Source: a phage. From it: DNA of 64,000 nt. The stretch is taken from NCBI GenBank assembly GCA_018093385.1, contig GCA_018093385.1_4808.1; one strand, 5' to 3'. The notes beneath the pieces were generated by a model. The model did no database searches and was not told the origin of the DNA. It saw only the letters and a list, made by a program, of their open reading frames with translations. Below, piece after piece: positions 1 through 64,000 of this stretch. Both the position numbers and the translations under genes were made by a program. Numbering within the stretch: the stretch's first letter is position 1; every line of letters begins with the position of its first letter.

Positions 1-383
1 AAGAAAAATTTAAGCCAGCTTTCCGCAATCTCGCGGCCAGTAGCCAATCGGTCTGTCTTTTCCATAGGTCTGCACACGCCACAGGGTAATCCTTTCTGTA
101 GGCGTGTACTATTGCCAATTTTTACCCAAACTTGGCCAGCTTGGTCGACATAAGCTTGGCAACCCATGATTTCGAGTCGTTGTAGACACTGGCGAATCGT
201 TTTCAGCTTCTCACCGGACCGGATAGAGCGCGGTCGCGACCGCTGACCGTTTTTATTCACTGTACGCTTGGCGACCGGAATATCATTGGTGCGCTGCGGC
301 TTGGGTCGGTAATAAGCCTCTTCGCCAGGAGTCGCACCTGGCGTCAGTTCACGCTTAAGCGCCTTTTCAATGTCTATGATCAT
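1..383 (-). CDS. hypothetical protein, N-terminal fragment (gene runs off window start)
   Basis: ATG at 381-383 on minus strand; frame stayed open over the stretches re-checked by hand down to the window edge; absent from ORF track because no in-window stop. Confidence 0.3.
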   Translation of the reverse strand, partial: MIIDIEKALKRELTPGATPGEEAYYRPKPQRTNDIPVAKRTVNKNGQRSRPRSIRSGEKLKTIRQCLQRLEIMGCQAYVDQAGQVWVKIGNSTRLQKGLPCGVCRPMEKTDRLATGREIAESWLKFF

Positions 384-477
384 AATTTATGCCGCAGCAG
401 CATGAATTATTGCGTAAACAATTCCTAACAGGGCGACAACGCAAATCGTGCCCCAAAATGCAAAGCGCCGTGCCTCT

Positions 478-684
478 TTATCCATTGTCCACTGCTCCAA
501 TATCCGTTAAGAACTCGTGCAAAGCACCTTTCTTGTTGAGTTTTTGCATAGTCTTGATATCATCAAGTGATATACTTTGATCGCTTTGCTGTTTATCAAT
601 GCAAACAAGACTGCCTTTGGCCTTGATGGTCATGCCTTTGGCTTCGATACTTTTTACAAAATCTGACAACACTTTAATTTCCAT
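478..684 (-). CDS. hypothetical protein (68 aa)
   Basis: ORF in track, same strand and tightly packed with neighbours. Confidence 0.35.
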   Translation of the reverse strand: MEIKVLSDFVKSIEAKGMTIKAKGSLVCIDKQQSDQSISLDDIKTMQKLNKKGALHEFLTDIGAVDNG

Positions 685-964
685 TAGAGCCTTCTCCGCT
701 GTTAATGTTGTCCAGAATCAAGGTCGGAATTTCATCTTGAGTCCTGACTTTGTAATGAGAAGGCATCTTGCTTTCTAACAATGCCTGTTCGGCTTCTCCC
801 TTTGTCTCAAAGAGCGGGATGCACCAATCAACTGCGTTGCCATGTTCATTGCCTGTAACGGCTTTCAAAAAGACAAGGCGTTTGTCTGCAGGGTCGATGC
901 CGCAAATTAAGTATTTTGGAAGAGCCTTTGCTTTCTGAGCCTTATCAACATCTTCAAATTTCAT
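674..964 (-). CDS. hypothetical protein (96 aa)
   Basis: ORF in track, downstream of tail fibre gene on same strand. Confidence 0.45.
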   Translation of the reverse strand: MKFEDVDKAQKAKALPKYLICGIDPADKRLVFLKAVTGNEHGNAVDWCIPLFETKGEAEQALLESKMPSHYKVRTQDEIPTLILDNINSGEGSNGN

Positions 965-1045
965 AAATCACCTCACTTGTTAACGTATAATGAGTATAAC
1001 TTAATTGCGCATAAAGTAAAGGCGCTTTTCAGCGCCTTGAGTGAA

Positions 1046-3379
1046 TTATTTCGCTGATTTCAGCGCGGCTATCTCTGCCTCTAGTGATTCAACCTTTTTC
1101 ATCAACTCCTGCACCACGTGCATCGTGTCAAGAAGCATTGGAGTTGTGTCTAGTTGTTTTTGTTCAACCTCTACGCCTTCGCTCGGATAGAATTTCACCG
1201 TTTTTACATACAACGGGTCAATAATCTCTGCTTGTTGAGCGATGACACCCCTTCTTACCCTTTCCTTTTCATCATTGTTGTAAATAAATGTCACATATTC
1301 CAACGATGAAAGGTTGCTCCATGCTTTTTCAACCGTTCCTGGCTGTATGTCATGCTTCAAATTCTCATCAGAGATGGCATTCTTTTGAAGAGTATAAAAG
1401 CTATCTGATCCAAGAATTGATACAGAGAAAAACACATCATGAGAGTTAGGCTGTATGTTCATCCTTGTCTGGTACTGCGCATTATCATCTCCAACGACGA
1501 GCCAAGTGCCCTGCGCAAAACTTCCGTTATTGTTGTGGATCAAACCGTGGTGAAGCGTTGTGGCATAACCTGTATCAACCTGTTGACCGCCGCTAAAAAG
1601 ACTGTTGAAAGCATAGTTTTGACCCATTGACTGTCTCACCGTTGCATAGGTGCCGATTCTTGTTCCAGTCTCACTCCAAGACATTAAGCTTCCATATCTC
1701 GCGGCGAATCTGTCGCTGCTAAGAGTTCCTGCATCATCAAATGCAAGGTCTTTAGTCACCCCTTTTGTTTTATTGTACACAGACAGTATTGCATAATAAA
1801 ATCCATCCATGTATGCATCGCATCGCAATCCGGCATCAGCTTCAACAACAGTACCAATTTTGTATTGTGCCCTTACTTGCCCTGAAGACCCCTTAACCCC
1901 AGAGCCTGGTCGAACAGAATCCGCATTGATAACTGACCATTGCGTATTCGCGGCAACAAAGCCACCAGATGCACGAATCACCCAAACACCGACAAAGTTG
2001 CGCGGCACGATTTCAGCCGCTGATCTTCCGTATACAGGGCTTGATCGAGAAGCGTCAAAGTTTGTTTGTATGAATCTTGAACCAGAACCTGCTGCTGCTG
2101 GAGAGTCCCCAGAAGTGATCGACTGAAAAGCGCCATTAGTCGCCACCTGACTTGGCGCAGAAGCCAACGTGACCATTGTGCGCGGCGCGGAGTAAGTTAT
2201 ATTTGGTGCACCTGACTCAGAAACGACTCCATTTGATGATGGATTGCCTCCATCACCTCGACCGAACAGGGCCTGAATAGAACCCGTCTGCACGCCGTTT
2301 CGGTCCGGCACACGAAATGTTGTCGTTCCGTTACCTAAAGAGTATTTACCGCGTTTCGCTGGGTCCGCTAACCAATCTGCATCTGCAATAGGTGAAAGCA
2401 TTTGCGCATACGCCCAAAGTTCAGGCCAGTCAGCGCGGTTTAACAACTGCCCATCAGCAACGACTTCATACGGTTGAATATAAGCACGGCTGTCGCGTAA
2501 GTGGAAGTCACCGACGCCATAGTTCATAACGCCGTTCATACTTGGTCCAACGGTGCCTGTGTTTACTAAGTTCTCAACCCAACGCTTGGTCGCGGCATCA
2601 TGATCGTTTACTGGGTCACCAGCAAGCGGTGTTGCACCTTGTGGACGAATATTCAACCATGCTTGCGCATTGTCGGCTGACCCTGTGCCGCCCATAGAAG
2701 TCGGAACGATGTTTTGATCAGCGACTGTGCCAAATCCAAAAGCGGACTTCATACCCTGAATGGTAGTTTGGCCTGTGCCGCCGTTGGCGACTGGGATTAT
2801 GCTTGACTCGGAATAAATCATGACCCAAGGAGACCACGTGCTATTTTGAGCGTTGAATCTTCTTTGGTAAGTATTGTTAATGGAATATGATGTGTATTTT
2901 TGAATGCAACTTTCGGTCGATACTCCTGTTTGCAACACCTCTAAGACTCCTGCTTGTTCAACAGGATAGTTCAATCCAAAAGAGGCGGCGCCATCAGAGT
3001 TCTGATAATATTGCCCAAACCAGCTGCCGGTAAGAGCATTAAGATTCATGCCGGAAGGAACAGTGCCAAAATTTCGCAAGGTATTGGTCAAAGTCGCAGC
3101 AGTTGTTCGAATGGAAAGCATGTCACCAGCCGCCCATGCACGCGCTGCAGTTCCTTCCTGCGCACGCTGCACGGTTAGCACGTTTCCAACTACGGCTGTT
3201 ACTGTGACGATTTCAAATTGGAGGCCTGTTGCAGCGTCGACGATTGTCGCCACTACACGCTCGTTCGCGGCCAAGGTCGGAAAGCCCGACCCTGAGCGGA
3301 TTGTGATTGTGGTGTCTGAAGTCGTCGTTGGCTGGGCAAGCGCGACCTCAAAGTTGTTTTTGAATATTAGCCTTGGCAT
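1046..3379 (-). CDS. tail fibre/tailspike protein with C-terminal intramolecular chaperone (peptidase S74-like) domain
   Basis: 777 aa; C-terminal region SDENLKHDIQP...GVIAQQAEIIDPLYV...LEAEIAALK resembles auto-cleaving chaperone domains of phage fibres/endosialidases; Gly/Ser/Thr-rich central part. Confidence 0.6.
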   Translation of the reverse strand: MPRLIFKNNFEVALAQPTTTSDTTITIRSGSGFPTLAANERVVATIVDAATGLQFEIVTVTAVVGNVLTVQRAQEGTAARAWAAGDMLSIRTTAATLTNTLRNFGTVPSGMNLNALTGSWFGQYYQNSDGAASFGLNYPVEQAGVLEVLQTGVSTESCIQKYTSYSINNTYQRRFNAQNSTWSPWVMIYSESSIIPVANGGTGQTTIQGMKSAFGFGTVADQNIVPTSMGGTGSADNAQAWLNIRPQGATPLAGDPVNDHDAATKRWVENLVNTGTVGPSMNGVMNYGVGDFHLRDSRAYIQPYEVVADGQLLNRADWPELWAYAQMLSPIADADWLADPAKRGKYSLGNGTTTFRVPDRNGVQTGSIQALFGRGDGGNPSSNGVVSESGAPNITYSAPRTMVTLASAPSQVATNGAFQSITSGDSPAAAGSGSRFIQTNFDASRSSPVYGRSAAEIVPRNFVGVWVIRASGGFVAANTQWSVINADSVRPGSGVKGSSGQVRAQYKIGTVVEADAGLRCDAYMDGFYYAILSVYNKTKGVTKDLAFDDAGTLSSDRFAARYGSLMSWSETGTRIGTYATVRQSMGQNYAFNSLFSGGQQVDTGYATTLHHGLIHNNNGSFAQGTWLVVGDDNAQYQTRMNIQPNSHDVFFSVSILGSDSFYTLQKNAISDENLKHDIQPGTVEKAWSNLSSLEYVTFIYNNDEKERVRRGVIAQQAEIIDPLYVKTVKFYPSEGVEVEQKQLDTTPMLLDTMHVVQELMKKVESLEAEIAALKSAK

Positions 3380-3417
3380 TTTACGGTCCTCGTTTTGTCG
3401 ACAACCGTATTATAACC

Positions 3418-3759
3418 TTAATTTCTTTTGAGAGGAATATGACGGTGGCTGCCATTATTTGGTTTAATAATGAGCATAAAAACGATTAGAAAGATGATGG
3501 CTGATATACTTAATTCAATCAGCGCGGCTTGAGATATAGATTGATCTTCATGATACTGCTTTTGCATTTCTGCTTTCTTCTGAGCGCAAACTTCAGGTGA
3601 TATGTAATCGCCTTTTGAGTTGCCATAATAAATTTCGCCATTCTCAGAAATAAGCCTGCCGCAAATATCCGTTTCAGCCTGTGCGCTTGACATCATAATA
3701 ACAGTTCCGATGATAGCGGCGATAGTCCAGATTAACAGTTGTGATAAAGTGTTGTTCAT
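3418..3759 (-). CDS. small membrane protein (likely start at internal Met, MNNTLSQ...)
   Basis: Strong RBS AAGAGG 5 nt upstream of ATG at 3759; N-terminal hydrophobic segment plus C-terminal hydrophobic segment; track ORF extends to 3849. Confidence 0.45.
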   Translation of the reverse strand: MNNTLSQLLIWTIAAIIGTVIMMSSAQAETDICGRLISENGEIYYGNSKGDYISPEVCAQKKAEMQKQYHEDQSISQAALIELSISAIIFLIVFMLIIKPNNGSHRHIPLKRN

Positions 3760-3955
3760 AATAACCTCTTTAAATTCCCTTCCCATTTCGGGAAGGGTGA
3801 TAATTATTTTACGCGAAAGAATAGGCGCGTGCCACACAGCGAGTCCCAACGGCCCTCACCATCCCATATCGACCCAACACCAGCAGCGATTGGGCCAGCA
3901 GAATTGGCGGAATTGGCCCAGGCAAGACGTTTCAACTTCCAACTGCACCATCGAT

Positions 3956-4207
3956 TCACAGTTCATCTCCAGATTGCAAAATAAGACCCGCATAGAGGAT
4001 TGCCAAAGCCAAAGGTGCACCACCACCAGCCTCTCTATTCTCTTTGATTTGAAGAGTATCCTTAAGGAATTGCAACTGAACGTTGAATTCATTTTCAATT
4101 CCAAGAACTCCAGCCAATTCTTTTACAGAATCTGCATATGCCTTGTCTAGCAATTCTTTTGGTACTGTTAAAGTCAATTCATTTGCCATTTTCTTTCCAC
4201 TCCACAA
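3956..4207 (-). CDS. hypothetical protein (83 aa)
   Basis: ORF in track; co-oriented small-gene cluster. Confidence 0.4.
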   Translation of the reverse strand: MWSGKKMANELTLTVPKELLDKAYADSVKELAGVLGIENEFNVQLQFLKDTLQIKENREAGGGAPLALAILYAGLILQSGDEL

Positions 4208-4400
4208 ATGTGCTGCCGCTTGTTTCTCTATTTAGCAGGTATCTGCCGCGCATTCCATGAAGGCTGAATTCAACCGTCGATGGATTAGATTTTGAAAGCC
4301 ATATAGGCTGCCCGTCGAATGGACCGCCTACGCATGTATATTTCGCTTTTGGCTCACTCCTTTTGGGCTGTTTTGCCCGCTCTTTTATTGATAGTCTCAT
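4179..4400 (-). CDS. hypothetical protein (73 aa)
   Basis: ORF in track; overlaps neighbours by a few nt as in operons. Confidence 0.4.
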   Translation of the reverse strand: MRLSIKERAKQPKRSEPKAKYTCVGGPFDGQPIWLSKSNPSTVEFSLHGMRGRYLLNRETSGSTFVEWKENGK

Positions 4401-4615
4401 CAGTCTTCACCTTGAGATTCCAGACAAGTAAGGACAAGCCACGTCATCGGAAGAATCAAAACCAGAGAAATGAGGGACCAGATAGACCAGCACAAGATGA
4501 CAGACTTGAATGTGTGAACGTCGCCAAACGCAGCAGTAAAACAGAATCCCATTACAAATGCAATAGCTGTGGAATGGTTATCTATGGCTTTGATGGCACG
4601 GTCGATGAGTTTCAT
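4400..4615 (-). CDS. small membrane protein (71 aa)
   Basis: Two hydrophobic segments (FVMGFCFTAAF, ILCWSIWSLISLVLILP). Confidence 0.4.
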   Translation of the reverse strand: MKLIDRAIKAIDNHSTAIAFVMGFCFTAAFGDVHTFKSVILCWSIWSLISLVLILPMTWLVLTCLESQGED

Positions 4616-4792
4616 ATTACCTCCGGTTTTGAGTTAATATGATTATAACGCAGACTTTCAGAAAGGCAAACTTTTTGTGAATTTTAATCAAAAAAATGGC
4701 CAGAAAAAATCTGGCCGAAAGATCACCCTTTATCCACTACTAAGCTGGAATCATAATTTTACTTGATATAGCTTGTACAAGCAAACTATAAT

Positions 4793-6253
4793 ATGAATAA
4801 AATATTAACACATAATTGGAAATTCATGTACCAGTTGAATCCTGCTTTAAAAGAAGTCTGGAAGACAAAAGCGCGATACAAAGTGATATACGGCGGTCGT
4901 GCATCTTCCAAATCGCACGATGCCGCTGGTTTTGCTATTTATTTGGCGGCAAACTTCAAATTAAAATTCCTTTGCGTTCGACAATTCCAGAACAAGATTT
5001 CTGAATCTGTATATACTCTATTAAAAGACAAAATAGAGATTTCTGATTTTAAAGATGAGTTCAATTTATTAAAGAACTCTATCGAACACAAAAGAACTAA
5101 ATCTGAATTTCTATTTTATGGTATCGCACGTAACGTTGATGAAATCAAATCAACAGAAGGCGTTGATGTTCTTTGGCTGGAAGAAGCGCACGCGCTTACT
5201 GAAGAACAGTGGGACATTATTGAGCCGACAATACGTAAAGAAGGGTCCGAAATATGGATCATCTTTAACCCTGATGAAGAGGCCGATTTCGTATATCAAA
5301 ACTTTGTTATGCGACCGCCGAAGAATGCCATTGTTAAAAAGATAAACTGGCAAGACAATCCATTTTTGTCGCAAACGATGCTGGACGTTATTGCAGGCAT
5401 GTACGAGCGTGACCCGAAAAAGGCAGAGCACGTTTATGGCGGCGTGCCGAAGACTGGCGGCGACAAATCTGTAATCAACCGCGCATTCGTTAAGGCCGCG
5501 CTTAATCTACACAAGCACCCCACGCTGGGCTGGAGTTTGTCAGGGTCTAACCGTATAGGCTTTGACGTAGCGGACGATGGCGACGACCTTAACGCCACTG
5601 CATTCGTCACAGGAAACGTATTGCGCGGCATCAAGACGTGGGAAGGCCTGGAAGATGAATTGTTGAAATCGGCAAGCGGAGTTTGGAAAGATGCGCTTAC
5701 ATTCGGCGCTTCCATAACTTATGACGCCATCGGTGTCGGCGCTTTTGCTGGTTCAAAATTTGATGAACTAAACGAGTATGCAATACATGAAAATCCATCA
5801 TTTCCAAGAATCGAATTTAATGCGTTCAACGCGCAAGGGTCTGTTGATGATCCTGATGACGTTTTTCTTGAATTACCACACGTTGAAATACTCAATAAAG
5901 ACCATTTCGCAAACATAAAAGCGCAAAAATGGACTGAAATTGCAGAGAGATTCAGAAAGACATACGAATATGCAACTGGGCAAGCCGTATATCCGACTGA
6001 TGAATTGATTTCAATCGACACCGATGGTATACCGGAACTTGGGATTCCAGCTTGGACTACTGAAGAGATTGAGACGTTTCTTTTTGAGATGTCAGCGCCG
6101 CGCAAGGATACATCTGTTCTTGGTAAGTTCAAAGTTGAATCTAAAAAGGACATGGCAAAGCGCGGAGTCAAATCACCTAACAAAGCGGACGCAGCAATCA
6201 TGGCATTGATGAAACCAATCGTTGCAGCATCCGGCTTCTTCTCTAACCTTTAA
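4793..6253 (+). CDS. terL: terminase large subunit
   Basis: Walker A-like YGGRASSKS, Walker B-like VLWLEEAH, C-terminal nuclease-like region; 486 aa; precedes portal. Confidence 0.85.
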   Translation: MNKILTHNWKFMYQLNPALKEVWKTKARYKVIYGGRASSKSHDAAGFAIYLAANFKLKFLCVRQFQNKISESVYTLLKDKIEISDFKDEFNLLKNSIEHKRTKSEFLFYGIARNVDEIKSTEGVDVLWLEEAHALTEEQWDIIEPTIRKEGSEIWIIFNPDEEADFVYQNFVMRPPKNAIVKKINWQDNPFLSQTMLDVIAGMYERDPKKAEHVYGGVPKTGGDKSVINRAFVKAALNLHKHPTLGWSLSGSNRIGFDVADDGDDLNATAFVTGNVLRGIKTWEGLEDELLKSASGVWKDALTFGASITYDAIGVGAFAGSKFDELNEYAIHENPSFPRIEFNAFNAQGSVDDPDDVFLELPHVEILNKDHFANIKAQKWTEIAERFRKTYEYATGQAVYPTDELISIDTDGIPELGIPAWTTEEIETFLFEMSAPRKDTSVLGKFKVESKKDMAKRGVKSPNKADAAIMALMKPIVAASGFFSNL

Positions 6254-6256
6254 CAA

Positions 6257-6496
6257 TTAAAGCATTCCGTGCTGAAGGTCTAGTTTTCTTGCAGCAAATG
6301 ACCTGGCACGGAATCGCTTACCCGCTCTTACTGCCTGCCGAATCTTCTTTTGCATACACTTACGGTCAAAATCGTTGCGGTCAACGGCTTCGAGCAAATC
6401 CCGACGCAAAGCACCTAGTGTCGCCTTTTCGGATACTTCTATGCCCAGCGCGGCTGCAACGTCTTTCAAAACATCGAGTTCGGTTAATGTTCTCAT
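6257..6496 (-). CDS. small basic protein with HeH/SAP-like N-terminus
   Basis: TLTELDVLKDVAAALGIEVSEKATLGALRRDLL helix-extension-helix-like motif; Arg/Lys-rich C-terminus; opposite strand to flanking TerL and portal. Confidence 0.45.
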   Translation of the reverse strand: MRTLTELDVLKDVAAALGIEVSEKATLGALRRDLLEAVDRNDFDRKCMQKKIRQAVRAGKRFRARSFAARKLDLQHGML

Positions 6497-6909
6497 TTGA
6501 TAATCCCCTTGATGTCTGATTCAGCCATAAAAATGGGAGTGCCGTTTCCAGGAACGATTGAGCGGGTAATTTTGTCAAACAGATCGCCTTCCTCGACATG
6601 AATCTTGTAAAAGAGATTCTTGGAGTTCGAAGGGCACAAACCGATGAATTTGCCGATGCCGCGCACGCATTCATCTTCAAAGTATACCGTTTCACCTTCG
6701 AGAGATTCGATGCTCTGGACAGGGTATACTTTACGACCCATAAGCCATTCGTCAAGCGTCGCCTGCAACACGTTTCGCGAATCTAAAATCCATGGGTCAA
6801 TTTTCGCATCAGGGTATCGCGCGGCTGTCGCCTTTGCCAATTCTTCATATTCGCAGACGTTGACAACTTCGCCTTCGTGGATAACTACAAATACAATTGT
6901 TGTGCTCAT
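6493..6909 (-). CDS. hypothetical protein (138 aa)
   Basis: ORF in track, 4-nt overlap with downstream gene; no recognisable motif. Confidence 0.45.
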   Translation of the reverse strand: MSTTIVFVVIHEGEVVNVCEYEELAKATAARYPDAKIDPWILDSRNVLQATLDEWLMGRKVYPVQSIESLEGETVYFEDECVRGIGKFIGLCPSNSKNLFYKIHVEEGDLFDKITRSIVPGNGTPIFMAESDIKGIIK

Positions 6910-7004
6910 TTCAATCTCCTTTCATTTGGTTAAATAAAATATAACTCAAAATGATACAAAAGCAAAATATTTTATGAACTATTTATGATAACCATACATA
7001 TCAT

Positions 7005-7033
7005 TTGCTTACAAACACATGAATATTTATAAT
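7005..7033 (+). promoter_or_regulatory. sigma70-like promoter upstream of portal gene
   Basis: TTGCTT - 17 nt - TATAAT in AT-rich divergent intergenic region. Confidence 0.35.
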
Positions 7034-7070
7034 ATAGATTGATTCCCTTTCACTGTCAGGTGGCGTTACA

Positions 7071-9446
7071 ATGAAAATTCTTGGCATAAAACTCTGGGAG
7101 AAGACGCAACCAGAAGCCGAACCAGCGGAGATGCCGCCAGGCGACCCATTGGCACCGTTTGAACGCCTTGAAAGGCGCGGCAGCGGTCAACGCTGGGAAA
7201 AGACTGAAAGCAATCGACCGACCTTTAAAACGGTTGATGACTTCCCTTTATATGAGCCTGATATCAACGGGGACGGCGTTGCAATCATCAAAGGTCGCTC
7301 AGTAGATTCAGCAACCGTATCCAAAAAAGTTATGGATAATGCCTTAAAGAACATCAGTTCAGAAGGGCAGGTGAATCCATACACAGTGCCTATTCAGTTG
7401 CAAAACTGGTACTTGTCGCAGTCATTCATCGGCTATCAAGCTTGCGCCATCATCGCGCAGCACTGGCTGGTGAACAAGGCTTGTTCCATGGTAGGTCGCG
7501 ATGCGGTCCGTAAAGGCTGGGAAGTCAAATCCAGTTCTGAGTCGGAATTGTCAGTACAGGCCAGCGAACGCCTAAAGCAAATTGATAAAGAATTTAATAT
7601 CAAAGAGCACTTAGTTGAAGCCGAACGATTCAAGAATATTTTTGGCATCCGCGTCATCATATTTGATGTGCGCAGTGATGACCCAGAATATTATAGTAAA
7701 CCTTTTAACATCGATGGTGTGACAAAAGGGTCTTATAAGGGAATCATTCAGGTTGACCCTTATTGGATGATGCCATTCTTGACGTCTGAAAACACTGCAG
7801 ACCCTGCGTCACAGCATTTCTATGATCCAGAATACTGGGTTATCAGCGGACAGCGTTATCATCGCAGCCACCTAATCATCTTGCGCAACGATGAGCCAGC
7901 TGATATTCTCAAGCCGACTTATATCTACGGCGGCATTCCTCTGACTCAGCAGATTTATGAACGTATCTATGCCGCTGAACGTACCGCTAACGAAGCGCCA
8001 TTGCTGGCGATGTCTAAGCGTACAACCACGCTGCGGACCGACGTTGACAAGGCGATTGCCAATGAGCGGTCGTTTGCCGAACGTCTGATGATGTGGATTA
8101 AGTACCGCGACAACTATGCGGTAAAAGTGCTTGGTCAGAAAGAAGAGATGGACCAGTTTGACATCAACTTGTCAGACTTCGACAGCATCATCATGAACCA
8201 GTACCAGCTGGTGGCTGCAATCGCAAAAGTGCCGTCGACGAAGCTATTAGGGACGTCACCTAAAGGCTTTAACGCCACTGGTGAGTTCGAGATGGTCAGC
8301 TATCACGAAGAATTGGAAACTTGTCAGCAGCACGATTTGACGAAGATTCTGGACCGTCACTATAAAATCCTTTTGAAATCTGAAGGTGTTGAAGTCGACG
8401 TTAAAGTGGCATGGGAGCCAGTTGGTTCACTTACTGCTACTCAGCTTGCAGAGATTAACGACAAACGAGCGAATACTGGTAAGACTCTCATTGATGCTGG
8501 CGTCATCTCCCCTGATGAAGAGCGCGACCGCATCAAGGACGACAAAAACAGCGGCTACAACCGTTTGCCAGAAGATACAGCAGAAGAAACCCCAGGGATG
8601 TCTCCAGAGAATATGGCATTGCTTGGCAAGTCTGCTGGTGAAGTTCTGCAAGGTAAAGCCGATATTGAACAGGCCAAAGCTGATGTCGTCAAGATGGGCG
8701 GCCAGTTCTATAGTGAGACTGGTATCATGCCGGAAGGTGCCGCGCGCGGTGAGTTGGCAGAAAACCCTGACAGGGCGCCAGTTGAGATCAACATGGATGA
8801 TACCGATGACGAATCAAGCCATCAGGTTGATGTCCTAACGCAACTGAAAGAAGGTCTGGAGGGTATTGCTGACTATTACCTTAAAGAAGGTCAGGATGTG
8901 GATTTTGACCCTCAAAAAGACGCAAGGTCTGTGCAGCCGTCTACCCTTCCAAGCGTAAAAGGCAATGTAGTCAACTTGCGCCACAATGTAGGGAAGATGG
9001 ATGCCTCATCGCTGCCTAAGATGAAGTTGCACGGGATGATTCTTGGTATTGAGAATCCTCGCAACAGCATTCGCAGGGGCAACAGCCTTGATGGTGAATG
9101 GGCAGTTAAGATGCCGCACCATTACGGATTTATCAAAGGCACCAAGGGCGCTGATGGTGATGAAGTCGACTGCTTTGTTGGACCAAATATGAAGTCGCCT
9201 AAAGTATTCATCATTAACCAAAATGATAATTATTCTGGCGAATTTGATGAACACAAGTGTATGCTTGGATTTGATTCAGCAGAAGAAGCGAAAGAAGCTT
9301 ATCAAGCATCATTTGGTAACGGTTGGAATGGATTTGACTCAATCCACGAATTGGATGTAAACTCATTCAAGGAGTGGTTGAAGGGTGATTGCTCTCAAGC
9401 ATATGGAGCACTCAATAATCCTACTAATTCACCGAAGCAAGGTTGA
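7071..9446 (+). CDS. portal protein with C-terminal extension
   Basis: 791 aa ORF between TerL and MuF-like gene (synteny); C-terminal ~120 aa carry pyrophosphatase-like motifs (see findings). Confidence 0.55.
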   Translation: MKILGIKLWEKTQPEAEPAEMPPGDPLAPFERLERRGSGQRWEKTESNRPTFKTVDDFPLYEPDINGDGVAIIKGRSVDSATVSKKVMDNALKNISSEGQVNPYTVPIQLQNWYLSQSFIGYQACAIIAQHWLVNKACSMVGRDAVRKGWEVKSSSESELSVQASERLKQIDKEFNIKEHLVEAERFKNIFGIRVIIFDVRSDDPEYYSKPFNIDGVTKGSYKGIIQVDPYWMMPFLTSENTADPASQHFYDPEYWVISGQRYHRSHLIILRNDEPADILKPTYIYGGIPLTQQIYERIYAAERTANEAPLLAMSKRTTTLRTDVDKAIANERSFAERLMMWIKYRDNYAVKVLGQKEEMDQFDINLSDFDSIIMNQYQLVAAIAKVPSTKLLGTSPKGFNATGEFEMVSYHEELETCQQHDLTKILDRHYKILLKSEGVEVDVKVAWEPVGSLTATQLAEINDKRANTGKTLIDAGVISPDEERDRIKDDKNSGYNRLPEDTAEETPGMSPENMALLGKSAGEVLQGKADIEQAKADVVKMGGQFYSETGIMPEGAARGELAENPDRAPVEINMDDTDDESSHQVDVLTQLKEGLEGIADYYLKEGQDVDFDPQKDARSVQPSTLPSVKGNVVNLRHNVGKMDASSLPKMKLHGMILGIENPRNSIRRGNSLDGEWAVKMPHHYGFIKGTKGADGDEVDCFVGPNMKSPKVFIINQNDNYSGEFDEHKCMLGFDSAEEAKEAYQASFGNGWNGFDSIHELDVNSFKEWLKGDCSQAYGALNNPTNSPKQG

Positions 9447-9447
9447 T

Positions 9448-10299
9448 ATGGCTTTTAAAGCTTCGAAAAAACGTGAACGTCGCTCGCCCGATAGAATCGG
9501 GCGCGGCAGTCCGATAATCCCATCCAACGCTATTGCGATGGCCTATCGTCGTGAGATGAAAGGTCTTTGCTATGCGATGATTGACGACTATCAAGCAGGA
9601 ATTGCTGAGTGGCTTGAAAAGAAGCAGGTTAAAAAGTTCTTTGCGCAAGACTCTGCTGATTCAACTTTTCAGACCTTGATGAAGCGACTGCAACTGAAAT
9701 GGGCAAAAGCTTTCGCCCGTGTCGGGTCAAAGATTGCCGCAGATTTCATCAAGTCAGTTGAAAAGGGTGCCACTTCTGCTACATTTGCAAGTCTTAAATC
9801 TGCAGGAATAGAAGCGCCAAAAGCCACATATAATAAATTCGTTGAGAACACTCTTAAAACAAGCGAGACGTTCAACACGACTTTAGTGACTAAGGTTGGC
9901 GAAGATATTCACAACAGGGTGTACGAAGCGGTGATGCTTTCGCTTACTTCGCCAGACCCAGCGCAACAAGGCACGTCCGGCATTCAGGCGGCATTAAGGA
10001 ATGTAAAACACTTCTCTGCAAAACGCGTAGACCTTATTGCAAAAGACCAAACAAGCAAACTTTATTGCGTATTAAGTGATGAAAGGATGCGACAGAATGG
10101 CGTTGAGGAATTTGAGTGGGCGCATTCAGGAGCAGGAAAAGAGCCGCGAATATCGCATGAGCACGTCGACGGAATGAGATTTAAACTTGATGACAAGCGC
10201 CTATGGGAAGTTGGCGGCGAATTGAAGTTCAAAAAGGGTGACATCGGTCCTCCTGGATGGGCGATACACTGCAAGTGCAGAAAAATACCAATTATCTGA
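9448..10299 (+). CDS. head morphogenesis protein (Mu F / SPP1 gp7-like minor head protein)
   Basis: Position immediately after portal; ATG 9448 one nt after portal stop; size ~284 aa. Confidence 0.5.
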   Translation: MAFKASKKRERRSPDRIGRGSPIIPSNAIAMAYRREMKGLCYAMIDDYQAGIAEWLEKKQVKKFFAQDSADSTFQTLMKRLQLKWAKAFARVGSKIAADFIKSVEKGATSATFASLKSAGIEAPKATYNKFVENTLKTSETFNTTLVTKVGEDIHNRVYEAVMLSLTSPDPAQQGTSGIQAALRNVKHFSAKRVDLIAKDQTSKLYCVLSDERMRQNGVEEFEWAHSGAGKEPRISHEHVDGMRFKLDDKRLWEVGGELKFKKGDIGPPGWAIHCKCRKIPII

Positions 10300-10306
10300 G
10301 GTCATT

Positions 10307-11227
10307 ATGACGATACCAATCAACACATTCCCTCTATCTGGACAAACTCCAGTCTTGCCTGCGGTGTATGCTAATGGCTTGGCAATTGTCTCAGAATTCA
10401 CTTCTGATAAAAACTTGATTGTTCCACTGAGCCCGCCGCTTGCATCAGGGTATAACTCAGTAGGCCAATTCTTTATGATTGGCAATGATGGCGATTCGAC
10501 CAGCAAGCCTAATCTGACATTGTCTGTACCTAAGATGGACATCACAGACGTTCAAACTGGCTTGACTGCATCAACAATCACCATTGCTTTTGGAGAAGCG
10601 GTGATTATAGGAATGGAGTCTGGAGGGTCCAAGAATGCTGTCGCCGTTAAGGTAGTCAAATCCAGCGACAACCAATACACGTTACCAGCTGCGACGGCTT
10701 CCGTTCTCGGCGGCGTCAAAATAGGAAGCGGAATAAGCGTCGCAGGTGACGGTACAATTAGCGTCACTCAATACTCATTGCCGATTGCGTCAGCATCTAC
10801 TTTAGGCGGCGTAAAGGTCGGTACAACTCTATCAATTGATGGTTCCGGTGTGCTTAACGCAGCGGAAAGCACCGTCCAGAATGCCACGAACAGTGTTAGC
10901 AATCCTCCAACCACTTTGGTTAATCTGGCAACCTTAAACCTTCCTGCAGGAAAGTGGCTTGTGACGGCAAGTCAGTTGACTGTCGCGACAGCAGGAATTC
11001 AAGCGAACACCGGAATTACAGCCAAATTGTCAACAAGCGATTCAGATATTACGGATGATGCATTTACGATGTCAGCTGGCATTCGGGCTGCAGGTCGTTT
11101 CGGCGGCAATATTCCAACAAAGATAATTACTCTTGCCGCGCCTGGCGATGTGTATCTAAACTATCAATGCACAGATGCGTTGACATCTACCGTTTACGGA
11201 CAGATCACCGCAATCAAGCTGAACTAA
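10307..11227 (+). CDS. tail-fibre-repeat-containing protein
   Basis: Tandem motif YTLPAATASVLGGVKIGSGISV / YSLPIASASTLGGVKVGTTLSI typical of phage fibre repeats; ATG 10307 chosen over upstream track start. Confidence 0.5.
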   Translation: MTIPINTFPLSGQTPVLPAVYANGLAIVSEFTSDKNLIVPLSPPLASGYNSVGQFFMIGNDGDSTSKPNLTLSVPKMDITDVQTGLTASTITIAFGEAVIIGMESGGSKNAVAVKVVKSSDNQYTLPAATASVLGGVKIGSGISVAGDGTISVTQYSLPIASASTLGGVKVGTTLSIDGSGVLNAAESTVQNATNSVSNPPTTLVNLATLNLPAGKWLVTASQLTVATAGIQANTGITAKLSTSDSDITDDAFTMSAGIRAAGRFGGNIPTKIITLAAPGDVYLNYQCTDALTSTVYGQITAIKLN

Positions 11228-11237
11228 AGAGGAAGTT

Positions 11238-11375
11238 ATGCAAAAGATTATTCAGTCACGTTATGTTAAAGTGCGAAATATTAATTGCAACTCTTTGCTT
11301 TCTTGGAAATGGGCTGTTTACGACTCGATGTTAATTGGCGTTTTAGTTGCAGGAGTGCTATTTAATATTCACTGA
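11238..11375 (+). CDS. small hydrophobic protein (45 aa)
   Basis: RBS AGAGGAAG upstream of ATG; C-terminal hydrophobic stretch; below track size cutoff. Confidence 0.3.
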   Translation: MQKIIQSRYVKVRNINCNSLLSWKWAVYDSMLIGVLVAGVLFNIH

Positions 11376-11399
11376 ATTCATCGGCAAAGGATTGCCGCG

Positions 11400-11700
11400 A
11401 GTTTTATACGTATAATGACGTATCATCCGTATCAAGTAAGTTGTTGTTTTCAAAAGAATCTTACGGATGATACGGATGATACGCATTGCCGCCGTACTAT
11501 ATAGGAATTCAAATAAATTAATTTAAAATTATATATCTAATTTAATTTTATTTTTTTATAAACTCTTATATATGAAAAGTATCCGTATCATCCGTATCAT
11601 CCGTAGCACACCAGTGATAGCGCGGCTTATACACCGATACGGATAAAAATACGCCTCATTTTATCCGTATCATCCGTATCACACTAATAAAGGCGCGGCT
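11400..11700. repeat. iteron cluster flanking an AT-rich core
   Basis: 9-bp unit TACGGATGA / TCATCCGTA in 2-3 tandem copies at about 11421-11436, 11461-11482, 11581-11608, 11634-11643, 11662-11683 in both orientations around ~75 bp of nearly pure A/T (11500-11576); palindrome TATACGTATA at 11406-11415. Confidence 0.6.
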
Positions 11701-11790
11701 ATATCGGTCGTTATACATATTCAAACCATAATTATTGTTTGCCTAAGTTTTTTTCATTAGATATAATACACAATACTTATTTGAGGGTGG

Positions 11791-13209
11791 ATGCGAATGC
11801 AAACGGCACGCGAAATTGACAAAAATGGATTCTTGACGATTATGGGTTGTCCAATTTCGTCATTTGGCATTTTTGATTATTCTGCTGGTCAAGTTGGTCT
11901 TGATGGTGATCCGAATCGCATCGTAAAAGTCTATCGCCCTGAGTCAGCGGTGAAAGACCCCGAAGCGATAGATTCATTCAAAAATATCCCTTTCATCGAC
12001 AATCACGAAATGCTTTCTGGATTTGAAGGTGATGAGGATAACACAGCACCCGAAGAGTATGGAGTTGATGGCGTTCTGACTGGCAATGTTTATTATGACA
12101 AGCCATGGATGCGCGGCGACCTTAAAGTGTTTAGCCGTCGTCTGAAGAAGGCCATTGATTCTGGAAAGGTTGACTTGTCTTTGGGCTATGACTGTGAATT
12201 CATCATACAGTCTGGAGAGTTTGACGGGCAGCCGTATGAAGTGGTGCAGACAACTCTTCGCGGCAACCACATTGCTCTCGTGGACGTTGGTCGAGTACCA
12301 GGTGCACGGGTGCTGGATGGTCGTTGCTTTGACCATCTTTGTTTGACGACTGTAACACCATCCAACGAGGATTTAGACATGCCAAAACCGTTAAAAGGTA
12401 AAGCGCGTGATAATGCTGTTGAACAGCTGAAATCACTGATCCCTGCGCTCGAACAATTTCTGAATGAAGAGAGTACTGAAGCTGCTCATCAGGACGAAGT
12501 TGAAGTGAAAGCAGAAGAGAAGGACTCAACCGAAAATCGTGAAGAAGTAATGGTTGATCCAGAAGTCAAGGCAGAAGCAGAAGAAACCCCAGAAGGTGAA
12601 GAGAAGTTTGAAGTTGAAACTGAATCTCACGCCAGCGGCGAACTTCCGCAATTGATCAGCCAAATCGAAGCACTTATTGCAAAACTGAAAGGTGGCGCGG
12701 TAGGTGATGAAGAAGAAGTTGAAGCCGAAGTCAAAGACGAAGAAGTTGAAGTCAAGGCTGAAGATGTATCACCTTGCGACAAAGCTGAAGATGTGGTTAG
12801 CGGCCTGCAAAACAGCAACGTAAAGGGGGCTTCGGTCGAAAAAGATGACAAACCGACAAAAGCGGCGAAAGCGTCGCCAGGTCCAGCAAAAGGGGAACAC
12901 TCAATGGCATCTGATTCAGCAGTTGCTGCTTTCTACGCTGATTCTGCTCGTAAGAATAGCCTCTACCAGCGCCTGTCTAAAGTTGTTGGTGCCTTTGATC
13001 ATGCAACTATGGACTCCAAGTCCGTAGCGAAATATGGCGCTAAAAAGTTAGGCTTGAAGTGCGTTGATGGTGCTGAGTTTGACGTGGTGGATAATTATCT
13101 GCGCGGCGTTGAGCACGGTCAGAAACAGCGTGTAGTCGCAAAACAAAAGGCCGCTGCGGATTCTGCAGCAACTGACGAAGCATTTGAAGCTTGGTTGAAA
13201 GGGGAATAA
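11791..13209 (+). CDS. putative prohead protease/scaffolding protein
   Basis: Position before major capsid gene; long acidic low-complexity/coiled-coil middle (EVEVKAEEKD...); alternative start ATG 11797. Confidence 0.5.
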   Translation: MRMQTAREIDKNGFLTIMGCPISSFGIFDYSAGQVGLDGDPNRIVKVYRPESAVKDPEAIDSFKNIPFIDNHEMLSGFEGDEDNTAPEEYGVDGVLTGNVYYDKPWMRGDLKVFSRRLKKAIDSGKVDLSLGYDCEFIIQSGEFDGQPYEVVQTTLRGNHIALVDVGRVPGARVLDGRCFDHLCLTTVTPSNEDLDMPKPLKGKARDNAVEQLKSLIPALEQFLNEESTEAAHQDEVEVKAEEKDSTENREEVMVDPEVKAEAEETPEGEEKFEVETESHASGELPQLISQIEALIAKLKGGAVGDEEEVEAEVKDEEVEVKAEDVSPCDKAEDVVSGLQNSNVKGASVEKDDKPTKAAKASPGPAKGEHSMASDSAVAAFYADSARKNSLYQRLSKVVGAFDHATMDSKSVAKYGAKKLGLKCVDGAEFDVVDNYLRGVEHGQKQRVVAKQKAAADSAATDEAFEAWLKGE

Positions 13210-13211
13210 AC

Positions 13212-13829
13212 ATGACTTTCCAAACTAGTGTAGGCCGTCAATATACAACTGGCTTTCCTGGCGACATCGTTCGCGACGGCCCACAGCGTGGGAAGCCAGG
13301 CCGAATCGTTAGCGCCAACGACGGTGCAAACGTAAACGCCATCAGCCGTGTGTTTGGTTTTAAAGCTGACGTATCATTAATGGGTACTGGCCAAACCAAA
13401 ACCTTGGGCGCGCAGGACTTTGAAGTTGAACTGGGCGGCACCAATTACTATGGCATCCTTGGCAACAGCAAGCGTTACGCTCTGTATGGCAACTCTACTG
13501 GTCCTTTGGGCGCCAGCATGGTTCTGCCTCAATATAGCGAAGGCGAGTTCTACGATATGTGCACGGGCCTCGTAGTTGAAGTATTCAACCCAAGCACCAG
13601 TCCGCAGACGCTGAACTACGGCGACCTGCTCGCTTATGTACCTAAAGGCATTTCCAGCGGTAACAACCCGAACAACTTGCCTATCGGTGCAATTATCGCC
13701 TACACTGGCTCACTGCCAACTGGCATGGTTGCCATTCCAGGCGGTATCGTGATTGACCCGACTGCTATTGCCCTTTCCGGCCCAAGCGTCCAGTCTTCCA
13801 CTTATACCATTGTACAATTGACTCGTTAA
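13212..13829 (+). CDS. putative capsid accessory/decoration protein
   Basis: ATG 13212 just after scaffold stop; sits between scaffold and major capsid genes. Confidence 0.4.
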   Translation: MTFQTSVGRQYTTGFPGDIVRDGPQRGKPGRIVSANDGANVNAISRVFGFKADVSLMGTGQTKTLGAQDFEVELGGTNYYGILGNSKRYALYGNSTGPLGASMVLPQYSEGEFYDMCTGLVVEVFNPSTSPQTLNYGDLLAYVPKGISSGNNPNNLPIGAIIAYTGSLPTGMVAIPGGIVIDPTAIALSGPSVQSSTYTIVQLTR

Positions 13830-13843
13830 TAGGCAGGTGAATA

Positions 13844-14983
13844 ATGACTCGCATTAGCCAAACACACTCTCGCCTCCCAGCGAGCAAGGTGCGCCCTTTT
13901 GATATGCAATCCGTCACTGACGCGGCTGTTTCCCAGCTTGCTCGTATCGGTATTGTGTTTGATTCCGCGATTGTGCGTGATCAAATTGAGCACTTAAACC
14001 GTGCAGGCGCTTTTCGCGTAGGTGACGCCGCGTTTACTGCGCCGCAGACTACTCCGTCAATCCCGACCCCGTTGCAATTCCTGCAGCAATGGCTGCCTGG
14101 CTTCGTCAAAATCATGACCGCTGCTCGTAAAATCGACGAGCTGGTTGGTATTGATACCGTTGGTCAGTGGGAAGATGCGGAAATCGTTCAGGGTATCGTT
14201 GAACCAGCTGGCACCGCAGTTGAATATGGTGATTTCACCTCTATTCCTCTGGCAAGCTGGAACGTAAACTTTGAACGTCGTTCTATCGTTCGTGGCGAAA
14301 TGGGCATGGCAGTTGGTATGCTGGAAGAAGGCCGCGCGTCTGCTATGCGTCTGAACTCCGCAGAAACCAAGCGCCAGCAGGCTGCTGTATCTCTGGAAAT
14401 CATGCGTAACGCAATCGGCTTCTATGGTTGGTACAACGGGAACAACCGCACATTCGGCTTCCTGAATGATCCAAACCTGCCAGCAGCGATGACTTCCCAC
14501 ACCACTTCCGGCTGGGCTACTGCGACTTTCCAACAGGTAACTGCAGACATCCGTTTGATGGTTCGTCAAATTCGTGTGAACTCTCAGGACCAGATTGATC
14601 CAGAGAAAGTTGACATGACTCTGGCGCTGCCGACTAACTCTATCGATTGGCTGTCCAACACCACTGACTTCGGTATTTCTGTACGTGACTGGATCACCCA
14701 GACTTATCCGAAGATGAAGATCAAATCTGCACCGGAACTCAACGGCGCACTTGGCAGTGACCCGACTTTCTTGAACGTGGCATACCTGTACGCTGATCAC
14801 ATCGATTCCTCAATTGATGGTTCAAGCGATGATGGTTCCGTATTCAGTCAGCTGGTTCAAACCAAGTTCATGACTCTGGGCGTTGAAAAGCGTGCTAAGA
14901 GCTACGTTGAAGACTACGCAAACGCAACAGCAGGCGTTCTGCTCAAGCGTCCGTTCGCAGTCGTCCGTATGACTGGTATTTAA
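13844..14983 (+). CDS. major capsid protein
   Basis: 379 aa ORF with strong RBS GGCAGGTGA, directly downstream of scaffold genes, followed by stem-loop; size and synteny typical. Confidence 0.6.
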
Positions 14984-15008
14984 TTGCTGTGATTACACAG
15001 TAAAACAC

Positions 15009-15038
15009 ATGGGGCGTGGTCGAAAGGCTTCGCCCCAT
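15009..15038 (+). terminator. stem-loop downstream of capsid gene (weak terminator candidate)
   Basis: ATGGGGCG ... CGCCCCAT 8-bp stem; no clear U-tract. Confidence 0.3.
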
Positions 15039-15098
15039 ATCAATAGACCTCAAGGGCTGTAGGGGCTTATCTGAGGCTTATATAAATAGGACTACAAA

Positions 15099-15563
15099 AT
15101 GTCAAAATACATCGTTTCAACTATGTCTATGTCAGTTAACTACACTTTCTATACGGAAGTGAAAGAAAACCCGAATGCAAAAGCTGGTTCAGGCGCTCTT
15201 CCAAATATTCGCAAACAGATTCTAATCAAAGGCGGCGCTGGTCTTACTTCAGCAACTTCCGGCTTTGGTGAAATGGCAAAAGGCGCTGACGGTGCACCTT
15301 TGTGGACTCCTGAAGGAATCGTCACCGTTGTAAGCGATGCAGATTTTGAGCATCTGAAAGATCATCACGTGTTTAAGCAGCATCTTGAAAAAGGTTTGGT
15401 GAAAGTCGTAAATCACGACATTGTTGGCAATCACAAAGCCGTCGCCAAAGAAGTTCGCAGCATGTCAGACGACCCGTTTGCGCCTATGACGCGCGAAACT
15501 GCTGACAAGCGCATCAAGGTAAAATTGAGCGGCGACCAAGAAGATGATTTATTCCGCGTTTAA
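15099..15563 (+). CDS. hypothetical virion protein
   Basis: ORF in track within structural operon. Confidence 0.45.
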   Translation: MSKYIVSTMSMSVNYTFYTEVKENPNAKAGSGALPNIRKQILIKGGAGLTSATSGFGEMAKGADGAPLWTPEGIVTVVSDADFEHLKDHHVFKQHLEKGLVKVVNHDIVGNHKAVAKEVRSMSDDPFAPMTRETADKRIKVKLSGDQEDDLFRV

Positions 15564-15577
15564 ATAAGGTGAATGCC

Positions 15578-16033
15578 ATGTCATTAGATTACGAAAAGTT
15601 CAGAATTAAATTTCCACAGTTTGCTGATCAGGTTAAATTCCCTGACACAACACTTCAAGTATTCTATGACATGGCATGTGAATTTATTGAATCACAAGAC
15701 AGTCCTTGTCGTGTTTTAAATGGCAGTAAATTGGAGCTGGCATTGGAATATATGACGGCTCATCTTTTATGCATAGCCGCAGACCAACAAGTGTCTGTGT
15801 CTTCTGGTGACGGAGTTGAACAAGGCGGCTTCGTGACTGGCGCAACAATTGGTGACATCACAGTGAACAAAGTCGCGCCGCCTGCGAGTGATGGCTGGGA
15901 ATACTGGTTATCAAGCACTCCATATGGCATGGCGCTGTGGGCGCTTCTTCAAGCACTGGCCGTTGGCGGCTTGTCATTCGGCGGTCTTCCAGAGCGTGAA
16001 GGATTCCGTAAAATTGGTGGGGTATTCTGGTGA
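15578..16033 (+). CDS. putative head-tail connector/head completion protein
   Basis: Synteny after capsid; ATG 15578 with RBS AAGGTGA. Confidence 0.4.
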   Translation: MSLDYEKFRIKFPQFADQVKFPDTTLQVFYDMACEFIESQDSPCRVLNGSKLELALEYMTAHLLCIAADQQVSVSSGDGVEQGGFVTGATIGDITVNKVAPPASDGWEYWLSSTPYGMALWALLQALAVGGLSFGGLPEREGFRKIGGVFW

Positions 16034-16416
16034 GGATTCCTGGCGTAAACTTATATCGAGTTGCGACAAAGGTTATCGGTCGCCAACCGATTCAATATTA
16101 CATGTACAAGGGGCGCACCCTTGATAAGATGCGCAACTATGTCACTACATATGAAGAACCAATCACCTTACTTGCTTCGGTGCAGGCTGTACTTCGAAAC
16201 CAATACGTTGAGCTTGGTTTAGAGCTTCAAAAGAACTATGTCAAAATCTGGGTGGACAAAGACATTGTTGACCTTGACCGCGACGCTTCCGGCGACTATT
16301 TTGTGTTTGGTGGCAAAACGTACAAGATGGAAGATGAAACGACATGGTTTGACCAAGATGGTTGGACGTCTTGCCTTGCCGTGGAAGTAAAACAAAGCTT
16401 TCCAGTGTCTACTTGA
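16030..16416 (+). CDS. hypothetical neck protein
   Basis: ORF in track, overlaps upstream stop, probable GTG start. Confidence 0.4.
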   Translation: MRIPGVNLYRVATKVIGRQPIQYYMYKGRTLDKMRNYVTTYEEPITLLASVQAVLRNQYVELGLELQKNYVKIWVDKDIVDLDRDASGDYFVFGGKTYKMEDETTWFDQDGWTSCLAVEVKQSFPVST

Positions 16417-16417
16417 G

Positions 16418-16999
16418 GTGTATATGACAGATGTCGACCTGATTGACATGCTGGCAACGCGAATTGAAGAAGGTCTGTCGGCGTATAGTCGTGCAGACCT
16501 TTCTGCTGTTCCGGTCCAGAAAAAATACCAACCGACTCAACAGGGAATTCCGACTGGTGATCAGATTTGGTTTAACCTTTTATTCTCAGTCCCATTCGGT
16601 TGGTCAATGAGAAAGAATGAATTTGTCAATGATGAATCTCAATTCGTTAATGGCAAATTTAAAGATATTGAAGATCAGATATACGCAACACGTTTTCAAA
16701 TTAGCGGCTTATTCCCAGAAGTCCCTGGCAATCCAGAAAAGCCTACGGCTAATGACGTTTTGACTTATTTGGCAAGATTCATAACCCACAAGGCTAATTT
16801 AAGGGATTGGTTTAAAAAGCATCAGGCTTCAGTATATAGAGTCGACATGAACAACAATGAAAAGTTCTATGACGACATGTCGCAGTTTGAATCATTCCCT
16901 TCTTTTGATTTGGTAATCCTTCACAGAAACGCAATTTCAATTGACACGCCTGCTGTTGCAAGAGCTGTTAATAACGATTTAGGCGATATTCCGGTGTGA
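16418..16999 (+). CDS. hypothetical neck/tail completion protein
   Basis: ORF in track, structural operon. Confidence 0.45.
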   Translation: MYMTDVDLIDMLATRIEEGLSAYSRADLSAVPVQKKYQPTQQGIPTGDQIWFNLLFSVPFGWSMRKNEFVNDESQFVNGKFKDIEDQIYATRFQISGLFPEVPGNPEKPTANDVLTYLARFITHKANLRDWFKKHQASVYRVDMNNNEKFYDDMSQFESFPSFDLVILHRNAISIDTPAVARAVNNDLGDIPV

Positions 17000-17000
17000 T

Positions 17001-17486
17001 ATGACAAAATCAAAAATGATAGAAAAACAGATAAAGGCGCTTCAATCAATGAAGGGTCTTACTGTTGAGGCAGGATGGTTCGACTCTACCAGATACCCTT
17101 CAGAAACTGGTGGAGAAGGTATTCTGGTGTCAGAAGTTGCGCGGCTTAATGAGTTTGGTCACATAGCCGTTTTGAACTTTGGACAAGGACCAGTCAGGGT
17201 AGAAGTTCCACCCAGACCATTCATGAGATACGCCTATGAATTATTCGTTAGTGAGCGCAGTGAAATAGAGAATAAAATTGCTAAAAAGATTTTTTCCGGT
17301 AAAATAGACGCTAGACAGGCATTGGGTCAAATTGGGCTTGCGATGGAAGCAAAGATTGTCGAATCAATTAAAAACGGACCGTGGCAGCCAAACGCCAGAT
17401 ATACTGTACGTGTGAAGGGATTCGACAAACCTTTGATTCACACCAGCCTCATGTGGCAATCTGTCAGCAGCCAAGTCATTAAATAA
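17001..17486 (+). CDS. hypothetical neck/tail terminator protein
   Basis: ORF in track immediately before sheath gene. Confidence 0.45.
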   Translation: MTKSKMIEKQIKALQSMKGLTVEAGWFDSTRYPSETGGEGILVSEVARLNEFGHIAVLNFGQGPVRVEVPPRPFMRYAYELFVSERSEIENKIAKKIFSGKIDARQALGQIGLAMEAKIVESIKNGPWQPNARYTVRVKGFDKPLIHTSLMWQSVSSQVIK

Positions 17487-17498
17487 GAGGACACCGAC

Positions 17499-19037
17499 GT
17501 GATCAGTCAATCTCGTTATATTAAAATTGTATCAGGGGTCGGAGCAGGCGCGGCTGTTGCAGTTCGCAAACTGTCGCTTCGCATCATGACTTCCAATACA
17601 GTTCTGCCGCCAGGCATTGTAGCAGAATTTTCAACTGCTGATGCCGTTGGATCATATTTTGGTTTTTCTTCCGAAGAATACAAGCGCGCAGCACTGTATT
17701 TTGGATTCATCAGCAAGCAAATCAACTCGCCTGATTCAATCAGCTTTTCTCGCGTTGTATCCACGGCGATTCCTGCAATGGTTATCGGCGACACTGAGCC
17801 TAAAACGCTTGCTACTTTCCAGGCATTCACTGGCGCTATCTTAAGCATCACTTATGACGGCACAGACTACCTGACTGACGCCATCAACCTTTCAGCGGCA
17901 ACAAGTCTTGCCAACGTAGCGGAACTCTTGGAAACGGCAATCAACACCAAGTTTGCAGCAGAAGGTGGCACGTCGGTGCCTGCACTTGCTGATGCGGAAG
18001 TGTATTGGAATGCCAACACCCAGCAGTTCACTTTGGAAGCCGCTCCGTCGACCGCTGGTGCTGGAAACCTTTCGATTAACGTCACAGGTCAACCGACAGA
18101 CCCATCTCAGGCGCTTGGTTGGACGACTACTGGCACCGTTACGGTTGCTGGACAGGGTGTAGCAAGTCCGGTAGAAGCCATCGCGGCATCTGTGGAGATT
18201 TCCAACAACTTTGGCTCATTCCTTTTCGCTGGAGCAGACCGAACGCTGGAAGAAATCACAGCCGTTGCAGCTTGGACTCACTCGCAGAACAACATGTACA
18301 TGTATCTGTTCTCGACTGCATTCGCCAACATCGGCTCATACTATACCGCGTTGAAAGGTTACTCAGGCGTTGGTATGATGATCCGTGCAACTAACCTCGC
18401 GAATGATTACATCGACCAGGCACCTGCTGAAATTCTTGCGGCGACAAACTATAACACTGTAAATGCAACTCAAAACTATATGTATTATCAGTTTGAAACG
18501 CGAAATGTAACCGTATCGACTGATTCACGCGCAGATACTGCTGATCAAAACCGTGCAAACTATATCGGTGCGACTCAGCAAGCTGGTCAAACTCTCGCGT
18601 TCTTCCAGCGTGGTGTTCTGATGGGCGGGTCTACCGCAGCAGTTGACATGAACACTTATGCCAACGAGATGTGGCTTAAATCTGCTATCACTTCTCAGCT
18701 GTTCAGCATGTTCTTGAATCTTGGTCGCGTGCCTGCAAACGAAGAAGGCAAAGCGACTGTCCAAGCCATGATTCAAGTTGCTGTTGACAATGCGAAGGTT
18801 AACGGCACCATCTCTGTCGGTAAGGCGCTGACGGAAATTCAGAAACAGTACATCACGCAAACCTCCGGTGACAACACTGCTTGGCGGCAGGTTGAGACTA
18901 TCGGTTATTGGTTGACTGTCGATTTTGACACTGAAACCACTTCCGATAACCGCACCGAATACTATGCAACATACACGCTAATCTACTCTAAAGATGATGC
19001 TGTGCGTCGCGTTGAAGGTCGTGACGTTCTTATTTAA
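17499..19037 (+). CDS. tail sheath protein
   Basis: 512 aa ORF directly upstream of tube gene; RBS AAGAGGA with GTG start; size and order typical of contractile tails. Confidence 0.55.
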   Translation: MISQSRYIKIVSGVGAGAAVAVRKLSLRIMTSNTVLPPGIVAEFSTADAVGSYFGFSSEEYKRAALYFGFISKQINSPDSISFSRVVSTAIPAMVIGDTEPKTLATFQAFTGAILSITYDGTDYLTDAINLSAATSLANVAELLETAINTKFAAEGGTSVPALADAEVYWNANTQQFTLEAAPSTAGAGNLSINVTGQPTDPSQALGWTTTGTVTVAGQGVASPVEAIAASVEISNNFGSFLFAGADRTLEEITAVAAWTHSQNNMYMYLFSTAFANIGSYYTALKGYSGVGMMIRATNLANDYIDQAPAEILAATNYNTVNATQNYMYYQFETRNVTVSTDSRADTADQNRANYIGATQQAGQTLAFFQRGVLMGGSTAAVDMNTYANEMWLKSAITSQLFSMFLNLGRVPANEEGKATVQAMIQVAVDNAKVNGTISVGKALTEIQKQYITQTSGDNTAWRQVETIGYWLTVDFDTETTSDNRTEYYATYTLIYSKDDAVRRVEGRDVLI

Positions 19038-19084
19038 ATAATTGCCGCCGTAACTGGCGGCCATCTCTCTGAGAGGAATCTGTA

Positions 19085-19552
19085 ATGATTAACGTTTCCG
19101 GTTTTGGCGCTTCGATTCGTTTGGTAGCATCAAACACTTTTCCTAATGGTGTGACACTTTCTGATTTTGCAGATGATGCTGATCCGATTGACGCGCCGGA
19201 CCTGCAAATCTCTGAGGCTGCAATGGGCCTTAACGGTGACTTAGTAGTGTGGAACCGTGCAAACCCGCTTGAAGTAGGTGTGAACATCATCCCTACTTCT
19301 GAAAGTGATGTCAACTTGGACGTTCTTGCAGCTGCAAACCGCGTAGGCAAGCGCAAGAACTCCGCAAAAGATGTGATCACACTTGTGCTGACTTATCCTT
19401 CTGGAATGGTTATCACGCTAAACAAAGGCACCTTGACAACTGGTTCCGTAATTCCTGGCATCCAGTCTCAAGGTCGTGTGAAAACACGTCAATATCGCTT
19501 CAAGTTTGAGAACGTAGTCAAAACTGGCGTGAGCAACCAAGAGATTTTATAA
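19085..19552 (+). CDS. tail tube protein
   Basis: 155 aa immediately after sheath; paralog of 20503-21000. Confidence 0.5.
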   Translation: MINVSGFGASIRLVASNTFPNGVTLSDFADDADPIDAPDLQISEAAMGLNGDLVVWNRANPLEVGVNIIPTSESDVNLDVLAAANRVGKRKNSAKDVITLVLTYPSGMVITLNKGTLTTGSVIPGIQSQGRVKTRQYRFKFENVVKTGVSNQEIL

Positions 19553-19881
19553 TGTATCAAATACCACTTGACAGCGTACCTAACCAGAATATCAGCTTTA
19601 ACGTTGACGGTGCATATTGGCAGTTGCACATTTTTGCCGCTATCGAGCACATGTGTGCCGACGTATATCGCAATGGTGAACTTTTGATTCAAGGGGTGCG
19701 CTGTTTTGGTGGTATCCCAATGGTGCCTTATAAGTATCTCATGATTGGGTACGGTAATTTCATTTTCGACAGCGTACCTGATTATGAAAGTTTTAACTCT
19801 GGCGGCTGTAATCTATATTACATGTCAGAATCTGAGTTGGCTGAATTCCAGGCCACTGCTGAAGCGGAGTTTGCAATTTGA
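19552..19881 (+). CDS. hypothetical protein
   Basis: ORF in track. Confidence 0.4.
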   Translation: MYQIPLDSVPNQNISFNVDGAYWQLHIFAAIEHMCADVYRNGELLIQGVRCFGGIPMVPYKYLMIGYGNFIFDSVPDYESFNSGGCNLYYMSESELAEFQATAEAEFAI

Positions 19882-20234
19882 CAACTCTAACCATTGAAGT
19901 GAACGAAAATAATGACCTTTTTCTACCTGATGGAAGAAACTTAAATATTCTTTCAGGAGAAAAAGCGATGGTGCAAGTAATCAAGGCCGCGCATCAGATG
20001 CGACTTGGTGAAGACTTGTACGATATAGAAAACGGGGTCGATTATTTGGGGACCGTTTTCAAGTCGCCCGTTGACGAAGACGGTGCGCGAAAGTCGATTG
20101 CAGATGCTATTCTGAAGAAAGCAGACGTTGCCGGAATCGACTCATTGACTGTCACCATCCAAAACGGTATCCTTGGATTCACTGCAGAAGTGGTGACTAT
20201 TTATGGCGAACGTATAAAGGTGAGTAATCAATAA
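19878..20234 (+). CDS. hypothetical protein
   Basis: ORF in track, probable TTG start. Confidence 0.4.
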   Translation: MTTLTIEVNENNDLFLPDGRNLNILSGEKAMVQVIKAAHQMRLGEDLYDIENGVDYLGTVFKSPVDEDGARKSIADAILKKADVAGIDSLTVTIQNGILGFTAEVVTIYGERIKVSNQ

Positions 20235-20500
20235 TGGCACAAGTAATTCATTTTGCAAATGGCGTCATGAAATTTGGCGAAAAATTTGAAGACGCATCAG
20301 AGCTGTTTAATAAGAAGGTTGAGCCTGTTACAGAAATCAAAGAGCAGGTCGAAGAAAAGTCCGTTGAACAAAAACTCGATTTTGATTCCATGAGCGTTTC
20401 AGAATTGAAGTCTTACGCCAAAGAAAATGGCATCGACATCAAGGGTCTTTCTTATAAGGATGAAATTCTTGCTGCAGTTAAATCTGCATCTGCGGAGTAA
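20234..20500 (+). CDS. hypothetical protein with C-terminal HeH/Rho-N-like motif
   Basis: SVSELKSYAKENGIDIKGLSYKDEILAAV. Confidence 0.45.
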   Translation: MAQVIHFANGVMKFGEKFEDASELFNKKVEPVTEIKEQVEEKSVEQKLDFDSMSVSELKSYAKENGIDIKGLSYKDEILAAVKSASAE

Positions 20501-20502
20501 AC

Positions 20503-21000
20503 ATGGTCAATATTAGTGGATTTGGCACAAGCATTAGAATTGTCGCTCTTCAATCTTTTCCTGTTGGGCTGAATATCAGTTCTTTGTCTGATGACCAGGA
20601 TTCGCTAATTATTGAGGAAGTTGAATCAGTAGGTTATCAACTTACTTATGACGGCGGCATTTGCATATACGACAAAGCCGCCGTCGTTCGCGTATCCATT
20701 GCGGTCATTCCAAACACTGAAGATGACATAAATCTTAAGCTTTTATTATCTGCCCGTAAAGGTGGATTCAAGTGGTTGCCAATTCAGGATGTGACATCGA
20801 TGCTCATTACATATCCTGACGGTGGAAGGGTGGCATTCTCTAACGGAACGATAATCAGCGGTCCGCTTGGTGACTCCATAGAGCAATCAGGCCGTCGCAA
20901 GACAAACCGATACACATTTGTGTTTGCCAGCTACGGTGGCGCACAGAGCACGTCTCAAGTTGCCAAGGGCGTGGTGCAGAGCATATTGGGGTCCATTTAA
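20503..21000 (+). CDS. tail tube-like paralog
   Basis: N-terminus MVNISGFGTSIRIVA parallels MINVSGFGASIRLVA of 19085 gene; similar length. Confidence 0.5.
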   Translation: MVNISGFGTSIRIVALQSFPVGLNISSLSDDQDSLIIEEVESVGYQLTYDGGICIYDKAAVVRVSIAVIPNTEDDINLKLLLSARKGGFKWLPIQDVTSMLITYPDGGRVAFSNGTIISGPLGDSIEQSGRRKTNRYTFVFASYGGAQSTSQVAKGVVQSILGSI

Positions 21001-21533
21001 TGGCTATCGATTTACTGTCATATAGTCTATCAAACAGAAGCTTCACGATAAAGAGCTTCAACCTTGGAGAAGTATCCACGCTTGGATGGGCCATAGTCAA
21101 CGTCAAAATAAGACTCCAAGCGAAGATATTCAAAAACCAAAGGGAAGACGGCAGCTATATTGTCGATGGCAGAGTAAAGATGCCGCGAATACTCACTGTC
21201 ACCGTGATAGCTCAGACGAAAAGCGCATCAGATGCAATAGCTAAGATGTTGCAAAACAGGTCGACTATATACACAATTAATTCCCGTGGTTTAATATTCG
21301 AACGTATGGTGCTGCAAAATAACAACTTCAGCCAGGACGCTGACAATATAACGTCTCAGCCCATACAATTGGTCTTCCATGAGATATTAACACAGCAGGA
21401 TGTGTCTATTCAAACAGCGCAGGCAGGCGACTCAACAGTAATAGAGCGCGGCATTGCATACATAAAAGAAACTTCTGCCAGCGTCACTGGCGTCGCTACA
21501 AAGGTGATGAATGGTATCAAGGGGATGTTCTGA
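21000..21533 (+). CDS. hypothetical tail protein
   Basis: ORF in track. Confidence 0.4.
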   Translation: MAIDLLSYSLSNRSFTIKSFNLGEVSTLGWAIVNVKIRLQAKIFKNQREDGSYIVDGRVKMPRILTVTVIAQTKSASDAIAKMLQNRSTIYTINSRGLIFERMVLQNNNFSQDADNITSQPIQLVFHEILTQQDVSIQTAQAGDSTVIERGIAYIKETSASVTGVATKVMNGIKGMF

Positions 21534-22093
21534 TGGACTTCGTTTCGATTCTGCTTTCTGGTCAATCTTTGACCATAACGAATGAGTCAACAGGTCTTCC
21601 TGTCTGGACAAGGCTTTCACCTGTTTCTGCAGAAATAACATCCCCAGCAGAAACAACTCAATTCCCTCTTGCTGGTACAGCCATGCAGGTTGTCGAAGTA
21701 TCAAGCACGTCATCAGTAAGCAATTTACAGGCTGCAAAGGTTGTAATGCCAGCCCATATGGCGTTAAACGTAATTTGCAATGACCAGTCTACAATTGAAA
21801 ATATCATAAATTCATTTGATGATGACGAAGTCACATTTTCAATAACTTCACGAAGCATCATTGCCAGTAAAATGTCGATGTCCGACGTTGAAATAACCCA
21901 GTCAGAAGAAAACTTGAATGGAGTCTCAATAGTAATAACCTTCGAGCAAACGTCATTTAGCATTCAAGGAAGCTTCGACCCTAAACAATCTGCAGACGAA
22001 TCATCAAATGGTGTTGCTATTAAAGAACCAGTCAGTTTGACTACAACTGTGAGTTCGTTATATAATAAAATAAAATCAACAGTAGGAATATAA
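21533..22093 (+). CDS. hypothetical tail protein
   Basis: ORF in track. Confidence 0.4.
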   Translation: MDFVSILLSGQSLTITNESTGLPVWTRLSPVSAEITSPAETTQFPLAGTAMQVVEVSSTSSVSNLQAAKVVMPAHMALNVICNDQSTIENIINSFDDDEVTFSITSRSIIASKMSMSDVEITQSEENLNGVSIVITFEQTSFSIQGSFDPKQSADESSNGVAIKEPVSLTTTVSSLYNKIKSTVGI

Positions 22094-22094
22094 A

Positions 22095-22511
22095 ATGAAG
22101 ATCACCAACAAACAAACTGGTCGTACAGTAGAAATTAAAATCAGCAAAATGACTGCGATGGAAGGATGGAATATTCAGCGTCGCTTTGTCGAATTTGCAA
22201 TGTCGAAAGACCCTGCGTTCCGTTCAGAGTATACGATGGAAGTGTTGAGCTTCGCAAAAGTCGAGCTTGATGTGGGCCAAGAAATCCCATTAAGCACTGG
22301 TGCACTAATTGACAACCATCTTGGTGACTGGGAAAACCTTAAAGAAGTCTTCGAAGCAGTCCTCATGGAGAACGGTATAAACCCAGATACTCACGCCGAG
22401 CGTGAAGGCTACTGGGAACAAGCTGGCGGCGAAATGGCTGCAGCATTCATCGGCGAATCGATGCGATTAATCGCGCCATTCCTCAGCGGCGAGACTCCAA
22501 ACAAGGGGTAA
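22095..22511 (+). CDS. putative tail assembly chaperone
   Basis: Position immediately upstream of tape measure gene. Confidence 0.4.
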   Translation: MKITNKQTGRTVEIKISKMTAMEGWNIQRRFVEFAMSKDPAFRSEYTMEVLSFAKVELDVGQEIPLSTGALIDNHLGDWENLKEVFEAVLMENGINPDTHAEREGYWEQAGGEMAAAFIGESMRLIAPFLSGETPNKG

Positions 22512-22514
22512 ACT

Positions 22515-24695
22515 GTGTCTGACTCATTAGAAAAATTTGTGCTTCAATATACGGTGGACTTGAAAGAGTCCATCAATCGTCTTGAGCAATTGCAAGATAA
22601 AGTTGATCAGACAAACAAAAAGGCGAAATCCGCTGGAAAAGATTTCTCTGGAGCATTCAAAGATGTTTTTGGCGAGCTAAAGCCGCTTACTGGTGAGCTA
22701 GGGTCAATTGACGGAATACTTGCGCGGCTGACATATCGTTTTGCCGCGCTTGTTCCTGTGGTAGCAGGATTGGCTGTCGTCGTCAAATCCATCGTTGATG
22801 TTCGAAAAGAATACGAAGCGCAAAGAAAGCTTGGTTTTGAAGCCGGACTGTCTCCAATGGGTGTCGAACAACTACAACGACAGTTGAATGAAAGTTCAGG
22901 TGGCATCCTTGGCGCACAGGGGTCGCGCGATTTAATCAGCAAAGCTTCTAATCTGGCATTCAATGCATACACCAACCCCGATGTGATGAACAAGGACAAC
23001 TTGTTGTTGAACAAGATGGGGACAAGTCCTTTCAACAGTAACGGCGGCATCAAAGACACGAATCAGCTGCTTGATGAAATTGGAACAAAGCTGAGAAGTG
23101 TTAATGAGCAAACCGCTCGTGCCATTGGTGCTTTGGCAGGATTCACGGCTGATGAAGTCCGCGCCCTTCGTGAGCGCAACCAGTCTGTGAAAGAAAGCAC
23201 CCGTATAAGCGACGAAGAAACCGCGAAGCTGCAAAGACAGCAAGCTGCTCTTGAGACTATACGAAATAGTATGGGGCAAATTCAAGAAGATTGGCGGCGT
23301 ATTGAGTTGGTAATTGGTGAAAATGTCATGCCTGCATTCTCGACTCTTGTCAGCAAAACTGCTGATACAGTCGAAGGATTCCAGATGATGTTTCAGAGAA
23401 TGTCTGACGGATGGAGCGAATTTGTCGACAACTTCATCGCTGACTTGAAACATCCGTTTGACAAGCAGGCCGCTGTCAACGAACGTCACGAAAGAGCGGT
23501 TGACCGATGGATCACCCAAATGGCTGATGGCGATGTTAAACGCCAAAGGAATCAAGAACAGAACGCTGCTGAACAACGTTCTGCACAGGCTCTTTTTACT
23601 CGTGATATAAATCTTTTTTCAAGTGCTGTGTCAACCTTTGCTGGCGTGATTGATGAGCGTCAAGCTTGGGCGGCATGGGCAGGTGAAATCGGGCGCAGCG
23701 CAGGGCAATCCGCGATGCCTGGAACACCAGCATTGAATACTGGCGCGACCGTAGGGAATAATCTTGGGTCAGGGAATCCGACAGCATATGACTCAATATA
23801 TGAGGAAGCTTCAAAACGCTATGGCATACCTGTAGCGATGATGAAGGCTGTAACTGAAGTCGAATCTGGATTCAATCCAAATGCTGTGAGCGGAGCAGGC
23901 GCGACTGGTTTGATGCAAATCATGCCTTCTAACTTCAAGGGTCTTGGAATAACAGATGGTAATGATCCTCGACAAAACATTATGGGCGGCGCTCAACTTT
24001 TGAAAGAGTATCTTAACGCCGCCAACGGCGATTGGAATCTTGCGCTGACGATGTATCACGGCGGCTACGACCGAAGCGGCTGGGGCAAGAACACACGCGC
24101 GTATCCTGGAAAGGTGATGGCCGCTCTCGACCGACAATCCAATGGCGAGTATGCCACGGCAGCGCCGCAAGGTGCACCAGTTACTCCAGTACTTAGCGGT
24201 AGCGGAGCGGAAGCGCCAAAGGGCCGTTATGCACCAGTACAAGGTCAATCGCGCCAAACGGTGCAATACAGGCAATTGCAAGAAGCCATTGCAGGATACC
24301 TGAACGTACCAGTTGAGCAGTTGATGCAGGGACAAGTCAACAAAGGTGATATTGACTTTGCTCAAACTTACCTTAAGCTTGGCACGCAAAGGGATTATAT
24401 TAAAAACATGCAACTGGCTTCAACTCCAGGTGTAAGACCGAACATTCAAGCCGAAGCTATGAAAAACGCTCGTCTTGCTGCATTCCAACTTGAAGCATTT
24501 CAGAAATACGGCGGCGACCTTTCCGCGAATAGTCGACCTGGTGGGCGTGATATTACTATGGGTCAGAAAAACGTTGTCATCAACGTCAACGGCGCTCAAG
24601 ACCCACGCAGCACGGCATTCGAAACGAAACGAGTGCTTGAACAAGATGATATAAACGACATAAACAACCTTACTGCTACACCTTTGAAGTGGTGA
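22515..24695 (+). CDS. tape measure protein with soluble lytic transglycosylase domain
   Basis: 726 aa; SLT motif EVESGFNPNAVSGAGATGLMQIMP ... YHGGY; helical N-terminal part. Confidence 0.75.
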   Translation: MSDSLEKFVLQYTVDLKESINRLEQLQDKVDQTNKKAKSAGKDFSGAFKDVFGELKPLTGELGSIDGILARLTYRFAALVPVVAGLAVVVKSIVDVRKEYEAQRKLGFEAGLSPMGVEQLQRQLNESSGGILGAQGSRDLISKASNLAFNAYTNPDVMNKDNLLLNKMGTSPFNSNGGIKDTNQLLDEIGTKLRSVNEQTARAIGALAGFTADEVRALRERNQSVKESTRISDEETAKLQRQQAALETIRNSMGQIQEDWRRIELVIGENVMPAFSTLVSKTADTVEGFQMMFQRMSDGWSEFVDNFIADLKHPFDKQAAVNERHERAVDRWITQMADGDVKRQRNQEQNAAEQRSAQALFTRDINLFSSAVSTFAGVIDERQAWAAWAGEIGRSAGQSAMPGTPALNTGATVGNNLGSGNPTAYDSIYEEASKRYGIPVAMMKAVTEVESGFNPNAVSGAGATGLMQIMPSNFKGLGITDGNDPRQNIMGGAQLLKEYLNAANGDWNLALTMYHGGYDRSGWGKNTRAYPGKVMAALDRQSNGEYATAAPQGAPVTPVLSGSGAEAPKGRYAPVQGQSRQTVQYRQLQEAIAGYLNVPVEQLMQGQVNKGDIDFAQTYLKLGTQRDYIKNMQLASTPGVRPNIQAEAMKNARLAAFQLEAFQKYGGDLSANSRPGGRDITMGQKNVVINVNGAQDPRSTAFETKRVLEQDDINDINNLTATPLKW

Positions 24696-24699
24696 TAAT

Positions 24700-25572
24700 T
24701 TGAAAAAGAGAATCCTTAAAGTCACCTTATCTATGCCGGATGGCACAAGCCAAGTGCTTGATGAAGGATTGATGCTTAGATGCCGAATCAAAAAGGCAGC
24801 ACTTTCCGTGCAAAATAAGGCCACAATCGAAGTCGCAGGATTGACAGGGTACTTGAGAGAGTACCTGCTTTCCAACTTCACCGCATTCAACAAACGTCTG
24901 CGTGATCAAGGCCAATTGGCGGCGAATTATGTCAACGTAACAATTGAAGCTGGATATAGAGAAGGCAACGTTGTTAGTAGCAACTTAGTCTACAAGGGGC
25001 AAGTCACAACGGTCGAGATAACAGCGCCGCCGCCGAACATCGTCATACGCATCACTTGCTACACCAACCAGATAAACAGGACTAAGTTTATCACTCAAGC
25101 TGCACCGTCAAACCCAACATTCAAAGAGTTTGTGGAGTGGTCGGCAAAGCAAATGGATATTGATACTGTTATATGCGATACTTCGATTAACAATCAGCGC
25201 CTTGTTAACCCAGGCCGCACAACATATGTTGCAGCCGCCTTGCTGCTTGAGATTCAGAACTATCAAAGGAACTCTATTGCGGCATATATCGATGATGATA
25301 CGCTCATCGTCAAGGATAAAGACAAAATTCTGAATCCAGAACAGATAACGGTGATTGAGGAATTTGTCGGAATACCGATGTGGAACGAGTGGGGCGCTGA
25401 CTTCACTTGCATGTATAACGCGGATTTGAAGCTTGCCCAAGGTGTGAAATTCAAATCAGTCTTAAACCCAAGCTTGAACGACACCACATTTGTCATCATG
25501 CAACTTGAATATGATTTAGCAAGTCGTGATGATATATTTACGGTGACGGGCGGCGTTGCACCATCGGCCTGA
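24700..25572 (+). CDS. putative baseplate/distal tail protein
   Basis: ORF after tape measure; probable TTG start. Confidence 0.4.
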   Translation: MKKRILKVTLSMPDGTSQVLDEGLMLRCRIKKAALSVQNKATIEVAGLTGYLREYLLSNFTAFNKRLRDQGQLAANYVNVTIEAGYREGNVVSSNLVYKGQVTTVEITAPPPNIVIRITCYTNQINRTKFITQAAPSNPTFKEFVEWSAKQMDIDTVICDTSINNQRLVNPGRTTYVAAALLLEIQNYQRNSIAAYIDDDTLIVKDKDKILNPEQITVIEEFVGIPMWNEWGADFTCMYNADLKLAQGVKFKSVLNPSLNDTTFVIMQLEYDLASRDDIFTVTGGVAPSA

Positions 25573-25574
25573 AT

Positions 25575-26096
25575 ATGAGAAAGAATAAAGTAATTGAGCT
25601 GTTTGGAGTTACTTATGAAATACACCAATTCAGCGCAATAGACGCGTTTGAAATGGTTGATGCGATAAGCATATTAACTCCACTTGAATTATTAAGTGAA
25701 TGTCATGTTATTAAATATGACGGAACTAAAGTCAGATTAAACTCTGAGAAGGCCATCAGTGAAGAAGTGAAAAGTGTGCCAAATCACTTGCCGCCCAACC
25801 TTGTATTGAAAGTTCTAATGGAAGCGGTAAAGAAGCACAATTTTGGATTCCTCAGTGATTGGAAAGGCACTAAGATTCCAAATAGATTCTTGGCTGACGT
25901 CCCGACCGTAGAGCCTAATTATCTTGAGCCGATGGTTGCAAGCCTAATAAACAATGGTCTTGCTTCGTTAAAAGAATTGGAAGAATATTATTCATTGCGT
26001 GATGCATTCGCTATGTTTGATGGACTAATAGCAAAATCACTTAATGAAGCCTACTCAAACGAAGCTGCCATTAAAGAATCAAAGTCAAATCGCTAA
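25575..26096 (+). CDS. hypothetical baseplate protein
   Basis: ORF in track. Confidence 0.4.
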   Translation: MRKNKVIELFGVTYEIHQFSAIDAFEMVDAISILTPLELLSECHVIKYDGTKVRLNSEKAISEEVKSVPNHLPPNLVLKVLMEAVKKHNFGFLSDWKGTKIPNRFLADVPTVEPNYLEPMVASLINNGLASLKELEEYYSLRDAFAMFDGLIAKSLNEAYSNEAAIKESKSNR

Positions 26097-26153
26097 AATA
26101 TTGCTTATAGACTCCTTATAGATTATAATTTGTTGATCAGATATAAGGAGTCT

Positions 26154-26882
26154 ATGATGGCAGAGAAGTTAACTCAACTTACAAGCCCCAACCAAACTGA
26201 CAAATCAAGTATGTTTGCCGCGCTGCAGGGAATGCTGGACCGTGGCAAGTATACCACTGACGGCATGATTCCTGCACAAGTAATATCTTATGACCGCAAA
26301 CAGAATTTAGCAGTCATAAAGCCTGTTATTCATTTCGTAAGTCTTGATGATAAACCAGTGGAGCGTCAACCTCTGGTGTCAATTCCTGTATTGGCAATCG
26401 GCGGCGGCGGCTTTGTAATCAACTTTCCTTTGAAAGAAGGTGATTTGGGCTGGATATTCGCTGGCGACCGCGAGTTGTCGACATTCCTTGAAGAATTGAA
26501 GCCGACCGCGCCCACCAATGGTCGCGCGAAAACTTTCGCTGATGGACTGTTCATACCGGATGTATTTCGAAAATACACCATAAGCGGAGAGGATGCAGGC
26601 TCAATGGTAATTCAGTCCCTCAGCGGCGCTGTACGAATTGCATTAAGTGATGACTCGATAAACATAACCGCATCAGCTGGGGTAAACGTGAAAACACCAA
26701 TCACCACTATCGACCAACAACTGATAGTGAATGGAAAGGCAACATTCAATGGTGGTATAGAAGGGAAAGAAGGAACGACGGCAACGCTTCCGACTGGCAC
26801 CACAATCGGCGGCACAAATGTATCCACTCACGGGCACATAGGTAACGGACCTGGAAACAGAACTGGGGATATGATAGAATGA
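26154..26882 (+). CDS. putative baseplate central spike protein
   Basis: OB-fold-like region with GGGG motif (VLAIGGGGFVINFPLKEGDLGWIF); C-terminal STHGHIGNGPGN; RBS AAGGAG before ATG 26154. Confidence 0.45.
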   Translation: MMAEKLTQLTSPNQTDKSSMFAALQGMLDRGKYTTDGMIPAQVISYDRKQNLAVIKPVIHFVSLDDKPVERQPLVSIPVLAIGGGGFVINFPLKEGDLGWIFAGDRELSTFLEELKPTAPTNGRAKTFADGLFIPDVFRKYTISGEDAGSMVIQSLSGAVRIALSDDSINITASAGVNVKTPITTIDQQLIVNGKATFNGGIEGKEGTTATLPTGTTIGGTNVSTHGHIGNGPGNRTGDMIE

Positions 26883-28150
26883 GTGCACAATATTCTTACA
26901 TAGTAAGCACTGGTGTAATAACCATCGACACAGCCGATTTGCTGGCTGACGTTCAAAGTGAATGGATTGAGTCATTAGGGGTCGGGCTTGACGTTGATGC
27001 ATCGACACCGCAAGGCACCCTAATCGCGACAGAGACTTTGGCAAGAACTTCAGTCATGAAGAACAACGCCGAGCTGGGAAGTCTCATCAACCCTAATTAT
27101 TCATATGGCGTATACCTTGATGCCATCGCGGCATTGCTTGGTATTGAGCGAACGAAAAACATCAGCACGATGTTGAAAGGAATTACCGCAGAAGGAACGC
27201 CGCTGTTGGAAATTCCTGCTGGAAGTTTGCTGACGGATTCAAACGGCACATACTGGTATGTTCTTGAAGACGTTCAAATCACTTCGACTGGCAAGACAAG
27301 CAACATGACTCTTGCATCAAAAGATTATGGCTCATTTACTGTTGCCCCTGATGAAGAGTTTACAGTGGTGCAAGGTTATGACGTCATCGGATGGTCAAGA
27401 ACGTATTCAACATCATCAACGACGACTGTGCCAGGGACGCAATACATGGGCGACGGAGCGTTAAAGGCCGCACGCGTTAAGCGTCTTTACCAGCAGGGCA
27501 TTGCATCGCTTGGTGCCATTCGCGCTCGCGCCATGTCTGTCGACGGCGTGGAATCTGTGATGGTCGTGGAGAACGACACGGGATTGCCTGGAACGGTACG
27601 CGGCATCACCTTTTCAACGCCTAACGGTGTTTGGGTGTGCGCAAGCGGAACTTTCGATAAGCAAGTTTTTGCTGAGACCATTTTCAAAGCGAAAATGGGC
27701 GGCCAGCCGTGGGACTTTGGTGCTGACAACCAGGGCAATCCAGTCAACTCTCCTGATGGAATAGAAGTTGTCGACGAAGAATCACAACTGTCTTATTTTG
27801 TGAAGTTCAACACTGCAGTAATATATGACTTGTATGTCGATATTACTGTTTCAAGAGGCACCGCAACCGCCGATGCGGAATCTATTATTGCCGCTGTGTT
27901 GAATTACGGCAATGGCAATTTTAACGGTGAGCAAGGGTATACAGTAGGTCAATCTCAATCTTCTTTTGAAATTGCTTCAGCAGTGTCTTGCGAGTATCCA
28001 GGCTTGTATATTAAAGATTGCAAAATTGCAGCAGTTAAAAGCGGACAGGCAGCGCCAAATTATCCATCCGATTACGGCAGCGAGTGGATTGCAAATCCTT
28101 GGGATAAGGCGAATACTATGCGCGGCTTCATCAACGTTAAATTTGTGTGA
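26879..28150 (+). CDS. baseplate J-like protein
   Basis: 423 aa after spike gene; order typical of baseplate wedge. Confidence 0.45.
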   Translation: MSAQYSYIVSTGVITIDTADLLADVQSEWIESLGVGLDVDASTPQGTLIATETLARTSVMKNNAELGSLINPNYSYGVYLDAIAALLGIERTKNISTMLKGITAEGTPLLEIPAGSLLTDSNGTYWYVLEDVQITSTGKTSNMTLASKDYGSFTVAPDEEFTVVQGYDVIGWSRTYSTSSTTTVPGTQYMGDGALKAARVKRLYQQGIASLGAIRARAMSVDGVESVMVVENDTGLPGTVRGITFSTPNGVWVCASGTFDKQVFAETIFKAKMGGQPWDFGADNQGNPVNSPDGIEVVDEESQLSYFVKFNTAVIYDLYVDITVSRGTATADAESIIAAVLNYGNGNFNGEQGYTVGQSQSSFEIASAVSCEYPGLYIKDCKIAAVKSGQAAPNYPSDYGSEWIANPWDKANTMRGFINVKFV

Positions 28151-28156
28151 GGAACT

Positions 28157-30895
28157 ATGCAAAAGTTTGACACAAACCTGTTGCAAAACCTTAAGTGGAT
28201 GCAGAACAATGCACCAAACATTACGTCTTTGGTGCAAAAGAAAAGTGACTGGTATGAAAGATACCAAGATCAGTTTTGGGCTGACTGGTACAATAACATT
28301 TTTAACATTGACACTTGTGATGCAATGGGCATTTATATTTGGTGCGACATTCTTTGCATACCAAGAGACTTTGTGGACTTAAGCAATTATGAGCACAACT
28401 GGGCGTTTGGACCGACGCGCGACAACTTTGAAGGTGCGGACAACATCGGCGGCAACTTCTTTGGTGCTGGCGGGAAGGTTGTCAAGAATATCGAAGAAGC
28501 GCGCATACTTCTTAAGCTTCGTTATCTGACGCTTACAAGTGATGGCCGCATCGAAAGTATCAACCGCATGCTTAAGTGGATTTTCAACCGTGGAGAGGCT
28601 TGGGATTACTCTTCATCACGCTACGCATATGTGACCGACAATACTCAAGGCGCGGTGTCTTCGTCTGAATCAACCAATGGCTCATTCCTTCTGTACGACT
28701 GGCAAGGGTCAACTGAGATTCAGCATGATTATAAGCAGATACTTTTAAGCCATGGCAACAACGCCGGACTGACCATCAGCGGAGTGTCAGGCACCGTGTC
28801 ACGGATGGCGCACCCAGATTGGTACTCATGGGGAAATGGTTCCGGCACAGGGCTTGTCGGCGGCGACACCAGACAGTATGGTGGGCCTGATTACTATGGG
28901 CAGTTGTGTGGTGATTACCCAGGCGAGGCCATAGAGAATTTTGCCAACGCAGTAAGGGTCATCAAGACGGCTTCAAGCGGTGAGCCTGTGTATTCTTTGG
29001 CCAATAATCCAAGTGCCAAATCAATTTCGCTTCCTTCGCAGGCTGGCGTCAACGTTTGCTATAGCTTCTACATAAAGGTGCTTTCTGAAAACGTCGCTTC
29101 TGTTTCTGTTACAGAGAATAGTGATGCATCGAGTAATGGAAAGCTGTTTGACCCCGTCACTGGCCAGTTCAACTTGGACCCGTCATTGAGCTATTTCATC
29201 AAAGGCAAATTCGATGGAGTAAGAAGGGAATCAAACCGTGGTGGCATAAAAGCAATTGGCGGCGATTGGTATCGAATCTGGATTGTAGAGCAGACGGCAA
29301 CCGCTGCTTCTGGAGTAAGTACCAGCTTTTCAATAGAGTTGAAGGCGACTGCCGCTGGATCAACTCAAACTCGTGAATTGCCTGAAGGGTCTGATGCTCT
29401 TTTGTTTGGATACTCGATTTGCGTCTGCGACCCTGTTCAGAATCCAAATGGACCTGAGCCTTATTTTTATGGAACGCAAAACCCTCCTTCTGACGGAACA
29501 GCAATCCTGTCTGTAACGGCGGGAACACTCAATAACATCTCCTGTGCAAACGGACCGCTGACGACAAGAAACGGTGTAGTTGGCGAGTCATTCATGCAAC
29601 CTGGCTCATCACTTGCATACTCTGGCTCAATCGGCGGCCACCCGTACCCAGGGAACGCCACGCTGATTGCAGAGACTGATGGAATCAGACGCTCATGGAA
29701 CGTTAGCAGGCTGGATGGAGTACCGCCGCCGCCGACCGCCGACTATTACATGGAATACGTCATCGGACCTTATTTCGCCAACAACCTGTCTGACAACTTT
29801 AAGACGCTAGTTGGTGACAGGAATGAAGGATTCTTGCCAGCAAATGCCGGAATACGCTGGCAGCTTTACCAAGAAGTCGCAGACTTATCTGATATTGATT
29901 TGACTGTCAGCGACATAACAGACACGCGCGTAGGATTTGAAACGGAAGGTGTTGCGTGGATTAACACTGACGGTATCATCAGAGTTGGCGGCATCAACGA
30001 GTGGCCGCTGAACAACTTCAACGGTGTGATACGCCAGCTTGAATCTTTGAAAGGTGTAAACCAGGTCGTCGACGGCGCGCTTGTCAACGACTATTCAATC
30101 TCAAAAGCATCAAGAGATGACTTTGGTCGTGAAATACCACGCGCGGCAATCACTAACTATTGGCGCTACACACAGCCAAATGACGGTACATCTTTTGGCA
30201 ATATCATTGAGGATGGCGCAAACACTGTCACAGCGACGCCAATCAGCGGTGTGCCCAACCAGTTCCCATCATTCAAGCTTTCCGCTACAATAGGGACTGT
30301 GCCAACGTCCGGTTATGCACGCGCTGTACTTGCTACTAAATACACTGGCACCCTGACTGGCCCTTTGTCATTTATCGCAATAGTCAAAAACAACACGGTT
30401 AACGGTCAAAAACTTTTTGTAACTGTACCGGATGGGATGGGTGGCTATATCCCTAAATTCTACAACATAGGCGCAGGTGATTTGCAACGTATCGAAATTG
30501 ACCTTGCCGCTGAGATTGTTGAAGGCGCTACCTGGGATGGATCAACAGGCGGCATCAGCATCGGTTTGATATCAGGGAAAGACTTGCCGACCGAAGTTGG
30601 TACGACTCTTGAACTTGATATTTTAAGCTTGATGCTTGTGTCTGGTAGTACGATGAATGCGCTTGCAATTTCAACAAGCGAAGATTTCGCAAAGAAAACT
30701 GCGACTTCTATATACATCAAAAACCCAGGATCACTTGCCACTGGAGTTCAATTGATTGCTTCTAATGGTGATGTTGTAGCAACAGTAAACTTTCCGAGAA
30801 GTGCTGCTGGCGGTTATGTTTCAAGCATGAACATAACTGACTTAACTGGTGATTGGGCATCGACCCTTTTATCAAAAATTAAATACATCGTGTAG
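28157..30895 (+). CDS. large baseplate/tail fibre-associated structural protein
   Basis: 912 aa between baseplate J-like gene and tail fibre gene. Confidence 0.45.
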   Translation: MQKFDTNLLQNLKWMQNNAPNITSLVQKKSDWYERYQDQFWADWYNNIFNIDTCDAMGIYIWCDILCIPRDFVDLSNYEHNWAFGPTRDNFEGADNIGGNFFGAGGKVVKNIEEARILLKLRYLTLTSDGRIESINRMLKWIFNRGEAWDYSSSRYAYVTDNTQGAVSSSESTNGSFLLYDWQGSTEIQHDYKQILLSHGNNAGLTISGVSGTVSRMAHPDWYSWGNGSGTGLVGGDTRQYGGPDYYGQLCGDYPGEAIENFANAVRVIKTASSGEPVYSLANNPSAKSISLPSQAGVNVCYSFYIKVLSENVASVSVTENSDASSNGKLFDPVTGQFNLDPSLSYFIKGKFDGVRRESNRGGIKAIGGDWYRIWIVEQTATAASGVSTSFSIELKATAAGSTQTRELPEGSDALLFGYSICVCDPVQNPNGPEPYFYGTQNPPSDGTAILSVTAGTLNNISCANGPLTTRNGVVGESFMQPGSSLAYSGSIGGHPYPGNATLIAETDGIRRSWNVSRLDGVPPPPTADYYMEYVIGPYFANNLSDNFKTLVGDRNEGFLPANAGIRWQLYQEVADLSDIDLTVSDITDTRVGFETEGVAWINTDGIIRVGGINEWPLNNFNGVIRQLESLKGVNQVVDGALVNDYSISKASRDDFGREIPRAAITNYWRYTQPNDGTSFGNIIEDGANTVTATPISGVPNQFPSFKLSATIGTVPTSGYARAVLATKYTGTLTGPLSFIAIVKNNTVNGQKLFVTVPDGMGGYIPKFYNIGAGDLQRIEIDLAAEIVEGATWDGSTGGISIGLISGKDLPTEVGTTLELDILSLMLVSGSTMNALAISTSEDFAKKTATSIYIKNPGSLATGVQLIASNGDVVATVNFPRSAAGGYVSSMNITDLTGDWASTLLSKIKYIV

Positions 30896-30905
30896 AGGAA
30901 CGGCA

Positions 30906-32693
30906 ATGCCAACACTTATTAACAGACCTTTCGCGCAAAGCGGTGATGTATCCGTGGTGCCGGATGCAAGTCCAAGCGGTTATGTGAACTTCCAGCGCGG
31001 CTACACCCCTGACTATGCACTTGCGCTAGAAGCCGGAAACGTAGCCGCGAAAGCAGTTGAACGTGAGTCGATGAACTGGTTGCTGAATCTGATCACCGAC
31101 AACCTTATGTTCATACAGGACCACGGCGCTCAACAGTATTTCTCGTCTGACTTGAAGCCAGATGGATACCCGAAAAATGCCATCGTTGTCAGCAACTCTG
31201 GCACCCCTTCAGCGCCTGAATGGCGCATTTTCCAGAGTGTGGTAGACGGCAACACCAGCGCAGTCCCAGCTAACGGCGAAACGGAATCTTGGCAGGAATT
31301 GACGCTGCCTAGCGAAGCGAGAAAATATATTCCTATGCCTGCTGGCGGCGATGCGCAAAACCCGTATTTTGTTCGCGGACTGATTTCAAACTTTGTGGAC
31401 TTTGATAATATCACGACTTCCACAACTATTGTCATTCAATCTGATGCCGTTGCCGCTCTCTGCTCTAACATCCCGAATGCGGTTGGTGCGACGAAGGTTG
31501 CAGGACGTCTCCAGGTTTGCGCTTGGCAGGTTGATGCGCAGACTTTCGCCCTGCAACAATACACGTCAATGAACGGATATGTTTTCACCCGCTCTTATAC
31601 GTCTGGTGCTTGGAGTGCTTGGATTCAAAATGCAACTGTTCAAGACGTGCAAATCGGCACGCCGAATCTTGCATCAGGTAAAGGCGCACAAGATATAATC
31701 CTTACCGTTCCGGCAGGTTATGCATGGCCGCCGTCAGCAGGTAGTCGCCTGACAATTGTCAATGATGTAACGACTACCGGACCTGTTACCGTGACCATTG
31801 GTGCAAACAAAGTTGCAGTCCTTGGATTCGACGGCGGCGAGCTGCCAGCAGGGTCCATCGTCGGCCTTCTTCCTTTTACTATTATTTATGACGGCACCGT
31901 TTGGCGTCTTCTTCAAGCATTCGGCGCGGCGCAAATCGGTGTCGATGCTAGTGAGCCGCAACAGTTTGTTACAAAGCGCCAACTCGATGCTTTGGCCGCG
32001 AAGTTGATCACTATGGGTGATGTGTTCGAAGTCGGTGAGACTCGATTCTTGACTAATGGCACCAACCCAAATACTAAACTGGGCGCTTACGGTCAGGTAT
32101 GGACCAGATTGCCTGATAACATGGTCATCAGGACGTCTGGCACGGCAAGAAACGGTCTTGACACTGGAGGTGCAGACTCTGTTACTCTTACTGCCGCCAT
32201 GCTTCCTCTGCACAATCACAGCGTTAACATAACTACGCGACAAAGTGGTCCATGGTCCAATACCACTGGAGACGCAGGCAACCATAACCACACAGGCGAT
32301 ACCAGTCAAAACGGTGCTCACGTGCACGGAATGGATTCGGCAGGCAACCACCACCATGACAGTAGCTGGGGTGAGGCGAATACGAATGATGCGCGGTATG
32401 GCGTGTATGATGGGACGCACAACAACTTCGGAAGTCGAAAGGGCGGCGACTGGGACAACTATAAATACAACACCTCAACTAACGGCAACCACGTTCACAA
32501 TATTCAATCTTCTGGGTCACACACTCATGGGTTGAATATAAATTACGCTGGCAATCACAGCCATGGATATACCCTCCCCGCTCACACTCACGATGTGGTC
32601 GGTAACACTGGCGATGCAGGGCAGTCCGTCCCAACGGCTGTTTCAACTCTGCCGCGATATGTCGTCTTGAACGGCTGGTACAGAAGCGCATAA
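30906..32693 (+). CDS. tail fibre protein with His-rich C-terminal region
   Basis: N-terminus MPTLINRPFAQSGD typical of tail fibre N-domains; C-terminus has repeated H-x-H units (NHNHTGD, HVHGMD, NHHHDSS, HVHNIQ, HTHGLN, HSHGYT, HTHDVV). Confidence 0.6.
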   Translation: MPTLINRPFAQSGDVSVVPDASPSGYVNFQRGYTPDYALALEAGNVAAKAVERESMNWLLNLITDNLMFIQDHGAQQYFSSDLKPDGYPKNAIVVSNSGTPSAPEWRIFQSVVDGNTSAVPANGETESWQELTLPSEARKYIPMPAGGDAQNPYFVRGLISNFVDFDNITTSTTIVIQSDAVAALCSNIPNAVGATKVAGRLQVCAWQVDAQTFALQQYTSMNGYVFTRSYTSGAWSAWIQNATVQDVQIGTPNLASGKGAQDIILTVPAGYAWPPSAGSRLTIVNDVTTTGPVTVTIGANKVAVLGFDGGELPAGSIVGLLPFTIIYDGTVWRLLQAFGAAQIGVDASEPQQFVTKRQLDALAAKLITMGDVFEVGETRFLTNGTNPNTKLGAYGQVWTRLPDNMVIRTSGTARNGLDTGGADSVTLTAAMLPLHNHSVNITTRQSGPWSNTTGDAGNHNHTGDTSQNGAHVHGMDSAGNHHHDSSWGEANTNDARYGVYDGTHNNFGSRKGGDWDNYKYNTSTNGNHVHNIQSSGSHTHGLNINYAGNHSHGYTLPAHTHDVVGNTGDAGQSVPTAVSTLPRYVVLNGWYRSA

Positions 32694-32701
32694 GGTGATT
32701 T

Positions 32702-33346
32702 ATGATTAATGCAAACGTAATATCTAAAGGGACCGGATGCAGCATGGATGTTGCTGAAAAATGGGTCGACCCCTTCAAGCAGGCTTGTGAGCACTACGGA
32801 ATCAAAAGCAAGAATGCCATCGCGGCGCTGCTTGCAAACGTAGGAGTGGAAACAGGCAGTCTGAAGACCTTTGTGGAAAACCTGAATTATTCCGCTCAAG
32901 GTCTTGCTAATACGTGGCCTAGCCGTTACAGCGCCAGCGGTCGTTTCGGTGGCGCACCAAACTCCTTGGCATTGTCGATTGCCCGTAAACCAATGGAAAT
33001 CGCCAATAATACATATGCAAACCGAATGGGAAATGGTTCGGTAGCATCTGGCGACGGTTGGAAGTACCGTGGCCGTGGTGCCATTCAGCTGACTGGAAAG
33101 GACAACTATGCAGAGTATTCAAAGCAATCAGGGTATGACGCATTGAATAACCCTGACATTTTGACTGAGCCGAAATACATTGCTGACAGCGCGGCATGGT
33201 TCTTCAAGAACAGCGGTTGCATTCCACTTGCCGATGCGGGCGCATTTGATTCGACCGTGAAGCGGATTAACGGGGCCGCGCCAAATACGGCTAACCATGG
33301 GGATTTGCGACGGAAGCGTTACAAGGGAGCACTAGCAGTTATGTAA
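32702..33346 (+). CDS. endolysin, glycoside hydrolase family 19-like
   Basis: YRGRGAIQLTGKDNYAEY motif characteristic of GH19; RBS AAGGTGA. Confidence 0.75.
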   Translation: MINANVISKGTGCSMDVAEKWVDPFKQACEHYGIKSKNAIAALLANVGVETGSLKTFVENLNYSAQGLANTWPSRYSASGRFGGAPNSLALSIARKPMEIANNTYANRMGNGSVASGDGWKYRGRGAIQLTGKDNYAEYSKQSGYDALNNPDILTEPKYIADSAAWFFKNSGCIPLADAGAFDSTVKRINGAAPNTANHGDLRRKRYKGALAVM

Positions 33347-33380
33347 GAAAAAGGCCCATATGGGCCTTTGTTTATTTTAC
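33346..33380. terminator. bidirectional rho-independent terminator
   Basis: GGCCCATATGGGCC hairpin flanked by A-run and TTTGTTTATTTT between convergent genes. Confidence 0.65.
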
Positions 33381-33602
33381 GGCTTCAACCTGGACGGGCG
33401 GCGCGGAACTTGTATCAATGTCTGGCAAGTCGAAGTAATACCCCGCCATGCCAATCACGCCAACAATCGCGGCCCGTGCCACCTTGTTGCTAATTGACTC
33501 CCCAATAAGCTTTACCAACAGGGACAAGATTTGAGACGTCAAAGCCTTTTTCAGCCTTTTGTTTTCTTCCAAATCTTTCTGCATAACTACCACCCATGTC
33601 AA
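33372..33602 (-). CDS. small membrane protein (holin candidate, unproven)
   Basis: 76 aa with one hydrophobic helix (AAIVGVIGMAGYYF); adjacent and convergent to endolysin. Confidence 0.35.
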   Translation of the reverse strand: MTWVVVMQKDLEENKRLKKALTSQILSLLVKLIGESISNKVARAAIVGVIGMAGYYFDLPDIDTSSAPPVQVEAVK

Positions 33603-34141
33603 CGCACATCCTGTGTCTTAACATTACCTGAAGCATCTCTTAAGGGCAGTGGATAGTAGGCCATTTGGTAGTCTGATACGCCTTCAACATGATAAAACAC
33701 GATTACGTCTTTGCTGTTGATGAGCATGTTAACGACATCTGATTTATCTTCTGGAGTGAGTATGAGTGCGCCGCCTGTCCTGCTGTCTACTGCAACAGGG
33801 TATGTCTTGTCGACAAGGCCGCTGTCCAATGTATTATACCTGACAACGATTTCAGGGGCATCAACTTTTGCAATTGACATTCCGAACACAAACGACACGA
33901 CTTGGCGACCGCGATCATTCATTACGCACATCTTTTCCTTGTCAAACCTTTCCTTTATCACATCGTATTTGTTCCAGCAAAATTCGAACGATTGACCGTT
34001 GTTAAAATATCTCGTTAACACTTTGGCATTACTATTTGGCGGCGTAAACATACTTTCAGCCGCTGCACTTTTGGTGAAGAACAAAACTGTCAGCATAGCC
34101 ATGATGATGATCAAAACGATCTTTAAATTTTTCGATTTCAT
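33599..34141 (-). CDS. secreted/periplasmic protein
   Basis: N-terminal signal peptide-like MKSKNLKIVLIIIMAMLTVLFFTKSAAA. Confidence 0.5.
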   Translation of the reverse strand: MKSKNLKIVLIIIMAMLTVLFFTKSAAAESMFTPPNSNAKVLTRYFNNGQSFEFCWNKYDVIKERFDKEKMCVMNDRGRQVVSFVFGMSIAKVDAPEIVVRYNTLDSGLVDKTYPVAVDSRTGGALILTPEDKSDVVNMLINSKDVIVFYHVEGVSDYQMAYYPLPLRDASGNVKTQDVR

Positions 34142-34219
34142 TATAATTCACCTTTTGATTACGAATATTAATAGTATAGGCCGAAGGTTTTGAAAGTAAA
34201 TAAGGCGAAAGGTAAATAA

Positions 34220-34247
34220 AAGAAAAGCCGGAGATTTCCGGCTTTAT
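34220..34247. terminator. rho-independent terminator (bidirectional)
   Basis: GCCGGAGATTTCCGGC hairpin flanked by A-run and T-run. Confidence 0.6.
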
Positions 34248-34317
34248 GTATACACTGTATGTTAAATTCTATAAAACGACGCGATAGATTATCCGCACCA
34301 ATTATTTATCTAGTGTC

Positions 34318-35295
34318 TTAAAAATACTCCATATCGGTAATATCACGGAAGCATTTATACAAAGCAGAGCGCGGCACATCAACAATGCCAAAGTTAAAGA
34401 ATTTATACGTTAGATATTTATCGCGATAGTTCTCGCGATTCTCCCAAAGCATTTTTCTCTCTGCCATAGGCATTGAACCAGCGGATACGCGGAAAGGAAT
34501 CATCTCACCTTTTTCATCCACATATTTTGGATTGACGACTACGAATGAGCCAAGGTGTCCTTTCGCAACTAAACCTTCAGCCTCTTTTGAACGCTTGGTG
34601 CGACCCAATTCGTCAATGAATGCTTCGTTGTTGTTCTCCATCATCTCAACGAAGTCTATGATCAATCCTTCTTCATCGGTCCACGGCTTGTCCTTCCACA
34701 CATCACGTGACTTCGGCGTCGCGCGGCCATGCTTGTATTTGCCCGTCCAAGACTTGCCATACAAGCCTTCATATCCAAGCTGGTCTGCTTCGATTTGCAT
34801 CGCCGCGTACTGTTCCATATTTTCGATGTTTCGATATTCGAGAGCGCGAAGGAATGGGCGTCGACCATGGTTGATGAGATGTTGATTAACTTCAGCAACT
34901 CTAGCTCGATAGTTTGCATAACGCTTTTCAAAAGGCAGATCAGGTTCGCTAAAGTCATCAAACACCCACCATGTAAAGTTAGTGATTGCATCAGTGTTCA
35001 TGCATGCAGTATAGGCCTGTTGCATGACGTTCTTGTCATTTGGATTGCCGTCGATTAGCTCTCCATCAAGTCCGTGAATTAATTCACCCAAGAAGAGGAA
35101 CTCTTTTTTGATTTGAATGTTGCGCAGCGCCATGCCGGACGTGCCCATTGGCAAGTTGTCATACGCCATTGCGCGTATGCCATCGACCTTGAATGACAAT
35201 CCGCAAGGCAGCGGCACGTCTTCGCCGCGCTCGATTATTTGCTTACGCTGGCAACCCTTCATTGGTTTTAATGCTTTGATTTCTCCTGCCATCAC
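34318..35295 (-). CDS. ATP-dependent DNA ligase
   Basis: Adenylation motif I FKVDGIRA (K-x-D-G-x-R); 325 aa. Confidence 0.8.
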   Translation of the reverse strand: MMAGEIKALKPMKGCQRKQIIERGEDVPLPCGLSFKVDGIRAMAYDNLPMGTSGMALRNIQIKKEFLFLGELIHGLDGELIDGNPNDKNVMQQAYTACMNTDAITNFTWWVFDDFSEPDLPFEKRYANYRARVAEVNQHLINHGRRPFLRALEYRNIENMEQYAAMQIEADQLGYEGLYGKSWTGKYKHGRATPKSRDVWKDKPWTDEEGLIIDFVEMMENNNEAFIDELGRTKRSKEAEGLVAKGHLGSFVVVNPKYVDEKGEMIPFRVSAGSMPMAERKMLWENRENYRDKYLTYKFFNFGIVDVPRSALYKCFRDITDMEYF

Positions 35296-35885
35296 TCAAA
35301 CTCCTTATTCATCACTTGTTCCAGCGCATAGGCGTAAGCCTGATCAGTCGATTTGATAAACGTGCCGTTGTACATGACGCCTTTGCGGTCTTTGATGTCT
35401 TCGTAGGCAGCTTGCGCACAGTCGGATAAGCGAAGGCCATAATCATGAGCTACGCCGGAAAGGTAATCGACTGCGGCCATGATGGTGACGTCAATATCCA
35501 TGGTTTGATTCTTGGCAATAGCATCACCAAGTCGTCCAAGGGTCTTTGCCAGGCGAAGGATAAATGAATGAGGGTGAGCGCCTTTATCAGCGCAACCGCC
35601 GCCATTAATGTTTTCGATTTCAGCACCGTTTTGCGCTGCCAGGATGGTCAACACGACAAGGCAATCGCCAATGTCGTCCTTAATTGCGGCTTGCAAGTCA
35701 CAGATGGCCTGCTCTGTATATCCAATTTCGGGGTCGAAGAACACAAGGTCATGGAGTTGATCAACGTGGTCGGTCAACTCCCCAAACTCGCTGATAAGCT
35801 TCGGGTATTGGTCCTTAAGGTCGCAACCTTGGATGATGTTACGGTCAGAAGCCCACTGGCGAATGTTTGCATAAATCTGGTTCAT
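35292..35885 (-). CDS. MazG-like nucleotide pyrophosphohydrolase
   Basis: KLISEFGELTDHV and IGDCLVVLTILAAQNG resemble the MazG EExxE / GD-x-L helix motifs. Confidence 0.45.
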   Translation of the reverse strand: MNQIYANIRQWASDRNIIQGCDLKDQYPKLISEFGELTDHVDQLHDLVFFDPEIGYTEQAICDLQAAIKDDIGDCLVVLTILAAQNGAEIENINGGGCADKGAHPHSFILRLAKTLGRLGDAIAKNQTMDIDVTIMAAVDYLSGVAHDYGLRLSDCAQAAYEDIKDRKGVMYNGTFIKSTDQAYAYALEQVMNKEFE

Positions 35886-36400
35886 TTATTTTCCTTTGAT
35901 GCATTGAATTGATCGATTTTTATTTTAGCCTGATTATAAGTATCAATCAAGCTATTAACTTTCTCTTTTAATCGGCTTGTTTCTGCGGCGAACTGAACAA
36001 GAAATCTGACATCTCCTTCTGATAGTCCACAGTTTCCTTCTGGGATAGAGAGGCGTCCAGTGGTCGCAGAGTCGGGCATACTCCTGAGTAACTCACGGGA
36101 GCAGCTGAGTTGCGCGCGCAGCTTGATATTCCCAGACTTGTAACGAGCAATAGTGTCATCAGCAACCAGTTGCGCTTCCTGGCGACCTTTCTCATATGCC
36201 GATGCCGATTCAACCTGTAAAGATGCAATTTGCTCTTCGAGTGCATTTATCTTGTCCTTACGCTCATTCAGCGATGTCAGATATTGGTTATCCTTGGCCA
36301 GTGATGCGTTGGTTTGCTGCAGGTCTTCAACGTATGATCCAGCGGCAAACGCGCCAACAAGGGCCAGAATCTTCAGGAGCGGTACAATTCTTTCTATCAT
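35882..36400 (-). CDS. i-spanin (Rz-like)
   Basis: N-terminal TM helix (IVPLLKILALVGAFAAGSYV) followed by coiled-coil-rich periplasmic domain; contains an embedded lipoprotein ORF. Confidence 0.5.
   Translation of the reverse strand: MIERIVPLLKILALVGAFAAGSYVEDLQQTNASLAKDNQYLTSLNERKDKINALEEQIASLQVESASAYEKGRQEAQLVADDTIARYKSGNIKLRAQLSCSRELLRSMPDSATTGRLSIPEGNCGLSEGDVRFLVQFAAETSRLKEKVNSLIDTYNQAKIKIDQFNASKENK
35968..36195 (-). CDS. o-spanin (Rz1-like) embedded in i-spanin gene
   Basis: Alternative frame entirely within 35882-36400; MRKVARKRNWLLMTLLLVTSLGISSC lipoprotein signal with lipobox; Pro-containing short mature part with a second Cys. Confidence 0.5.
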   Translation of the reverse strand: MRKVARKRNWLLMTLLLVTSLGISSCARNSAAPVSYSGVCPTLRPLDASLSQKETVDYQKEMSDFLFSSPQKQAD

Positions 36401-36410
36401 GATGCACCAG

Positions 36411-36440
36411 ATAAATAAAAGGCCGCCAATCGGCAGCCTT
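36411..36440 (-). terminator. rho-independent terminator
   Basis: Minus-strand hairpin GGCUGCC-GAUU-GGCGGCC followed by U-run. Confidence 0.5.
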
Positions 36441-36457
36441 GTTGATTTGATTGTCGA

Positions 36458-37318
36458 TTAAAACTCTTCTGCGTCGGCAGGAGTTTCATTGACAGGACCA
36501 GCGGCACCGCTTGCTTCTTCCTGCTTGCTGCGGTCGATGTTAACGTTGCCGCCCACTACGTCATTGTGGAATGCCTTGGCGACTTCGTACAGACCTTTGT
36601 CCTGCACCAGACCTTCCAGCTCAAACTTCAGAACGGACCAGGTGTTGCCGTCTTTGGACTGGGATGCAGTACCCATGCGAACGATGTTCATAAAGGTCGG
36701 CGGCGTTTTCAAACCTTGCGGAGTTTGAACTTTCTTCTGCTGCAGCGCGGTCATCAGCATACGAGACGGCTTGATCATCGAAGAAGTCAAAGACAGCATG
36801 GCGCTGCCAAATTCACCCGTTTCTTCGTTCAACAGAATCACGAAGTGGTTACGTGTATCTGCATAGTAAGGAGATTTCTTCTCGTGCACTTTGCCGTTTT
36901 CGTCCGGCACAAATACCTTACCGTTGATCTCAACAGCGCGGCCTGCCGCGACTTCTGCATCAACGTGCTCTTTGGTGAATTCACCTTTAAAGCCTTTGTC
37001 GTCGGACTCGCGACCGCCCCAAAGAATGAAGGTACGTTTGAATGCGCAAGGGATGATCTGCACGCCTTTCTTACCGTCATACAACTCACCAGTAACGGTG
37101 TTGTAAAGCATGCCAGCTTTTGCGCCAGGAACGTGTTTTGGATCATCTTCGTCGACCATAGGAGACATCTTCTGCAGTACGACGATAAAAGGAATGGCAT
37201 ATGCATCGGCATCGGCACCTTCAAAACCAGCGCCAAAATCGGTCATGTCGACAAAATCAGCCATAGCGGACATCTGGGTGTTTTTCACTGCAACTTCGGT
37301 AGTTTCTTTCTTAGACAT
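36458..37318 (-). CDS. putative ssDNA-binding protein (T7 gp2.5-like)
   Basis: Acidic C-terminal tail ending in Phe (ETPADAEEF); location in replication operon. Confidence 0.4.
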   Translation of the reverse strand: MSKKETTEVAVKNTQMSAMADFVDMTDFGAGFEGADADAYAIPFIVVLQKMSPMVDEDDPKHVPGAKAGMLYNTVTGELYDGKKGVQIIPCAFKRTFILWGGRESDDKGFKGEFTKEHVDAEVAAGRAVEINGKVFVPDENGKVHEKKSPYYADTRNHFVILLNEETGEFGSAMLSLTSSMIKPSRMLMTALQQKKVQTPQGLKTPPTFMNIVRMGTASQSKDGNTWSVLKFELEGLVQDKGLYEVAKAFHNDVVGGNVNIDRSKQEEASGAAGPVNETPADAEEF

Positions 37319-37377
37319 TTGATATTTTCCTATAGTATCAAGTTTCGTGGCAACCTGATTTCAAGATAAAGGTTAAA

Positions 37378-37935
37378 TTACTTTTTGCTTTTAGGCAAGG
37401 TTATTTTAGCTTCTTTGTATTCAAAAACGCTAATATCTTCACTAACTGGATTGCCTGCTTCCAGCTGTTCTTTTACAAATGACTTCAGTGTAGCAGAATG
37501 AACGCCTTGTTTCAATGTGGCTTCAACACCATCTTCACGCAGCGCGGCAACAATCTCTTGCGCCTGTTCGATTTCTTCGCGACCGAACTCAGCCGTGACG
37601 CTGGACTTGATCAGGCCGCCGTAACCGTTGTTGACAAGCCAATCGAAAACTTTTAATTCGTTTTCTTTCTTGATCGAAGCATTCACCTTGGACTCGACCT
37701 TGATTTTGGTCTTGTCCTCAAGCTTGATCTCAGACACGCCAAGCTCATCCATAACGCCAGGAAGCAGAACAGTTTTGATTTCACTGATTCGCTGCTTTTG
37801 CATATCAGCTTCATCTTCAAGCTCTGTCAAAGCTTCTTGGCGTTCTGCCAGTTCAGATACTAAGCGCGCAAGGCGCTCTTGAATGCTCTCAGGAGCGACC
37901 TGCGGCAAATCATCTTCCCAATTAATATTGCTCAT
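37378..37935 (-). CDS. hypothetical protein, coiled-coil N-terminus
   Basis: ORF in track; possibly recombination-associated, not assignable. Confidence 0.4.
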   Translation of the reverse strand: MSNINWEDDLPQVAPESIQERLARLVSELAERQEALTELEDEADMQKQRISEIKTVLLPGVMDELGVSEIKLEDKTKIKVESKVNASIKKENELKVFDWLVNNGYGGLIKSSVTAEFGREEIEQAQEIVAALREDGVEATLKQGVHSATLKSFVKEQLEAGNPVSEDISVFEYKEAKITLPKSKK

Positions 37936-38195
37936 ATTTTACCTTCTTGCATTAGCCCTTCAACACGGGTCATTTGATAACGTTCAGGTTTCCAAGCCGC
38001 CAAAGCCTTCTCAGCGCCTTTCAAGGTTTTATATGCCTTGATGCCAGGCATAATAACGGTATTCACCCCAGCACCGTTGCCATAATCAAACTCTTTAACA
38101 ACGCGGAACATCCCGTCAATTTCTTTGACCAAAAGACGTTTGAAAGCGATTGCGCCAGTAGCTTCATTTTTGTAACGTTCAAGGATGCGTACCAT
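37932..38195 (-). CDS. hypothetical protein (87 aa)
   Basis: ORF in track. Confidence 0.4.
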   Translation of the reverse strand: MVRILERYKNEATGAIAFKRLLVKEIDGMFRVVKEFDYGNGAGVNTVIMPGIKAYKTLKGAEKALAAWKPERYQMTRVEGLMQEGKI

Positions 38196-38269
38196 TTTGT
38201 ATTCCTCTGTTTCGTTTCGATGAAGTAATTATGACTCATCTTCCGTGACAAGTCAAATTATTTTTGATA

Positions 38270-39793
38270 TTAATTCATCTTTTTGCCGTCGAGGATGTGA
38301 TCAGCAAGCATAGATTTCATGCTCAGTGAACGCTGAATTTCTTCGTCGATGGTATCAACACCAATAAAATCAACATACAGCACGCTTGATTTGGTGCCGA
38401 TGCGGTGATTTCGGTCTTCGGATTGTTTGCGCAACTCGTTGTCATAGTTGCAAGAATAATAGATTGCCAAGTCGGCGGCGGTAAGCGTGATTCCGATGCC
38501 TGCCGCTGCAGCGTGACAAACCAAGACTTGCGTTCCACCGTTCTCGACTGTGTTTTTCTGGAAGTCATCAATCAAGAACTCGCGCTGCTCTTTTGATGTT
38601 TCACCGTTGTACACACCAGTGACCACGCCTTCAGACTCAAGCCAATCCTTAATCTGGTTCATCTCTTCCTTAAAGATGGCCCACACAATGAATTTGCGCT
38701 CTGGGTCGTCTTCCAGCACCCCTTCCACATAGTCCTTAAAGGCCGTGAATCGTGGGTTGTCTTCCATGTAGACCATCTCATCATACACCTTAACAAAGCC
38801 TGATGTCACCTGCTTCATCTTAGTGCGAGATGCGATCATCTCAAACTTAACGTTTTCTTCTTCGCCTTTGTACTCCATCAGATAGTTGTACTCATTCTTG
38901 AGTTCATCGTAAACATCGCGTTGTTTAGGCGACAACTCGAAGTCAATAAACTTGTACACCTTCTCTGGAAGGTCCGGCAAGTATTCCGCTTTTGTCGCAC
39001 GAAAATAGTGCGGTTCCATCAGCCGGATAAGCTTGTCAAGGTTCTTGTACATCGGTCGGCCAAACTGGTCTTTGCGCGGCACTTGCGGAATCCCATAGCC
39101 ATTGCCGCCGATTTTCTTGAGAATGGCCTGCATCTCTGGGTCGTGCGCTTCAAGTAGCACTGTGAATTCAGAGTTGAATGCACGGAACGATTTGGTGCCA
39201 AGCAAGCCAGCTTCAAGGAAGTGGTATTGCATGTAAATATCAGCAGGCGAGCGTGGCAGCGGCGTACCAGAAAGGATTCGACGGGCCTTTGCCAGCCGTC
39301 CCAATTCCACAACCTTGATGGAGCGTTTGGCTGTGTTATTTTTGATACGCGTCGATTCATCAATGATCATCAAACAGCGGTATTTCTTCAAGACCGACTC
39401 AATGTGTTGATAACCGACTGGTGTGTTGACGGTGTCAATGTTGAATGAGAAGATGCGCGCAGGCACTTCGCCTTCAGGGTAGTGATCAGCAAACATCTTC
39501 TCCCAAAGCGCCTTGCCCTTTTTAGTCTTCATCTTGTCATTGCCGCGCCAGTAATGACCAATCCATTTAATGGAAAGGTGCTCTGGTGCTTCACGACGAA
39601 TCCAGTTTGAGTGTACACCGTTAGGAGCGATTACAACCATGGCATCAAACGCGCCAGCAGTGAAATGCTTTTCAAACTCTGCCAAAGCAGTCCAGGTTTT
39701 GCCAAGACCCTGTTCCATGAAATAGGCAAAGTATTTTCTGCGGCCTGCTTTATCAAGCGCCAATAATTGGTGGCGCATTCCTTGTGTTTTCAT
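38270..39793 (-). CDS. SNF2-family helicase/ATPase
   Basis: Motif I GLGKT, motif II LMIIDESTRIKN (DExx box), SGTPL, C-terminal helicase domain motifs. Confidence 0.85.
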   Translation of the reverse strand: MKTQGMRHQLLALDKAGRRKYFAYFMEQGLGKTWTALAEFEKHFTAGAFDAMVVIAPNGVHSNWIRREAPEHLSIKWIGHYWRGNDKMKTKKGKALWEKMFADHYPEGEVPARIFSFNIDTVNTPVGYQHIESVLKKYRCLMIIDESTRIKNNTAKRSIKVVELGRLAKARRILSGTPLPRSPADIYMQYHFLEAGLLGTKSFRAFNSEFTVLLEAHDPEMQAILKKIGGNGYGIPQVPRKDQFGRPMYKNLDKLIRLMEPHYFRATKAEYLPDLPEKVYKFIDFELSPKQRDVYDELKNEYNYLMEYKGEEENVKFEMIASRTKMKQVTSGFVKVYDEMVYMEDNPRFTAFKDYVEGVLEDDPERKFIVWAIFKEEMNQIKDWLESEGVVTGVYNGETSKEQREFLIDDFQKNTVENGGTQVLVCHAAAAGIGITLTAADLAIYYSCNYDNELRKQSEDRNHRIGTKSSVLYVDFIGVDTIDEEIQRSLSMKSMLADHILDGKKMN

Positions 39794-40212
39794 TACAATT
39801 CCTCTAAATACTTGATGATGTGATGAATAGTTCCCTTCACGATTATCTCACGTTGAACGTCTGCAGTATTATAACGCTTTAATTCAATAGAAGGGTGGAC
39901 TAAATAAAACATCTTCTCAGAATCAACCTTAAGCAGAACAAATGATGGGTATTTCCAATCATTCCACGAAGAAAGAAAGCTGCATTGGCCTTTCTCAAAT
40001 GCATTTCTGAAAGGTGCAGTGGTGGCCCTTGCAGGCCACGATTCAAAGAACTTCATTTCAAGCCAAAAGCCGCGCCCTTTCCGGTTGGTGCCGATTACGT
40101 CCGGCACGCCATCGCCCGTCATTGACTCGATTCGTTGAAGCTTCAATACCGATTCTGAATGCTTCTTCAAAGGCACGAATATGTATTTCTGCTCACGGTT
40201 ATTTGTTGCCAT
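39793..40212 (-). CDS. VRR-NUC-like PD-(D/E)xK nuclease
   Basis: GVPDVIG ... GRGFWLEMK pattern; immediately downstream of the SNF2 helicase. Confidence 0.55.
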   Translation of the reverse strand: MATNNREQKYIFVPLKKHSESVLKLQRIESMTGDGVPDVIGTNRKGRGFWLEMKFFESWPARATTAPFRNAFEKGQCSFLSSWNDWKYPSFVLLKVDSEKMFYLVHPSIELKRYNTADVQREIIVKGTIHHIIKYLEEL

Positions 40213-43096
40213 CTGGATACACCTGTTTGATCACGTCAACGATGAACATATCAATGCCTTCAAGCTTGCGACCTTTCATCAGGAAGAATGCGCCGTTCCC
40301 GACGTTTTCAGCGATGTACTTCCCGTACTTCTGGAACTTCTCTGGACGAATCCTGAAGCGCATTGGCGAGTCGGTCGAGTCGTCTTTGCACATAAGGTCG
40401 ATGAACTGAGTCTCAAGCTTGTTCCCGTACTGGTCAAACTCTGCGTAGCGGCCATCAGCTTGAAGACCCTTTTTAAGCTTGCCGTGCTTTGTATAGATGC
40501 CGCGCTCAAGTCGTTTACGGATGCGTGTTGCTTCGTTCTCGTCCGCAAGCACTTTCTTTGTCAACTTGCCGATTACTATTGCGCGCTCGTCATCACCGAC
40601 TTCCTTCATCTGGCGTATTGAAGCGCCGGACGTCACACCAATCAGATACGGGTCATTATACGCCCAGCCGAACTTTGTGTGCATCTCTGTAAGGTCGCCG
40701 TATTTTACTTCAGCATTGGCCAATGCGTCCTTTTGCTTCTGCGTTAAGGTTCCGGCTTCACGCGCTTCGATATACTTCATCGCTTTCACCATGCCGTACC
40801 CTTTCGCATTCATGATGCCGCCGATTAGCTTTCCGTTCGCGATGGTCCAGTTCATTGAAGAGTGATCAGGGTCGATTGGCACATAATCCACACCTTCCTT
40901 CGCAAGTTCACGTAATATCGCAATCGTCTGGTCTTCGTCCTTAGCAGCGCGTAAGCAGGCTGCGGCAAATTCCAACGGGTAGTGTCGCTTAAGCCACAAG
41001 GTCCAGTAGGTCACGACCGCGTATGACACGGAGTGTGACTTGTTAAAGCCCCATGACCCGAACGTGGCCATCGCTTGCCAAAGCTTTCTTGCATCCGCTT
41101 CCGGTACGCCGTTATTGATTGCGCCTGCAACAAAGTCCTCGCCAAGCTTGTTAAAGTATTCTTCACCCTTACGGCCTGACATCGCCTTACGCACAGCTGA
41201 CGTTTTCGCCCAGTCAAATGAACCAATCTCTTTAACCACGGCCATGATTTGCTCTTGGTAAAGAAACACGCCGTAAGTCTCTTTCAAGTACGGCTCAAGC
41301 TGCGGCACGTCGTACTCAATCGGCGCACGTCCTGCCGCGCGTTCAATGTATTTCTGGGCCATACCGGATGACAACGGGCCAGGTCGACCCAAAGCTGTCA
41401 GGTTGTCGATTTTGTTAAAGTTGTCGACGTGCACAAAGTTTGTTACTGAGCGTACAGCATCACCTTCAAACTGGAAGATGCCTGACATCTTGTTTTCGTT
41501 AAGAATGTCAAGGACGCTTTGATCATCAAGTTTGATTCCGTAGAGCGTTTCAGCATCAATAACGCCTGTATCAGAAATAATGCCGAGAGTACGAAGGCCC
41601 AGCGCATCAAGCTTCAAAAGGTTGAGGTATTCACTGTCAGGCTTATCGATTTGCGCAATCCCTTCTGCAGTTACAGTACAGTAATCAGAGATTGGGTCAT
41701 TACACACAATGATGCCCGCTGCGTGAACACCTGTGTGAGACGGGTGAATCTCAAGGTCACCCATGCAACGCGCGGCGTCAGGATATTTCGCCACGAACTC
41801 TTGGCCCGTGGTCGTTGTTGCAAAGGTATCCTCCAGGCCGTGACCATAACGGGCGTCACCGGATGAGTATTCAAGCAATGCGTTTTTAATGTTGGCCGTT
41901 TCGTGGTATCCAATGTTGAACTTCTTACCAACCTGCGCCATTACTGAGTTGGCCTTAAGAGTGTTGATGTTGCCAAGCTTCGCAACGTTCATTTCGCCGT
42001 ATTTCTCTTTAAGATAATCAAACACCATATAGCGTTTGGTATCTTCAAAGTCGATGTCGATGTCAGGAAGGTCGGCGCGGCTTACGTCGATGAATCGGGC
42101 AAACAGCAGCTTATACGGGATTGGGTCCACTTCCGTGATGCCGAGGCAATAGCAAACAAGTGAACCGGCCGATGAGCCGCGAGCAGGACCGACGAGCATT
42201 TTTGTTTTTGCGAATCGTACAAGGTCCGCTACTACCAGAAAGTATGAGTCGAAATCTTTCAGCTGAATCTGGTGAATTTCTTCGTTGAAGCGGTCCTCGT
42301 ATTCCTGAGTCCATTCTTTGATGTGACCTGCTTTTAGACGGTACTCCATGCCCTCGCGAGCAAGCTTTACCATGTCACCAGCAAGTTGAATAATCGGTGC
42401 CTTACGCAATTTCAGGTCAAGTCCGACTATGCCGTTTGCTATGTCAACAGCATTGGCCGTTGCCTGATTGAGCTCGTCTTCAGTCAAGATGCCTTTAAGC
42501 TGTTTGCGCAAGTCTTCCGAGTCAACGATGCAGTGCGGCTTGACCGTGTCGCGCACTTCCCAAGCATAAGCGAAGTCAACGTGCTCAGGAGAAGGCATGT
42601 GATTGTATCCGGTTAAAACCAGCGGCCTTCCGTTGCTGCGGTGAGCCAACACCTGGCGCTTAGCCAAAAGGAACGACGATGGGTTGACGTCTATATAGTC
42701 GTAGTCCTCTGGCCGCAGCAGCTCCACGGCACCGCCACAGAATTTAACGACGCCATCAAGCGCACCGAACTCTGCACGGGTAAGCCCACCGCGCTGCGTT
42801 GAAAGTGTTGTAGCGTTGTAAAAAGATTTTAAGTCAAGGGCCAATATCCAAGCCTTCGGTTTGAATCCCTTTTTAGGGTCCGCATCAGGGTCGATGATTG
42901 GAATCTCCATTCCAAACATAGGCTTAATATCATTTTTCTGGCATTCCTTTTCCCAGCGAACGTGACCCCATGTGTTGTTATCAACTAATGCCGCGACTTC
43001 GCAGCCCAACTCTTTGAGCCGTGCTATAATTTCAGGATGCCGTCCATAAACTTCTTTGAACGTGTAACCGCTGCGAACTCTCAATTGTGGAAACAT
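40199..43096 (-). CDS. DNA polymerase III alpha-like replicative polymerase
   Basis: 965 aa; N-terminal PHP-like region; LKLDALGLRTLG resembles the conserved DnaE motif. Confidence 0.85.
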   Translation of the reverse strand: MFPQLRVRSGYTFKEVYGRHPEIIARLKELGCEVAALVDNNTWGHVRWEKECQKNDIKPMFGMEIPIIDPDADPKKGFKPKAWILALDLKSFYNATTLSTQRGGLTRAEFGALDGVVKFCGGAVELLRPEDYDYIDVNPSSFLLAKRQVLAHRSNGRPLVLTGYNHMPSPEHVDFAYAWEVRDTVKPHCIVDSEDLRKQLKGILTEDELNQATANAVDIANGIVGLDLKLRKAPIIQLAGDMVKLAREGMEYRLKAGHIKEWTQEYEDRFNEEIHQIQLKDFDSYFLVVADLVRFAKTKMLVGPARGSSAGSLVCYCLGITEVDPIPYKLLFARFIDVSRADLPDIDIDFEDTKRYMVFDYLKEKYGEMNVAKLGNINTLKANSVMAQVGKKFNIGYHETANIKNALLEYSSGDARYGHGLEDTFATTTTGQEFVAKYPDAARCMGDLEIHPSHTGVHAAGIIVCNDPISDYCTVTAEGIAQIDKPDSEYLNLLKLDALGLRTLGIISDTGVIDAETLYGIKLDDQSVLDILNENKMSGIFQFEGDAVRSVTNFVHVDNFNKIDNLTALGRPGPLSSGMAQKYIERAAGRAPIEYDVPQLEPYLKETYGVFLYQEQIMAVVKEIGSFDWAKTSAVRKAMSGRKGEEYFNKLGEDFVAGAINNGVPEADARKLWQAMATFGSWGFNKSHSVSYAVVTYWTLWLKRHYPLEFAAACLRAAKDEDQTIAILRELAKEGVDYVPIDPDHSSMNWTIANGKLIGGIMNAKGYGMVKAMKYIEAREAGTLTQKQKDALANAEVKYGDLTEMHTKFGWAYNDPYLIGVTSGASIRQMKEVGDDERAIVIGKLTKKVLADENEATRIRKRLERGIYTKHGKLKKGLQADGRYAEFDQYGNKLETQFIDLMCKDDSTDSPMRFRIRPEKFQKYGKYIAENVGNGAFFLMKGRKLEGIDMFIVDVIKQVYPDGNK

Positions 43097-43638
43097 TATT
43101 TACTCCAGATGTCATATACGCCAATTTGTTGGCAGACTTTGTGCAGTAATATTACGTCGTCTAATGCACGGTGCTTCTGTTCATATTTTCCGAAATATAA
43201 TTCATACAGCTCTTGAAGCTTAACTCTTCGGCCAAAAATAGGCAAGGTTTGCTCAACTGTACATATGTTTATTTCTGGAAAATTAACATCATCAAGCGTA
43301 AGTCCTTCGCGCTGTAGTGCATAATCAAGAATGTTTTTATCGAACGCATGGTTGTGCGCGATAGTTGCATCAGTCTTCTTGAAGATTTCTTTTAGCTGCG
43401 GGACGAAATTGATGAACGGTGGATTGCACTCAAGGTCTTCATTTGTTAATCCGGTAATCTTTGTGATGATTTCTTCGATCACGATTTCAGGATTAATTAT
43501 GAATTCAAACGTTTCAAGAATCTCTTTGCCGTCTGTCAGCAAGCCTGCAAATTCAATAGGGCGCGGCTGCATTCCAAGCGGCGCTTTCGGGTGCACGGTT
43601 AATCCGGTTGTTTCGAAGTCATAAGGGAGAAATAACAC
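43096..43638 (-). CDS. DnaQ-like 3'-5' exonuclease
   Basis: Exo motifs DFETTGL, AHNHAFD, HRALDD. Confidence 0.85.
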   Translation of the reverse strand: MLFLPYDFETTGLTVHPKAPLGMQPRPIEFAGLLTDGKEILETFEFIINPEIVIEEIITKITGLTNEDLECNPPFINFVPQLKEIFKKTDATIAHNHAFDKNILDYALQREGLTLDDVNFPEINICTVEQTLPIFGRRVKLQELYELYFGKYEQKHRALDDVILLHKVCQQIGVYDIWSK

Positions 43639-43651
43639 ATTGGCCTCCTAC

Positions 43652-43678
43652 AAAAAGGCCGCCCATTAGGACGGCCAC
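43652..43678 (-). terminator. candidate rho-independent terminator
   Basis: Imperfect hairpin GGCCGUCC-UAAU-GGGCGGCC followed by U-run on minus strand. Confidence 0.4.
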
Positions 43679-43692
43679 AGATTCACGATTCG

Positions 43693-44244
43693 TTATACAG
43701 TGTACGGAGTACCGTCTTGATTTAAGCGCACGATAAACTTCAAATCAACGCCGATGATTTCACGCGTATCAAAGATCACATAGTTGTAACGACGTTGACC
43801 AGCAATGTTCGGGTTGGTATGAGAGTCAGTTACAACTTCCTGTGCAACCTGAATACCTTCTTCGCTAAAGAACTTACGCCATTCAGCAAGTTCAGCGGCA
43901 GTCACGTGCATACCAAGGTGGCTGACCTGATTGTCATGCGCATCGATATATTCGATGTTTTCGTTAATCCAGTTGCAGCCCATTGTGTAGTCAAGGATTT
44001 CAAGCTCAAGAGGCTTACCAGCGCCGCCATCAGTACCGTTGCCAGCCTGATAGTTGAAGCGCAAGTCAGCTTCATTGGTGCAATCGTCGCGACGACCTTT
44101 AAAGTCATCAGCTTCAAATACGCGACCAGTAGCAACAACATGATCATGGAACCATTCTGTCAGGCCGATTTTAGCCAAGAAATCCTGTGCGCGCTGAGCA
44201 TCTGGAATTGACAGGGCGATTTGTTCAATTTTAAAATGTGGCAT
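43693..44244 (-). CDS. hypothetical protein, possible VOC/glyoxalase-like fold
   Basis: 183 aa; weak resemblance only (HLGMHV); assignment tentative. Confidence 0.3.
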   Translation of the reverse strand: MPHFKIEQIALSIPDAQRAQDFLAKIGLTEWFHDHVVATGRVFEADDFKGRRDDCTNEADLRFNYQAGNGTDGGAGKPLELEILDYTMGCNWINENIEYIDAHDNQVSHLGMHVTAAELAEWRKFFSEEGIQVAQEVVTDSHTNPNIAGQRRYNYVIFDTREIIGVDLKFIVRLNQDGTPYTV

Positions 44245-44340
44245 TTTGTTTCCTTAATTAAATATTATTGATTAATTACTGTGTTGTCTTCGTCCTGTTT
44301 CTTTTCAGGAGCGGGTGTGACAACTTCAAATGTTCGTGAT

Positions 44341-45024
44341 TTATTTACCAAATGGAATATCAGTACCAGACATAAAGCGCCATGCGCCTGTAATTAAGAT
44401 ATGGCGAATGAAGTCAGCAATTACTTGCGGCTCAGTCTCCAATCCATTCATCAATGCCTTTTTCTGGTATTCAGCGGCGTATTCAGGAGTCCAGCCGCGA
44501 GTCGCGCAAACTGCATCTTCAATCTGTTTAGACATGCCAGTGCCGCGCAACTTGTTAGGACTAATAGAGAATACCGTGATGCCGTACTTAGGCGTAAGTT
44601 CGTGAGCCATCTGCTTGCTGATCATAAGCGCAGCGGCCTTGGATGCATTATAACACAAGCTGGACGTCATAGGAATATGCGCAGCGTTGGAAACGATGTT
44701 GATCACAAAGCCTTTGTTGTCGATAAGACTTTTCAGCGCAGCCTGAGTCGTGTTAACGAAAGAGAATGCGTTGGTGTGCATAACGCGGTTAAACTCTTCA
44801 TAGTTTACATCTTCAAACCAATTGTTAGAGTTGACACCAGCACAGTTGATCAAGCCTTCAACATCATATGGGCTTAAAATTTCTTTCATCTGTTTAGCAT
44901 CGCGGACGTCATATCCGTATGCTGAATCGATGCCAAGCACGTTATGACCGTAAGCGCCAAGGGTGTCAAAAATAGATTTACCAAGACCGGAATTGGAACC
45001 TGTTACAACAATTACTTTTTTCAT
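44341..45024 (-). CDS. short-chain dehydrogenase/reductase (SDR)
   Basis: N-terminal TGSNSGLG dinucleotide-binding motif; catalytic Y-x-x-x-K (YNASK). Confidence 0.75.
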   Translation of the reverse strand: MKKVIVVTGSNSGLGKSIFDTLGAYGHNVLGIDSAYGYDVRDAKQMKEILSPYDVEGLINCAGVNSNNWFEDVNYEEFNRVMHTNAFSFVNTTQAALKSLIDNKGFVINIVSNAAHIPMTSSLCYNASKAAALMISKQMAHELTPKYGITVFSISPNKLRGTGMSKQIEDAVCATRGWTPEYAAEYQKKALMNGLETEPQVIADFIRHILITGAWRFMSGTDIPFGK

Positions 45025-45089
45025 TTATTTATCCTTTTTGGACTTCGTTTCGATGAGGTAAATATAACTCATCGAAACGCACAAGTAAA

Positions 45090-45965
45090 CTATTTATTGA
45101 AATTAATATTATGGGTGTTTACAAGACGTTCACACATGGCGCTATAAACACCATCGTCGTGTATTGAGTCTTCGTGCTTCAGGCCGCTGATTGCGAAGCG
45201 TGTAAGCTTGACAATCTTAAGCTCGAACAGATGCCACATGTGGTAGTCTTCCGGTGTTTTCAGCGTCACGCCATTAGGGAACAGTACCTGCATAACCTGA
45301 CCTACCATCACAGCGTTATCGCCATAGACAGCGTTGCGCTCACGGAAGGTCGCGGCCATCGCATCAAGAATATCGGCGGCGGTTGCTGGGCCTTGTGGTT
45401 CAACTTCAACAACTTTAGTCTCTTCTTTCCCTGTTGCGCTTGGATCAACTGCTAATTGCTGCACCATTTCACCTGCCTTGCAAAGATTAAATGTAAAAGC
45501 GATTTTATTTTGAGCAACGGAATTATAATACAAGGCTTCATCTTGCATCGCCGCGAGTACGTCTTGTCGGTCGTCGAATACATTAATGATTCGATAATCG
45601 CCGTGCCGCAAAGCGTGCGATAGCCATCCAGATTTCATAATAGTTGATGGACGTTTGTCGCCAGAGTCTCTCATCTTGATTGTAAATTCATCAAAAGGGA
45701 AAACATTGTCCAGACGTTCAAAAGTCACTTGTCTGTATTTTTCTGGCCTTGCAGTCCAATATTCAACCGCCTCACCGCGAAGAGATGCCGACTCTACTGC
45801 TGATGCAATGTGAGGATAGAACTGATCATAACCAATACCGCTGTGATAGTCATCATAGTCTGACAACGGACCTGCCACCTTGATGCGGTCTAAGCGCCAA
45901 CGGTCATCAAACAGCGTTCCGTCAAGGTCGAATACGTTTAAGATTTCGCTGTTTTTAATGCTCAT
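45090..45965 (-). CDS. HAD-family phosphatase fused to a C-terminal nucleotide-metabolism-associated domain
   Basis: HAD motif I FDLDGTLFD near N-terminus; C-terminal FRERNAVYGDNAVMVGQ ... EDSIHDDGVY resembles MazG-like/DUF1599-type helical domains (from memory). Confidence 0.5.
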   Translation of the reverse strand: MSIKNSEILNVFDLDGTLFDDRWRLDRIKVAGPLSDYDDYHSGIGYDQFYPHIASAVESASLRGEAVEYWTARPEKYRQVTFERLDNVFPFDEFTIKMRDSGDKRPSTIMKSGWLSHALRHGDYRIINVFDDRQDVLAAMQDEALYYNSVAQNKIAFTFNLCKAGEMVQQLAVDPSATGKEETKVVEVEPQGPATAADILDAMAATFRERNAVYGDNAVMVGQVMQVLFPNGVTLKTPEDYHMWHLFELKIVKLTRFAISGLKHEDSIHDDGVYSAMCERLVNTHNINFNK

Positions 45966-46765
45966 CCTTTTGATACTCCATCTTTAGCAACTGGATTGTT
46001 GGTGATTGGCATTGCACTCCAAAACTGGATGCGCAACTCTTCTTGCTGTGCCGTGGTATCCATCCAATCACGATACCAAGGGCAATGGGCTTTGCCATGA
46101 CGAGGAAACGCGCACTTACCCATACCGATGCACTGGGGCTGTAGTAAAGGATTGGCCCACGGGTGCACCTTAAGGACTTCCGCAACCATTGCACGGAATA
46201 CTTCTTGATACTCGCCTTGAGTACGCGTGCACAAGCGGTTAGAGGCCATTTGTTGCAGAGTGCGCAAGTTGAACTTTGCCATGATATGCGTTTGCATATT
46301 AGAAGGCAACACGGCACGTGCATCTTGAATCTCTGCGCCAGCCGCGCGAAGTTCTTGGTATAGGGCGTCAATGGTTGCCATTGCATCATCCCATTTCTCT
46401 GCCAGTTCAGCAGCCTTCTCGTCATGACGAGTCCATCCCTTTGGATCATCCTCTGGGTAAGTAAATTTGGCAGGACGAATCGCATCAAATGCTGACGACT
46501 CCTGAGCGCGGCTTGTGCGTTCTTGATATGCACCTGTGCGTGTGCGCACCATCTGATGAGTCATATTCTTTGATACATCAGTGATGTCAAAGATATAGTC
46601 CACAAAGTCAAAAGGCGACTTGATTGTATCAAGCATGTAGCGCCAGTGCTCTTGCTTCTCTGATTCTGTCATCTCAGAGACTGGCTTACCAGTCATGCGC
46701 GTGTTCTTTGTTTCCAGCAAAAGGTCAAGTGCATCTTGGGTGTATCGAATTAATTCAACTTTCAT
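45962..46765 (-). CDS. ThyX-like flavin-dependent thymidylate synthase homolog (divergent)
   Basis: THQMVRTRTGAYQERTS parallels the ThyX motif RHR-x7/8-S but with RTR; 267 aa. Confidence 0.55.
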   Translation of the reverse strand: MKVELIRYTQDALDLLLETKNTRMTGKPVSEMTESEKQEHWRYMLDTIKSPFDFVDYIFDITDVSKNMTHQMVRTRTGAYQERTSRAQESSAFDAIRPAKFTYPEDDPKGWTRHDEKAAELAEKWDDAMATIDALYQELRAAGAEIQDARAVLPSNMQTHIMAKFNLRTLQQMASNRLCTRTQGEYQEVFRAMVAEVLKVHPWANPLLQPQCIGMGKCAFPRHGKAHCPWYRDWMDTTAQQEELRIQFWSAMPITNNPVAKDGVSKG

Positions 46766-46778
46766 TTTAATTATCCTA

Positions 46779-47225
46779 TTAACGGTAATTCACTAGTTGC
46801 TGATCACCAGAGAAGGTGCAATGATAAACGAATTGTGCGTTATAAAGCAACTGAAAACTTTTCTTTGGTTCATTATTAGAACTCATTGATGTAAAGATTT
46901 CTGCACCAGAACGGTTTTCACCAATCAGGTTAATAAAGCCGCCAGTTGAACGAGGCTGAACGAAAGTGAAACGCTGCATCCACGGAGTCCGGTTGGCACC
47001 TTTTCCGGTGAATCCCTGAATCTGAATATTCAGACCTTCTTGCTCGTTCACACCGATGTAAGTGGTAATTGTTGCGCCAGTCGTCGCTGCGGTCTTGCCG
47101 TCCATCGCTTCGCAATCGTAAACAGCGATTGAATCGGAAGTACGGACAGCGGCTTCAGTCGCTTCCATATACATGGTTCCGAGAATAGCAGTCGCGGCAA
47201 GCGCGATTCCAGTGATGCGTTTCAT
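46779..47225 (-). CDS. secreted/periplasmic protein
   Basis: Signal peptide-like MKRITGIALAATAILGTMYMEATEAA. Confidence 0.45.
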   Translation of the reverse strand: MKRITGIALAATAILGTMYMEATEAAVRTSDSIAVYDCEAMDGKTAATTGATITTYIGVNEQEGLNIQIQGFTGKGANRTPWMQRFTFVQPRSTGGFINLIGENRSGAEIFTSMSSNNEPKKSFQLLYNAQFVYHCTFSGDQQLVNYR

Positions 47226-47290
47226 TTTCGTTTCCTCTATGAGTTCTGCTTCAATGATTAAAGTATACGCCCATTGAAGCAGAAAGCAAA

Positions 47291-48286
47291 TTATTTATTA
47301 GCAATATAAGCAAATTTTTGATAGTTATTTGCTTTGATGAGTTTTTCAACTTCAGCAAGGTCATGAGCGACGTCATCAAGCAAAATGTTTCGCCAAGTAG
47401 CGAATCGACCGACACTAAATACGTTCAAATCCATAGTCAACTGGAGCAGTAAGGCGTGGCGCAAGTCTTTCGGAATGTCGACAATTTTGCCATACTTCTG
47501 GTCAACCTTTTCAACTTCTTCCAAAGAGATGTCATTCCATGAAAGACCAAAAGCGGTAAGAACTTCATCCACTTCTGCACGCAGCTTCATGTCGCGATAA
47601 CGGGTAATGCCGCCAGCGGCTTCAACTGCTGCCGCGCTGACGCTTACCAATGGAATTGTTTCAATGATCAGCGTGTCACCAGTGATTGATGCGCGGTAAG
47701 TCCTTACAGAATAGTCAGGGAAGTAAATTGTTTGATAAAGTTCACACTTGCGCTTAATCTTAAAACGATAAACGCGAATATTTGCCTTATCAAACGAGAA
47801 GTCGAGCTTTTGATCAATACCAGCAAGCTTCATCATGACTGGCAGCGGCGATGTGTTGATGATTGGCGTCTCGCTATAGCCGCAAAGCGTGTCGACCGGA
47901 GTATTAAAGAATATACGGTCACCCAGTTTATCGACAAGTTGATCATAAAAGTCATCCGGCGCTATGTAGCGCGTAGCAGTTTGAAGCTTCATGATTGAGC
48001 GGCTGCCAAACTGGTTGGTGACTTTCATAGAGTACATATTGGCAAGGTTAATCGGGCAGTGGCCGTGATAGTAGTTGCCACGAAAATACACAGCCTTATC
48101 GACTGTCACGGCCTTAAAGGGGATTCCGGTAATACGGCTTACTTCTTCGCCGCGAAATCGTAGCAGCGCCTTGTGCTGCGCGACGCGTTCGCCTGCTTCG
48201 TACACAATAGAGTTCGGAAAGTGACAAGCCGTGATAAGTCCTGCCAGTCCGCCGCCGATAATCATTACAGGTTGTTTCATGTTCAT
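47291..48286 (-). CDS. FAD/NAD(P)-binding oxidoreductase
   Basis: N-terminal Rossmann motif VMIIGGGLAGLITA (GxGxxG). Confidence 0.55.
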   Translation of the reverse strand: MNMKQPVMIIGGGLAGLITACHFPNSIVYEAGERVAQHKALLRFRGEEVSRITGIPFKAVTVDKAVYFRGNYYHGHCPINLANMYSMKVTNQFGSRSIMKLQTATRYIAPDDFYDQLVDKLGDRIFFNTPVDTLCGYSETPIINTSPLPVMMKLAGIDQKLDFSFDKANIRVYRFKIKRKCELYQTIYFPDYSVRTYRASITGDTLIIETIPLVSVSAAAVEAAGGITRYRDMKLRAEVDEVLTAFGLSWNDISLEEVEKVDQKYGKIVDIPKDLRHALLLQLTMDLNVFSVGRFATWRNILLDDVAHDLAEVEKLIKANNYQKFAYIANK

Positions 48287-48364
48287 TTGTCCTTTGTGGG
48301 TGATATGATAAGTATAATAGCTAAATTATCTTACAGCAACAAGTCATTTTATTTAGTACAGACG

Positions 48365-48391
48365 AAAAAAGACCCACAACTAGTGTGGGTC
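48365..48391 (-). terminator. rho-independent terminator
   Basis: GACCCACA-ACTAGT-TGTGGGTC hairpin with U-run on minus strand. Confidence 0.6.
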
Positions 48392-48419
48392 AATTACCGC
48401 TACATAACCGTCCTAGAGG

Positions 48420-49268
48420 TTATTCTGCTTGATCGTCGTGCTCTTCGGCATCTGCTTCGGATTCAACATCGATGAACTCGATGTGGCCCATCTCTTCCAG
48501 TTTGCTCAGGTAAGAGCGAACTGAAGCGCCAAACAGCTGATCTTTAACTTTTTCACCCAGCTCGTCGATAGACTGCGGCTGACCGATTTCACCTTCTTTG
48601 ATCGCAGCCAGTACGCGACCACGGGTGGAATGTTCTTGCGGCTGGCTCAGGCCGTTTCCGGTGTAAACAAAGTGAGTTGCTTTAGCGCGACGCTGACCAT
48701 TAGCTTTCTTGGCGGCTTTACGCTCTGCAATCGCTTTGCGACGCTCTTCAGCTTCTTTCTTACGCTGTTCTTTCTGTTGTTCTGCAGCTTCTTTCGCCGC
48801 GATCTTAGCAGCTTCACGCTCTGCCTTGCGTTTCGCTTTCGCTTCTTCTTTAGCCTTTTCTTTTTCGGCTTTCGCTTCTGCACGGGCCTGATCACGTTCA
48901 GCCTTTTTCGCCGCAGCTTGTTCAGCTTTCAGGCGCTTGGCTTCTTCTTTCGCCTTTGCCTTTTCAATTTCTTTAGCGGCTTTAGCGGCTTCACGCTCTG
49001 CCTTCTTAGCAGCAGCCTTTTCAGCACGCTCTGCAGCCTTCTTAGCGGCTTCTTCAGCACGCTTCTGAGCCTTCTCGTCAGCAGCCTGCTTGCGTTTCAG
49101 CGCAGCTTCTTCACGCTTGGCTTGTTTTTCCTGCTCACGCTTCTGGCGTTTTTCTTCGGCTTCTTTCTTTTTAGCCAGGCGTTTTTCTTCAGCCACGCGA
49201 CGACGTTCTGCTGCGGCTGCTTGTTTTTCTTCTTTAGATAATACTTTGATTGCTTCGGCCATATTCAC
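48420..49268 (-). CDS. Lys/Ala/Glu-rich low-complexity protein with globular C-terminal domain
   Basis: ~200 aa of KAAEKAAKE-type repeats followed by a non-repetitive ~80 aa C-terminus. Confidence 0.5.
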   Translation of the reverse strand: MNMAEAIKVLSKEEKQAAAAERRRVAEEKRLAKKKEAEEKRQKREQEKQAKREEAALKRKQAADEKAQKRAEEAAKKAAERAEKAAAKKAEREAAKAAKEIEKAKAKEEAKRLKAEQAAAKKAERDQARAEAKAEKEKAKEEAKAKRKAEREAAKIAAKEAAEQQKEQRKKEAEERRKAIAERKAAKKANGQRRAKATHFVYTGNGLSQPQEHSTRGRVLAAIKEGEIGQPQSIDELGEKVKDQLFGASVRSYLSKLEEMGHIEFIDVESEADAEEHDDQAE

Positions 49269-49421
49269 AGTCCTTAAATAAATTAGTTTATTTTATATTC
49301 CCCGTTTGGGATAACTTAATTATGCCTTCAGTCGCCGCCAGTAGCAACTAAAAACTATGGCGGCAATGCCACTTTAATTAAACTGATTTTCAGTTTTATT
49401 TTTCGTAAATTTACGTCAACA

Positions 49422-50606
49422 TTAACGCGCTTTCAAATCACGGTACACGGTCAGATTCTTCTTAGCACGGGTGATAGCGGTGTACATCATCTTGGAGTAC
49501 GGAACGCCGCGCAAGATTTCTTCCAGCACGCACACATTGTCCCACTCGCTGCCTTGCGATTTGTGCACCGTGATGACATAGCCATAATCCATCCCGCCAA
49601 CAGCGCGTTGGGCCTCTTTGCGCACTTCCTGATCAGTAGAGAAGGAAAGAGGATTAATCTTAACCTTTATATCTTTGCCATCGGTAAGCGAGCGCAAATT
49701 GACATACATGATTTCATTGGACTCGTCTTCGTCCCTTTCAAAGTCCGGCACTGGCTCATAGCTAATAACAATCCCTTGCTCGCCATTACAGAATCCTGGC
49801 CCGTGCTGGTTGAAGGTGCAAATAACTTTCTCGCCGATTCCTGGCATTGGCGTTATACGTCCGCTCACTTGCCGTAATAATGAATTCCATTTATCTTTGG
49901 TGCTATTATAGGAGCAAATAATTTGATCATCTTCGCCCATGAATTTCTTCAATGCAGTAACGCGCGGCGATTCTGCCAATACTTTGACGTCATCGTATTC
50001 ACGCGGAGGAAGGCGGTTGCCTTGGCGCACGAAGAAGGAGGCGCGGATTATATTGGACTCTTTCCCTTGCCGCATGATTTCTGTTAACAGTACGTCAACG
50101 GCTTCTTCGGTAAAGTAGGCGGCGGCTTTTACCGGAGGGACTTGTCCAATGTCGCCTAATGCCAGCACAGGGATGCGGTGATCAAGAAGGCGCTCTGTGT
50201 CCCACTCGCCAACCATCGACGCTTCATCGAGTACAACAAGGTGCGGCCTTTCGTCCAGTTTTGACTTTCTCGAAAAGATTGGCTCATTGTCGTCATTTAC
50301 GCCGCGCACGTTATAGATGAACTGGTGAAGGGTCTTAGCGCCACGACAGCCTTTTTGCTTTAATCGGCTTGCAGCCTTTCCGGTCGGCGCAATATAGATA
50401 GCGCCGTACTCACCGACACAGCGGCGCACAATCTCGCGAGCAATAGAGGTTTTACCAGTCCCTGCATAGCCAGCGATGAAAAACACGCGCTTCGTCGTTT
50501 TACCGTCCTGCAATCGCTTGTACCATGCAACGGCTTTCTCGATGGCGTCGATTTGTTGCGCGTTAAACTGAATCACTGGCTCATCATTAAATTCTGGAAT
50601 GTTCAT
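49422..50606 (-). CDS. Dda/RecD-like SF1 helicase
   Basis: Walker A GYAGTGKT, Walker B VLDEASMV, C-terminal ITVHKSQGSE. Confidence 0.85.
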   Translation of the reverse strand: MNIPEFNDEPVIQFNAQQIDAIEKAVAWYKRLQDGKTTKRVFFIAGYAGTGKTSIAREIVRRCVGEYGAIYIAPTGKAASRLKQKGCRGAKTLHQFIYNVRGVNDDNEPIFSRKSKLDERPHLVVLDEASMVGEWDTERLLDHRIPVLALGDIGQVPPVKAAAYFTEEAVDVLLTEIMRQGKESNIIRASFFVRQGNRLPPREYDDVKVLAESPRVTALKKFMGEDDQIICSYNSTKDKWNSLLRQVSGRITPMPGIGEKVICTFNQHGPGFCNGEQGIVISYEPVPDFERDEDESNEIMYVNLRSLTDGKDIKVKINPLSFSTDQEVRKEAQRAVGGMDYGYVITVHKSQGSEWDNVCVLEEILRGVPYSKMMYTAITRAKKNLTVYRDLKAR

Positions 50607-50932
50607 TATAACTCCACTACGCTTTCAAGGTCCAGATATACTGGAATAAAATGGCAATCTTCTTTTCGTTCAAACATCTCACCATCAACATGGCTGAAGA
50701 AAACAGTTGTGTTTGGTATCTTCCATCCTTTCTCGTCGCGCACTAAGTACGCCATGGATTCAACAGGGATGTACAGCGATACCGGATTTGCGGCAAAAAT
50801 AAATTTGATTCTGTCTGGTTGACCCAGGAATCGCATGATTGTCAGGCTTGAATTCAATCTTGTATTAAGGAAGGACTCAACGATTCCGACGTGTGTTGCA
50901 CGTTCGCGTTGCTTCGTCTCTTTTTCGTTCAT
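50606..50932 (-). CDS. hypothetical protein (108 aa)
   Basis: First gene of minus-strand operon. Confidence 0.45.
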   Translation of the reverse strand: MNEKETKQRERATHVGIVESFLNTRLNSSLTIMRFLGQPDRIKFIFAANPVSLYIPVESMAYLVRDEKGWKIPNTTVFFSHVDGEMFERKEDCHFIPVYLDLESVVEL

Positions 50933-51035
50933 TTCAGGCGACCTTTGTTAGTGCGGAAATATTTTCTGATAGTATAATTGCAGATATAGTATAAAGCAAA
51001 GTAAATCGAAATTGTGAACTAAATGGTAAATATTG

Positions 51036-51063
51036 TTGACTTTGTATCACTCAATATTATACT
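51036..51063 (+). promoter_or_regulatory. sigma70-like promoter for early region
   Basis: TTGACT - 16 nt - TATACT in divergent intergenic region upstream of 51093. Confidence 0.35.
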
Positions 51064-51092
51064 GCAGGTATTGATCACCGAAGGAAAGAAAG

Positions 51093-52175
51093 ATGGCTAG
51101 TTTAAGAGAAGAAGCAAAAATAATTGAAGAGTTTTTAACAGAACTCCAAAGAGGCATCCCAGAAGATGAGCGCGTCATGACGGTGTTTGCTCCTGAAGCA
51201 ACGGTGCAGACTGATGAGCGCGGCAAGAAGATCAACAGCAGCTTCTGGCCTAAGCCTTGGAAGTTGGGCAAGCCGCTCATGCAGCACCAAAACGGCTATG
51301 CGTGCATCAGTTCAATGCGTAAGGCTCCCAACCCAAAGACGGGTGAGATGCGATACTGGCGTACAGAGTCAGCCTTTGGTCACGGCATGGCGATGATGGT
51401 CGACGACATCGGTCACGGTAAAGGGTCCAAAGGCGATTTAGATTTGGAATTCTTTTTTGAGCGACTGAAGCCGACTGTCATCGTCGAGACTTCACCGAAC
51501 AATCACCAGCTTTGGTACTTCTTTAAAGAACCGATTGACCATCTTATTCAGTTCAAAGCGTTCCTTGGGTCTTTCGTTAACATGGTACTCAAGAAGGGCG
51601 GCGACAACACGATTAAAGACGTAACGCGCGTGGGTCGTGTTCCTGGGTGCATCAACAACAAGCGTGTGACTCACGACGGCCCCTATAAATATGTCGATGA
51701 GAACGGCGACCCGTTCCGCTGCCGACTTGTCCATGCAGACTACTCATTGCGCTACACCATCGAAGACATTTGTCAGGCATTTGGCTTTCACGTCGTCATG
51801 CCGCAAAAGCGTGAAATTCAAATTGACGTTGATGAATACAAATACGACGCTGTTTGGTATAAGATAGCCCAGCAAATCCTTGCGCGCAATAAGATGGGCG
51901 AGGGGTCTGATGGCGATGTTGTTGAAAACATGTCGGGCAAGTGCCGCATCATCTGTCCTTGGGGTGAAGAGCATACCAACGGCGACCCGTATGGCGCTTA
52001 CTTTCGCGGCCCTATCCCTGGTGCAGAACATGAGTTTGTGTTCGGTTGCGCTCACGACTGTCACCGGAAAGGGGAAGGCAAGAAAGGTTGGACTGCTTTT
52101 GTTGAAGCAATCGTCATGCCTTATATTGAGAATCAACTTGACATGATAAATCGTCGTGCAGGTGGCATAAAATAG
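51093..52175 (+). CDS. putative primase/replication initiation protein
   Basis: ETSPNNHQLWYFF resembles RepB-prime/Prim-Pol type motifs; C-terminal Cys/His cluster (CRIICPWGEEH ... CAHDCH). Confidence 0.4.
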   Translation: MASLREEAKIIEEFLTELQRGIPEDERVMTVFAPEATVQTDERGKKINSSFWPKPWKLGKPLMQHQNGYACISSMRKAPNPKTGEMRYWRTESAFGHGMAMMVDDIGHGKGSKGDLDLEFFFERLKPTVIVETSPNNHQLWYFFKEPIDHLIQFKAFLGSFVNMVLKKGGDNTIKDVTRVGRVPGCINNKRVTHDGPYKYVDENGDPFRCRLVHADYSLRYTIEDICQAFGFHVVMPQKREIQIDVDEYKYDAVWYKIAQQILARNKMGEGSDGDVVENMSGKCRIICPWGEEHTNGDPYGAYFRGPIPGAEHEFVFGCAHDCHRKGEGKKGWTAFVEAIVMPYIENQLDMINRRAGGIK

Positions 52176-52233
52176 TTTGCTTTTATTTTCATAGCAACTA
52201 TAATCATTTTATGAACTGAAGCAGAGGTGATTC

Positions 52234-52380
52234 ATGCAAAGCGAAGAATTGAACATCGAGGTTGAATGTCTGTTAAAGTCGTTAGAACCTAAACCAGCAG
52301 AGCTTCCGACCCTTCAAGGCGTCATGGCTCACCATCAAGCGGCTGCGGCCAAACACTACTCTGAATTTGTTAAGGAATAA
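52234..52380 (+). CDS. small ORF (48 aa)
   Basis: RBS AGAGGTGA before ATG; below track cutoff. Confidence 0.3.
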   Translation: MQSEELNIEVECLLKSLEPKPAELPTLQGVMAHHQAAAAKHYSEFVKE

Positions 52381-52383
52381 AAG

Positions 52384-52674
52384 ATGAACGAACCAAAAAT
52401 GATGACCGTTGAAGAAGCGCAAAAGCTTCGTGTTGAAAACGAGCTTAAGCTTGTCAACCAGATTCTCCCCTTGTTTGCAGGATACGCAGTGGAGGAAGTT
52501 GTTGGTGCAATCCTTAACGTATCCACGCATGTAGCTATGAATCTTCAGGCCGAGCGATTCAACACGCTGCTGACTATTAAAGACCTTACAGTCAGTGCAA
52601 CGTTCACAGTTGAGCCAGTCAATTTTGACGAAGCTTCAGCCGCGATTCAACAGCAAAGAGATCAAGAGGTGTAG
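52384..52674 (+). CDS. hypothetical protein
   Basis: ORF in track. Confidence 0.45.
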   Translation: MNEPKMMTVEEAQKLRVENELKLVNQILPLFAGYAVEEVVGAILNVSTHVAMNLQAERFNTLLTIKDLTVSATFTVEPVNFDEASAAIQQQRDQEV

Positions 52675-52675
52675 C

Positions 52676-52939
52676 ATGGGTGCTTTCCGTAACGAGTTCA
52701 TCTGGAACGTTACCAGCAATCTCTCGACTTGTCCTAACTGTGCGAGCGATGTTATCAAGGTGCGGCAGCATCGCAACGCGGAGGAAGGTGCCTGGGAAGA
52801 TGGCGACCTTGTAGAGTGCCAGTGCTGCTCTCATGAAGGTGTTGTGGAACTTCACGCTGGCGAAGGTTGTCCACCAGCAGAACGTACAGCACGCGTTGAA
52901 TGGGATGCAACAGACTCCATTGGTGATCCTCAACAGTAA
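52676..52939 (+). CDS. small zinc-ribbon-like protein
   Basis: C-P-N-C ... C-Q-C-C cysteine pairs; RBS AAGAGG; ATG 52676. Confidence 0.4.
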   Translation: MGAFRNEFIWNVTSNLSTCPNCASDVIKVRQHRNAEEGAWEDGDLVECQCCSHEGVVELHAGEGCPPAERTARVEWDATDSIGDPQQ

Positions 52940-52957
52940 ATTTAGGTATAGATACTT

Positions 52958-53062
52958 ATGAAAGCCGTAAAGAAATACACATTAATCATTTCCCTTGTCA
53001 TCATCCTGGGGCTATTATATGTATTGGATATGGCATATTATTTGGCAGGGGTGAGTGGATGA
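52958..53062 (+). CDS. small hydrophobic peptide (34 aa)
   Basis: MKAVKKYTLIISLVIILGLLYVL single TM-like; ATGA overlap with next gene. Confidence 0.3.
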   Translation: MKAVKKYTLIISLVIILGLLYVLDMAYYLAGVSG

Positions 53063-53349
53063 ATATTGTAATTCTTTATGGTGAAAATATCAGCGATGAC
53101 GACATCGAAGTTGCCGTTGATGTTTACGGTATCGATGAGGTGAAACGTGTTGAAGAAATTAGTGGCGCAAATCTCAATGAGATTGTCAAAGAGGCTGGCT
53201 GTCCTTCGGAAGAGATTCTGGTGGTTACTAACGATGACCTGTCTTCTATGGATCATTTGCGCCGCATCTTCACCGATTGCCAATACCTTCATGCTGTTCA
53301 ATCAGTAAACAAATTGAGAAAGGCATACGCCAACCAATTTCCTTGCTGA
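53059..53349 (+). CDS. hypothetical acidic protein
   Basis: ORF in track. Confidence 0.45.
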   Translation: MNIVILYGENISDDDIEVAVDVYGIDEVKRVEEISGANLNEIVKEAGCPSEEILVVTNDDLSSMDHLRRIFTDCQYLHAVQSVNKLRKAYANQFPC

Positions 53350-53398
53350 TAGTTCACCAGTTATATTGCTTTAAATTGAGTTTTACTATATTAATATA

Positions 53399-53425
53399 CA
53401 ACGCCAGATTTCTGGCGTTTATTTA
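53399..53425 (+). terminator. rho-independent terminator
   Basis: AACGCCAGA-TTTC-TGGCGTT hairpin followed by TATTTA. Confidence 0.5.
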
Positions 53426-53485
53426 CCGCACCCTGAAAGGATATATCCATGCAACAATATAACAAAGCCGTATCAGGAGGATTAA

Positions 53486-55156
53486 ATGTCAATTAATAAT
53501 GACAATCTTCCAGAGGATACAGGTGATGAATTTGGTGCAATCTTTGACGAAATTCAAGATGCAGGCGTTTCGGAAGAAATGCAGGCAGCAGAGCAGCAAG
53601 GCACCAGAGCTAAAATCAGCCTTCAACATAAAGCTGTTGAAAAAGATTCAGAGCGCATGGAATGCTACGGTGAAGAAGACTTGGTTGAAAGAGCACGCTT
53701 GCTCGCCTCACTTCAGGTAATCAAGTTCCCTCACTACAAGCCTACCAAAGATGACTTCGTTCTACAGGCAGACCGGACGAGTGACATGAACCGTTATGCG
53801 GTGTTCGACGCGTTGTTTGATAAGGGAAGTGGCGTCGTTCCATTCCCTCACAAAGATACTTTTCGTGGGCGCTTAGTCGACCATCGCGGCGAAACATTCA
53901 CCGACCGTACTTTGGAAGTCACAGAGATAGTTGCCGCTGTCGACGCAGCAGGATTGTCCAACCCAAACTCACGTCAGGTCGCTCAATCCTATAAGGAATG
54001 GGCCATGCGTTATCAGCGCGACGACCTGATGGACTTCTTCTACAAGAAGCTGCCTGAATGGGACGGTACTGCGCGCATCGAGAAATACCTTATCGAGCTA
54101 TTCCGACCGTTCGATACAGAGTTAAACCGACAAATCGGTGTGTATTTTTGGCTATCGCTCTACAACCGCCTGACCAACCCTGGCTGTCAAGCGCCAATCT
54201 CCATCGCGCTCATCGGCGGCCAGAATGCAGGGAAGAGTTATTTTAGCAAGCTGCTTTGCGAAGCTATTATGAACGACCGCCACGCAACACCGATTCCGTT
54301 GAACTTAGCCGCGCAAAACTTCAACCCGTTCTTGCGAGCTATTACGGGTCGCTCAATTATCGCGAACGTTGGCGAGATGACAGGCTTTAAAAAGGCCGAC
54401 ATCGAAAACATGAAAGCATTCCTGACTAAGACGGAAGATGACCTGGACTTCAAATTTGAAGATACGCAGGTTAAACCACGCCAGTGGATTGCTATCATGG
54501 ACGGCAACGAATACGCAGGCATGCAGCGTGATGACACGGGCAACCGTCGTGTGTACCCTATCTTTGTTGGCCAACTCGCCGACAAGGACGGGCAACCGAA
54601 CTGGTCGAAAGATTTCCAAGCTGACCTTTCCACTTTGAAAGAAGACGTTTGGCAGTTGATGGCTGAGTGCGCTGCATGGATGGAGAAGCACGGCGAAGCA
54701 GGTTACAATGCATTTGTTGGTGAAACATCTCGCATGCTTACTGAGTTTAGTAAGAACGAAATGGAACGTGCGCGCGGCGTTATTCGTGATGAGATGGTGG
54801 ACAACGACCTTGTTGAAGTCGTCATCACCGCGCCTTATGACCGACATCACAGCGGACGCTGGCACATCACCAGTGGTGCTATTGCTATGGGATTCAGAGC
54901 GAAGTGTGGCAAGTCGCCTTTCTCTCGTACCCTTGCGCCGCACATGTCGAAGCTTGGTTTTGAGCCTGCAACCTATCGCAACCAGCGCGGGTACTTTACG
55001 CCGCTGATTAAGAATGAAGCAGGAGAATACATTTCTGATTTGATGACCATCTTAGCGTATCTTATCCGCGATGAGTCTGACCCTGAAGATATTGAATTCT
55101 TGAAGAAGGTTATTGAGCGTAAACGTTCTTTGGGAAGAGATAAGGATGAATTCTGA
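53486..55156 (+). CDS. P-loop NTPase, VirE/primase-associated helicase-like
   Basis: Walker A GGQNAGKS; 556 aa; location next to primase-like gene. Confidence 0.5.
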   Translation: MSINNDNLPEDTGDEFGAIFDEIQDAGVSEEMQAAEQQGTRAKISLQHKAVEKDSERMECYGEEDLVERARLLASLQVIKFPHYKPTKDDFVLQADRTSDMNRYAVFDALFDKGSGVVPFPHKDTFRGRLVDHRGETFTDRTLEVTEIVAAVDAAGLSNPNSRQVAQSYKEWAMRYQRDDLMDFFYKKLPEWDGTARIEKYLIELFRPFDTELNRQIGVYFWLSLYNRLTNPGCQAPISIALIGGQNAGKSYFSKLLCEAIMNDRHATPIPLNLAAQNFNPFLRAITGRSIIANVGEMTGFKKADIENMKAFLTKTEDDLDFKFEDTQVKPRQWIAIMDGNEYAGMQRDDTGNRRVYPIFVGQLADKDGQPNWSKDFQADLSTLKEDVWQLMAECAAWMEKHGEAGYNAFVGETSRMLTEFSKNEMERARGVIRDEMVDNDLVEVVITAPYDRHHSGRWHITSGAIAMGFRAKCGKSPFSRTLAPHMSKLGFEPATYRNQRGYFTPLIKNEAGEYISDLMTILAYLIRDESDPEDIEFLKKVIERKRSLGRDKDEF

Positions 55157-55803
55157 TGAATAAAGCAATCAACATCGCTAAATTCTTTCAACATCTTGGT
55201 GAACTGAACAAAGAAAGTGACGTTCACGGCGAAGAAATGAACCGAATGATCTCAACCGTGTTGCGCGGCTTTGGTTATGATAAGGACTCAATCACTTGCA
55301 AGCGCACAAAGCTTGTCGATGAGTCTTATCTTTACTACGTAGAGCTGCGCATTGGGAAAGATGTGATGATCATTGACCCTAAACTGGAAGGGGCGCACTG
55401 TTTTGGCGCTCACCCTCGTGCGAGTGAATTCAAGGGTCGCGGTCGCAACCGAATCCAGAAGCTTGATGATGCAGGCGACTTGAACATTGCAATGTTCCTC
55501 AAAGAGTTCCTTGCTCTTCCAAAGGTTGCATCATCCACGGGCCGCGATGACCCTTGCAAGATTGGCTTCAGAACTAAAGATTTGCGCAATGCGCTACGCA
55601 AGAAGGGATTTGTGCCTTCTTATGACAACGTCGCCGCGCTGATGGCTTCAATGGAGGAAGCTGAAGCGATGGACAAGGTGCGCGGCTATTTCCTGAATAC
55701 AGGCTTCACCATGTATGAATGGCACACGAAGGGATTGACTGTCGCCGACTTCATCTATTCATTAGAGCAGAAGTATGTACGCAATATGCAGGCCACAGGA
55801 TAA
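55156..55803 (+). CDS. hypothetical protein
   Basis: ORF in track. Confidence 0.45.
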   Translation: MNKAINIAKFFQHLGELNKESDVHGEEMNRMISTVLRGFGYDKDSITCKRTKLVDESYLYYVELRIGKDVMIIDPKLEGAHCFGAHPRASEFKGRGRNRIQKLDDAGDLNIAMFLKEFLALPKVASSTGRDDPCKIGFRTKDLRNALRKKGFVPSYDNVAALMASMEEAEAMDKVRGYFLNTGFTMYEWHTKGLTVADFIYSLEQKYVRNMQATG

Positions 55804-55842
55804 TCATCATCAAAATATTTGCTTTTCTGACGAGGTGATATT

Positions 55843-56067
55843 ATGATTAATTTAGACAGGATTGAGTTAGCACTTAGTACCTTAATCAAATATTACCAGT
55901 TTGCTTTTAAGGCTAGTTTGTTCGGCTTGTTCAATCCTCATCAAGCAGCAAAGGCGCGAAGCAATGCTAACCGCCTGCGCTGTACTGGTATAGTTATCCA
56001 CGACCGGATATTGACAGAGGGTAGATTCAGCCATGAATACACAAGGGAGAATAACAAAGCAACGTAG
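55843..56067 (+). CDS. hypothetical protein
   Basis: RBS GAGGTGA; overlaps the next ORF in another frame. Confidence 0.3.
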   Translation: MINLDRIELALSTLIKYYQFAFKASLFGLFNPHQAAKARSNANRLRCTGIVIHDRILTEGRFSHEYTRENNKAT

Positions 56068-56242
56068 GGCTTTACAAGTCCTCATCCACTACCTGTCACG
56101 CCTTTATCCAACGGCGCACGAGCAGAATCCATCAACGGGTCACCTGTTTAAGCGCCGTAACCTTTCATTGAAGACATTCGCTTTAATCCAATACGACCGC
56201 TACCTGGACGGGCGCTACTGCGGCCCGAAGGACTCGCTATGA
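56033..56242 (+). CDS. hypothetical protein
   Basis: ORF in track; weak RBS. Confidence 0.3.
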   Translation: MNTQGRITKQRRALQVLIHYLSRLYPTAHEQNPSTGHLFKRRNLSLKTFALIQYDRYLDGRYCGPKDSL

Positions 56243-56517
56243 TTACTACATACAAAGTGTTCTTTGTCAAGTGCACATCATCTATTGATGACCAATTTAC
56301 TGCTGGTAAAAACTATTGCGTGATTTCCAATCCAAATATCGATATAATCTTGAACGATTATGACATCTATGAACCTATGCCAGCGACTGCGTTTGAGGTC
56401 GTCGGTCATGTGCGACTCAAGACCAATGTCGAAAATATGCACGACCCGTTGTTTAAGAAGCACATTAAGAATGCCATGCAAGACTTCTGCGCGGCAATGT
56501 TTAAATATTATAAGTGA
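56239..56517 (+). CDS. hypothetical protein
   Basis: ORF in track. Confidence 0.45.
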   Translation: MITTYKVFFVKCTSSIDDQFTAGKNYCVISNPNIDIILNDYDIYEPMPATAFEVVGHVRLKTNVENMHDPLFKKHIKNAMQDFCAAMFKYYK

Positions 56518-56524
56518 GTTGAAG

Positions 56525-56746
56525 ATGAGCAAGAAAACCCTTAAGGCTGGCGACCGTATCCGTTGGGTGTCAGGACAGCACATGCGTGCGGGCACCATCC
56601 TTGAGCTGGATGAATACCTTACCGATTCTCGCGGTCGCAATCATTACCGTGTAAGAATCGATACAGTAAAAGAAGATGACAAGTCAATGGTTGGTGAAGT
56701 GGTCATCGTTACTCCACGTCAAATTAAGGCGGCTTGTGAAGCATGA
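56525..56746 (+). CDS. hypothetical protein
   Basis: ATG 56525 inside longer track ORF. Confidence 0.4.
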   Translation: MSKKTLKAGDRIRWVSGQHMRAGTILELDEYLTDSRGRNHYRVRIDTVKEDDKSMVGEVVIVTPRQIKAACEA

Positions 56747-56898
56747 ATAAATATCAATTTAGCGATAATAAAATCAGTAAGGCGGATGCAATCAAGCAGC
56801 TTCGTCGCGTACTTGAAGCCAGCGGCCATACGAAAGAGCGTGCACGCGTCCTAGCCAAAGAACATTATAAACGTTTTGTGTCACAAATCAGAGGTTAA
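56743..56898 (+). CDS. small ORF (51 aa)
   Basis: ATGA overlap with upstream gene; below track cutoff. Confidence 0.3.
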   Translation: MNKYQFSDNKISKADAIKQLRRVLEASGHTKERARVLAKEHYKRFVSQIRG

Positions 56899-56900
56899 TT

Positions 56901-57395
56901 ATGATCATCCATCGCCCTTTAATGTTAAAGAAAGAAGAAGCTAAAGAAATTTTACACGCATTGAGACGTGCAGAAGCAGATGTTAAACTTCGCGTAAAGG
57001 TAAGAGGCTTCATTATGAAGCAGTTCGAAAGTGATGATGTTGACTATGCCATTGATGAATTGCTGAAGCGCAACGTCAAGGGTGCAACAAGACCTATTTA
57101 CCATCAATCTCGTTGCGTACAAGCTCCTATCAAGACTTATGTTGATAAAAAGCCGCGCCTTAAGCCTGTTCCGGCTGATAAAATAGAAGTCGGTGATGTT
57201 ATCGTCTGCGTCTATTACGGCAGTCAGATTTTCAATGCTGTTGTAGTAAGACGATACAGTATAAACGGCTGCCAATACATGGAAGTGACAAACGCAAAGA
57301 AAGAACCTGGCAGCTTGAACGTGGCTTACGCATTAAGGGAATTCAACAGTCCTTCTTGCACTCTTTATAAGGTACTCGACCATGGCTCATGTTAA
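56901..57395 (+). CDS. hypothetical protein
   Basis: ORF in track, RBS AGAGGT. Confidence 0.45.
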   Translation: MIIHRPLMLKKEEAKEILHALRRAEADVKLRVKVRGFIMKQFESDDVDYAIDELLKRNVKGATRPIYHQSRCVQAPIKTYVDKKPRLKPVPADKIEVGDVIVCVYYGSQIFNAVVVRRYSINGCQYMEVTNAKKEPGSLNVAYALREFNSPSCTLYKVLDHGSC

Positions 57396-57729
57396 AGACG
57401 AAGTGTTGTTTGGCGCAGAGATTAAGAAACGTGTCAGAGAAATGGCAGGAGAAGAAAGAGTGAAGTCGCTGCGAAAAGGTTTTGATCACATCAACGGCGT
57501 ATCCGGCACGAAGGAGATGGGCGTGTTGGTAAAAGACATTCGCATTGGCGATGTCATGGTCATCGACCGACAAGCGCGCGTCGTTATCCAGGTACAACCG
57601 AACGATGATGAAGGATGTGTCCTATTGAAGCTGAAGAAACTTTCATCCAGCCCAGCGAAAGCCGTGATCAAGAAGGTATGGCCCGAAGGATTACGCAAAC
57701 TCATCCGTCGACCCGTGGAGAATGTATGA
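57382..57729 (+). CDS. hypothetical protein
   Basis: ORF in track. Confidence 0.45.
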   Translation: MAHVKDEVLFGAEIKKRVREMAGEERVKSLRKGFDHINGVSGTKEMGVLVKDIRIGDVMVIDRQARVVIQVQPNDDEGCVLLKLKKLSSSPAKAVIKKVWPEGLRKLIRRPVENV

Positions 57730-57965
57730 TGGAAGATTATATCAACGCTATGTATATGGCATTCTATGTCGTGCAACTTCCGAATGGCGCGGTATTCTAT
57801 GGCGAGTATACCTTTGACGTTCAATATGACGTTTCAGAGCGTACAGTGTTAACAAGGGAGTTGATTTCTGACCTTAAGGACGACATCAAACGCGTCGCGC
57901 GGCAGCAGTTCAATTTGGATGACACCGTCATCGTTCGAATTACCGGAATAACAGAGGTGCAGTGA
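57726..57965 (+). CDS. hypothetical protein
   Basis: ATG 57726 overlapping upstream stop. Confidence 0.4.
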   Translation: MMEDYINAMYMAFYVVQLPNGAVFYGEYTFDVQYDVSERTVLTRELISDLKDDIKRVARQQFNLDDTVIVRITGITEVQ

Positions 57966-58294
57966 TGACCCGTGATCAGATACTCGCCGCGCATGAGCGT
58001 GGATTAATAAAAGAAGTGTGGAAGAAGGCCAATGCTTTTGCTGATTCTTATTACTTCTTAAAGAAGTGCATAAAAGAAAATGCAAGAATGGGCAACACAG
58101 TATTGACTTTTAATCTTCTGTCTTATGGCGAAAAGCTTAATGCAATATATGCTTGTCGACTAGCCAGCATGAAGTTCGATAGAGGAAATTACGGAGAGTT
58201 GACCATCTATCGATTCTCTCACCGGACGGGTGATACAAAGATAACAAGGACGCGTGACCAGATAGAGATTGACCTACTCCACTATGTAAAATGA
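57962..58294 (+). CDS. hypothetical protein
   Basis: ORF in track. Confidence 0.45.
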   Translation: MMTRDQILAAHERGLIKEVWKKANAFADSYYFLKKCIKENARMGNTVLTFNLLSYGEKLNAIYACRLASMKFDRGNYGELTIYRFSHRTGDTKITRTRDQIEIDLLHYVK

Positions 58295-58300
58295 ATATCA

Positions 58301-58333
58301 AAAAGGTGAGCTAAATGCTTGCCTTTTCTTTTA
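58301..58333 (+). terminator. rho-independent terminator (copy 1 of repeated cassette)
   Basis: AAGGUGAGC-UAAAU-GCUUGCCUU hairpin (two G-U pairs) plus U-run. Confidence 0.5.
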
Positions 58334-58379
58334 TCAATACTTATACTCTTTTCATCAAGACTAACAAGTGAGGTGAATT

Positions 58380-58697
58380 ATGATTTACTTAGGAATGGAC
58401 GAGGGTGCTTACAAAGACCTTTCAAGGGTGCCAAACGTTAAGTTGGACACAGCTGTACACATCAAGCCTTGGCCAATCGCCCACCCAGACGTTGTTGTCC
58501 CAGTCGCTCCTGGCACGCGTTACGTGGCCATTGATGACGACGGAGTCATTCACTGTTATTCGGAAAAACCAAAGTATATAGAGCAATATCACGGTTGGTT
58601 TTTGGACGAGCGTGCAATGGCGCGTTACTGCGGCGAAGTCGGTCTGGAAGGCTGGAGCTTCGAGGCTAGTGAATCGTGTGTCGAGGTGCAATTATGA
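58380..58697 (+). CDS. hypothetical protein (paralog of 62176-62667 N-terminal region)
   Basis: VAIDDDGVIHCYSEKPKYIEQYHGWFLDE vs VARDSNGSIWVYEEKPAWEERRGQWLYE. Confidence 0.45.
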   Translation: MIYLGMDEGAYKDLSRVPNVKLDTAVHIKPWPIAHPDVVVPVAPGTRYVAIDDDGVIHCYSEKPKYIEQYHGWFLDERAMARYCGEVGLEGWSFEASESCVEVQL

Positions 58698-58912
58698 ACG
58701 CCGCGCTGGGTAAGTTGCCATTCAATAAGCGTAATGAGTTGCGCATGGTATCGCGCTTTCAACAAACGCATTTATCACTAATCAAGATTGCAAACAAGGC
58801 ATACTCTCTAAATTGTCCTGAAGAAGAATGGAAAGAATTGAATGAGCGTCGTAAACAATTACAACATGCTGCATTCAAGCTGCAGCAATATGCTATGGAG
58901 TATGCAAAATGA
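58694..58912 (+). CDS. hypothetical protein
   Basis: ATG 58694 inside longer track ORF. Confidence 0.4.
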   Translation: MNAALGKLPFNKRNELRMVSRFQQTHLSLIKIANKAYSLNCPEEEWKELNERRKQLQHAAFKLQQYAMEYAK

Positions 58913-59193
58913 AGATGCAAAGATGTCCCCATTGCTTGTCCACGATGCGGCTTACTGCTGAAGAATATTTACATCACGTTAACGTTTGTGATGCTAATCC
59001 TGAAAACTCGACACGTTACTATTATCATTATCATGCGGAAGCAGAAGACGGCTCAGGCGCAACAGGCATCGTCACTACGAAAGAAATGGTGATCACAAAA
59101 AAGGCGTATGAAAGCCTGCTGGATACAATCAAGGAAGTGTCTGGCAAAGAAATAGTCTGCATTAAATCTTTATCTTTCTTGCACGAGGTGTGA
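58909..59193 (+). CDS. small Cys/His zinc-finger-like protein (paralog A1)
   Basis: MKMQRCPHCLSTMRL...HHVNVCDANPENS. Confidence 0.45.
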   Translation: MKMQRCPHCLSTMRLTAEEYLHHVNVCDANPENSTRYYYHYHAEAEDGSGATGIVTTKEMVITKKAYESLLDTIKEVSGKEIVCIKSLSFLHEV

Positions 59194-59194
59194 A

Positions 59195-59578
59195 ATGAGA
59201 ATGAAGCGTTGCCCTTACTGCCACGATGTGATGCACCTTCCACACGAAGAGTTTGTGCAGCACATGACTAACTGTGATAAGAATCCTAATAGCGAAAGCC
59301 AACTTGAAGAAAGAATGTTCTTGGTGTCATTCAAAGCTTCTGCTTATGAAGTGCAACGTTCTTACGGCGCACCAAGTACGATTTACTGTCCAACAACATT
59401 GAGAAGCGACATCGACTCAATTCAGCTTGCGGCTTGGATTAACGTTAAGGAAGGAATCACGCCGCACTTTATTGCGCGCATCCAATCTCAGATTCTACAA
59501 ATCAAGCGCGAATACAACCGTGACATCACTGAAGTGAAGGTGTTGTCTATCACACCGATGAATAAGGAGTTGCCGTGA
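59195..59578 (+). CDS. small Cys/His zinc-finger-like protein (paralog A2)
   Basis: MRMKRCPYCHDVMHL...QHMTNCDKNPNSES, tandem to A1. Confidence 0.45.
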   Translation: MRMKRCPYCHDVMHLPHEEFVQHMTNCDKNPNSESQLEERMFLVSFKASAYEVQRSYGAPSTIYCPTTLRSDIDSIQLAAWINVKEGITPHFIARIQSQILQIKREYNRDITEVKVLSITPMNKELP

Positions 59579-59835
59579 ACAAGGGTCCGATGACTAAGTT
59601 AGCCGTTGCCGCGCGGAAGCTTCGACAAGCCGTTAATGGGTCGCGGCCCGTGGTGTTAACACTCGACGACGCAAAGGCACTGGTAGAGCTACTCGACGAG
59701 CACAACCGACGCAAGAATCTGGAGAACACATTACGCTGGCGCGTTACTCCGAAAGGGCGGGAGAGCGAAAAGAAAGCTTACTTGCGGCGCAAACTAAGGT
59801 CGGTCGGCCTTCACGAAGAGGCGAAGAATATTTAA
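59575..59835 (+). CDS. hypothetical basic protein
   Basis: ORF in track, probable GTG start. Confidence 0.4.
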   Translation: MNKGPMTKLAVAARKLRQAVNGSRPVVLTLDDAKALVELLDEHNRRKNLENTLRWRVTPKGRESEKKAYLRRKLRSVGLHEEAKNI

Positions 59836-59839
59836 TTCA

Positions 59840-59873
59840 AAAAGGTGAGCTAAATGCTTGCCTTTTTATTTGC
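59840..59873 (+). terminator. rho-independent terminator (copy 2 of repeated cassette)
   Basis: 30-bp identity with 58301-58330 including hairpin and U-run. Confidence 0.5.
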
Positions 59874-59907
59874 CTGCATTATACTTAGTTCATCAAGCAA
59901 AGGAGAA

Positions 59908-60216
59908 ATGATTATGAGTTACGACGAAAGGTTTGGCAGAAGCGGATTATTTCATGACGCTGTACACAAAGACAGCAAAGATGTTGTCTGCGCATTCAAG
60001 GTTGATTCTTACGGTACGCTGAAACCTTTTAAGGTCGGCGAAACATACAAGCTGTTTCACGGCTGGTTGACGCGTCGCAACAACTTGCCTGACATGGAAG
60101 TCTGGTGGATAGAATACAAGGGTCAGGCTCATCGGTGCAAGGTTGTAGAGGTGCGCGGCGTGAACTACTATCAATCTGTTATCAGCGGATTTGTTTTTAA
60201 AGAGGGTGAGCTATGA
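59908..60216 (+). CDS. hypothetical protein (KVGETYKLF family)
   Basis: RBS AAGGAG; shares FKVG-x-TY-x-L motif with 61439-61780; start may be ATG 59914. Confidence 0.45.
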   Translation: MIMSYDERFGRSGLFHDAVHKDSKDVVCAFKVDSYGTLKPFKVGETYKLFHGWLTRRNNLPDMEVWWIEYKGQAHRCKVVEVRGVNYYQSVISGFVFKEGEL

Positions 60217-60518
60217 GTACCGAAGCAATGAAGAAAAAGATTTTGAACACTTTGCAAGAAGCCGTGAACTGTGGTGCCATTAAAGAGTTCAAGGAGACTC
60301 AAGAAGGCGGTGAGCCAGTATTCTTCTTTAAGAATAAAAAGGACGGTGTAGCGGCAATCATGCTATTAAAGAATAGTGATGATACATTTATTCTTTGCGT
60401 CGGCGGTTACGACCTTGTCGCTGATGATGCATTCATCACTTGTGCCGACGGCCTTAATCCTATGTTGGCATTTGAGCGTCGCGCCATCCGTGTTGCAACG
60501 TTTGGAGGGAATTTATGA
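60213..60518 (+). CDS. hypothetical protein
   Basis: RBS AGAGGGTGA; N-terminus similar to 60930 gene. Confidence 0.45.
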   Translation: MSTEAMKKKILNTLQEAVNCGAIKEFKETQEGGEPVFFFKNKKDGVAAIMLLKNSDDTFILCVGGYDLVADDAFITCADGLNPMLAFERRAIRVATFGGNL

Positions 60519-60700
60519 GTACCGAAGTCCATAACGCTTCAGCAATGGTAAGCTTTTACCGTAACAAAGGCGTGTCTCTCGTTAAAACGCCGCAAGGCAT
60601 GCTGTTCTTTGGCACGCGCTTCCTTAAGGCTTCGGAGCGTGAAACGCTGTCCAAGTTTGACCAGAAAACATTACATGCAGTTTGGAGAAGACAGCAATGA
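60515..60700 (+). CDS. hypothetical protein (61 aa)
   Basis: RBS GGAGGG. Confidence 0.4.
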   Translation: MSTEVHNASAMVSFYRNKGVSLVKTPQGMLFFGTRFLKASERETLSKFDQKTLHAVWRRQQ

Positions 60701-60933
60701 CATCCAACCTTAAAGCCCGTTTATTATTCATCAAGCCGCATGTGCCGTATAAGATTAGTAAGCGCACCTGGCTTAACATTTACAACCGCAGCGGCGACCG
60801 TTGTTTGTACAAGGCGAAGCGACGCAAGAAGGTATATTTAAAGGCTGTGATGTCGCAACCCGTCGATGCATTCAACATCGGCGAAAATGAACTGTCAATC
60901 GGCTATCAAATTGAACTCGGAGTAAAGAAATGA
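60697..60933 (+). CDS. hypothetical basic protein
   Basis: ATGA overlap with upstream stop. Confidence 0.4.
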   Translation: MTSNLKARLLFIKPHVPYKISKRTWLNIYNRSGDRCLYKAKRRKKVYLKAVMSQPVDAFNIGENELSIGYQIELGVKK

Positions 60934-61439
60934 AAATCGAACAACTCGAAGCAGTATTGGAAATGGCTGTAAAGGCAGGCGCAATCAGAAGCTATAGCCG
61001 CGAGAAGTCTGATGATGCTGCACACTTTTGTCGCAACTTCTATATTGTCGGCAACCTTAACGACCACTACACCATCGAGTGGTATACTAATATGATGACG
61101 CTTAAGTCGCGCACCATGGAGCTTTGGTTTGATGACGTTTGCCTTTCTCATAGCCACCCGTGCTACGACGTTGCGCTTGGATTCTTTTACAAAAGCAACC
61201 AACCAATCGCCCACATCGGTGAGAAGCATGAGCATTTGAAGGATAAACAAAAGACTGCTGACGGTTGGATTGATTGGGATGGTGGAGACTTGAATCCAGT
61301 CCCAGGTAAGAAGGTGCTTTACGTGCTGCGCGACGGCGCTACAGCAACAAAGCCGATTGCATCAGATGAATTGCGCTGGGAGAAGATTGAACGCCACCGC
61401 GATGGCGATGTCATCAAATACAAAGTCGTGGAGGAATAA
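60930..61439 (+). CDS. hypothetical protein with C-terminal GGD-NPVPG domain
   Basis: C-terminus WDGGDLNPVPGKKVLYVLRDG paralogous to 62664 gene C-terminus. Confidence 0.45.
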   Translation: MKIEQLEAVLEMAVKAGAIRSYSREKSDDAAHFCRNFYIVGNLNDHYTIEWYTNMMTLKSRTMELWFDDVCLSHSHPCYDVALGFFYKSNQPIAHIGEKHEHLKDKQKTADGWIDWDGGDLNPVPGKKVLYVLRDGATATKPIASDELRWEKIERHRDGDVIKYKVVEE

Positions 61440-61780
61440 TGGAAGAGCAAGAAGGCCGTGAGCTAACGTTCGACGAGCAGATGCAAGAGCTTCAGCGCAC
61501 ATCGCCGCTGCACGGTAAGATTGTTGACATAGAGGCGAGCGAATCCAACCTCACCCAATGGCGGCTCAAGTGCACCAGCACAAGCAAAGAGCTTTCAAGC
61601 TTCAAAGTCGGTCAGACCTATTTGCTTTATGAGGCAAAAGGACTTATTATTGATGGAAGGCAAATTGTCTTCACGGTAGTCAGCGGAATGCGTTGGTTTG
61701 TGAAGCGTGATGTCGAGGGCCGTGACATGTTTGTCGCAGGCTTTCCAGAAACAAGATTCCAATTGGAGAAGGTTAAATGA
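61439..61780 (+). CDS. hypothetical protein (KVGQTYLLY family)
   Basis: Motif shared with 59908 gene. Confidence 0.45.
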   Translation: MEEQEGRELTFDEQMQELQRTSPLHGKIVDIEASESNLTQWRLKCTSTSKELSSFKVGQTYLLYEAKGLIIDGRQIVFTVVSGMRWFVKRDVEGRDMFVAGFPETRFQLEKVK

Positions 61781-62118
61781 ATCAACATAAAGAACGTTTA
61801 GAAGAACTGGTGCGCGGTGAGCTTTACGGCGGCGATGACTCACTGTTCAAGTTAAGCGATGCGGTTGTCAACGAGTACATTCACGGGCTGGTCGACGCGC
61901 AAGGTCGTTTTCCTTATCCGCGAGACTATTGCAACGACATCACAGCAGCGTGGCCCGTGATGCTTGCTAATGATGTCAGCGTCGTGCGAAACTGCGGCAA
62001 CAAAGAACCGAACTGTGACTACTCGGCTTACGTCGCGTTGGACGGCATGGACATTGCATCATTTAAGTGCAGCGGCAATCACGACAACCCGTTGCGCCGC
62101 GATGCACGTAATCATTAA
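61777..62118 (+). CDS. hypothetical Cys-containing protein
   Basis: ORF in track. Confidence 0.45.
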   Translation: MNQHKERLEELVRGELYGGDDSLFKLSDAVVNEYIHGLVDAQGRFPYPRDYCNDITAAWPVMLANDVSVVRNCGNKEPNCDYSAYVALDGMDIASFKCSGNHDNPLRRDARNH

Positions 62119-62175
62119 GCTGCACGCCAACAAAGGCGAAGGCTCAGTGGCAACCGTTTATGAGAAGGTGACAGC

Positions 62176-62667
62176 ATGACTAACAAAACGCAACGCATCA
62201 ATTTTGAAGGAAAAGAATACAAAATAGACGTTCGTGCACGATTCGTTGCGCGCGATTCCAATGGCAGCATCTGGGTGTATGAAGAGAAGCCTGCATGGGA
62301 AGAACGGCGCGGCCAGTGGTTGTACGAAACCTGTGGTTCAGTTTGGTGCGAGCGCATCGACCAAGTGAAGACGTTTGAAAAGAACAGACCAGCATCACGC
62401 GATTCATTGAAGGAAGTGGCAGAAATCAAAATCCAGGACCCAACGCCGTCGACCGATAAACAATACGCAGTCGGGCAACGTGACATCGAGCAACTCGACG
62501 AGGGCGGCTATTATACGCGCCACATCTATGCCATGACTCATGAAGGACTTTACAGCAAGTCGGACATCGCCGCTGAATTAGCCCATCGTGACTTGCAACT
62601 TGACTTGCTTAAGATAGAAATCCAAAACTTACGCAACACCATTTTAAATACCTGGAGCTTAAAATGA
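62176..62667 (+). CDS. hypothetical protein
   Basis: RBS AAGGTGA; N-terminal region paralogous to 58380 gene. Confidence 0.45.
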   Translation: MTNKTQRINFEGKEYKIDVRARFVARDSNGSIWVYEEKPAWEERRGQWLYETCGSVWCERIDQVKTFEKNRPASRDSLKEVAEIKIQDPTPSTDKQYAVGQRDIEQLDEGGYYTRHIYAMTHEGLYSKSDIAAELAHRDLQLDLLKIEIQNLRNTILNTWSLK

Positions 62668-63089
62668 TACAACGTTACGACCTGACATATGATGTGGTAT
62701 CAGAAGATTGCTCCATCACTCCCGTTCCAGAGAGTCATGAAGGACGTTTTGTTGCATATGAGGACTATGAATCATTGCTCAAACTTAATGAGTCGCTAAC
62801 AAAAGAGATTGAGCAATACTGCGAGCGCATCAAAGCCGCTGAAGATGTTATCAAGCTTTTTAGCGAGGCTGTCGATAAATACAAGGAGTGCAACGTACCG
62901 ATTAAGGAGGAAGCGTGGACCGTGTGGCTTGGCGGCGATAATCCGGTGCCTGGTGAGATTGTTGAATACAAGCTGCGCAATGGAGGTGATAAAGTACTGT
63001 CGAGACTTTCTGACCATCTTCACTGGGGTCATATAGGAGCACTCAAAGGCAGCGACATTATTGCTTATCGGGTTGCTAAGGAGGGGTGA
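62664..63089 (+). CDS. hypothetical protein with C-terminal GGD-NPVPG domain
   Basis: WLGGDNPVPGEIVEYKLRNG. Confidence 0.45.
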   Translation: MIQRYDLTYDVVSEDCSITPVPESHEGRFVAYEDYESLLKLNESLTKEIEQYCERIKAAEDVIKLFSEAVDKYKECNVPIKEEAWTVWLGGDNPVPGEIVEYKLRNGGDKVLSRLSDHLHWGHIGALKGSDIIAYRVAKEG

Positions 63090-63538
63090 TGGGCAAACGG
63101 CTTATCGCCGCTGGTTGGGCCATACCGAAGTGGGGCCATCGTGCGCATTACTTTGACGAAGGAGAAGTGCAAAGCCTTTGCGGTCGCGCAACGTATTTCG
63201 GTGATGAGCGCGTCAGCGGCGATTATATCGACTCGCTTTTAGGCAAAGGTGATTGCAAGAAGTGCCAGAATATATTAAGGGATATTCTCACGCAAAAAGG
63301 ATTGCTTGAGCTTGATGAATCGGAAGAAGTAATTGAGCTTAAGCTGGAAGCCAATCACCTTATTAATATGTTCAAGAACTATTACGCAACTAATATGCGA
63401 TCAAAGATGCGTAAGAAAGTAATAGAAGAGGTACTTACTTACAATCCGTTAAGGATGAATAAAACTAAATTGAAGAAATTTAACATAATGGTAAGGAAAG
63501 AATTTAAAAGGCTAGGAGTGAAGAATTTTATATTTTAA
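63086..63538 (+). CDS. hypothetical protein
   Basis: ORF in track, probable GTG start; last gene before noncoding region. Confidence 0.4.
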   Translation: MMGKRLIAAGWAIPKWGHRAHYFDEGEVQSLCGRATYFGDERVSGDYIDSLLGKGDCKKCQNILRDILTQKGLLELDESEEVIELKLEANHLINMFKNYYATNMRSKMRKKVIEEVLTYNPLRMNKTKLKKFNIMVRKEFKRLGVKNFIF

Positions 63539-63554
63539 TAGTGATTAATGTTAA

Positions 63555-63580
63555 GAGGGCCGAATGGCCCTTTTGTTTGC
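63555..63580 (+). terminator. rho-independent terminator
   Basis: GGGCC-GAAT-GGCCC hairpin followed by TTTTGTTTG. Confidence 0.65.
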
Positions 63581-63599
63581 CTGTTGTTTGTGAGGCTTT

Positions 63600-63830
63600 A
63601 TTATCGGATAAAGCGATTGATTTGTGTAAATCTATTAGAGGGTCGTGGGCAGTGAGTATTGTGACGTGAATTTTGTGTCTTGAATATGTGTGCGAATCTG
63701 GAAGATTATTGTACTGTGGTGCTGTGGGATTGGAGAGGGAATCACTAGGAATTGGAGCGTGTACCGTGGTGTGTGGTCCTGTAGGCTGCGCCGTCTATGG
63801 GATTGCCGCTTGAAATTAAAAAGGAGATAT
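63600..63830. other. noncoding G+T-rich, C-depleted tract
   Basis: Long stretch dominated by GTG/TGT/TGG words with very few C on plus strand; no ORF. Confidence 0.4.
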
Positions 63831-63859
63831 AGTTAGCTGGCTAACCTTACGCATAGAAT

Positions 63860-63975
63860 TTAAGCGTATAATGACGTAAGATTTGGACCTATCCGTAGTT
63901 CACTCCACACACTTCTATGGTGCGCCGCGACTGGTTTCAGTGGTACATCTTACGGATGATACGGATGATACGCGT
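63860..63975. repeat. second copy of iteron/promoter-like module
   Basis: GCGTATAATGACGTA and 27-bp ATCTTACGGATGATACGGATGATACGC identical to 11458-11484; palindrome GTTAGC-TG-GCTAAC at about 63831-63846. Confidence 0.55.
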
Positions 63976-64000
63976 CGCCGCTATACTTTATACAACTTTG

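Follow-up and report, generated by a model that had tools for sequence, protein, structure and literature searches.

The 64,000-nucleotide stretch of DNA analysed here (the window), which comes from a Wifcevirus coliphage, encodes a ThyX-like protein in which the family signature RHR reads RTR, raising the question of whether this enzyme makes plain dTMP or has been turned to some other chemistry. Its assignment to the ThyX family, already proposed from the sequence in a preliminary description, is borne out: the reading frame matches Pfam Thy1 (PF02511) with 107.1 bits against a cutoff of 24.8 (E = 1.2e-30) and PHROG 85 "thymidylate synthase" with E = 5e-38, its product matches the protein annotated as thymidylate synthase in Escherichia phage EC150 at 100% identity, and the region keeps 92-95% nucleotide identity across 29 phage records, which together identify a real gene rather than a chance ORF. 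The AlphaFold2 model of the protein (pLDDT 94.7) has T. maritima ThyX as its top Foldseek match (E = 4e-11, TM about 0.75 on the target), and we are thus dealing with a member of the Thy1/ThyX family with the ThyX fold. Against the NCBIfam thyX equivalog model (TIGR02170) the protein scores 83.1 bits, narrowly below the cutoff of 87.9, and a C-terminal extension of about 60 residues falls outside the Pfam Thy1 model. Four cysteines (Table 1) are an all-or-none trait of the subfamily, with all four present in 62 of 121 representatives and none in 55, a pattern that suggests a metal site. A literature search found no publication on any member of this RTR-type ThyX-like subfamily.

Table 1. Features of the ThyX-like locus, in the order of transcription; coordinates are positions in the window.
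Feature	Coordinates	Strand	Description
Intrinsic-terminator-like hairpin	48371..48391	minus	8-bp stem and T-run; immediately before the flavoprotein gene, delimiting the unit at its 5' end
Upstream partner flavoprotein	47291..48286	minus	331 aa; FAD-Rossmann (GGGLAG); UDP-galactopyranose-mutase / protoporphyrinogen-oxidase / amine-oxidase-like fold; PHROG 4828
ORF between flavoprotein and ThyX-like gene	46779..47225	minus	148 aa; hydrophobic N-terminus
ThyX-like ORF	45962..46765	minus	267 aa; ATG start; Thy1 domain at residues 5-203
Codon of Ile48	46622..46624	minus	position of the folate-/flavin-stacking His53; from alignment
Motif THQMVRTRTGAYQERTS	46511..46561	minus	residues 69-85; R74-T75-R76 at the RHR position; from translation of the ORF
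Codon of Thr75	46541..46543	minus	position of His79 of T. maritima ThyX; computed from the ORF start
Codon of Ala87	46505..46507	minus	position of the catalytic "lid" Tyr91; from alignment
Four-Cys stretch	46082..46231	minus	Cys179, Cys212, Cys218 and Cys228; within the ThyX-like ORF
Downstream partner	45090..45965	minus	291 aa; fusion of a HAD_PNKP-type phosphatase (N-terminal; DLDGT motif) with a DUF6378-like domain (C-terminal)
Short-chain dehydrogenase/reductase (SDR)	44341..45024	minus	FabG-like; same transcription unit as the ThyX-like gene
Glyoxalase/VOC-superfamily-like ORF	43693..44244	minus	183 aa; closes the unit; weak match that misses the Pfam cutoff (E = 0.004)
Intrinsic-terminator-like hairpin	43657..43676	minus	8 bp (7 GC) and T-run; follows the VOC-like ORF, delimiting the unit at its 3' end

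The reported exchange of His for Thr within RHR is confirmed by the translation, THQMVRTRTGAYQERTS, in which T75 falls on His79 of T. maritima ThyX in a HMMER alignment. The triplet R74-T75-R76 is followed, after seven residues, by T84-S85-R86, and it is T84, not S85, that aligns with Ser88; measured against the canonical signature RHR-x7-S (Myllykallio 2002, quoted in PMC2826268), the protein reads RTR-x7-T and deviates at two positions. The earlier alignment to RHR-x7/8-S therefore holds for a spacing of eight (S85) and not at the strict spacing of seven, its hedge having been needed because the strict x7 residue is Thr. R86 and A87 take the positions of Arg90 and Tyr91, and the exchanges relative to the T. 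maritima enzyme comprise His79 to Thr, His53 to Ile, Tyr91 to Ala, Ser88 to Thr and His178 to Arg. Since RTR is fixed in all 120 of the closest homologues and the His of RHR is kept in 119 of the 120 canonical relatives sampled, alignment did not reveal many bona fide ThyX enzymes with RTR. One cluster representative (P0227) combines RTR with Tyr91 and His53 and is otherwise canonical, its 119 nearest relatives all carrying RHR; because it is a singleton on a 3.3-kb contig, it was not counted as a bona fide ThyX that tolerates RTR. Within the ThyX-like subfamily the position between the two arginines of RxR is free to vary (T, H, Q, S or N) and would therefore be under no special selection there.

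In solved ThyX structures the RHR motif hydrogen-bonds the phosphates and ribityl chain of FAD, and the dUMP contacts list its first Arg only (PMC6514825). The argument that the motif contacts the nucleotide substrate, from which an altered substrate had been proposed, is therefore weak, and a "different pyrimidine" is not indicated, because the motif mainly binds FAD and because all dUMP-binding arginines are conserved: Arg78, Arg80, Arg90, Arg147 and Arg174, together with Gln75, correspond to R74, R76, R86, R150, R177 and Q71. Across 122 subfamily sequences the nucleotide-binding scaffold (R78, R80, R90, R147, R165, R174 and Q75) is near-invariant, most FAD contacts (R165, E58) are retained in the ThyX-like protein, and its substitutions are concentrated around folate and flavin and spare the dUMP side of the site. 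Judged from the aligned sequences, the larger anomaly than RTR is the loss of Tyr91 and His53 and the relaxation of Ser88: the His53 position is Ile in 82 of the 122 sequences, the Tyr91 position is V, T, A, I or F, and the Ser88 position is Ala in 17. The literature on canonical ThyX describes Tyr91 and Ser88 as critical and strictly conserved; replacing Tyr91 slows the enzyme 100- to 1000-fold, and His53, which stacks on folate and flavin, is conserved and functionally important (PMC11940539, PMC8316439, PMC6514825). The proposal of altered chemistry loses its original footing in RTR and survives on other grounds, namely the loss of Tyr91 and His53, the partner module, the virus-only distribution and the hypermodified thymine of related phages.

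The partner module consists of four co-directional genes in the order UDP-galactopyranose-mutase-like flavoprotein, ThyX-like enzyme, HAD phosphatase and DUF6378, the last two being separate genes in other phages; in the window the stop of the ThyX-like gene overlaps the start of the HAD-DUF6378 fusion (ATGA), and the module is extended by the SDR and the VOC-like gene and bracketed by two terminator-like hairpins. An annotated terminator of LBL3 stands at the place equivalent to the upstream hairpin, and the Carpasina homologue of the VOC-like ORF matches the same glyoxalase/VOC family. The intervening 148-aa ORF, which gave no family match in Pfam or PHROG and is missing from the equivalent position in LBL3 and Carpasina, lies outside the conserved module. 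The flavoprotein has a two-domain FAD fold with an N-terminal GxGxxG; its closest structural match is UDP-galactopyranose mutase (UGM), with protoporphyrinogen and amine oxidases scoring nearly equal, it gave no Pfam or NCBIfam match, and a profile search against PDB sequences matched it in the dinucleotide-binding motif only. For DUF6378, neither a profile search of PDB sequences nor a Pfam scan yielded anything beyond the domain itself, and one idea is that it is MazG-like; the PHROG labels "phosphofructokinase" and "polynucleotide kinase" were rejected, no kinase domain supporting them.

The partners are found, co-directional and in fixed order, at 61, 56 and 55 of 66 non-redundant loci, the misses being mostly incomplete contigs or loci of canonical or actinophage type. 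The module extends to phages whose replicases are unrelated and to a 206-kb Rhizobium phage, and the Pbunaviruses carry an RTR orthologue 49% identical to the ThyX-like protein in equal synteny; at canonical-type phage ThyX loci the module partners were not found. HMMs of the partners likewise found no homologues at the actinophage ThyX-like loci (Gumball, Lila22), where Pfam identifies an NT5C deoxypyrimidine 5'-nucleotidase, a SAM methyltransferase and an SDR, a set that resembles the module by analogy, not homology. Such linkage bespeaks a shared pathway, without telling which pathway it is. The RTR-type subfamily is also nearly confined to viruses, with at least 499 viral contig matches; a search of 185,579 species genomes gave just 11 MAG contigs (2.6-59 kb), most of those examined bearing the phage module, and a role as the housekeeping thymidylate synthase of some cell was discarded on this count.

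A possible pathway is offered by the chemistry of related phages. In Pbunaviruses F8 and 14-1 about a quarter of the thymine is replaced by sugar-type derivatives, which are confined to TG contexts and leave about 75% of T ordinary, and known modification genes are absent (PMC12191111). Wifceviruses are insensitive to restriction, EcoRI and EcoRV included, by no known mechanism, and are suspected of carrying a modification too; a "TG-only" modification was rejected as the cause, because EcoRI and EcoRV sites contain no TG and yet the phages are insensitive to both. With known thymidine-hypermodification systems defined after Lee et al. 2018 and 2021, Pfam and PHROG scans of the neighbouring and of selected larger early ORFs, together with the Bas101 annotation, revealed no ThyA-fold dUMP hydroxymethylase, 5-HMUDK P-loop kinase, aGPT-Pplase transferase or TET/JBP dioxygenase, no other recognisable nucleotide-modification gene and no second thymidylate-synthase-like gene, the ThyX-like ORF being the sole one. 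A dNMP kinase for a modified nucleotide was likewise not found, and the T-dioxygenase literature does not cover Wifcevirus or Pbunavirus phages.

We favour, at a little under an even chance, a reading in which the ThyX-like enzyme and its module provide a nucleotide-level step of a thymine-modification pathway; the gene is a leading candidate for a part in the enzyme set by which these phages would chemically mask the thymine of their DNA. The protein would be flavin-dependent, bind a uracil deoxymononucleotide and act at C5, the cofactor and one-carbon side of its active site having presumably been rebuilt by the five exchanges given above. As one step of the fixed four-gene module, it would yield a C5-substituted dUMP instead of, or besides, dTMP; this might be 5-hydroxymethyl-dUMP, if the exocyclic-methylene intermediate were hydrated and not reduced, or alternatively a sugar-derived alkyl adduct. 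In both flavoenzyme folds the N5 of reduced flavin is known to carry a group covalently, a methylene in the case of ThyX and an opened sugar in that of UGM, so that the ThyX-like enzyme could attach a hydroxymethyl group or a sugar-derived carbon chain to C5 of dUMP. By our own arithmetic, two schemes account equally well for the nucleoside masses that have been reported, 362 and 390, one of 5-hmdU plus a tetritol or pentose minus water, the other of dU linked at C5 to a reduced pentose or hexosyl group. Rather more tentatively, the four-gene module as a whole may be the machinery with which Pbunavirus-like phages make their sugar-type hypermodified thymine. The TG-confined modification of Pbunaviruses requires a sequence-specific enzyme at the DNA level, which a mononucleotide-type active site cannot be, an observation that speaks against the modification reading.

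Nearly as likely as such a modification step is a plain thymidylate synthase, that is, a divergent phage ThyX forming dTMP from dUMP with CH2-THF and NADPH and so raising dTTP supply during fast replication, many phages encoding thymidylate synthases merely to that end. RTR and the other substitutions would then be neutral or compensated features of the lineage, as divergent subfamilies can compensate for the loss of "invariant" residues, and the neighbours would serve dNTP-pool housekeeping or DNA-end repair. The strong Thy1 match, the ThyX fold, the complete set of dUMP-binding and most FAD-binding residues, the freely varying middle residue of RxR, the lack of a second thymidylate-synthase-like gene and the annotation as thymidylate synthase in every database all agree with dTMP synthesis, as does the ordinary state of about 75% of Pbunavirus T, for which dTMP is still required. 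It is harder to reconcile with the score below the equivalog cutoff and with the loss of Tyr91 and His53 and the relaxed Ser88, all of which matter for the canonical reaction, and it leaves unexplained both the near-obligatory linkage to the UGM-like flavoprotein, the phosphatase and DUF6378, partners missing from canonical phage ThyX loci, and the near-absence of an efficient thymidylate synthase from cellular genomes, given that frequent transfer between phages and cells is reported for canonical thyX (PMC2826268).

An improbable variant retains dTMP as the product and changes the route: the folate-stacking His53 and the acid Tyr91 being lost, the one-carbon unit or the reduced flavin would come from the neighbouring amine-oxidase/UGM-like flavoprotein (as formaldehyde or an iminium equivalent) and not from CH2-THF and NADPH. 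Substitutions on the folate/flavin side of the site, the ability of ThyX to use formaldehyde through a flavin carbinolamine (PMC8316439) and an adjacent partner whose fold class includes amine oxidases are consistent with such a route, which is, however, purely inferential, leaves the HAD phosphatase and DUF6378 without a function, and has to contend with a partner whose best structural match is a mutase, not a formaldehyde-releasing oxidase. A different nucleotide substrate, UMP or dCMP, is very improbable: PolB, a ThyX paralogue that methylates UMP and dUMP, is among the structural matches (PMC5954106) and dCMP-acting thymidylate-synthase homologues exist in phages, albeit with the ThyA fold (PMC13326640), but the arginines and Gln that hold the dUMP phosphate and uracil are all conserved, the invariant Arg174, which polarises uracil O4/N3, speaks against cytosine, there is no nucleoside-antibiotic context, and the known modified base of the relatives derives from thymine, not cytosine.

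Either of the two leading readings would have consequences beyond this locus. If the module makes hypermodified thymine, it would represent a new ThyX-fold reaction class and a new route to hypermodified DNA; any product other than dTMP would be new chemistry for the flavin-dependent thymidylate synthase family, itself an antibiotic target, and would mean that thousands of viral genes are misannotated as "thymidylate synthase". If the product is plain dTMP, ThyX catalysis would need neither Tyr91 nor His53, which bears on the debate over its mechanism. Pbunaviruses count among the therapeutic Pseudomonas phages in widest use, and their recently found thymine hypermodification decides whether host nucleases stop them; for the biosynthesis of that base, a concrete and conserved set of candidate genes, open to testing, can now be named.

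Compared with known systems, the ThyX-like protein has in common with canonical ThyX (T. maritima TM0449, M. tuberculosis Rv2754c, and the enzymes of H. pylori and PBCV-1, A674R) the Pfam family, the fold, the dUMP residues and most FAD contacts, and differs from it in RTR, the active-site substitutions, the four-Cys C-terminal segment, the sub-cutoff score, the near virus-only distribution and the fixed partners. PolB of Streptomyces cacaoi, a C5-methylase of UMP and dUMP in polyoxin biosynthesis, is structurally similar and likewise a ThyX fold recruited to a dedicated pathway (PMC5954106), but it still methylates, and it belongs to a bacterial antibiotic cluster with other partner genes. 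The ThyA-fold dUMP hydroxymethylases of SPO1, phiW-14, ViI and M6 would, if the favoured reading holds, fill the same C5 role at the nucleotide level (PMC8989533), although with a different fold and with 5-HMUDK kinases and aGPT-Pplase transferases that were not found here; the hypermodification in such ThyA-fold systems is of amino-acid or polyamine type, whereas that of the Pbunaviruses is of sugar type. RB69 gp48 and DLP3 gp80, flavin-binding ThyA homologues whose product 5-hydroxy-dCMP is later glycosylated, offer a precedent for a small active-site change leading to a new pyrimidine (PMC13326640), but with the ThyA fold, a cytosine substrate and another phage family. Finally, for gp130 of Bacillus phage SP-15, a phage with polyol-type hypermodified uracil, a role as hydroxymethyluridylate synthase has been hypothesised (PMC5977210); this Thy1-family protein is described as having no homologues, and we found no other earlier publication proposing that a member of the ThyX family makes a modified dUMP.

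The ThyX-like protein matches Pfam Thy1 (PF02511; 107 bits, E 1.2e-30, residues 5-203) and PHROG 85 'thymidylate synthase', and it is 100% identical to the protein annotated as thymidylate synthase in phage EC150. HMMER alignment to T. maritima ThyX places R74-T75-R76 on Arg78-His79-Arg80, T84 on Ser88, R86 on Arg90 and A87 on Tyr91. As the translation and both family matches agree, the RTR in place of RHR recorded in the preliminary description is real and exact. The premise attached to it, that the motif His contacts the nucleotide substrate, is weak, since RHR in solved structures hydrogen-bonds the AMP phosphate, ribityl and FMN phosphate of FAD, and only its first Arg is listed among the dUMP contacts (PMC6514825). 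A confident AlphaFold2 model (pLDDT 94.7) has T. maritima ThyX as its top PDB match (E 4e-11, TM about 0.75), further matches being PolB, a UMP/dUMP methylase, and Thermus Thy1 with an extra C-terminal domain.

Over the surrounding 5 kb, identity is 92-95% to some 29 myophages of Escherichia and Shigella, members of the genus Wifcevirus such as Bas101, WFC, vB_Eco4M-7 and ECML-117. The gene lies in the replication region, with a Dda-like helicase on one side and DNA polymerase on the other, within six co-directional genes enclosed by two strong terminator-like hairpins. The upstream hairpin coincides with a terminator annotated at the corresponding place in Pbunavirus LBL3, so Wifcevirus and Pbunavirus share a conserved transcriptional architecture. 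The 148-aa ORF inserted between the flavoprotein and ThyX-like genes has a signal-peptide-like N-terminus (MKRITGIALAATAILG...), no match in Pfam or PHROG, and no counterpart at the equivalent position in Pbunavirus LBL3 and Carpasina. The fused HAD-DUF6378 gene, two separate genes in other phages, bears the database name 'polynucleotide kinase/phosphorylase', which is probably misleading; no kinase domain is detectable in its product. Elsewhere in the window, the C-terminal part of a MazG-like protein (PHROG 1992) matches PHROGs annotated as DNA-binding protein, and a dNTP pyrophosphatase there would fit a phage editing its pyrimidine pool. Over the whole window TA is strongly depleted (observed/expected 0.66), and TG, CA and TT are enriched (about 1.18).

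Features of the ThyX-like locus and related sites in the window
Feature	Position	Strand	Remark
Upstream terminator-like hairpin	48391-48371	minus	bounds six-gene unit
Gene 1, FAD-Rossmann protein	47291-48286	minus	331 aa
Gene 2, ORF	46779-47225	minus	148 aa
Gene 3, ThyX-like	45962-46765	minus	ORF of 267 aa
Segment translated as THQMVRTRTGAYQERTS	46511-46561	minus	in ThyX-like ORF
Cys179/212/218/228	46082-46231	minus	in ThyX-like ORF
Gene 4, HAD_PNKP phosphatase fused to DUF6378-like domain	45090-45965	minus	291 aa; start ATG on ThyX-like stop (ATGA overlap)
Gene 5, FabG-like SDR	44341-45024	minus	
Gene 6, weakly VOC-like ORF	43693-44244	minus	
Downstream terminator-like hairpin	43676-43657	minus	bounds six-gene unit
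MazG-like pyrophosphatase	35292-35885	minus	

Every one of the 120 cluster representatives nearest to the protein, at identities down to 52%, has RTR; among them are phages of Serratia, Erwinia, Pantoea, Xanthomonas, Burkholderia and Pseudomonas (Pbunavirus). A motif scan of the best 150 of 1,625 representatives of 50%-identity clusters (E<1e-3) gave T 68, H 32, Q 12, S 9, N 6 and a few others at the middle position, a few of these counts being off-target pattern matches. Canonical-type ThyX retains His. RTR is thus carried by most members of a distinct subfamily, where His is no longer under constraint. The preliminary description had named many bona fide ThyX enzymes with RTR as evidence against its reading; we found no experimentally validated example. 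The one canonical-type sequence with RTR, cluster representative P0227, was considered as a canonical ThyX tolerating RTR and rejected: it is a singleton whose 119 nearest relatives all have RHR followed by SQRY.

In an alignment of 122 subfamily sequences with T. maritima ThyX, the equivalents of Arg78, Arg80, Arg90, Arg147, Arg165, Arg174 and Gln75 are near-invariant, as are those of Glu58, Gln180 and Glu182. Other active-site residues are switched, and position 79 is decoupled from this switch, being T, H, S, N or Q in the divergent type.

Active-site positions altered in the subfamily
T. maritima ThyX	Subfamily	Window protein
His53	Ile, Leu or Val (Ile in 82)	Ile48
His59	Phe	Phe54
Tyr91	Val, Thr, Ala, Ile or Phe	Ala87
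His178	Arg	Arg181
Ser88	Ser 74, Thr 28, Ala 17	Thr84

Tyr91 and Ser88 have been called strictly conserved and critical. Mutating Tyr91, which covers dUMP C5 and flavin N5 like a lid, slows the enzyme 100- to 1000-fold, and His53, hydrogen-bonded to Tyr91, is stacked against both folate and flavin (PMC6514825, PMC11940539, PMC8316439). As the nucleotide-binding residues are near-invariant while His53 and Tyr91 switch, it is the cofactor and one-carbon side that is altered in the pocket, and not its pyrimidine side. Furthermore, the last 60 residues lie outside the Pfam model, and four Cys within and beyond the last Thy1 helix occur all together in 62 and are all absent in 55 of 121 subfamily representatives; this all-or-none pattern suggests a metal site (Zn or Fe-S) without counterpart in canonical ThyX. 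The Cys-bearing insert is missing from the Rhizobium-phage homologue.

Loci were collected from annotated phages, metagenomic contigs, and viral and genome collections, and profiles were run against them. Of 66 ThyX-locus clusters (80% identity), 61 have the flavoprotein, 56 the HAD phosphatase and 55 the DUF6378-like domain. Strand is shared in every case, with the flavoprotein upstream of the ThyX-like gene and HAD then DUF6378 downstream. The misses are mostly contigs ending beside the gene or canonical/actinophage-type loci, L012 and L013 being exceptions. Phages with family-A-type polymerases and phages with DnaE-type ones both carry the module, as does a 206-kb Rhizobium phage in which the ThyX-like protein reads RNR at the motif; the partners are absent at three canonical-type loci (Clostridium phage phiCP26F, Methylophilales phage Melnitz and one MAG contig). 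In Rhizobium phage RHph_Y65, the homologue of the flavoprotein, which is UDP-galactopyranose-mutase-like (UGM-like), is annotated 'polysaccharide deacetylase' (2455-3417) and the DUF6378 homologue (7751-8470) 'phosphoheptose isomerase'; as both strongly match module profiles (E 1e-89 and 1e-37), both annotations are doubtful, at least over the regions that the matches cover.

A third type is represented by the ThyX-like proteins of actinophages (RQR or RTR then RFA, 366-428 aa), near whose genes no homologous module partners were found. Close to these genes (Mycobacterium phage Gumball, 534-2872 and 6836-7936) are an NT5C deoxypyrimidine 5'-nucleotidase, a methyltransferase and a FabG-like SDR, an analogous set that combines the functions seen in the window but is assembled from non-homologous parts. 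A small SAM-dependent methyltransferase adjoins the ThyX-like gene or nucleotidase partner in some metagenomic phages and actinophages (loci L009/L010, 8750-9295; Gumball, 1151-1681; Lila22, 61-789), which may point to extra tailoring in certain versions of the module.

Subfamily-specific patterns found only 11 loci in cellular genomes (one genome per species, 185,579 bacterial and archaeal species) and at least 499 matches in the viral collection. The cellular loci all sit on MAG contigs (2.6-59 kb), and the phage module is present at most of the ones examined. From this distribution the subfamily appears to serve as thymidylate synthase in no cell, unlike canonical thyX, for which frequent phage-cell exchange is reported (PMC2826268).

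Pbunaviruses, distant relatives of Wifceviruses, encode an RTR orthologue of 49% identity, likewise syntenic with the flavoprotein and HAD-DUF6378 genes. In DNA of Pbunaviruses F8 and 14-1, from which known modification genes are absent, about a quarter of thymidines have given way to new nucleosides (362 and 390 Da), read by the authors as a tetrose sugar-alcohol derivative and a cyclic aldopentose derivative in TG contexts (PMC12191111, 2025 preprint). Our literature search found no paper assigning the biosynthesis of this modification or tying ThyX to it; the only earlier such idea found is a hypothetical Thy1-family hydroxymethyl-dUMP synthase suggested for phage SP-15 (PMC5977210). A modification confined to TG cannot account for the insensitivity of Wifceviruses to EcoRI and EcoRV. 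Bas101 has 30 and 14 sites for these two enzymes (87 for EcoCFT_II, 90 for EcoP1_I), and the window has 19 and 3 (79 for AGACC).

We tentatively favor a role for the ThyX-like protein in a modified-thymine pathway, at somewhat less than an even chance. Plain dTMP synthesis is nearly as likely. It is favored by the prior for any phage Thy1 protein, but four lines of evidence together roughly cancel this prior: the loss of catalytic residues, the specificity of the module, the lack of the subfamily in cells and the relatives' unexplained modification. These lines are not mutually independent. A variant dTMP route using the partner flavoprotein is improbable, and a different nucleotide substrate, with the near-invariant nucleotide-binding residues, more improbable still.

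The analysis shows a ThyX fold, an intact mononucleotide site, the loss of Tyr91 and His53, a range confined to viruses and a fixed partnership within the operon; the mechanism that follows is inferred. In ThyX, reduced-flavin N5 carries methylene to dUMP C5, and elimination yields an exocyclic methylene normally reduced to methyl (PMC8989533; PMC8316439). Without the Tyr lid/acid and the folate/flavin-organising His, water or another nucleophile could capture this methylene, giving 5-hmdUMP or an ether; alternatively, their loss might permit delivery of a different electrophile. UGM-type enzymes form a flavin-N5-sugar iminium. By mass arithmetic, 5-hmdU (258) plus erythritol (122) minus 18 gives 362 and 5-hmdU plus pentose (150) minus 18 gives 390; dU with a C5-linked 1-deoxypentitol (362) or hexosyl group (390) fits equally. 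The HAD partner, translationally coupled to the ThyX-like protein, may act on a pyrimidine dNMP or a sugar phosphate, the analogous actinophage gene encoding a deoxypyrimidine 5'-nucleotidase. Pbunavirus TG specificity requires an additional DNA-level step, and phage phiW-14 provides a precedent, with a nucleotide-level hydroxymethylase followed by sequence-dependent conversion on DNA.

In the literature searched, we found no description of the subfamily, its partner module or a possible link to Pbunavirus-type thymine hypermodification. Overall, the window protein shares with canonical dTMP-forming ThyX its membership of the Thy1/ThyX superfamily, but departs from it in the signature motif, in the Tyr91/His53/Ser88 set and in its score on the NCBI thyX equivalog model, where 83.1 bits falls narrowly below the 87.9 cutoff.

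Follow-up and report, generated by a model that had tools for sequence, protein, structure and literature searches.

T4 Pnkp (PseT; PDB 1ltq, 5uj0) and bacterial Pnkp1 (4xrp, 4xru), both end-healing enzymes, are the closest characterised relatives of the HAD half of the phage protein analysed here, with which they have the HAD fold and the DxDxT nucleophile motif in common. T4 Pnkp has a kinase domain, whereas our protein lacks one and carries an extra beta-hairpin and a C-terminal DUF6378 domain instead. Pnkp1 belongs to the bacterial Pnkp1/Rnl/Hen1 RNA-repair system, whereas the phage gene is coupled to ThyX and not to an RNA ligase. Behind Pnkp, the best structural and profile matches include the class B/C bacterial acid phosphatases (AphA) and plant VSP, HAD nucleotidases. 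AphA acts on 5'- and 3'-nucleotides; unlike our protein, AphA/VSP-type enzymes are periplasmic or secreted and have other cap elements, and their sequence-profile E-values against it are just 1e-2 to 1e-4. DUF6378 (PF19905) is an uncharacterised family, for the most part of phage proteins, to which the literature searched assigns no function. Nmad domains owe their name to an association with nucleotide modification.

We analysed a 64-kb stretch of phage DNA (64,000 nucleotides, hereafter the window) that belongs to a Wifcevirus; its DNA identity to Wifcevirus phages infecting E. coli, among them vB_EcoM_SP13, F13, WFC and BASEL Bas98-101, is 96–97%. Wifcevirus phages are E. coli myophages and kin of the Pseudomonas PB1-like phages. 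A single ORF of 291 aa with an ATG start fills positions 45090..45965 on the minus strand, and its start codon overlaps the TGA stop of the upstream ThyX gene (ATGA, 45962–45965). In the Wifcevirus records the gene is labelled either 'hypothetical' or 'polynucleotide kinase/phosphorylase'. We identified 344 homologues of the protein at E ≤ 1e-3, many of them 35–45% identical across ~96% of its length, and a phrog_4889 match (E = 2e-117) that spans both halves; an AF2 model (76 homologues) has a mean pLDDT of 90.4. Thus, this is not a chance ORF. By tblastn the gene is present in 373 phage records, among which Pseudomonas PB1-like phages predominate. It is laid out as follows:

45090..45965, minus strand: whole gene, HAD phosphatase plus linker plus DUF6378 domain (ORF; phrog_4889 E 2e-117; AF2 pLDDT 90.4)
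45516..45944, minus strand: HAD phosphatase core of the T4 Pnkp 3'-phosphatase type, residues ~8–150 (PF25109; Foldseek; PDB profile search)
45405..45500, minus strand: beta-hairpin extension behind the HAD core, residues 156–187 (DSSP strands 156–163, 166–174 and 182–187)
45123..45380, minus strand: four-helix DUF6378 domain, residues 196–281 (invariant columns; PF19905 in homologues; AF2 pLDDT 88)

The observation in the preliminary description of the gene, which was based on the DNA alone, was confirmed, and its interpretation was partly supported. It had placed HAD motif I in the N-terminal half, and FDLDGTLFD does occupy residues 12–20; the two C-terminal peptides it quoted are also present (FRERNAVYGDNAVMVGQ at residues 207–223 and EDSIHDDGVYSAM at residues 265–277). 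The proposed fusion of two domains stood, since the AF2 model separates the HAD core (~8–150) from the hairpin (156–187) and the four helices (196–281), but the C-terminal part, put at ~120 aa, did not reach that size, the helical domain being ~86 aa. A lower-confidence linker at ~175–195 is continuous with the end of the hairpin, and pLDDT falls to ~70–76 over residues 171–210.

The N-terminal half is established, from its alignments and predicted fold, as a complete and catalytically competent-looking HAD phosphatase of the T4 Pnkp 3'-phosphatase type. Pfam PF25109 (HAD_PNKP) matches residues 11–145 with 34.5 bits against a gathering cutoff of 27.6 (E = 2.7e-8), and a profile of this half finds Pnkp1 (E = 1.8e-9) and T4 Pnkp (E = 4e-9) in the PDB. 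The Rossmannoid alpha/beta core fold is present in the model, with pLDDT >90 over the HAD core, and Foldseek against the PDB returns HAD phosphatases at probability 1.00; the T4 Pnkp 3'-phosphatase domain (5uj0, TMt 0.71) ranks near the top, as does Pnkp1. Neither half of the protein is represented by a model in NCBIfam. The PDB profile alignment gives these equivalences between the gene and T4 Pnkp:

D13 and D15: T4 Pnkp D165 and D167
R24: T4 Pnkp R176
D47: T4 Pnkp D187
T71 and R73: T4 Pnkp S211 and R213
R99: T4 Pnkp R246
K111: T4 Pnkp K258
D131, D132 and R133: T4 Pnkp D277, D278 and R279

HAD motif I reads D13-L-D15-G-T17, with D13 and D15 invariant in 76 fused homologues. Motifs II to IV, whose presence the preliminary description had left to alignment, were found as T71 (II), K111 (III) and D131-D132 (IV), all aligned to T4 Pnkp and all likewise invariant. 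All the mapped T4-equivalent residues are invariant in the 76 fused homologues except R133, which is at least 90% conserved, and the mapped catalytic residues are retained in 54–57 of 57 HAD ORFs that are encoded separately. Beyond the HAD motifs, five of six Pnkp-specific essential residues are conserved (R24, D47, R73, R99 and R133); the sixth, T4 Asp254, is replaced by Ser107. We take the functional roles of these T4 residues (R176, D187, R213, R246, D254 and R279) to be those assigned by Shuman-lab mutagenesis.

Databases go further and name the gene a bifunctional polynucleotide kinase/phosphatase: PHROG and GenBank labels read 'polynucleotide kinase/phosphorylase' or '3'-phosphatase, 5'-polynucleotide kinase'. 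The T4 Pnkp and phrog_505 profiles, however, are matched over their phosphatase part alone (positions 164–292 of 295), and no P-loop motif or kinase domain was found in the gene's sequence, its Pfam results or its AF2 model. The kinase half of the label is thus refuted by the domain analysis, the remainder of the protein being the DUF6378 helical domain. As the gene has no kinase domain, the label is an over-annotation, and a bifunctional enzyme of that kind is almost certainly not what the gene encodes.

The AF2 helices of the C-terminal domain span residues 196–214, 217–228, 238–259 and 265–281. Some 15 polar residues are invariant in it, and the invariant set includes N211, Y214, F229-P230-x-G232, K253, R256, H264, D266, S267, D270 and Y274. 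The gene's own C-terminal domain has no Pfam match at E ≤ 1, but 43 of 46 close homologues (55–67% identity) match PF19905 at a relaxed E ≤ 10, the best at 3.9e-6 and most of them just below the cutoff. ORF87 of Acinetobacter phage AP22 is itself a PF19905 member (33 bits against a cutoff of 27.1, E = 7.5e-8), and it has the R-x3-YG, K-x2-R and H-x-D-S-x-H-D-x3-Y signatures in common with our gene at identical spacing; the domain is therefore a DUF6378 subfamily. The N-terminal domain of ORF87, by contrast, is unrelated to that of our gene, and the gene's subfamily differs from DUF6378 at large in an invariant FPxGV loop and HLFEL helix of its own.

Hundreds of homologues of the C-terminal domain are free-standing proteins of ~95–100 aa with ~60–75% identity. 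A scan of 1.84 billion representative proteins returned 2083 clusters for the domain, and the 150 matches listed were all close, with none bridging it to another family. HAD_PNKP is the sole partner domain among 42 subfamily members of unusual length. Across 185,579 bacterial and archaeal species genomes, the domain was carried by only five short contigs; the family is therefore essentially restricted to phages. No solved structure related to the helical domain turned up in PDB searches with the single sequence or with three profiles.

We investigated whether this domain belongs with the MazG or DUF1599 families, both of which the preliminary description had named as its likeness. Kinship to DUF1599 is weak but agrees between several tests, and no test favoured MazG. 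PF07659 (DUF1599/Nmad1) matched neither the gene nor its 46 homologues, even at E ≤ 10. Using a DUF1599 profile built from a Streptococcus phage protein (PF07659, E = 4.6e-8), hhalign aligned the two families over 75–76 colinear columns (E = 0.004–0.006), pairing the (K/R)N-x2-YG and D-(S/T)-x2-D-x3-Y motifs, with a reversed-profile control that scored nearly as high (20.7 against 21.9 for the real profile). None of 80 column shuffles reached the real score (mean 11.8, sd 2.65), whereas two of 80 block shuffles did. The power of such profile–profile comparison was low because the Nmad1 homologue search and the IMG/VR scan yielded solely close Streptococcus-prophage relatives (at least 63% identity).

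Each family ranked the other on top. A DUF1599 HMM placed DUF6378 ORFs at 30 of the 33 top ranks among 6498 ORFs, and a DUF6378 HMM placed DUF1599 ORFs at all of the top 30 ranks among 3869 ORFs, in each case with just 7–10 bits (E = 0.1–0.2). The Foldseek hits of the helical domain in BFVD include one Nmad1 protein (E = 0.02, TM 0.5). Both families are ~90 aa long with colinear (K/R)N-x2-YG, K-x2-R and D-(S/T)-x2-D-x3-Y motifs, and in a joint alignment Y214, D266, D270 and Y274 are invariant across the two. Like our gene, DUF1599 lies in a ThyX neighbourhood in some viruses, but the Streptococcus prophage Nmad1 genes have no ThyX or HAD gene nearby. Each of these tests is weak singly; jointly they are consistent, and DUF6378 and DUF1599/Nmad1 are likely to be distant relatives.

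A MazG-type C-terminal domain would make the protein an NTP pyrophosphatase joined to a phosphatase, converting dNTP to dNMP and then to dN so that a base is excluded from phage DNA. The domain is indeed a four-helix unit, and its D-x3-D-x3-Y and K-x2-R motifs presumably recall the metal-binding last helix of the all-alpha NTP pyrophosphatases (MazG/DCTPP1), in that both are small helical domains in which conserved acidic residues spaced by one helical turn precede a Tyr. Yet no MazG-clan family was matched in Pfam by the gene or its 46 homologues, nor in PDB searches with two profiles, and the helical domain had no fold match to solved MazG, dUTPase or HisE structures. We regard this reading as very unlikely. 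The phage has a separate MazG-like pyrophosphatase gene (35292–35885), which hhalign aligned to DUF6378 over 14 columns only (E = 0.05). The idea that DUF6378 is the phage's own MazG was ruled out, as that separate MazG-like gene is without similarity to DUF6378.

The gene lies within a block on the minus strand whose other features are, in order of transcription:

48371..48391, minus strand: terminator-like hairpin upstream of the six-gene block
47291..48286, minus strand: 331-aa protein with an N-terminal GxGxxG, first gene of the apparent operon (phrog_4828, unknown function; conserved position)
45962..46765, minus strand: divergent ThyX, the translationally coupled upstream neighbour (Pfam Thy1 E 1.2e-30)
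45046..45079, minus strand: stable RNA hairpin without a U-tract in the 65-nt spacer between the gene and the SDR gene
44341..45024, minus strand: SDR (FabG-like), directly downstream of the gene (Pfam adh_short E 2.6e-31)
43693..44244, minus strand: VOC/glyoxalase-like 183-aa protein, last gene of the apparent operon (weak Glyoxalase_4, E 0.004; conserved position)
43657..43676, minus strand: terminator-like hairpin between the VOC-like and exonuclease genes (8 pairs, 7 of them GC, with a T-run)

The two terminator-like hairpins bracket six genes, from that of the 331-aa protein to that of the VOC-like protein. The spacer hairpin has a dG of −21.7 kcal/mol (z = −4.4), and none of 200 shuffles was equally stable. 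The ThyX-like neighbour noted in the preliminary description proved to be the ORF directly upstream, joined to the gene by the ATGA overlap. It scores 83.1 bits with NCBIfam thyX, under the equivalog cutoff of 87.9, and differs from T. maritima ThyX by H53F, H79T, S88T and Y91A, with all the dUMP-binding arginines kept. The 331-aa protein is 41% identical to gp66 of Pbunavirus DP1; a relationship to UDP-galactopyranose mutase was unsupported (BLASTP against E. coli Glf, E = 1.7). Neither a glycosyltransferase nor a base kinase nor any other enzyme cluster shows up in the annotated Wifcevirus genome, which makes this six-gene operon its principal group of enzyme-like genes.

Gene order was constant in 80 IMG/VR loci: 331-aa GxGxxG protein, ThyX, HAD, DUF6378, SDR, VOC-like protein, DnaQ-like exonuclease and PolIII-alpha. 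In 25 of these loci HAD and DUF6378 form one gene and in 52 they are neighbouring separate genes, two loci have no adjacent HAD ORF and one is at a contig edge; the fusion therefore reflects an obligate functional pair. The SDR gene lies behind DUF6378 in every IMG/VR locus examined, and ThyX lies upstream in every locus that reaches far enough, Pbunavirus included. The genes of two of the free-standing homologues lie on metagenomic phage contigs that carry, in order, ThyX, HAD_PNKP (160 aa), DUF6378 (100 aa), SDR, a ~157-aa protein, an RNase_T exonuclease and PolIII-alpha, and in one locus (L001) 4-nt overlaps join ThyX, HAD, DUF6378 and SDR. Because all 80 loci come from related phages, this synteny may be inherited and not independently selected. 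Outside this set, a HAD-DUF6378 gene sits between ThyX and dUTPase/RNR in Rhizobium phage TM30, DUF6378 adjoins ThyX in a Faecalibacterium phage, and Asgard viruses have a dUTPase-ThyX-DUF1599 block. Pbunavirus DP1 keeps gp66, ThyX and HAD-DUF6378, but the SDR and VOC-like genes are absent there.

Median identities to the proteins of the 64-kb window, across non-Wifcevirus loci, were:

DUF6378: 67%
VOC-like: 53%
SDR: 48%
ThyX: 45%
exonuclease: 39%
PolIII-alpha: 38%
GxGxxG protein: 37%
HAD: 31%

Conservation within the block is highest in DUF6378; the loci were selected by DUF6378 similarity, a choice that biases the comparison towards DUF6378, though the gap is large.

The placement of the gene in the replication module, beside the exonuclease and PolIII-alpha genes, would fit an enzyme that heals DNA or RNA 3' ends. 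Such an enzyme would clear the 3'-phosphates that host nucleases or AP-lyases leave behind, making the ends usable by the phage polymerase or its ATP-dependent ligase, and DUF6378 would stand in for the T4 kinase domain as a module that binds nucleic acid or has a regulatory role. The nearest characterised homologues do this work, almost the full set of T4 phosphatase residues is conserved, an ATP-dependent DNA ligase is encoded by the phage, and in some relatives a T4 endoV-like Pyr_excise gene separates ThyX from HAD. However, 5'-OH/3'-P breaks would be unsealable because there is no 5'-kinase, the ligase gene is ~10 kb away while translational coupling to ThyX and the SDR is tight, and DUF6378, with its extreme conservation and an invariant set rich in His and Asp, suggests a ligand or catalytic site more than a generic DNA-binding module. 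On balance, end healing seems to us an unlikely role.

We tentatively favour, as a plausible account of the gene, a two-module enzyme coupled to ThyX that may process a deoxypyrimidine nucleotide. The HAD module would be a Mg-dependent phosphomonoesterase in which Asp13 is predicted to act as nucleophile and Asp15 as acid/base, Thr71 and Lys111 to bind phosphate, and Asp131/Asp132 to bind metal. In the DUF6378 module, the invariant Asn, Tyr, Lys, Arg, His and Asp residues form a putative nucleotide- or phosphate/metal-binding site. DUF6378 would either pick the substrate or carry out a second hydrolytic step, and the HAD module would then take off the phosphate. Together the pair may shape or process a specific deoxynucleotide of a thymidylate or modified-thymidine pathway; DUF6378 may have a catalytic role, and the target would be free nucleotides and not DNA.

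Several observations count against this deoxynucleotide-processing enzyme. T4 Pnkp and Pnkp1, the closest characterised HAD relatives, act on 3'-phosphate nucleic-acid ends and not on 5'-dNMPs. If the phosphatase acted on dUMP or dTMP, it would counter what the adjacent ThyX does, and the phage already has its separate MazG-like pyrophosphatase. Profile and structure searches detected no similarity of DUF6378 to known nucleotide hydrolases.

The phosphatase may instead act on the phage DNA itself, in a hypermodification step. It would dephosphorylate an intermediate such as phosphomethyl-dU or a sugar-phosphate adduct from erythrose-4-P or ribose-5-P, an Nmad1-like DUF6378 would recognise the modified base, and the remaining steps would fall to the ThyX-like, FAD-like, SDR and VOC-like neighbours. 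The Pnkp-type phosphatase family is built for polynucleotides, the Nmad name reflects an association with nucleotide modification, ThyX is divergent and under its NCBIfam equivalog cutoff, and the operon is the main enzyme-like block in the annotated genome. Thymidine in the DNA of Pbunavirus phages F8 and 14-1 is hypermodified at TG, with ~1/4 of T replaced (PMC12191111, 2025 preprint). The modified nucleosides (F8, 362 Da; 14-1, 390 Da) are characterised there as derivatives of a tetrose sugar alcohol and of an aldopentose, and the authors note that Pbunavirus phages are without the genes earlier linked to such modification (PMC12191111). Pbunavirus keeps gp66 (FAD-like), ThyX and HAD-DUF6378. 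Modified DNA is, however, reported for Pbunavirus and not for Wifcevirus or the metagenomic relatives that have the block, with no direct link to the gene, and Pbunavirus is without the SDR and VOC-like genes at the locus. Moreover, no kinase is evident that would make a phosphorylated DNA intermediate, and ThyX, with all its dUMP-binding arginines, may be an ordinary thymidylate synthase. We consider a DNA-level step possible, though rather improbable.

The six-gene block (331-aa GxGxxG protein, p148, ThyX, HAD-DUF6378, SDR and VOC-like protein) could as a whole be the operon behind the thymidine hypermodification that was found in PB1-like phages and is suspected in Wifcevirus, a proposal we consider doubtful. 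The phosphatase would then act on a sugar-phosphate or phosphomethyl intermediate by taking off its phosphate, with the DUF6378/Nmad1-like module as modified-base reader or catalyst. If true, this would be a new route to hypermodified thymidine without the known enzymes (ThyA-type hydroxymethylase, 5-HMUDK kinase and aGPT-Pplase).

Whether the protein processes a deoxypyrimidine nucleotide, as we favour, or acts on DNA, the 'polynucleotide kinase' label needs correction. The phages that carry the gene include the PB1-like phages, which are among those most used in Pseudomonas therapy, and the Wifcevirus phages, which have unusually fast replication and resistance to restriction systems. The substrate, once found, would give a function in thymidylate metabolism to DUF6378, and perhaps to DUF1599/Nmad1, or an entry to a new DNA-hypermodification pathway.

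Two hairpins resembling intrinsic terminators were found on the coding strand, and the six genes lying between them encode the 331-aa protein, the 148-aa protein, ThyX, HAD-DUF6378, the SDR and the VOC-like protein. Because terminator-like hairpins occur at both ends, this arrangement suggests that the six genes form a single transcription unit, apart from the exonuclease and PolIII-alpha genes. A further hairpin, which has no U-tract, sits in the 65-nt spacer separating the HAD-DUF6378 gene from the SDR gene.

43657-43676, minus strand: intrinsic-terminator-like hairpin
48371-48391, minus strand: intrinsic-terminator-like hairpin
45046-45079, minus strand: hairpin with a 12-bp perfect stem (dG -21.7 kcal/mol, z -4.4)
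47291-48286, minus strand: 331-aa protein whose N-terminus carries a dinucleotide-binding motif, GxGxxG (phrog_4828, unknown function)
46779-47225, minus strand: 148-aa protein with a signal-peptide-like N-terminus, encoded between the 331-aa protein gene and ThyX
45962-46765, minus strand: divergent ThyX (comparison with T. maritima ThyX; NCBIfam thyX score)

The gene for the 331-aa protein stands first in the apparent operon. Among related loci that reach far enough, the large majority have it 5' of ThyX, with a match over at least 60% of the protein's length in 57 related loci, and gp66 of Pbunavirus DP1 is 41% identical to the protein. Sequence searches of Pfam, NCBIfam and PDB returned no match for this protein, and a BLASTP comparison with E. 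coli UDP-galactopyranose mutase, considered as a possible relative, was negative. The 148-aa protein matched no family, and phmmer found no homologue of it in the non-Wifcevirus loci compared. Immediately 5' of the six-gene block is a gene (48420-49268, minus strand) for a 282-aa protein that consists mostly of low-complexity repeats rich in Lys, Ala and Glu (AAKKAAERAEKAAAKK...).

Between their ThyX and HAD genes, some metagenomic relatives (L006-L010, at about 4160-4541) have an inserted gene that resembles T4 endonuclease V (Pfam Pyr_excise). In Pbunavirus DP1 (L093, 8017-8093) the exonuclease gene is directly 3' of the HAD-DUF6378 gene; Pbunavirus lacks the SDR and VOC-like genes at this position, whereas Wifcevirus and the metagenomic relatives have both.

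In ORF87 of Acinetobacter phage AP22 (L177, 44907-45707), a genuine DUF6378 domain is joined to an unrelated N-terminal region, which is internally duplicated and gave no match in a Pfam search. DUF6378 therefore has other partners beyond the subfamily found in the window. Two very short contigs of Xanthomonas pisi DSM 18956 (L178 and L181, 637 and 381 bp) showed 96-100% protein identity to the window's HAD-DUF6378 gene, and probably reflect an assembly contaminated with phage DNA.

The window also encodes a MazG-like pyrophosphatase, whose gene is separate from the HAD-DUF6378 gene and lies directly 5' of, and overlaps, a DNA ligase gene.

35292-35885, minus strand: MazG-like pyrophosphatase of 197 aa (its match to Pfam MazG is weak)
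34318-35295, minus strand: ATP-dependent DNA ligase

The window's ThyX retains residues R78, R80, E86, R90, R147 and R174 of T. maritima ThyX but has F in place of H53, T in place of H79, T in place of S88 and A in place of Y91. Its score against the NCBIfam thyX model, 83.1 bits, falls short of the 87.9 equivalog cutoff. Such divergence may be relevant in view of the hypermodified thymidine reported for Pbunavirus, a related group.

Follow-up and report, generated by a model that had tools for sequence, protein, structure and literature searches.

A 64,000-nucleotide stretch of phage DNA, here called the window, carries one non-coding sequence of 30 nt twice without a single difference, and the question raised by this locus is whether such identity reflects a dedicated sequence-specific function or the duties of a transcription boundary. 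The window is the genome of a Wifcevirus, a genus of Escherichia coli myoviruses distantly related to Pbunavirus, and shares 99.8% identity with phage TH35 across the queried stretch. The two exact copies of TCAAAAAGGTGAGCTAAATGCTTGCCTTTT lie on the + strand at 58298-58327 and 59837-59866; a preliminary description of this DNA had recognized the identical repeat but placed it at 58299-58328 and 59828-59857, which is off by 1 and 9 nt, respectively. From the exact conservation it had argued for a specific function, with an RNA processing site, the target of an antiterminator and a phage-specific promoter as examples. Our analysis suggests instead that the copies are probably paralogous terminator-promoter cassettes of the host (sigma-70) type, which would break up the small genes of the rightward block, at about 51-63.5 kb, into transcription units that follow one another. 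The features of the two copies, all on the + strand, are the following:

58292-58294, +: stop codon of the gene upstream of copy 1
58298-58327, +: copy 1, exact 30-mer (exact match, absent from shuffles)
58301-58327, +: copy 1 hairpin (from folding; orthologous site annotated as terminator in WFC and WFH), with A-tract 58301-58304, 5' arm GGTGAGC 58305-58311, loop TAAAT 58312-58316, 3' arm GCTTGCC 58317-58323 and T's 58324-58327
58324-58332, +: copy 1 U-tract TTTTCTTTT (from sequence)
58319-58324 and 58342-58347, +: predicted sigma-70-type promoter of copy 1, -35 TTGCCT and -10 TATACT, with a 17-nt T-rich spacer
58351-58359, +: TTCATCAAG, start region of copy 1, nearly invariant in relatives
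58362-58376, +: 5' UTR and Shine-Dalgarno of copy 1, TAACAAGTGAGGTGA
58380-58382, +: ATG of the first gene of the module (ORF list)
58380-58697, 58694-58912, 58909-59193, 59195-59578 and 59575-59835, +: five small ORFs forming the module between the cassettes (ORF list)
59833-59835, +: stop codon of the gene upstream of copy 2
59837-59866, +: copy 2, exact 30-mer (exact match)
59839-59867, +: copy 2 hairpin, core 59844-59862 and loop 59851-59855 (from folding; terminator annotation in WFC and WFH)
59863-59871, +: copy 2 U-tract TTTTTATTT (from sequence)
59858-59863 and 59880-59885, +: predicted sigma-70-type promoter of copy 2, -35 TTGCCT and -10 TATACT, with a 16-nt spacer
59889-59897, +: TTCATCAAG, start region of copy 2, nearly invariant in relatives
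59900-59905 and 59914-59916, +: Shine-Dalgarno AAGGAG and ATG behind copy 2

Each cassette is flanked by tandem genes, and the two enclose the five-gene module (58380-59835, + strand). At up to three mismatches no third match to the 30-mer was found on either strand of the window, and 100 dinucleotide-preserving shuffles contained none. A search for further copies had been proposed previously; extended to seven mismatches, it added none to the two known, neither in the window nor in the WFC segments 1-50000 and 56468-71064, the latter covering most of the right terminal-repeat copy that is absent from the window. The repeat reaches 35 nt at 94% identity between the copies, and recognizable similarity extends over about 62 nt at 82-84% (58298-58359 versus 59837-59897). 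Scans of IMG/VR, metagenomes and GTDB matched the cassette in Wifcevirus-like DNA only, and 5,426 E. coli genomes gave no match, indicating that it was not copied from a host terminator. Neither the enclosed nor the inserted genes had a Pfam match above threshold, and among the PHROGs they matched a single family, of unknown function.

The terminator half of the cassette is recognizable on one strand. In both copies the core stem has 7 bp (GGUGAGC/GCUUGCC; four G-C, one A-U and two adjacent G.U pairs) around the 5-nt loop UAAAU, and flanking A/U pairs extend it to 11-12 bp; the two G.U pairs mentioned earlier were recovered, and the length of 9 bp given for the hairpin falls between these two figures. 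Folding of the 35-mers as + strand RNA yielded minimum free energies of -13.7 (copy 1) and -14.7 kcal/mol (copy 2), with z-scores of -3.6 and -4.9, whereas the - strand folds are weaker (-9.3 and -9.7 kcal/mol, respectively) because the G.U pairs turn into A.C mismatches. The hairpins start 4-7 nt past the upstream stop codons, are codirectional with the upstream gene and are followed by UUUUCUUUU or UUUUUAUUU, and the U-run that had been described is present in both copies; a stem-loop, a 3' U-run and a position after a gene end are the sequence marks of an intrinsic terminator. Moreover, the GenBank records of WFC and WFH independently annotate both sites as terminators, the depositors' energy for the hairpin being -10.1 kcal/mol. 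At copy 1 the RNA 3' end is predicted at about 58330-58332, from the usual distance of 7-9 nt past the stem, and given the short core stem with its two G.U pairs termination may be partial. The stem varies too little to be informative on covariation, with just two changes and no compensatory double substitution among the 58 copies found in relatives (each of the 29 Wifcevirus phage records has the cassette at two sites and no more), and the structure therefore rests on strand asymmetry and loop-restricted variation, not on covariation. No Rfam 15 family reached its gathering score in the whole window; the best matches were to MicX, at 16-18 bits against a threshold of 75 bits, and these weak matches reflect the terminator shape.

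In both copies the -35 hexamer TTGCCT falls within the 3' stem arm plus the first T, a point that the preliminary description had missed, along with the role of the cassettes as joints of gene gain and loss. TTGCCT-17/16-TATACT agrees with the sigma-70 consensus at 9 of 12 positions, the -35 alone at 4 of 6, and the two hexamers are spaced by 17 and 16 nt, within the usual 16-18 nt, stay conserved while the spacer varies, and precede a ribosome-binding site and a gene, as expected of a sigma-70 promoter. The conserved word reported together with TATACT ahead of the ribosome-binding site was also found in both copies, with TCATCAAG at 58352-58359 and 59890-59897, 4 nt past TATACT, and the A at 58354 (7 nt past the -10) in copy 1 and that at 59892 in copy 2 are the predicted points of transcription initiation. 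As a genome-wide motif TTCATCAAG was discarded, being common inside genes and tied to a -10 in the two cassettes only. The pattern TTGCCT-N15-18-TATAMT occurs four times in the window against 0.05 expected (80-fold), and all four sites are intergenic and codirectional with the following gene. Additionally, 17 of the 20 sites passing a simple -35/-10 filter were codirectional with their gene block, and several lay directly after terminators; a generic promoter scan of the region was at chance overall (23 found versus 23.2 expected). In the distant relative Pbunavirus 14-1, 26 sigma-70-like promoters have been mapped (PMC10914365); for Wifcevirus, no transcript mapping or transcriptome giving 5' or 3' ends was found in the literature. 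Other predicted terminators and promoters in the window are:

968-1036, -: related cassette with a different hairpin, GGCGCTGAAAAGCGCC, at 1036-1021
1020-1015 and 998-993, -: promoter of that cassette, -35 TTTACT directly after the hairpin and -10 TATACT, with a 16-nt spacer
4716-4698 and 4669-4642, -: terminator hairpin, then promoter TTGCCT-16-TATAAT
63556-63571, +: terminator ending the third rightward unit, AGGGCCGAATGGCCCT, annotated as terminator in WFH
63577-63604, +: TTGCCT-16-TATTAT, 5 nt past the last hairpin base of the preceding terminator

The UTR 15-mer of copy 1, TAACAAGTGAGGTGA, is found again without change at 982-968, in the cassette on the - strand. Five or more further terminator-promoter pairs have only sub-motifs in common with the two copies (TATACT, TTGCCT and the UTR 15-mer), while the near-identical cassette is limited to its two copies and other operon ends carry unrelated hairpins. 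The predicted promoter is of the common host sigma-70 type seen repeatedly in this genome, and the phage-specific one that had been suggested found no support.

A working model consistent with these features can be outlined. Polymerase arriving from upstream would transcribe the hairpin and the U-tract a few bases past the stop codon and release its transcript by intrinsic termination, while TTGCCT, in the DNA of the 3' stem arm, would serve as the -35 of a host sigma-70 promoter with TATACT as its -10. The next unit would be transcribed from the A of TTCATCAAG, probably the start, about 22 nt past the predicted RNA 3' end, and would carry its own ribosome-binding site. The same 20-odd bases would double as RNA stem, U-tract and -35/spacer, the two G.U pairs making the 3' arm able to spell TTG, and the exact identity of the 30-mer may be explained by overlapping duties that freeze the bases together with descent from one ancestral cassette. 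Polymerase at the promoter may also strengthen termination, as in promoter-coupled terminators. Termination and initiation at the cassettes, their efficiency and an early timing are what we infer, and a placement of the cassettes in the early region is plausible.

The pattern of conservation among relatives fits this arrangement. The 85-bp spacer is 94-100% identical across the 29 records (at least 96% in 28 of them), compared with 84-95% in the flanking 2.4 kb, except in two close relatives. Every one of the 58 copies has the -10 TATACT, TTCATCAAG is nearly invariant, the -35 is altered once and the stem twice (one of the changes being G-C to G.U), while loop bases differ in eight copies (A to T, A to G). 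The paralogues are alike in hairpin/-35, -10 and start region and differ in the sequence and length of the spacer, and the spacer sequence of copy 2 is also variable among relatives. In copy 2 the gap between the Shine-Dalgarno and the ATG varies by 1 nt among relatives, which indicates that the stretch is non-coding. The cassette is not unique in its conservation, since the intergenic region 53350-53485 (136 nt) is 99.3-100% identical in all 29 records, and there was no sign of concerted evolution (gene conversion) between the copies, the loop variants of copy 2 being unmatched in copy 1 of the same genomes. The step from exact conservation to a specific function thus found no support: another intergenic region is even more conserved, the loop tolerates substitutions, no Rfam family matches, and overlapping duties and common origin account for the identity. 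The proposal of a repeated terminator-promoter cassette, in turn, holds on every available sequence-level test, both for the terminator (a strand-specific hairpin and U-run directly after the stop codon, annotated as such in WFC and WFH) and for the promoter (a -35/-10 pair conserved in 58 copies).

Besides this role in transcription, the cassettes lie where genes come and go. A 64-aa ORF with homologues in unrelated phages is found directly 5' of hairpin 1 in WFC, Bas100 and a metagenome contig (L026), where it is flanked by the 21-nt direct repeat AAATGAATATCAAAAAGGTGA, and F13 and SP13 have the same ORF at the corresponding position, judged by coordinates. RCIP0319 carries a 1.4-kb insert 5' of hairpin 2, contig L034 an extra ORF 3' of cassette 1, and at least five alternative first genes occur after cassette 2 among relatives. 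Contig L023 has one chimeric cassette, composed of cassette 1 up to TATACTC and cassette 2 from AGTTCATCAAG, and lacks the whole five-gene module, with both flanks 97.8-98.9% identical to the two-cassette contig L024; it is a single contig of 943 bp, taken from an unrelated bacterium's draft assembly, and all 29 complete phage records retain both copies. A misassembly is unlikely because the switch point is outside the exact 30-mer, between identical blocks of 7 and 9 bases. Overall, seven of the roughly 20 classes of rearrangement touch a cassette, against 2 cassettes among 16-17 gene junctions (P about 0.006-0.008). Ordinary gene junctions hold many of the region's joints too, so that cassettes are preferred but not the sole sites. 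The crossover points differ and include the 5' arm of the hairpin, a position 8 nt before it, one past the ATG and one between the -10 and the start. As conserved islands inside a variable region, the cassettes may have a secondary role as joints at which homologous or short-homology recombination inserts, replaces or deletes small genes. It is doubtful, yet worth considering, that they are the equivalent, in Wifcevirus, of an active system of mobile regulatory cassettes, with a conserved terminator/promoter linker selected beyond its transcriptional role for capturing, swapping and discarding small accessory genes at defined, transcriptionally insulated slots via circular or other intermediates; in a stronger version, a dedicated factor could recognize the hairpin.

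Several other explanations have to be weighed against the terminator-promoter cassette. It is rather unlikely that the element is a terminator only, with TTGCCT and TATACT fortuitous and the conserved downstream bases belonging to the 5' UTR or to translation signals on a read-through mRNA. The chance-level promoter scan and the 4/6 match of the -35 agree with such a reading, as do the annotators of WFC and WFH, who marked terminators and no promoters, and the - strand terminators at 43676 and 36440, which lead straight to a start codon with no promoter between. However, the -10 never varies, the distance of 16-17 nt between TTGCCT and TATACT and the offset of TTCATCAAG are kept in both paralogues despite a diverged spacer, and the enriched promoter pattern always lies ahead of a gene; if the terminator works, moreover, the 5-gene and 10-gene blocks behind have no other recognizable promoter. 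Two identical copies at operon boundaries with an almost invariant stem could also point to a sequence-specific RNA target, at which a phage or host factor, such as a lambda N/nut-like antiterminator or an RNase (III or E), controls read-through or cuts polycistronic RNA, and lambda too carries two near-identical boxB hairpins. We consider this improbable, given that the hairpin is upstream of the promoter and its U-run suggests the 3' end of an incoming transcript, unlike nut sites; no boxA-like CGCTCTT was read in the flanks, the loop varies among the copies, the only Rfam similarity is the sub-threshold one to MicX, typical RNase III sites need more than a stem of 11-12 bp, and this genome has two copies only, with unrelated hairpins at its other operon ends.

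The clustering of rearrangements, the relative with a chimeric single cassette and the inserted ORFs bordered by a repeated part of the cassette might indicate a recombination site at the DNA level, that is, an imperfect inverted repeat, perhaps folded as single-stranded DNA like an integron attC, used by a dedicated gene-capturing recombinase and with its transcription signals secondary. This is very unlikely: such varied crossover points are what general short-homology recombination would produce, unlike a site-specific enzyme, no recombinase or integrase is annotated in the WFC stretches viewed, and many joints are at ordinary junctions. Least credible of all, with hardly any chance of being correct, is that the cassette encodes a short peptide. 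In its favor, AAGGTGAG in the 5' arm resembles a Shine-Dalgarno sequence, the ATG of the loop opens a frame of 18 codons in copy 1 and one that runs into the next gene in copy 2, this frame is open to the next gene in both copies, the ORF inserted in WFC and Bas100 uses AAAAAGGTGA as its ribosome-binding site, and some records are annotated accordingly (vB_Eco4M-7 gene 08; Bas98_0076). Among genomes, however, 1-nt indels between AAGGAG and ATG shift the loop ATG in and out of frame, and on account of these frame-breaking indels a coding reading of the cassette was rejected; the Shine-Dalgarno-like bases are also paired in the hairpin, the frame would be present on read-through RNA only, and the peptides of copies 1 and 2 diverge after four residues. 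Several database gene calls that start inside the cassette (among them vB_Eco4M-7 gene 08, Bas98_0076 and Bas99_0075) are probably wrong.

Reading the repeats as terminator-promoter cassettes would improve the annotation of understudied, therapeutically interesting O-antigen-dependent coliphages, since it predicts three transcription units running rightward, their ends defined, and two internal promoters of the host type. The cassettes also name candidate safe, transcriptionally insulated insertion sites for reporter or payload genes, and would provide a phage example of one DNA stretch acting as RNA stem, U-tract and -35 together. The natural variants hint that the shuffling known for promoter-early stem-loops (PeSLs) at such cassettes extends past the T4-like phages, and should the mobile-cassette proposal be true, modular shuffling of this type would be general among virulent phages well beyond the T4 group. 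Current understanding is not overturned by these findings.

PeSLs are composite cassettes that join a terminator to a promoter and are described from T4-like myoviruses (Arbiol et al. 2010, PMC2839356; Comeau et al. 2014, PMC4122927). The order of stop codon, stem-loop terminator, sigma-70-like promoter, Shine-Dalgarno and ATG, as given in PMC4122927, is the same here, and in both systems a composite cassette fills the intergenic space and recurs within one genome, surrounded by small ORFs of unknown function in a region that varies, with insertions, deletions and replacements next to it when close relatives are compared. An exchange between neighboring copies deletes the intervening DNA and leaves a chimera, as in L023, one short contig, and in T4-like phages PeSL recombination has been connected with mini-circles and phi1/RB49 differences (PMC2839356, PMC4122927). 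Wifcevirus, in contrast, does not belong to the T4-like phages (Tevenvirinae and relatives), has two near-identical copies and a handful of looser pairs versus dozens, and carries the -35 inside the stem arm, whereas in PeSLs it is downstream of the stem-loop; the promoter and terminator activity of its cassettes is predicted, and any circular intermediates would be putative.

A second parallel is offered by the promoter-coupled terminators of bacteria, which are defined by mapped RNA ends (Term-seq, Cappable-seq), with a termination site at most 35 bp upstream of a same-strand start site, and number 540 pairs in E. coli (Fletcher et al. 2026, bioRxiv 10.64898/2026.08.19.745784). Like them, the Wifcevirus cassettes lie between tandem genes, have an A-tract upstream of the stem, use the DNA of the stem-loop as -35 and place the T-tract in the promoter spacer, and their RNA 3' end and start, both predicted, are about 21-24 bp apart. 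The preferred spacing in bacteria is about 10 bp, with the T-tract abutting the -10, a geometry that represents the modal subclass and not the definition; here the predicted spacing is about 22 bp, and the T-tract, which follows the -35, is kept apart from the -10 by 9 other bases in copy 1 and by 8 in copy 2. The bacterial pairs, moreover, are chromosomal, while those described here are in a phage and duplicated.

Three further systems delimit the comparison. In the Asteriusvirus vB_EcoM_JNE01 an ordinary Rho-independent terminator between convergent genes, AAAAAAGGAGAGCTTAATGCTCTCCTTTTCTTTT, is partly the same sequence as the Wifcevirus hairpin, with an A-tract, a 7-bp stem, a 5-nt A/T loop and a TTTTCTTTT tail; its stem is fully Watson-Crick and no promoter lies behind, whereas the two non-Watson-Crick (G.U) positions of the Wifcevirus 3' arm are exactly those creating the TTG of the -35. 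Lambda nutL and nutR are likewise two near-identical short RNA hairpins tied to phage early operons, but they lie downstream of the promoter, have no U-run, need boxA and load N onto polymerase; the Wifcevirus hairpin comes before its promoter, runs into a stretch of U and lacks a boxA (CGCTCTT) in its flanks. The morons of lambdoid phages, genes inserted between two others with their own promoter and terminator, resemble the present case in that genes are added with or beside their own transcription signals; moron signals are not conserved linkers common to insertion sites, whereas here the same cassette recurs and gives homology. Taken together, the arrangement is one already known from T4-like phages and bacteria, of which the Wifcevirus cassettes are a tidy example and not a new kind of element.

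Over the cassette region, identity is 99.8% to Escherichia virus TH35 and 84–95% to about 27 other Wifcevirus records (including WFC, WFH, FEC19, ECML-117, vB_Eco4M-7, and Bas98-101). Members of this genus are virulent E. coli myoviruses of 66–72 kb whose terminal repeat measures about 3.7 kb, and Pseudomonas Pbunavirus is a distant relative of theirs. The window corresponds approximately to WFC positions 4.7–68.7 kb and covers the unique genome almost completely. Both cassettes belong to a rightward gene block made up of small ORFs of unknown function (51.1–63.5 kb) that has a strong divergent promoter region at its start and a VapE-like primase/helicase inside.

The 30-mer occurs exactly twice in the whole window; no third copy was found at up to three mismatches, and 100 shuffles gave no match. 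The preliminary description of an identical 30-mer present twice is thus borne out, although its positions were off by 1 and 9 nt. The features of the two cassettes (copy 1 and copy 2, respectively) are:

58292-58294 and 59833-59835, + strand: stop codons of the upstream genes, the copies starting 2–4 nt later
58298-58327 and 59837-59866, + strand: 30-mer TCAAAAAGGTGAGCTAAATGCTTGCCTTTT
58319-58324 and 59858-59863, + strand: -35 element TTGCCT from the consensus scan, within the hairpin 3' arm
58342-58347 and 59880-59885, + strand: TATACT
58352-58359 and 59890-59897, + strand: TCATCAAG

The repeat extends to 35 nt at 94% identity, and similarity between the copies is recognizable over about 62 nt. 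As previously proposed, TATACT is followed by TCATCAAG before the ribosome-binding site in both copies, at an identical offset of 4 nt; beyond it are a Shine-Dalgarno sequence and the ATG.

In the + strand RNA, the core stem has 7 bp (GGUGAGC/GCUUGCC) with two adjacent G·U pairs and the loop UAAAU, is extended by 4–5 A-U pairs, and is followed on its 3' side by UUUUCUUUU or UUUUUAUUU; the G·U pairs and U-run of the preliminary description were confirmed, while its figure of 9 bp for the stem falls between the core and the A-U-extended length. The minimum free energies were −13.7 and −14.7 kcal/mol (z-scores −3.6 and −4.9) for copies 1 and 2, whereas folding of the opposite strand is clearly less stable (−9.3 and −9.7), its counterparts of the wobble pairs being A·C mismatches. 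It is therefore in the coding-strand RNA that the signal is read. The hairpins had already been annotated: both orthologous sites carry the label of putative terminator (−10.10 kcal/mol), given independently by the depositors of WFC and WFH.

The -35 element is separated from TATACT by 17 nt in copy 1 and 16 nt in copy 2, and the predicted transcription start is the A of TTCATCAAG, 7 nt after the -10 element, a C-A step being the usual start context. From the predicted RNA 3' end to this start, the distance would be approximately 21–24 nt. We infer termination, initiation, early timing, and efficiency at the cassettes from the sequence; no Wifcevirus transcriptome was found in the literature.

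Taken alone, the match of the cassette promoter to 9 of 12 consensus positions is weak evidence, and a generic promoter scan of the region was at chance level. Three results favor a real promoter. Where 0.05 would be expected, the window has four instances of the pattern TTGCCT-N15-18-TATAMT, all of them in intergenic DNA and directed at the next gene. Moreover, a simple -35/-10 filter (hexamers such as TTGCCT, TTGCTT, TTGACT or TTTACT, 16–18 nt, TATA[AC]T) retained 20 sites, 17 of them codirectional with their gene block and the majority just upstream of a ribosome-binding site. In addition, a filter-type site lies within 60 nt downstream of 7 of the 11 intergenic codirectional terminator-like hairpins, and for four such hairpins (copies 1 and 2, the - strand hairpin at 1036, and that at 63556) the -35 element is inside the hairpin or at most 5 nt beyond it. 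In the distant relative Pbunavirus 14-1, a mapped transcriptome includes 26 sigma-70-like promoters and 14 terminators (PMC10914365). The only recognizable internal promoters of the 12-kb rightward block after 52.2 kb are those of the two cassettes, and therefore the block would be split into units ending at 58.3, 59.8, and 63.6 kb.

The exact identity of 30 bases may be explained because the same positions would carry overlapping duties: the A-tract together with the 5' arm, the loop, the 3' arm as the -35 element, and the U-tract as the start of the spacer. A terminator built alike, but with a fully Watson-Crick stem (GGAGAGC/GCUCUCC), occurs in the unrelated coliphage Asteriusvirus JNE01, whereas the two non-Watson-Crick positions of the Wifcevirus hairpin are those giving TTG in the 3' arm. 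The paralogous copies have stayed similar at the hairpin/-35, at the -10, and around the start, whereas their spacers have diverged and are unequal in length, a pattern expected of the footprint of a duplicated promoter and not of a protein- or RNase-recognition site. The earlier proposal that the identity of the 30-mer implies a function beyond termination was therefore not sustained as regards RNA processing, the footprint between the paralogues being promoter-like. A lambda-nut-like or RNase target is likewise unsupported. A coding function was also considered, as the 5' arm and loop AAGGTGAGCTAAATG (58303-58316 and 59842-59855) resemble a Shine-Dalgarno sequence with a start codon, and several GenBank genes begin in or span a cassette (vB_Eco4M-7 gene 08, Bas98_0076, and Bas99_0075; the positions concerned are 2299-2661 in record L010, 1885-1977 in L008, and 1892-1984 in L017). 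Frame-breaking 1-nt indels among relatives argue against a micro-ORF, so these calls are probably over-calls.

Each of the 29 Wifcevirus records has exactly two cassette places. For copy 1, the 85-bp spacer is 94–100% identical (at least 96% in 28 of 29 records), the surrounding 2.4 kb being 84–95% identical save in two close relatives, and the column-wise profile reached 0.96–1.0 over the cassette versus 0.53–0.93 in the flanking genes. Among 58 cassette copies from GenBank, IMG/VR, metagenomes, and Logan/ENA contigs, TATACT was invariant and TTCATCAAG almost so; the stem was altered twice, once from G-C to G·U, which also makes the -35 element TTGTCT, and once by breaking the basal pair. The loop differed in eight copies, and the spacer of copy 2 was variable. 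No compensatory double change was found among the 58 copies, hence covariation speaks neither for nor against the fold. Loop variants of copy 2 were not mirrored in copy 1, which points to purifying selection on each copy with no sign of ongoing gene conversion. Such conservation is not unique to the cassettes, since the intergenic stretch 53350-53485 is 99.3–100% identical in 29 of 29 records, whereas 63539-63625 is less conserved. Located upstream of the VapE-like gene, 53350-53485 holds a symmetric hairpin CGCCAGATTTCTGGCG with AT-rich flanks and is conserved far above its neighboring genes.

The cassettes are preferred, not exclusive, rearrangement joints. A comparison of 27 relatives gave about 20 classes of joints in 56.4–61.8 kb, and 7 of these classes touch a cassette, while the cassettes are 2 of 16–17 gene junctions (binomial P of about 0.006–0.008 for the excess). 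In WFC, Bas100, and the metagenome contig L026, a 64-aa ORF lies directly 5' of hairpin 1, flanked by the 21-nt direct repeat AAATGAATATCAAAAAGGTGA and with the hairpin 5'-arm sequence as its ribosome-binding site; judged by coordinates, F13 and SP13 have it at the corresponding position, and homologues occur in the unrelated phages ST20 and Yersinia P400. A relative (L034) has an additional 84-aa ORF just 3' of the cassette-1 ribosome-binding site, and RCIP0319 carries a 1.4-kb insert of three ORFs ending 8 nt before hairpin 2. The gene behind cassette 2 varies among the genomes, with at least five alternatives. The cassettes are also mosaic: cassette 1 and the - strand terminator-promoter cassette at 1036-968 have an exact 15-nt 5' UTR in common and otherwise differ. 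Variability is high throughout the region. The majority of joints are at ordinary gene junctions, which counts against a dedicated recombination site, an unsupported reading.

A draft Xanthomonas pisi DSM 18956 assembly contains a deletion variant, represented by one short contig (NZ_JPLE01000312.1). This 943-bp Wifcevirus-like contig holds a single chimeric cassette, consisting of cassette 1 through TATACTC, cassette 2 from AGTTCATCAAG, and then the gene at 60212, reads TATACTCAGTTCATCAAGC across the switch, and is without the whole five-gene module that the two cassettes enclose at 58380-59835. On both flanks it is 97.8–98.9% identical to a two-cassette metagenome contig. The switch point lies outside the exact 30-mer, between identical blocks of 7 and 9 bases, which makes a k-mer misassembly unlikely. 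The contig is 79–98% identical to the window and its relatives and is almost certainly coliphage DNA contaminating the Xanthomonas assembly.

Other features of the genome were also observed. Within the module, 58909-59193 and 59195-59578 encode two small paralogous proteins in tandem, which share 42% identity over 36 aa and bear a zinc-ribbon-like CPxC...H...C motif at the N-terminus; the former is absent in many relatives, the deletion joint being at the paralogous gene starts. In the leftward replication-gene block, the strong - strand terminators 43657-43676 and 36419-36440 (hairpin and U-run, −16.2 and −15.3 kcal/mol) are directly followed by the next start codon without a promoter, which suggests attenuation and not unit boundaries. 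Within 63556-63850, the terminator at 63556-63571 precedes a TTGCCT-16-TATTAT promoter facing about 250 nt of G/T-rich DNA with no convincing ORF. In WFC, no gene is annotated in the counterpart (68197-69049), and the stretch, close to the boundary of the terminal repeat, may specify a non-coding RNA or a long leader. Besides, 9-base iterons ACGGATGAT occur in tandem at 11403-11700 and 63859-63992, with seven good copies against 0.05 expected (11463-11486 and 63952-63975 on the + strand; 11581-11604 and 11663-11677 on the - strand). They are embedded in two repeats of about 100 nt (89–90% identical), adjoin the extremely AT-rich 11500-11580, and, in the 63.9-kb copy, lie approximately where the WFC 3.7-kb terminal repeat begins. 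They resemble binding sites of a regulator, perhaps at a late promoter, or else part of an origin or of a packaging region.

The searchable literature contained no mention of the cassette hairpins as duplicated, promoter-overlapping, or at recombination joints. By their layout and behavior we class the cassettes as an already known kind of element. In the promoter-early stem-loops (PeSLs) of T4-like phages, a stem-loop terminator lies just 5' of an early promoter of sigma-70-like type, which in turn precedes a Shine-Dalgarno sequence and an ATG. PeSLs occur in repeated copies that cluster among the ORFans of hyperplastic regions and are accompanied by indels, and recombination between neighboring copies cuts out the intervening DNA (PMC2839356, PMC4122927). 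The Wifcevirus cassettes, known here from sequence alone, match them in layout and behavior. In bacterial promoter-coupled terminators, mutations in the stem or T-tract reduce terminator and promoter activity alike, and termination is improved by polymerase at the coupled promoter if the two are at most 35 bp apart (bioRxiv 10.64898/2026.08.19.745784). In the Wifcevirus cassettes the stem-loop overlaps the -35 element too, although the predicted spacing is about 22 bp and not the modal 10 bp. Altogether, they differ from the known systems in belonging to a different phage lineage and in having only two, near-identical, copies.
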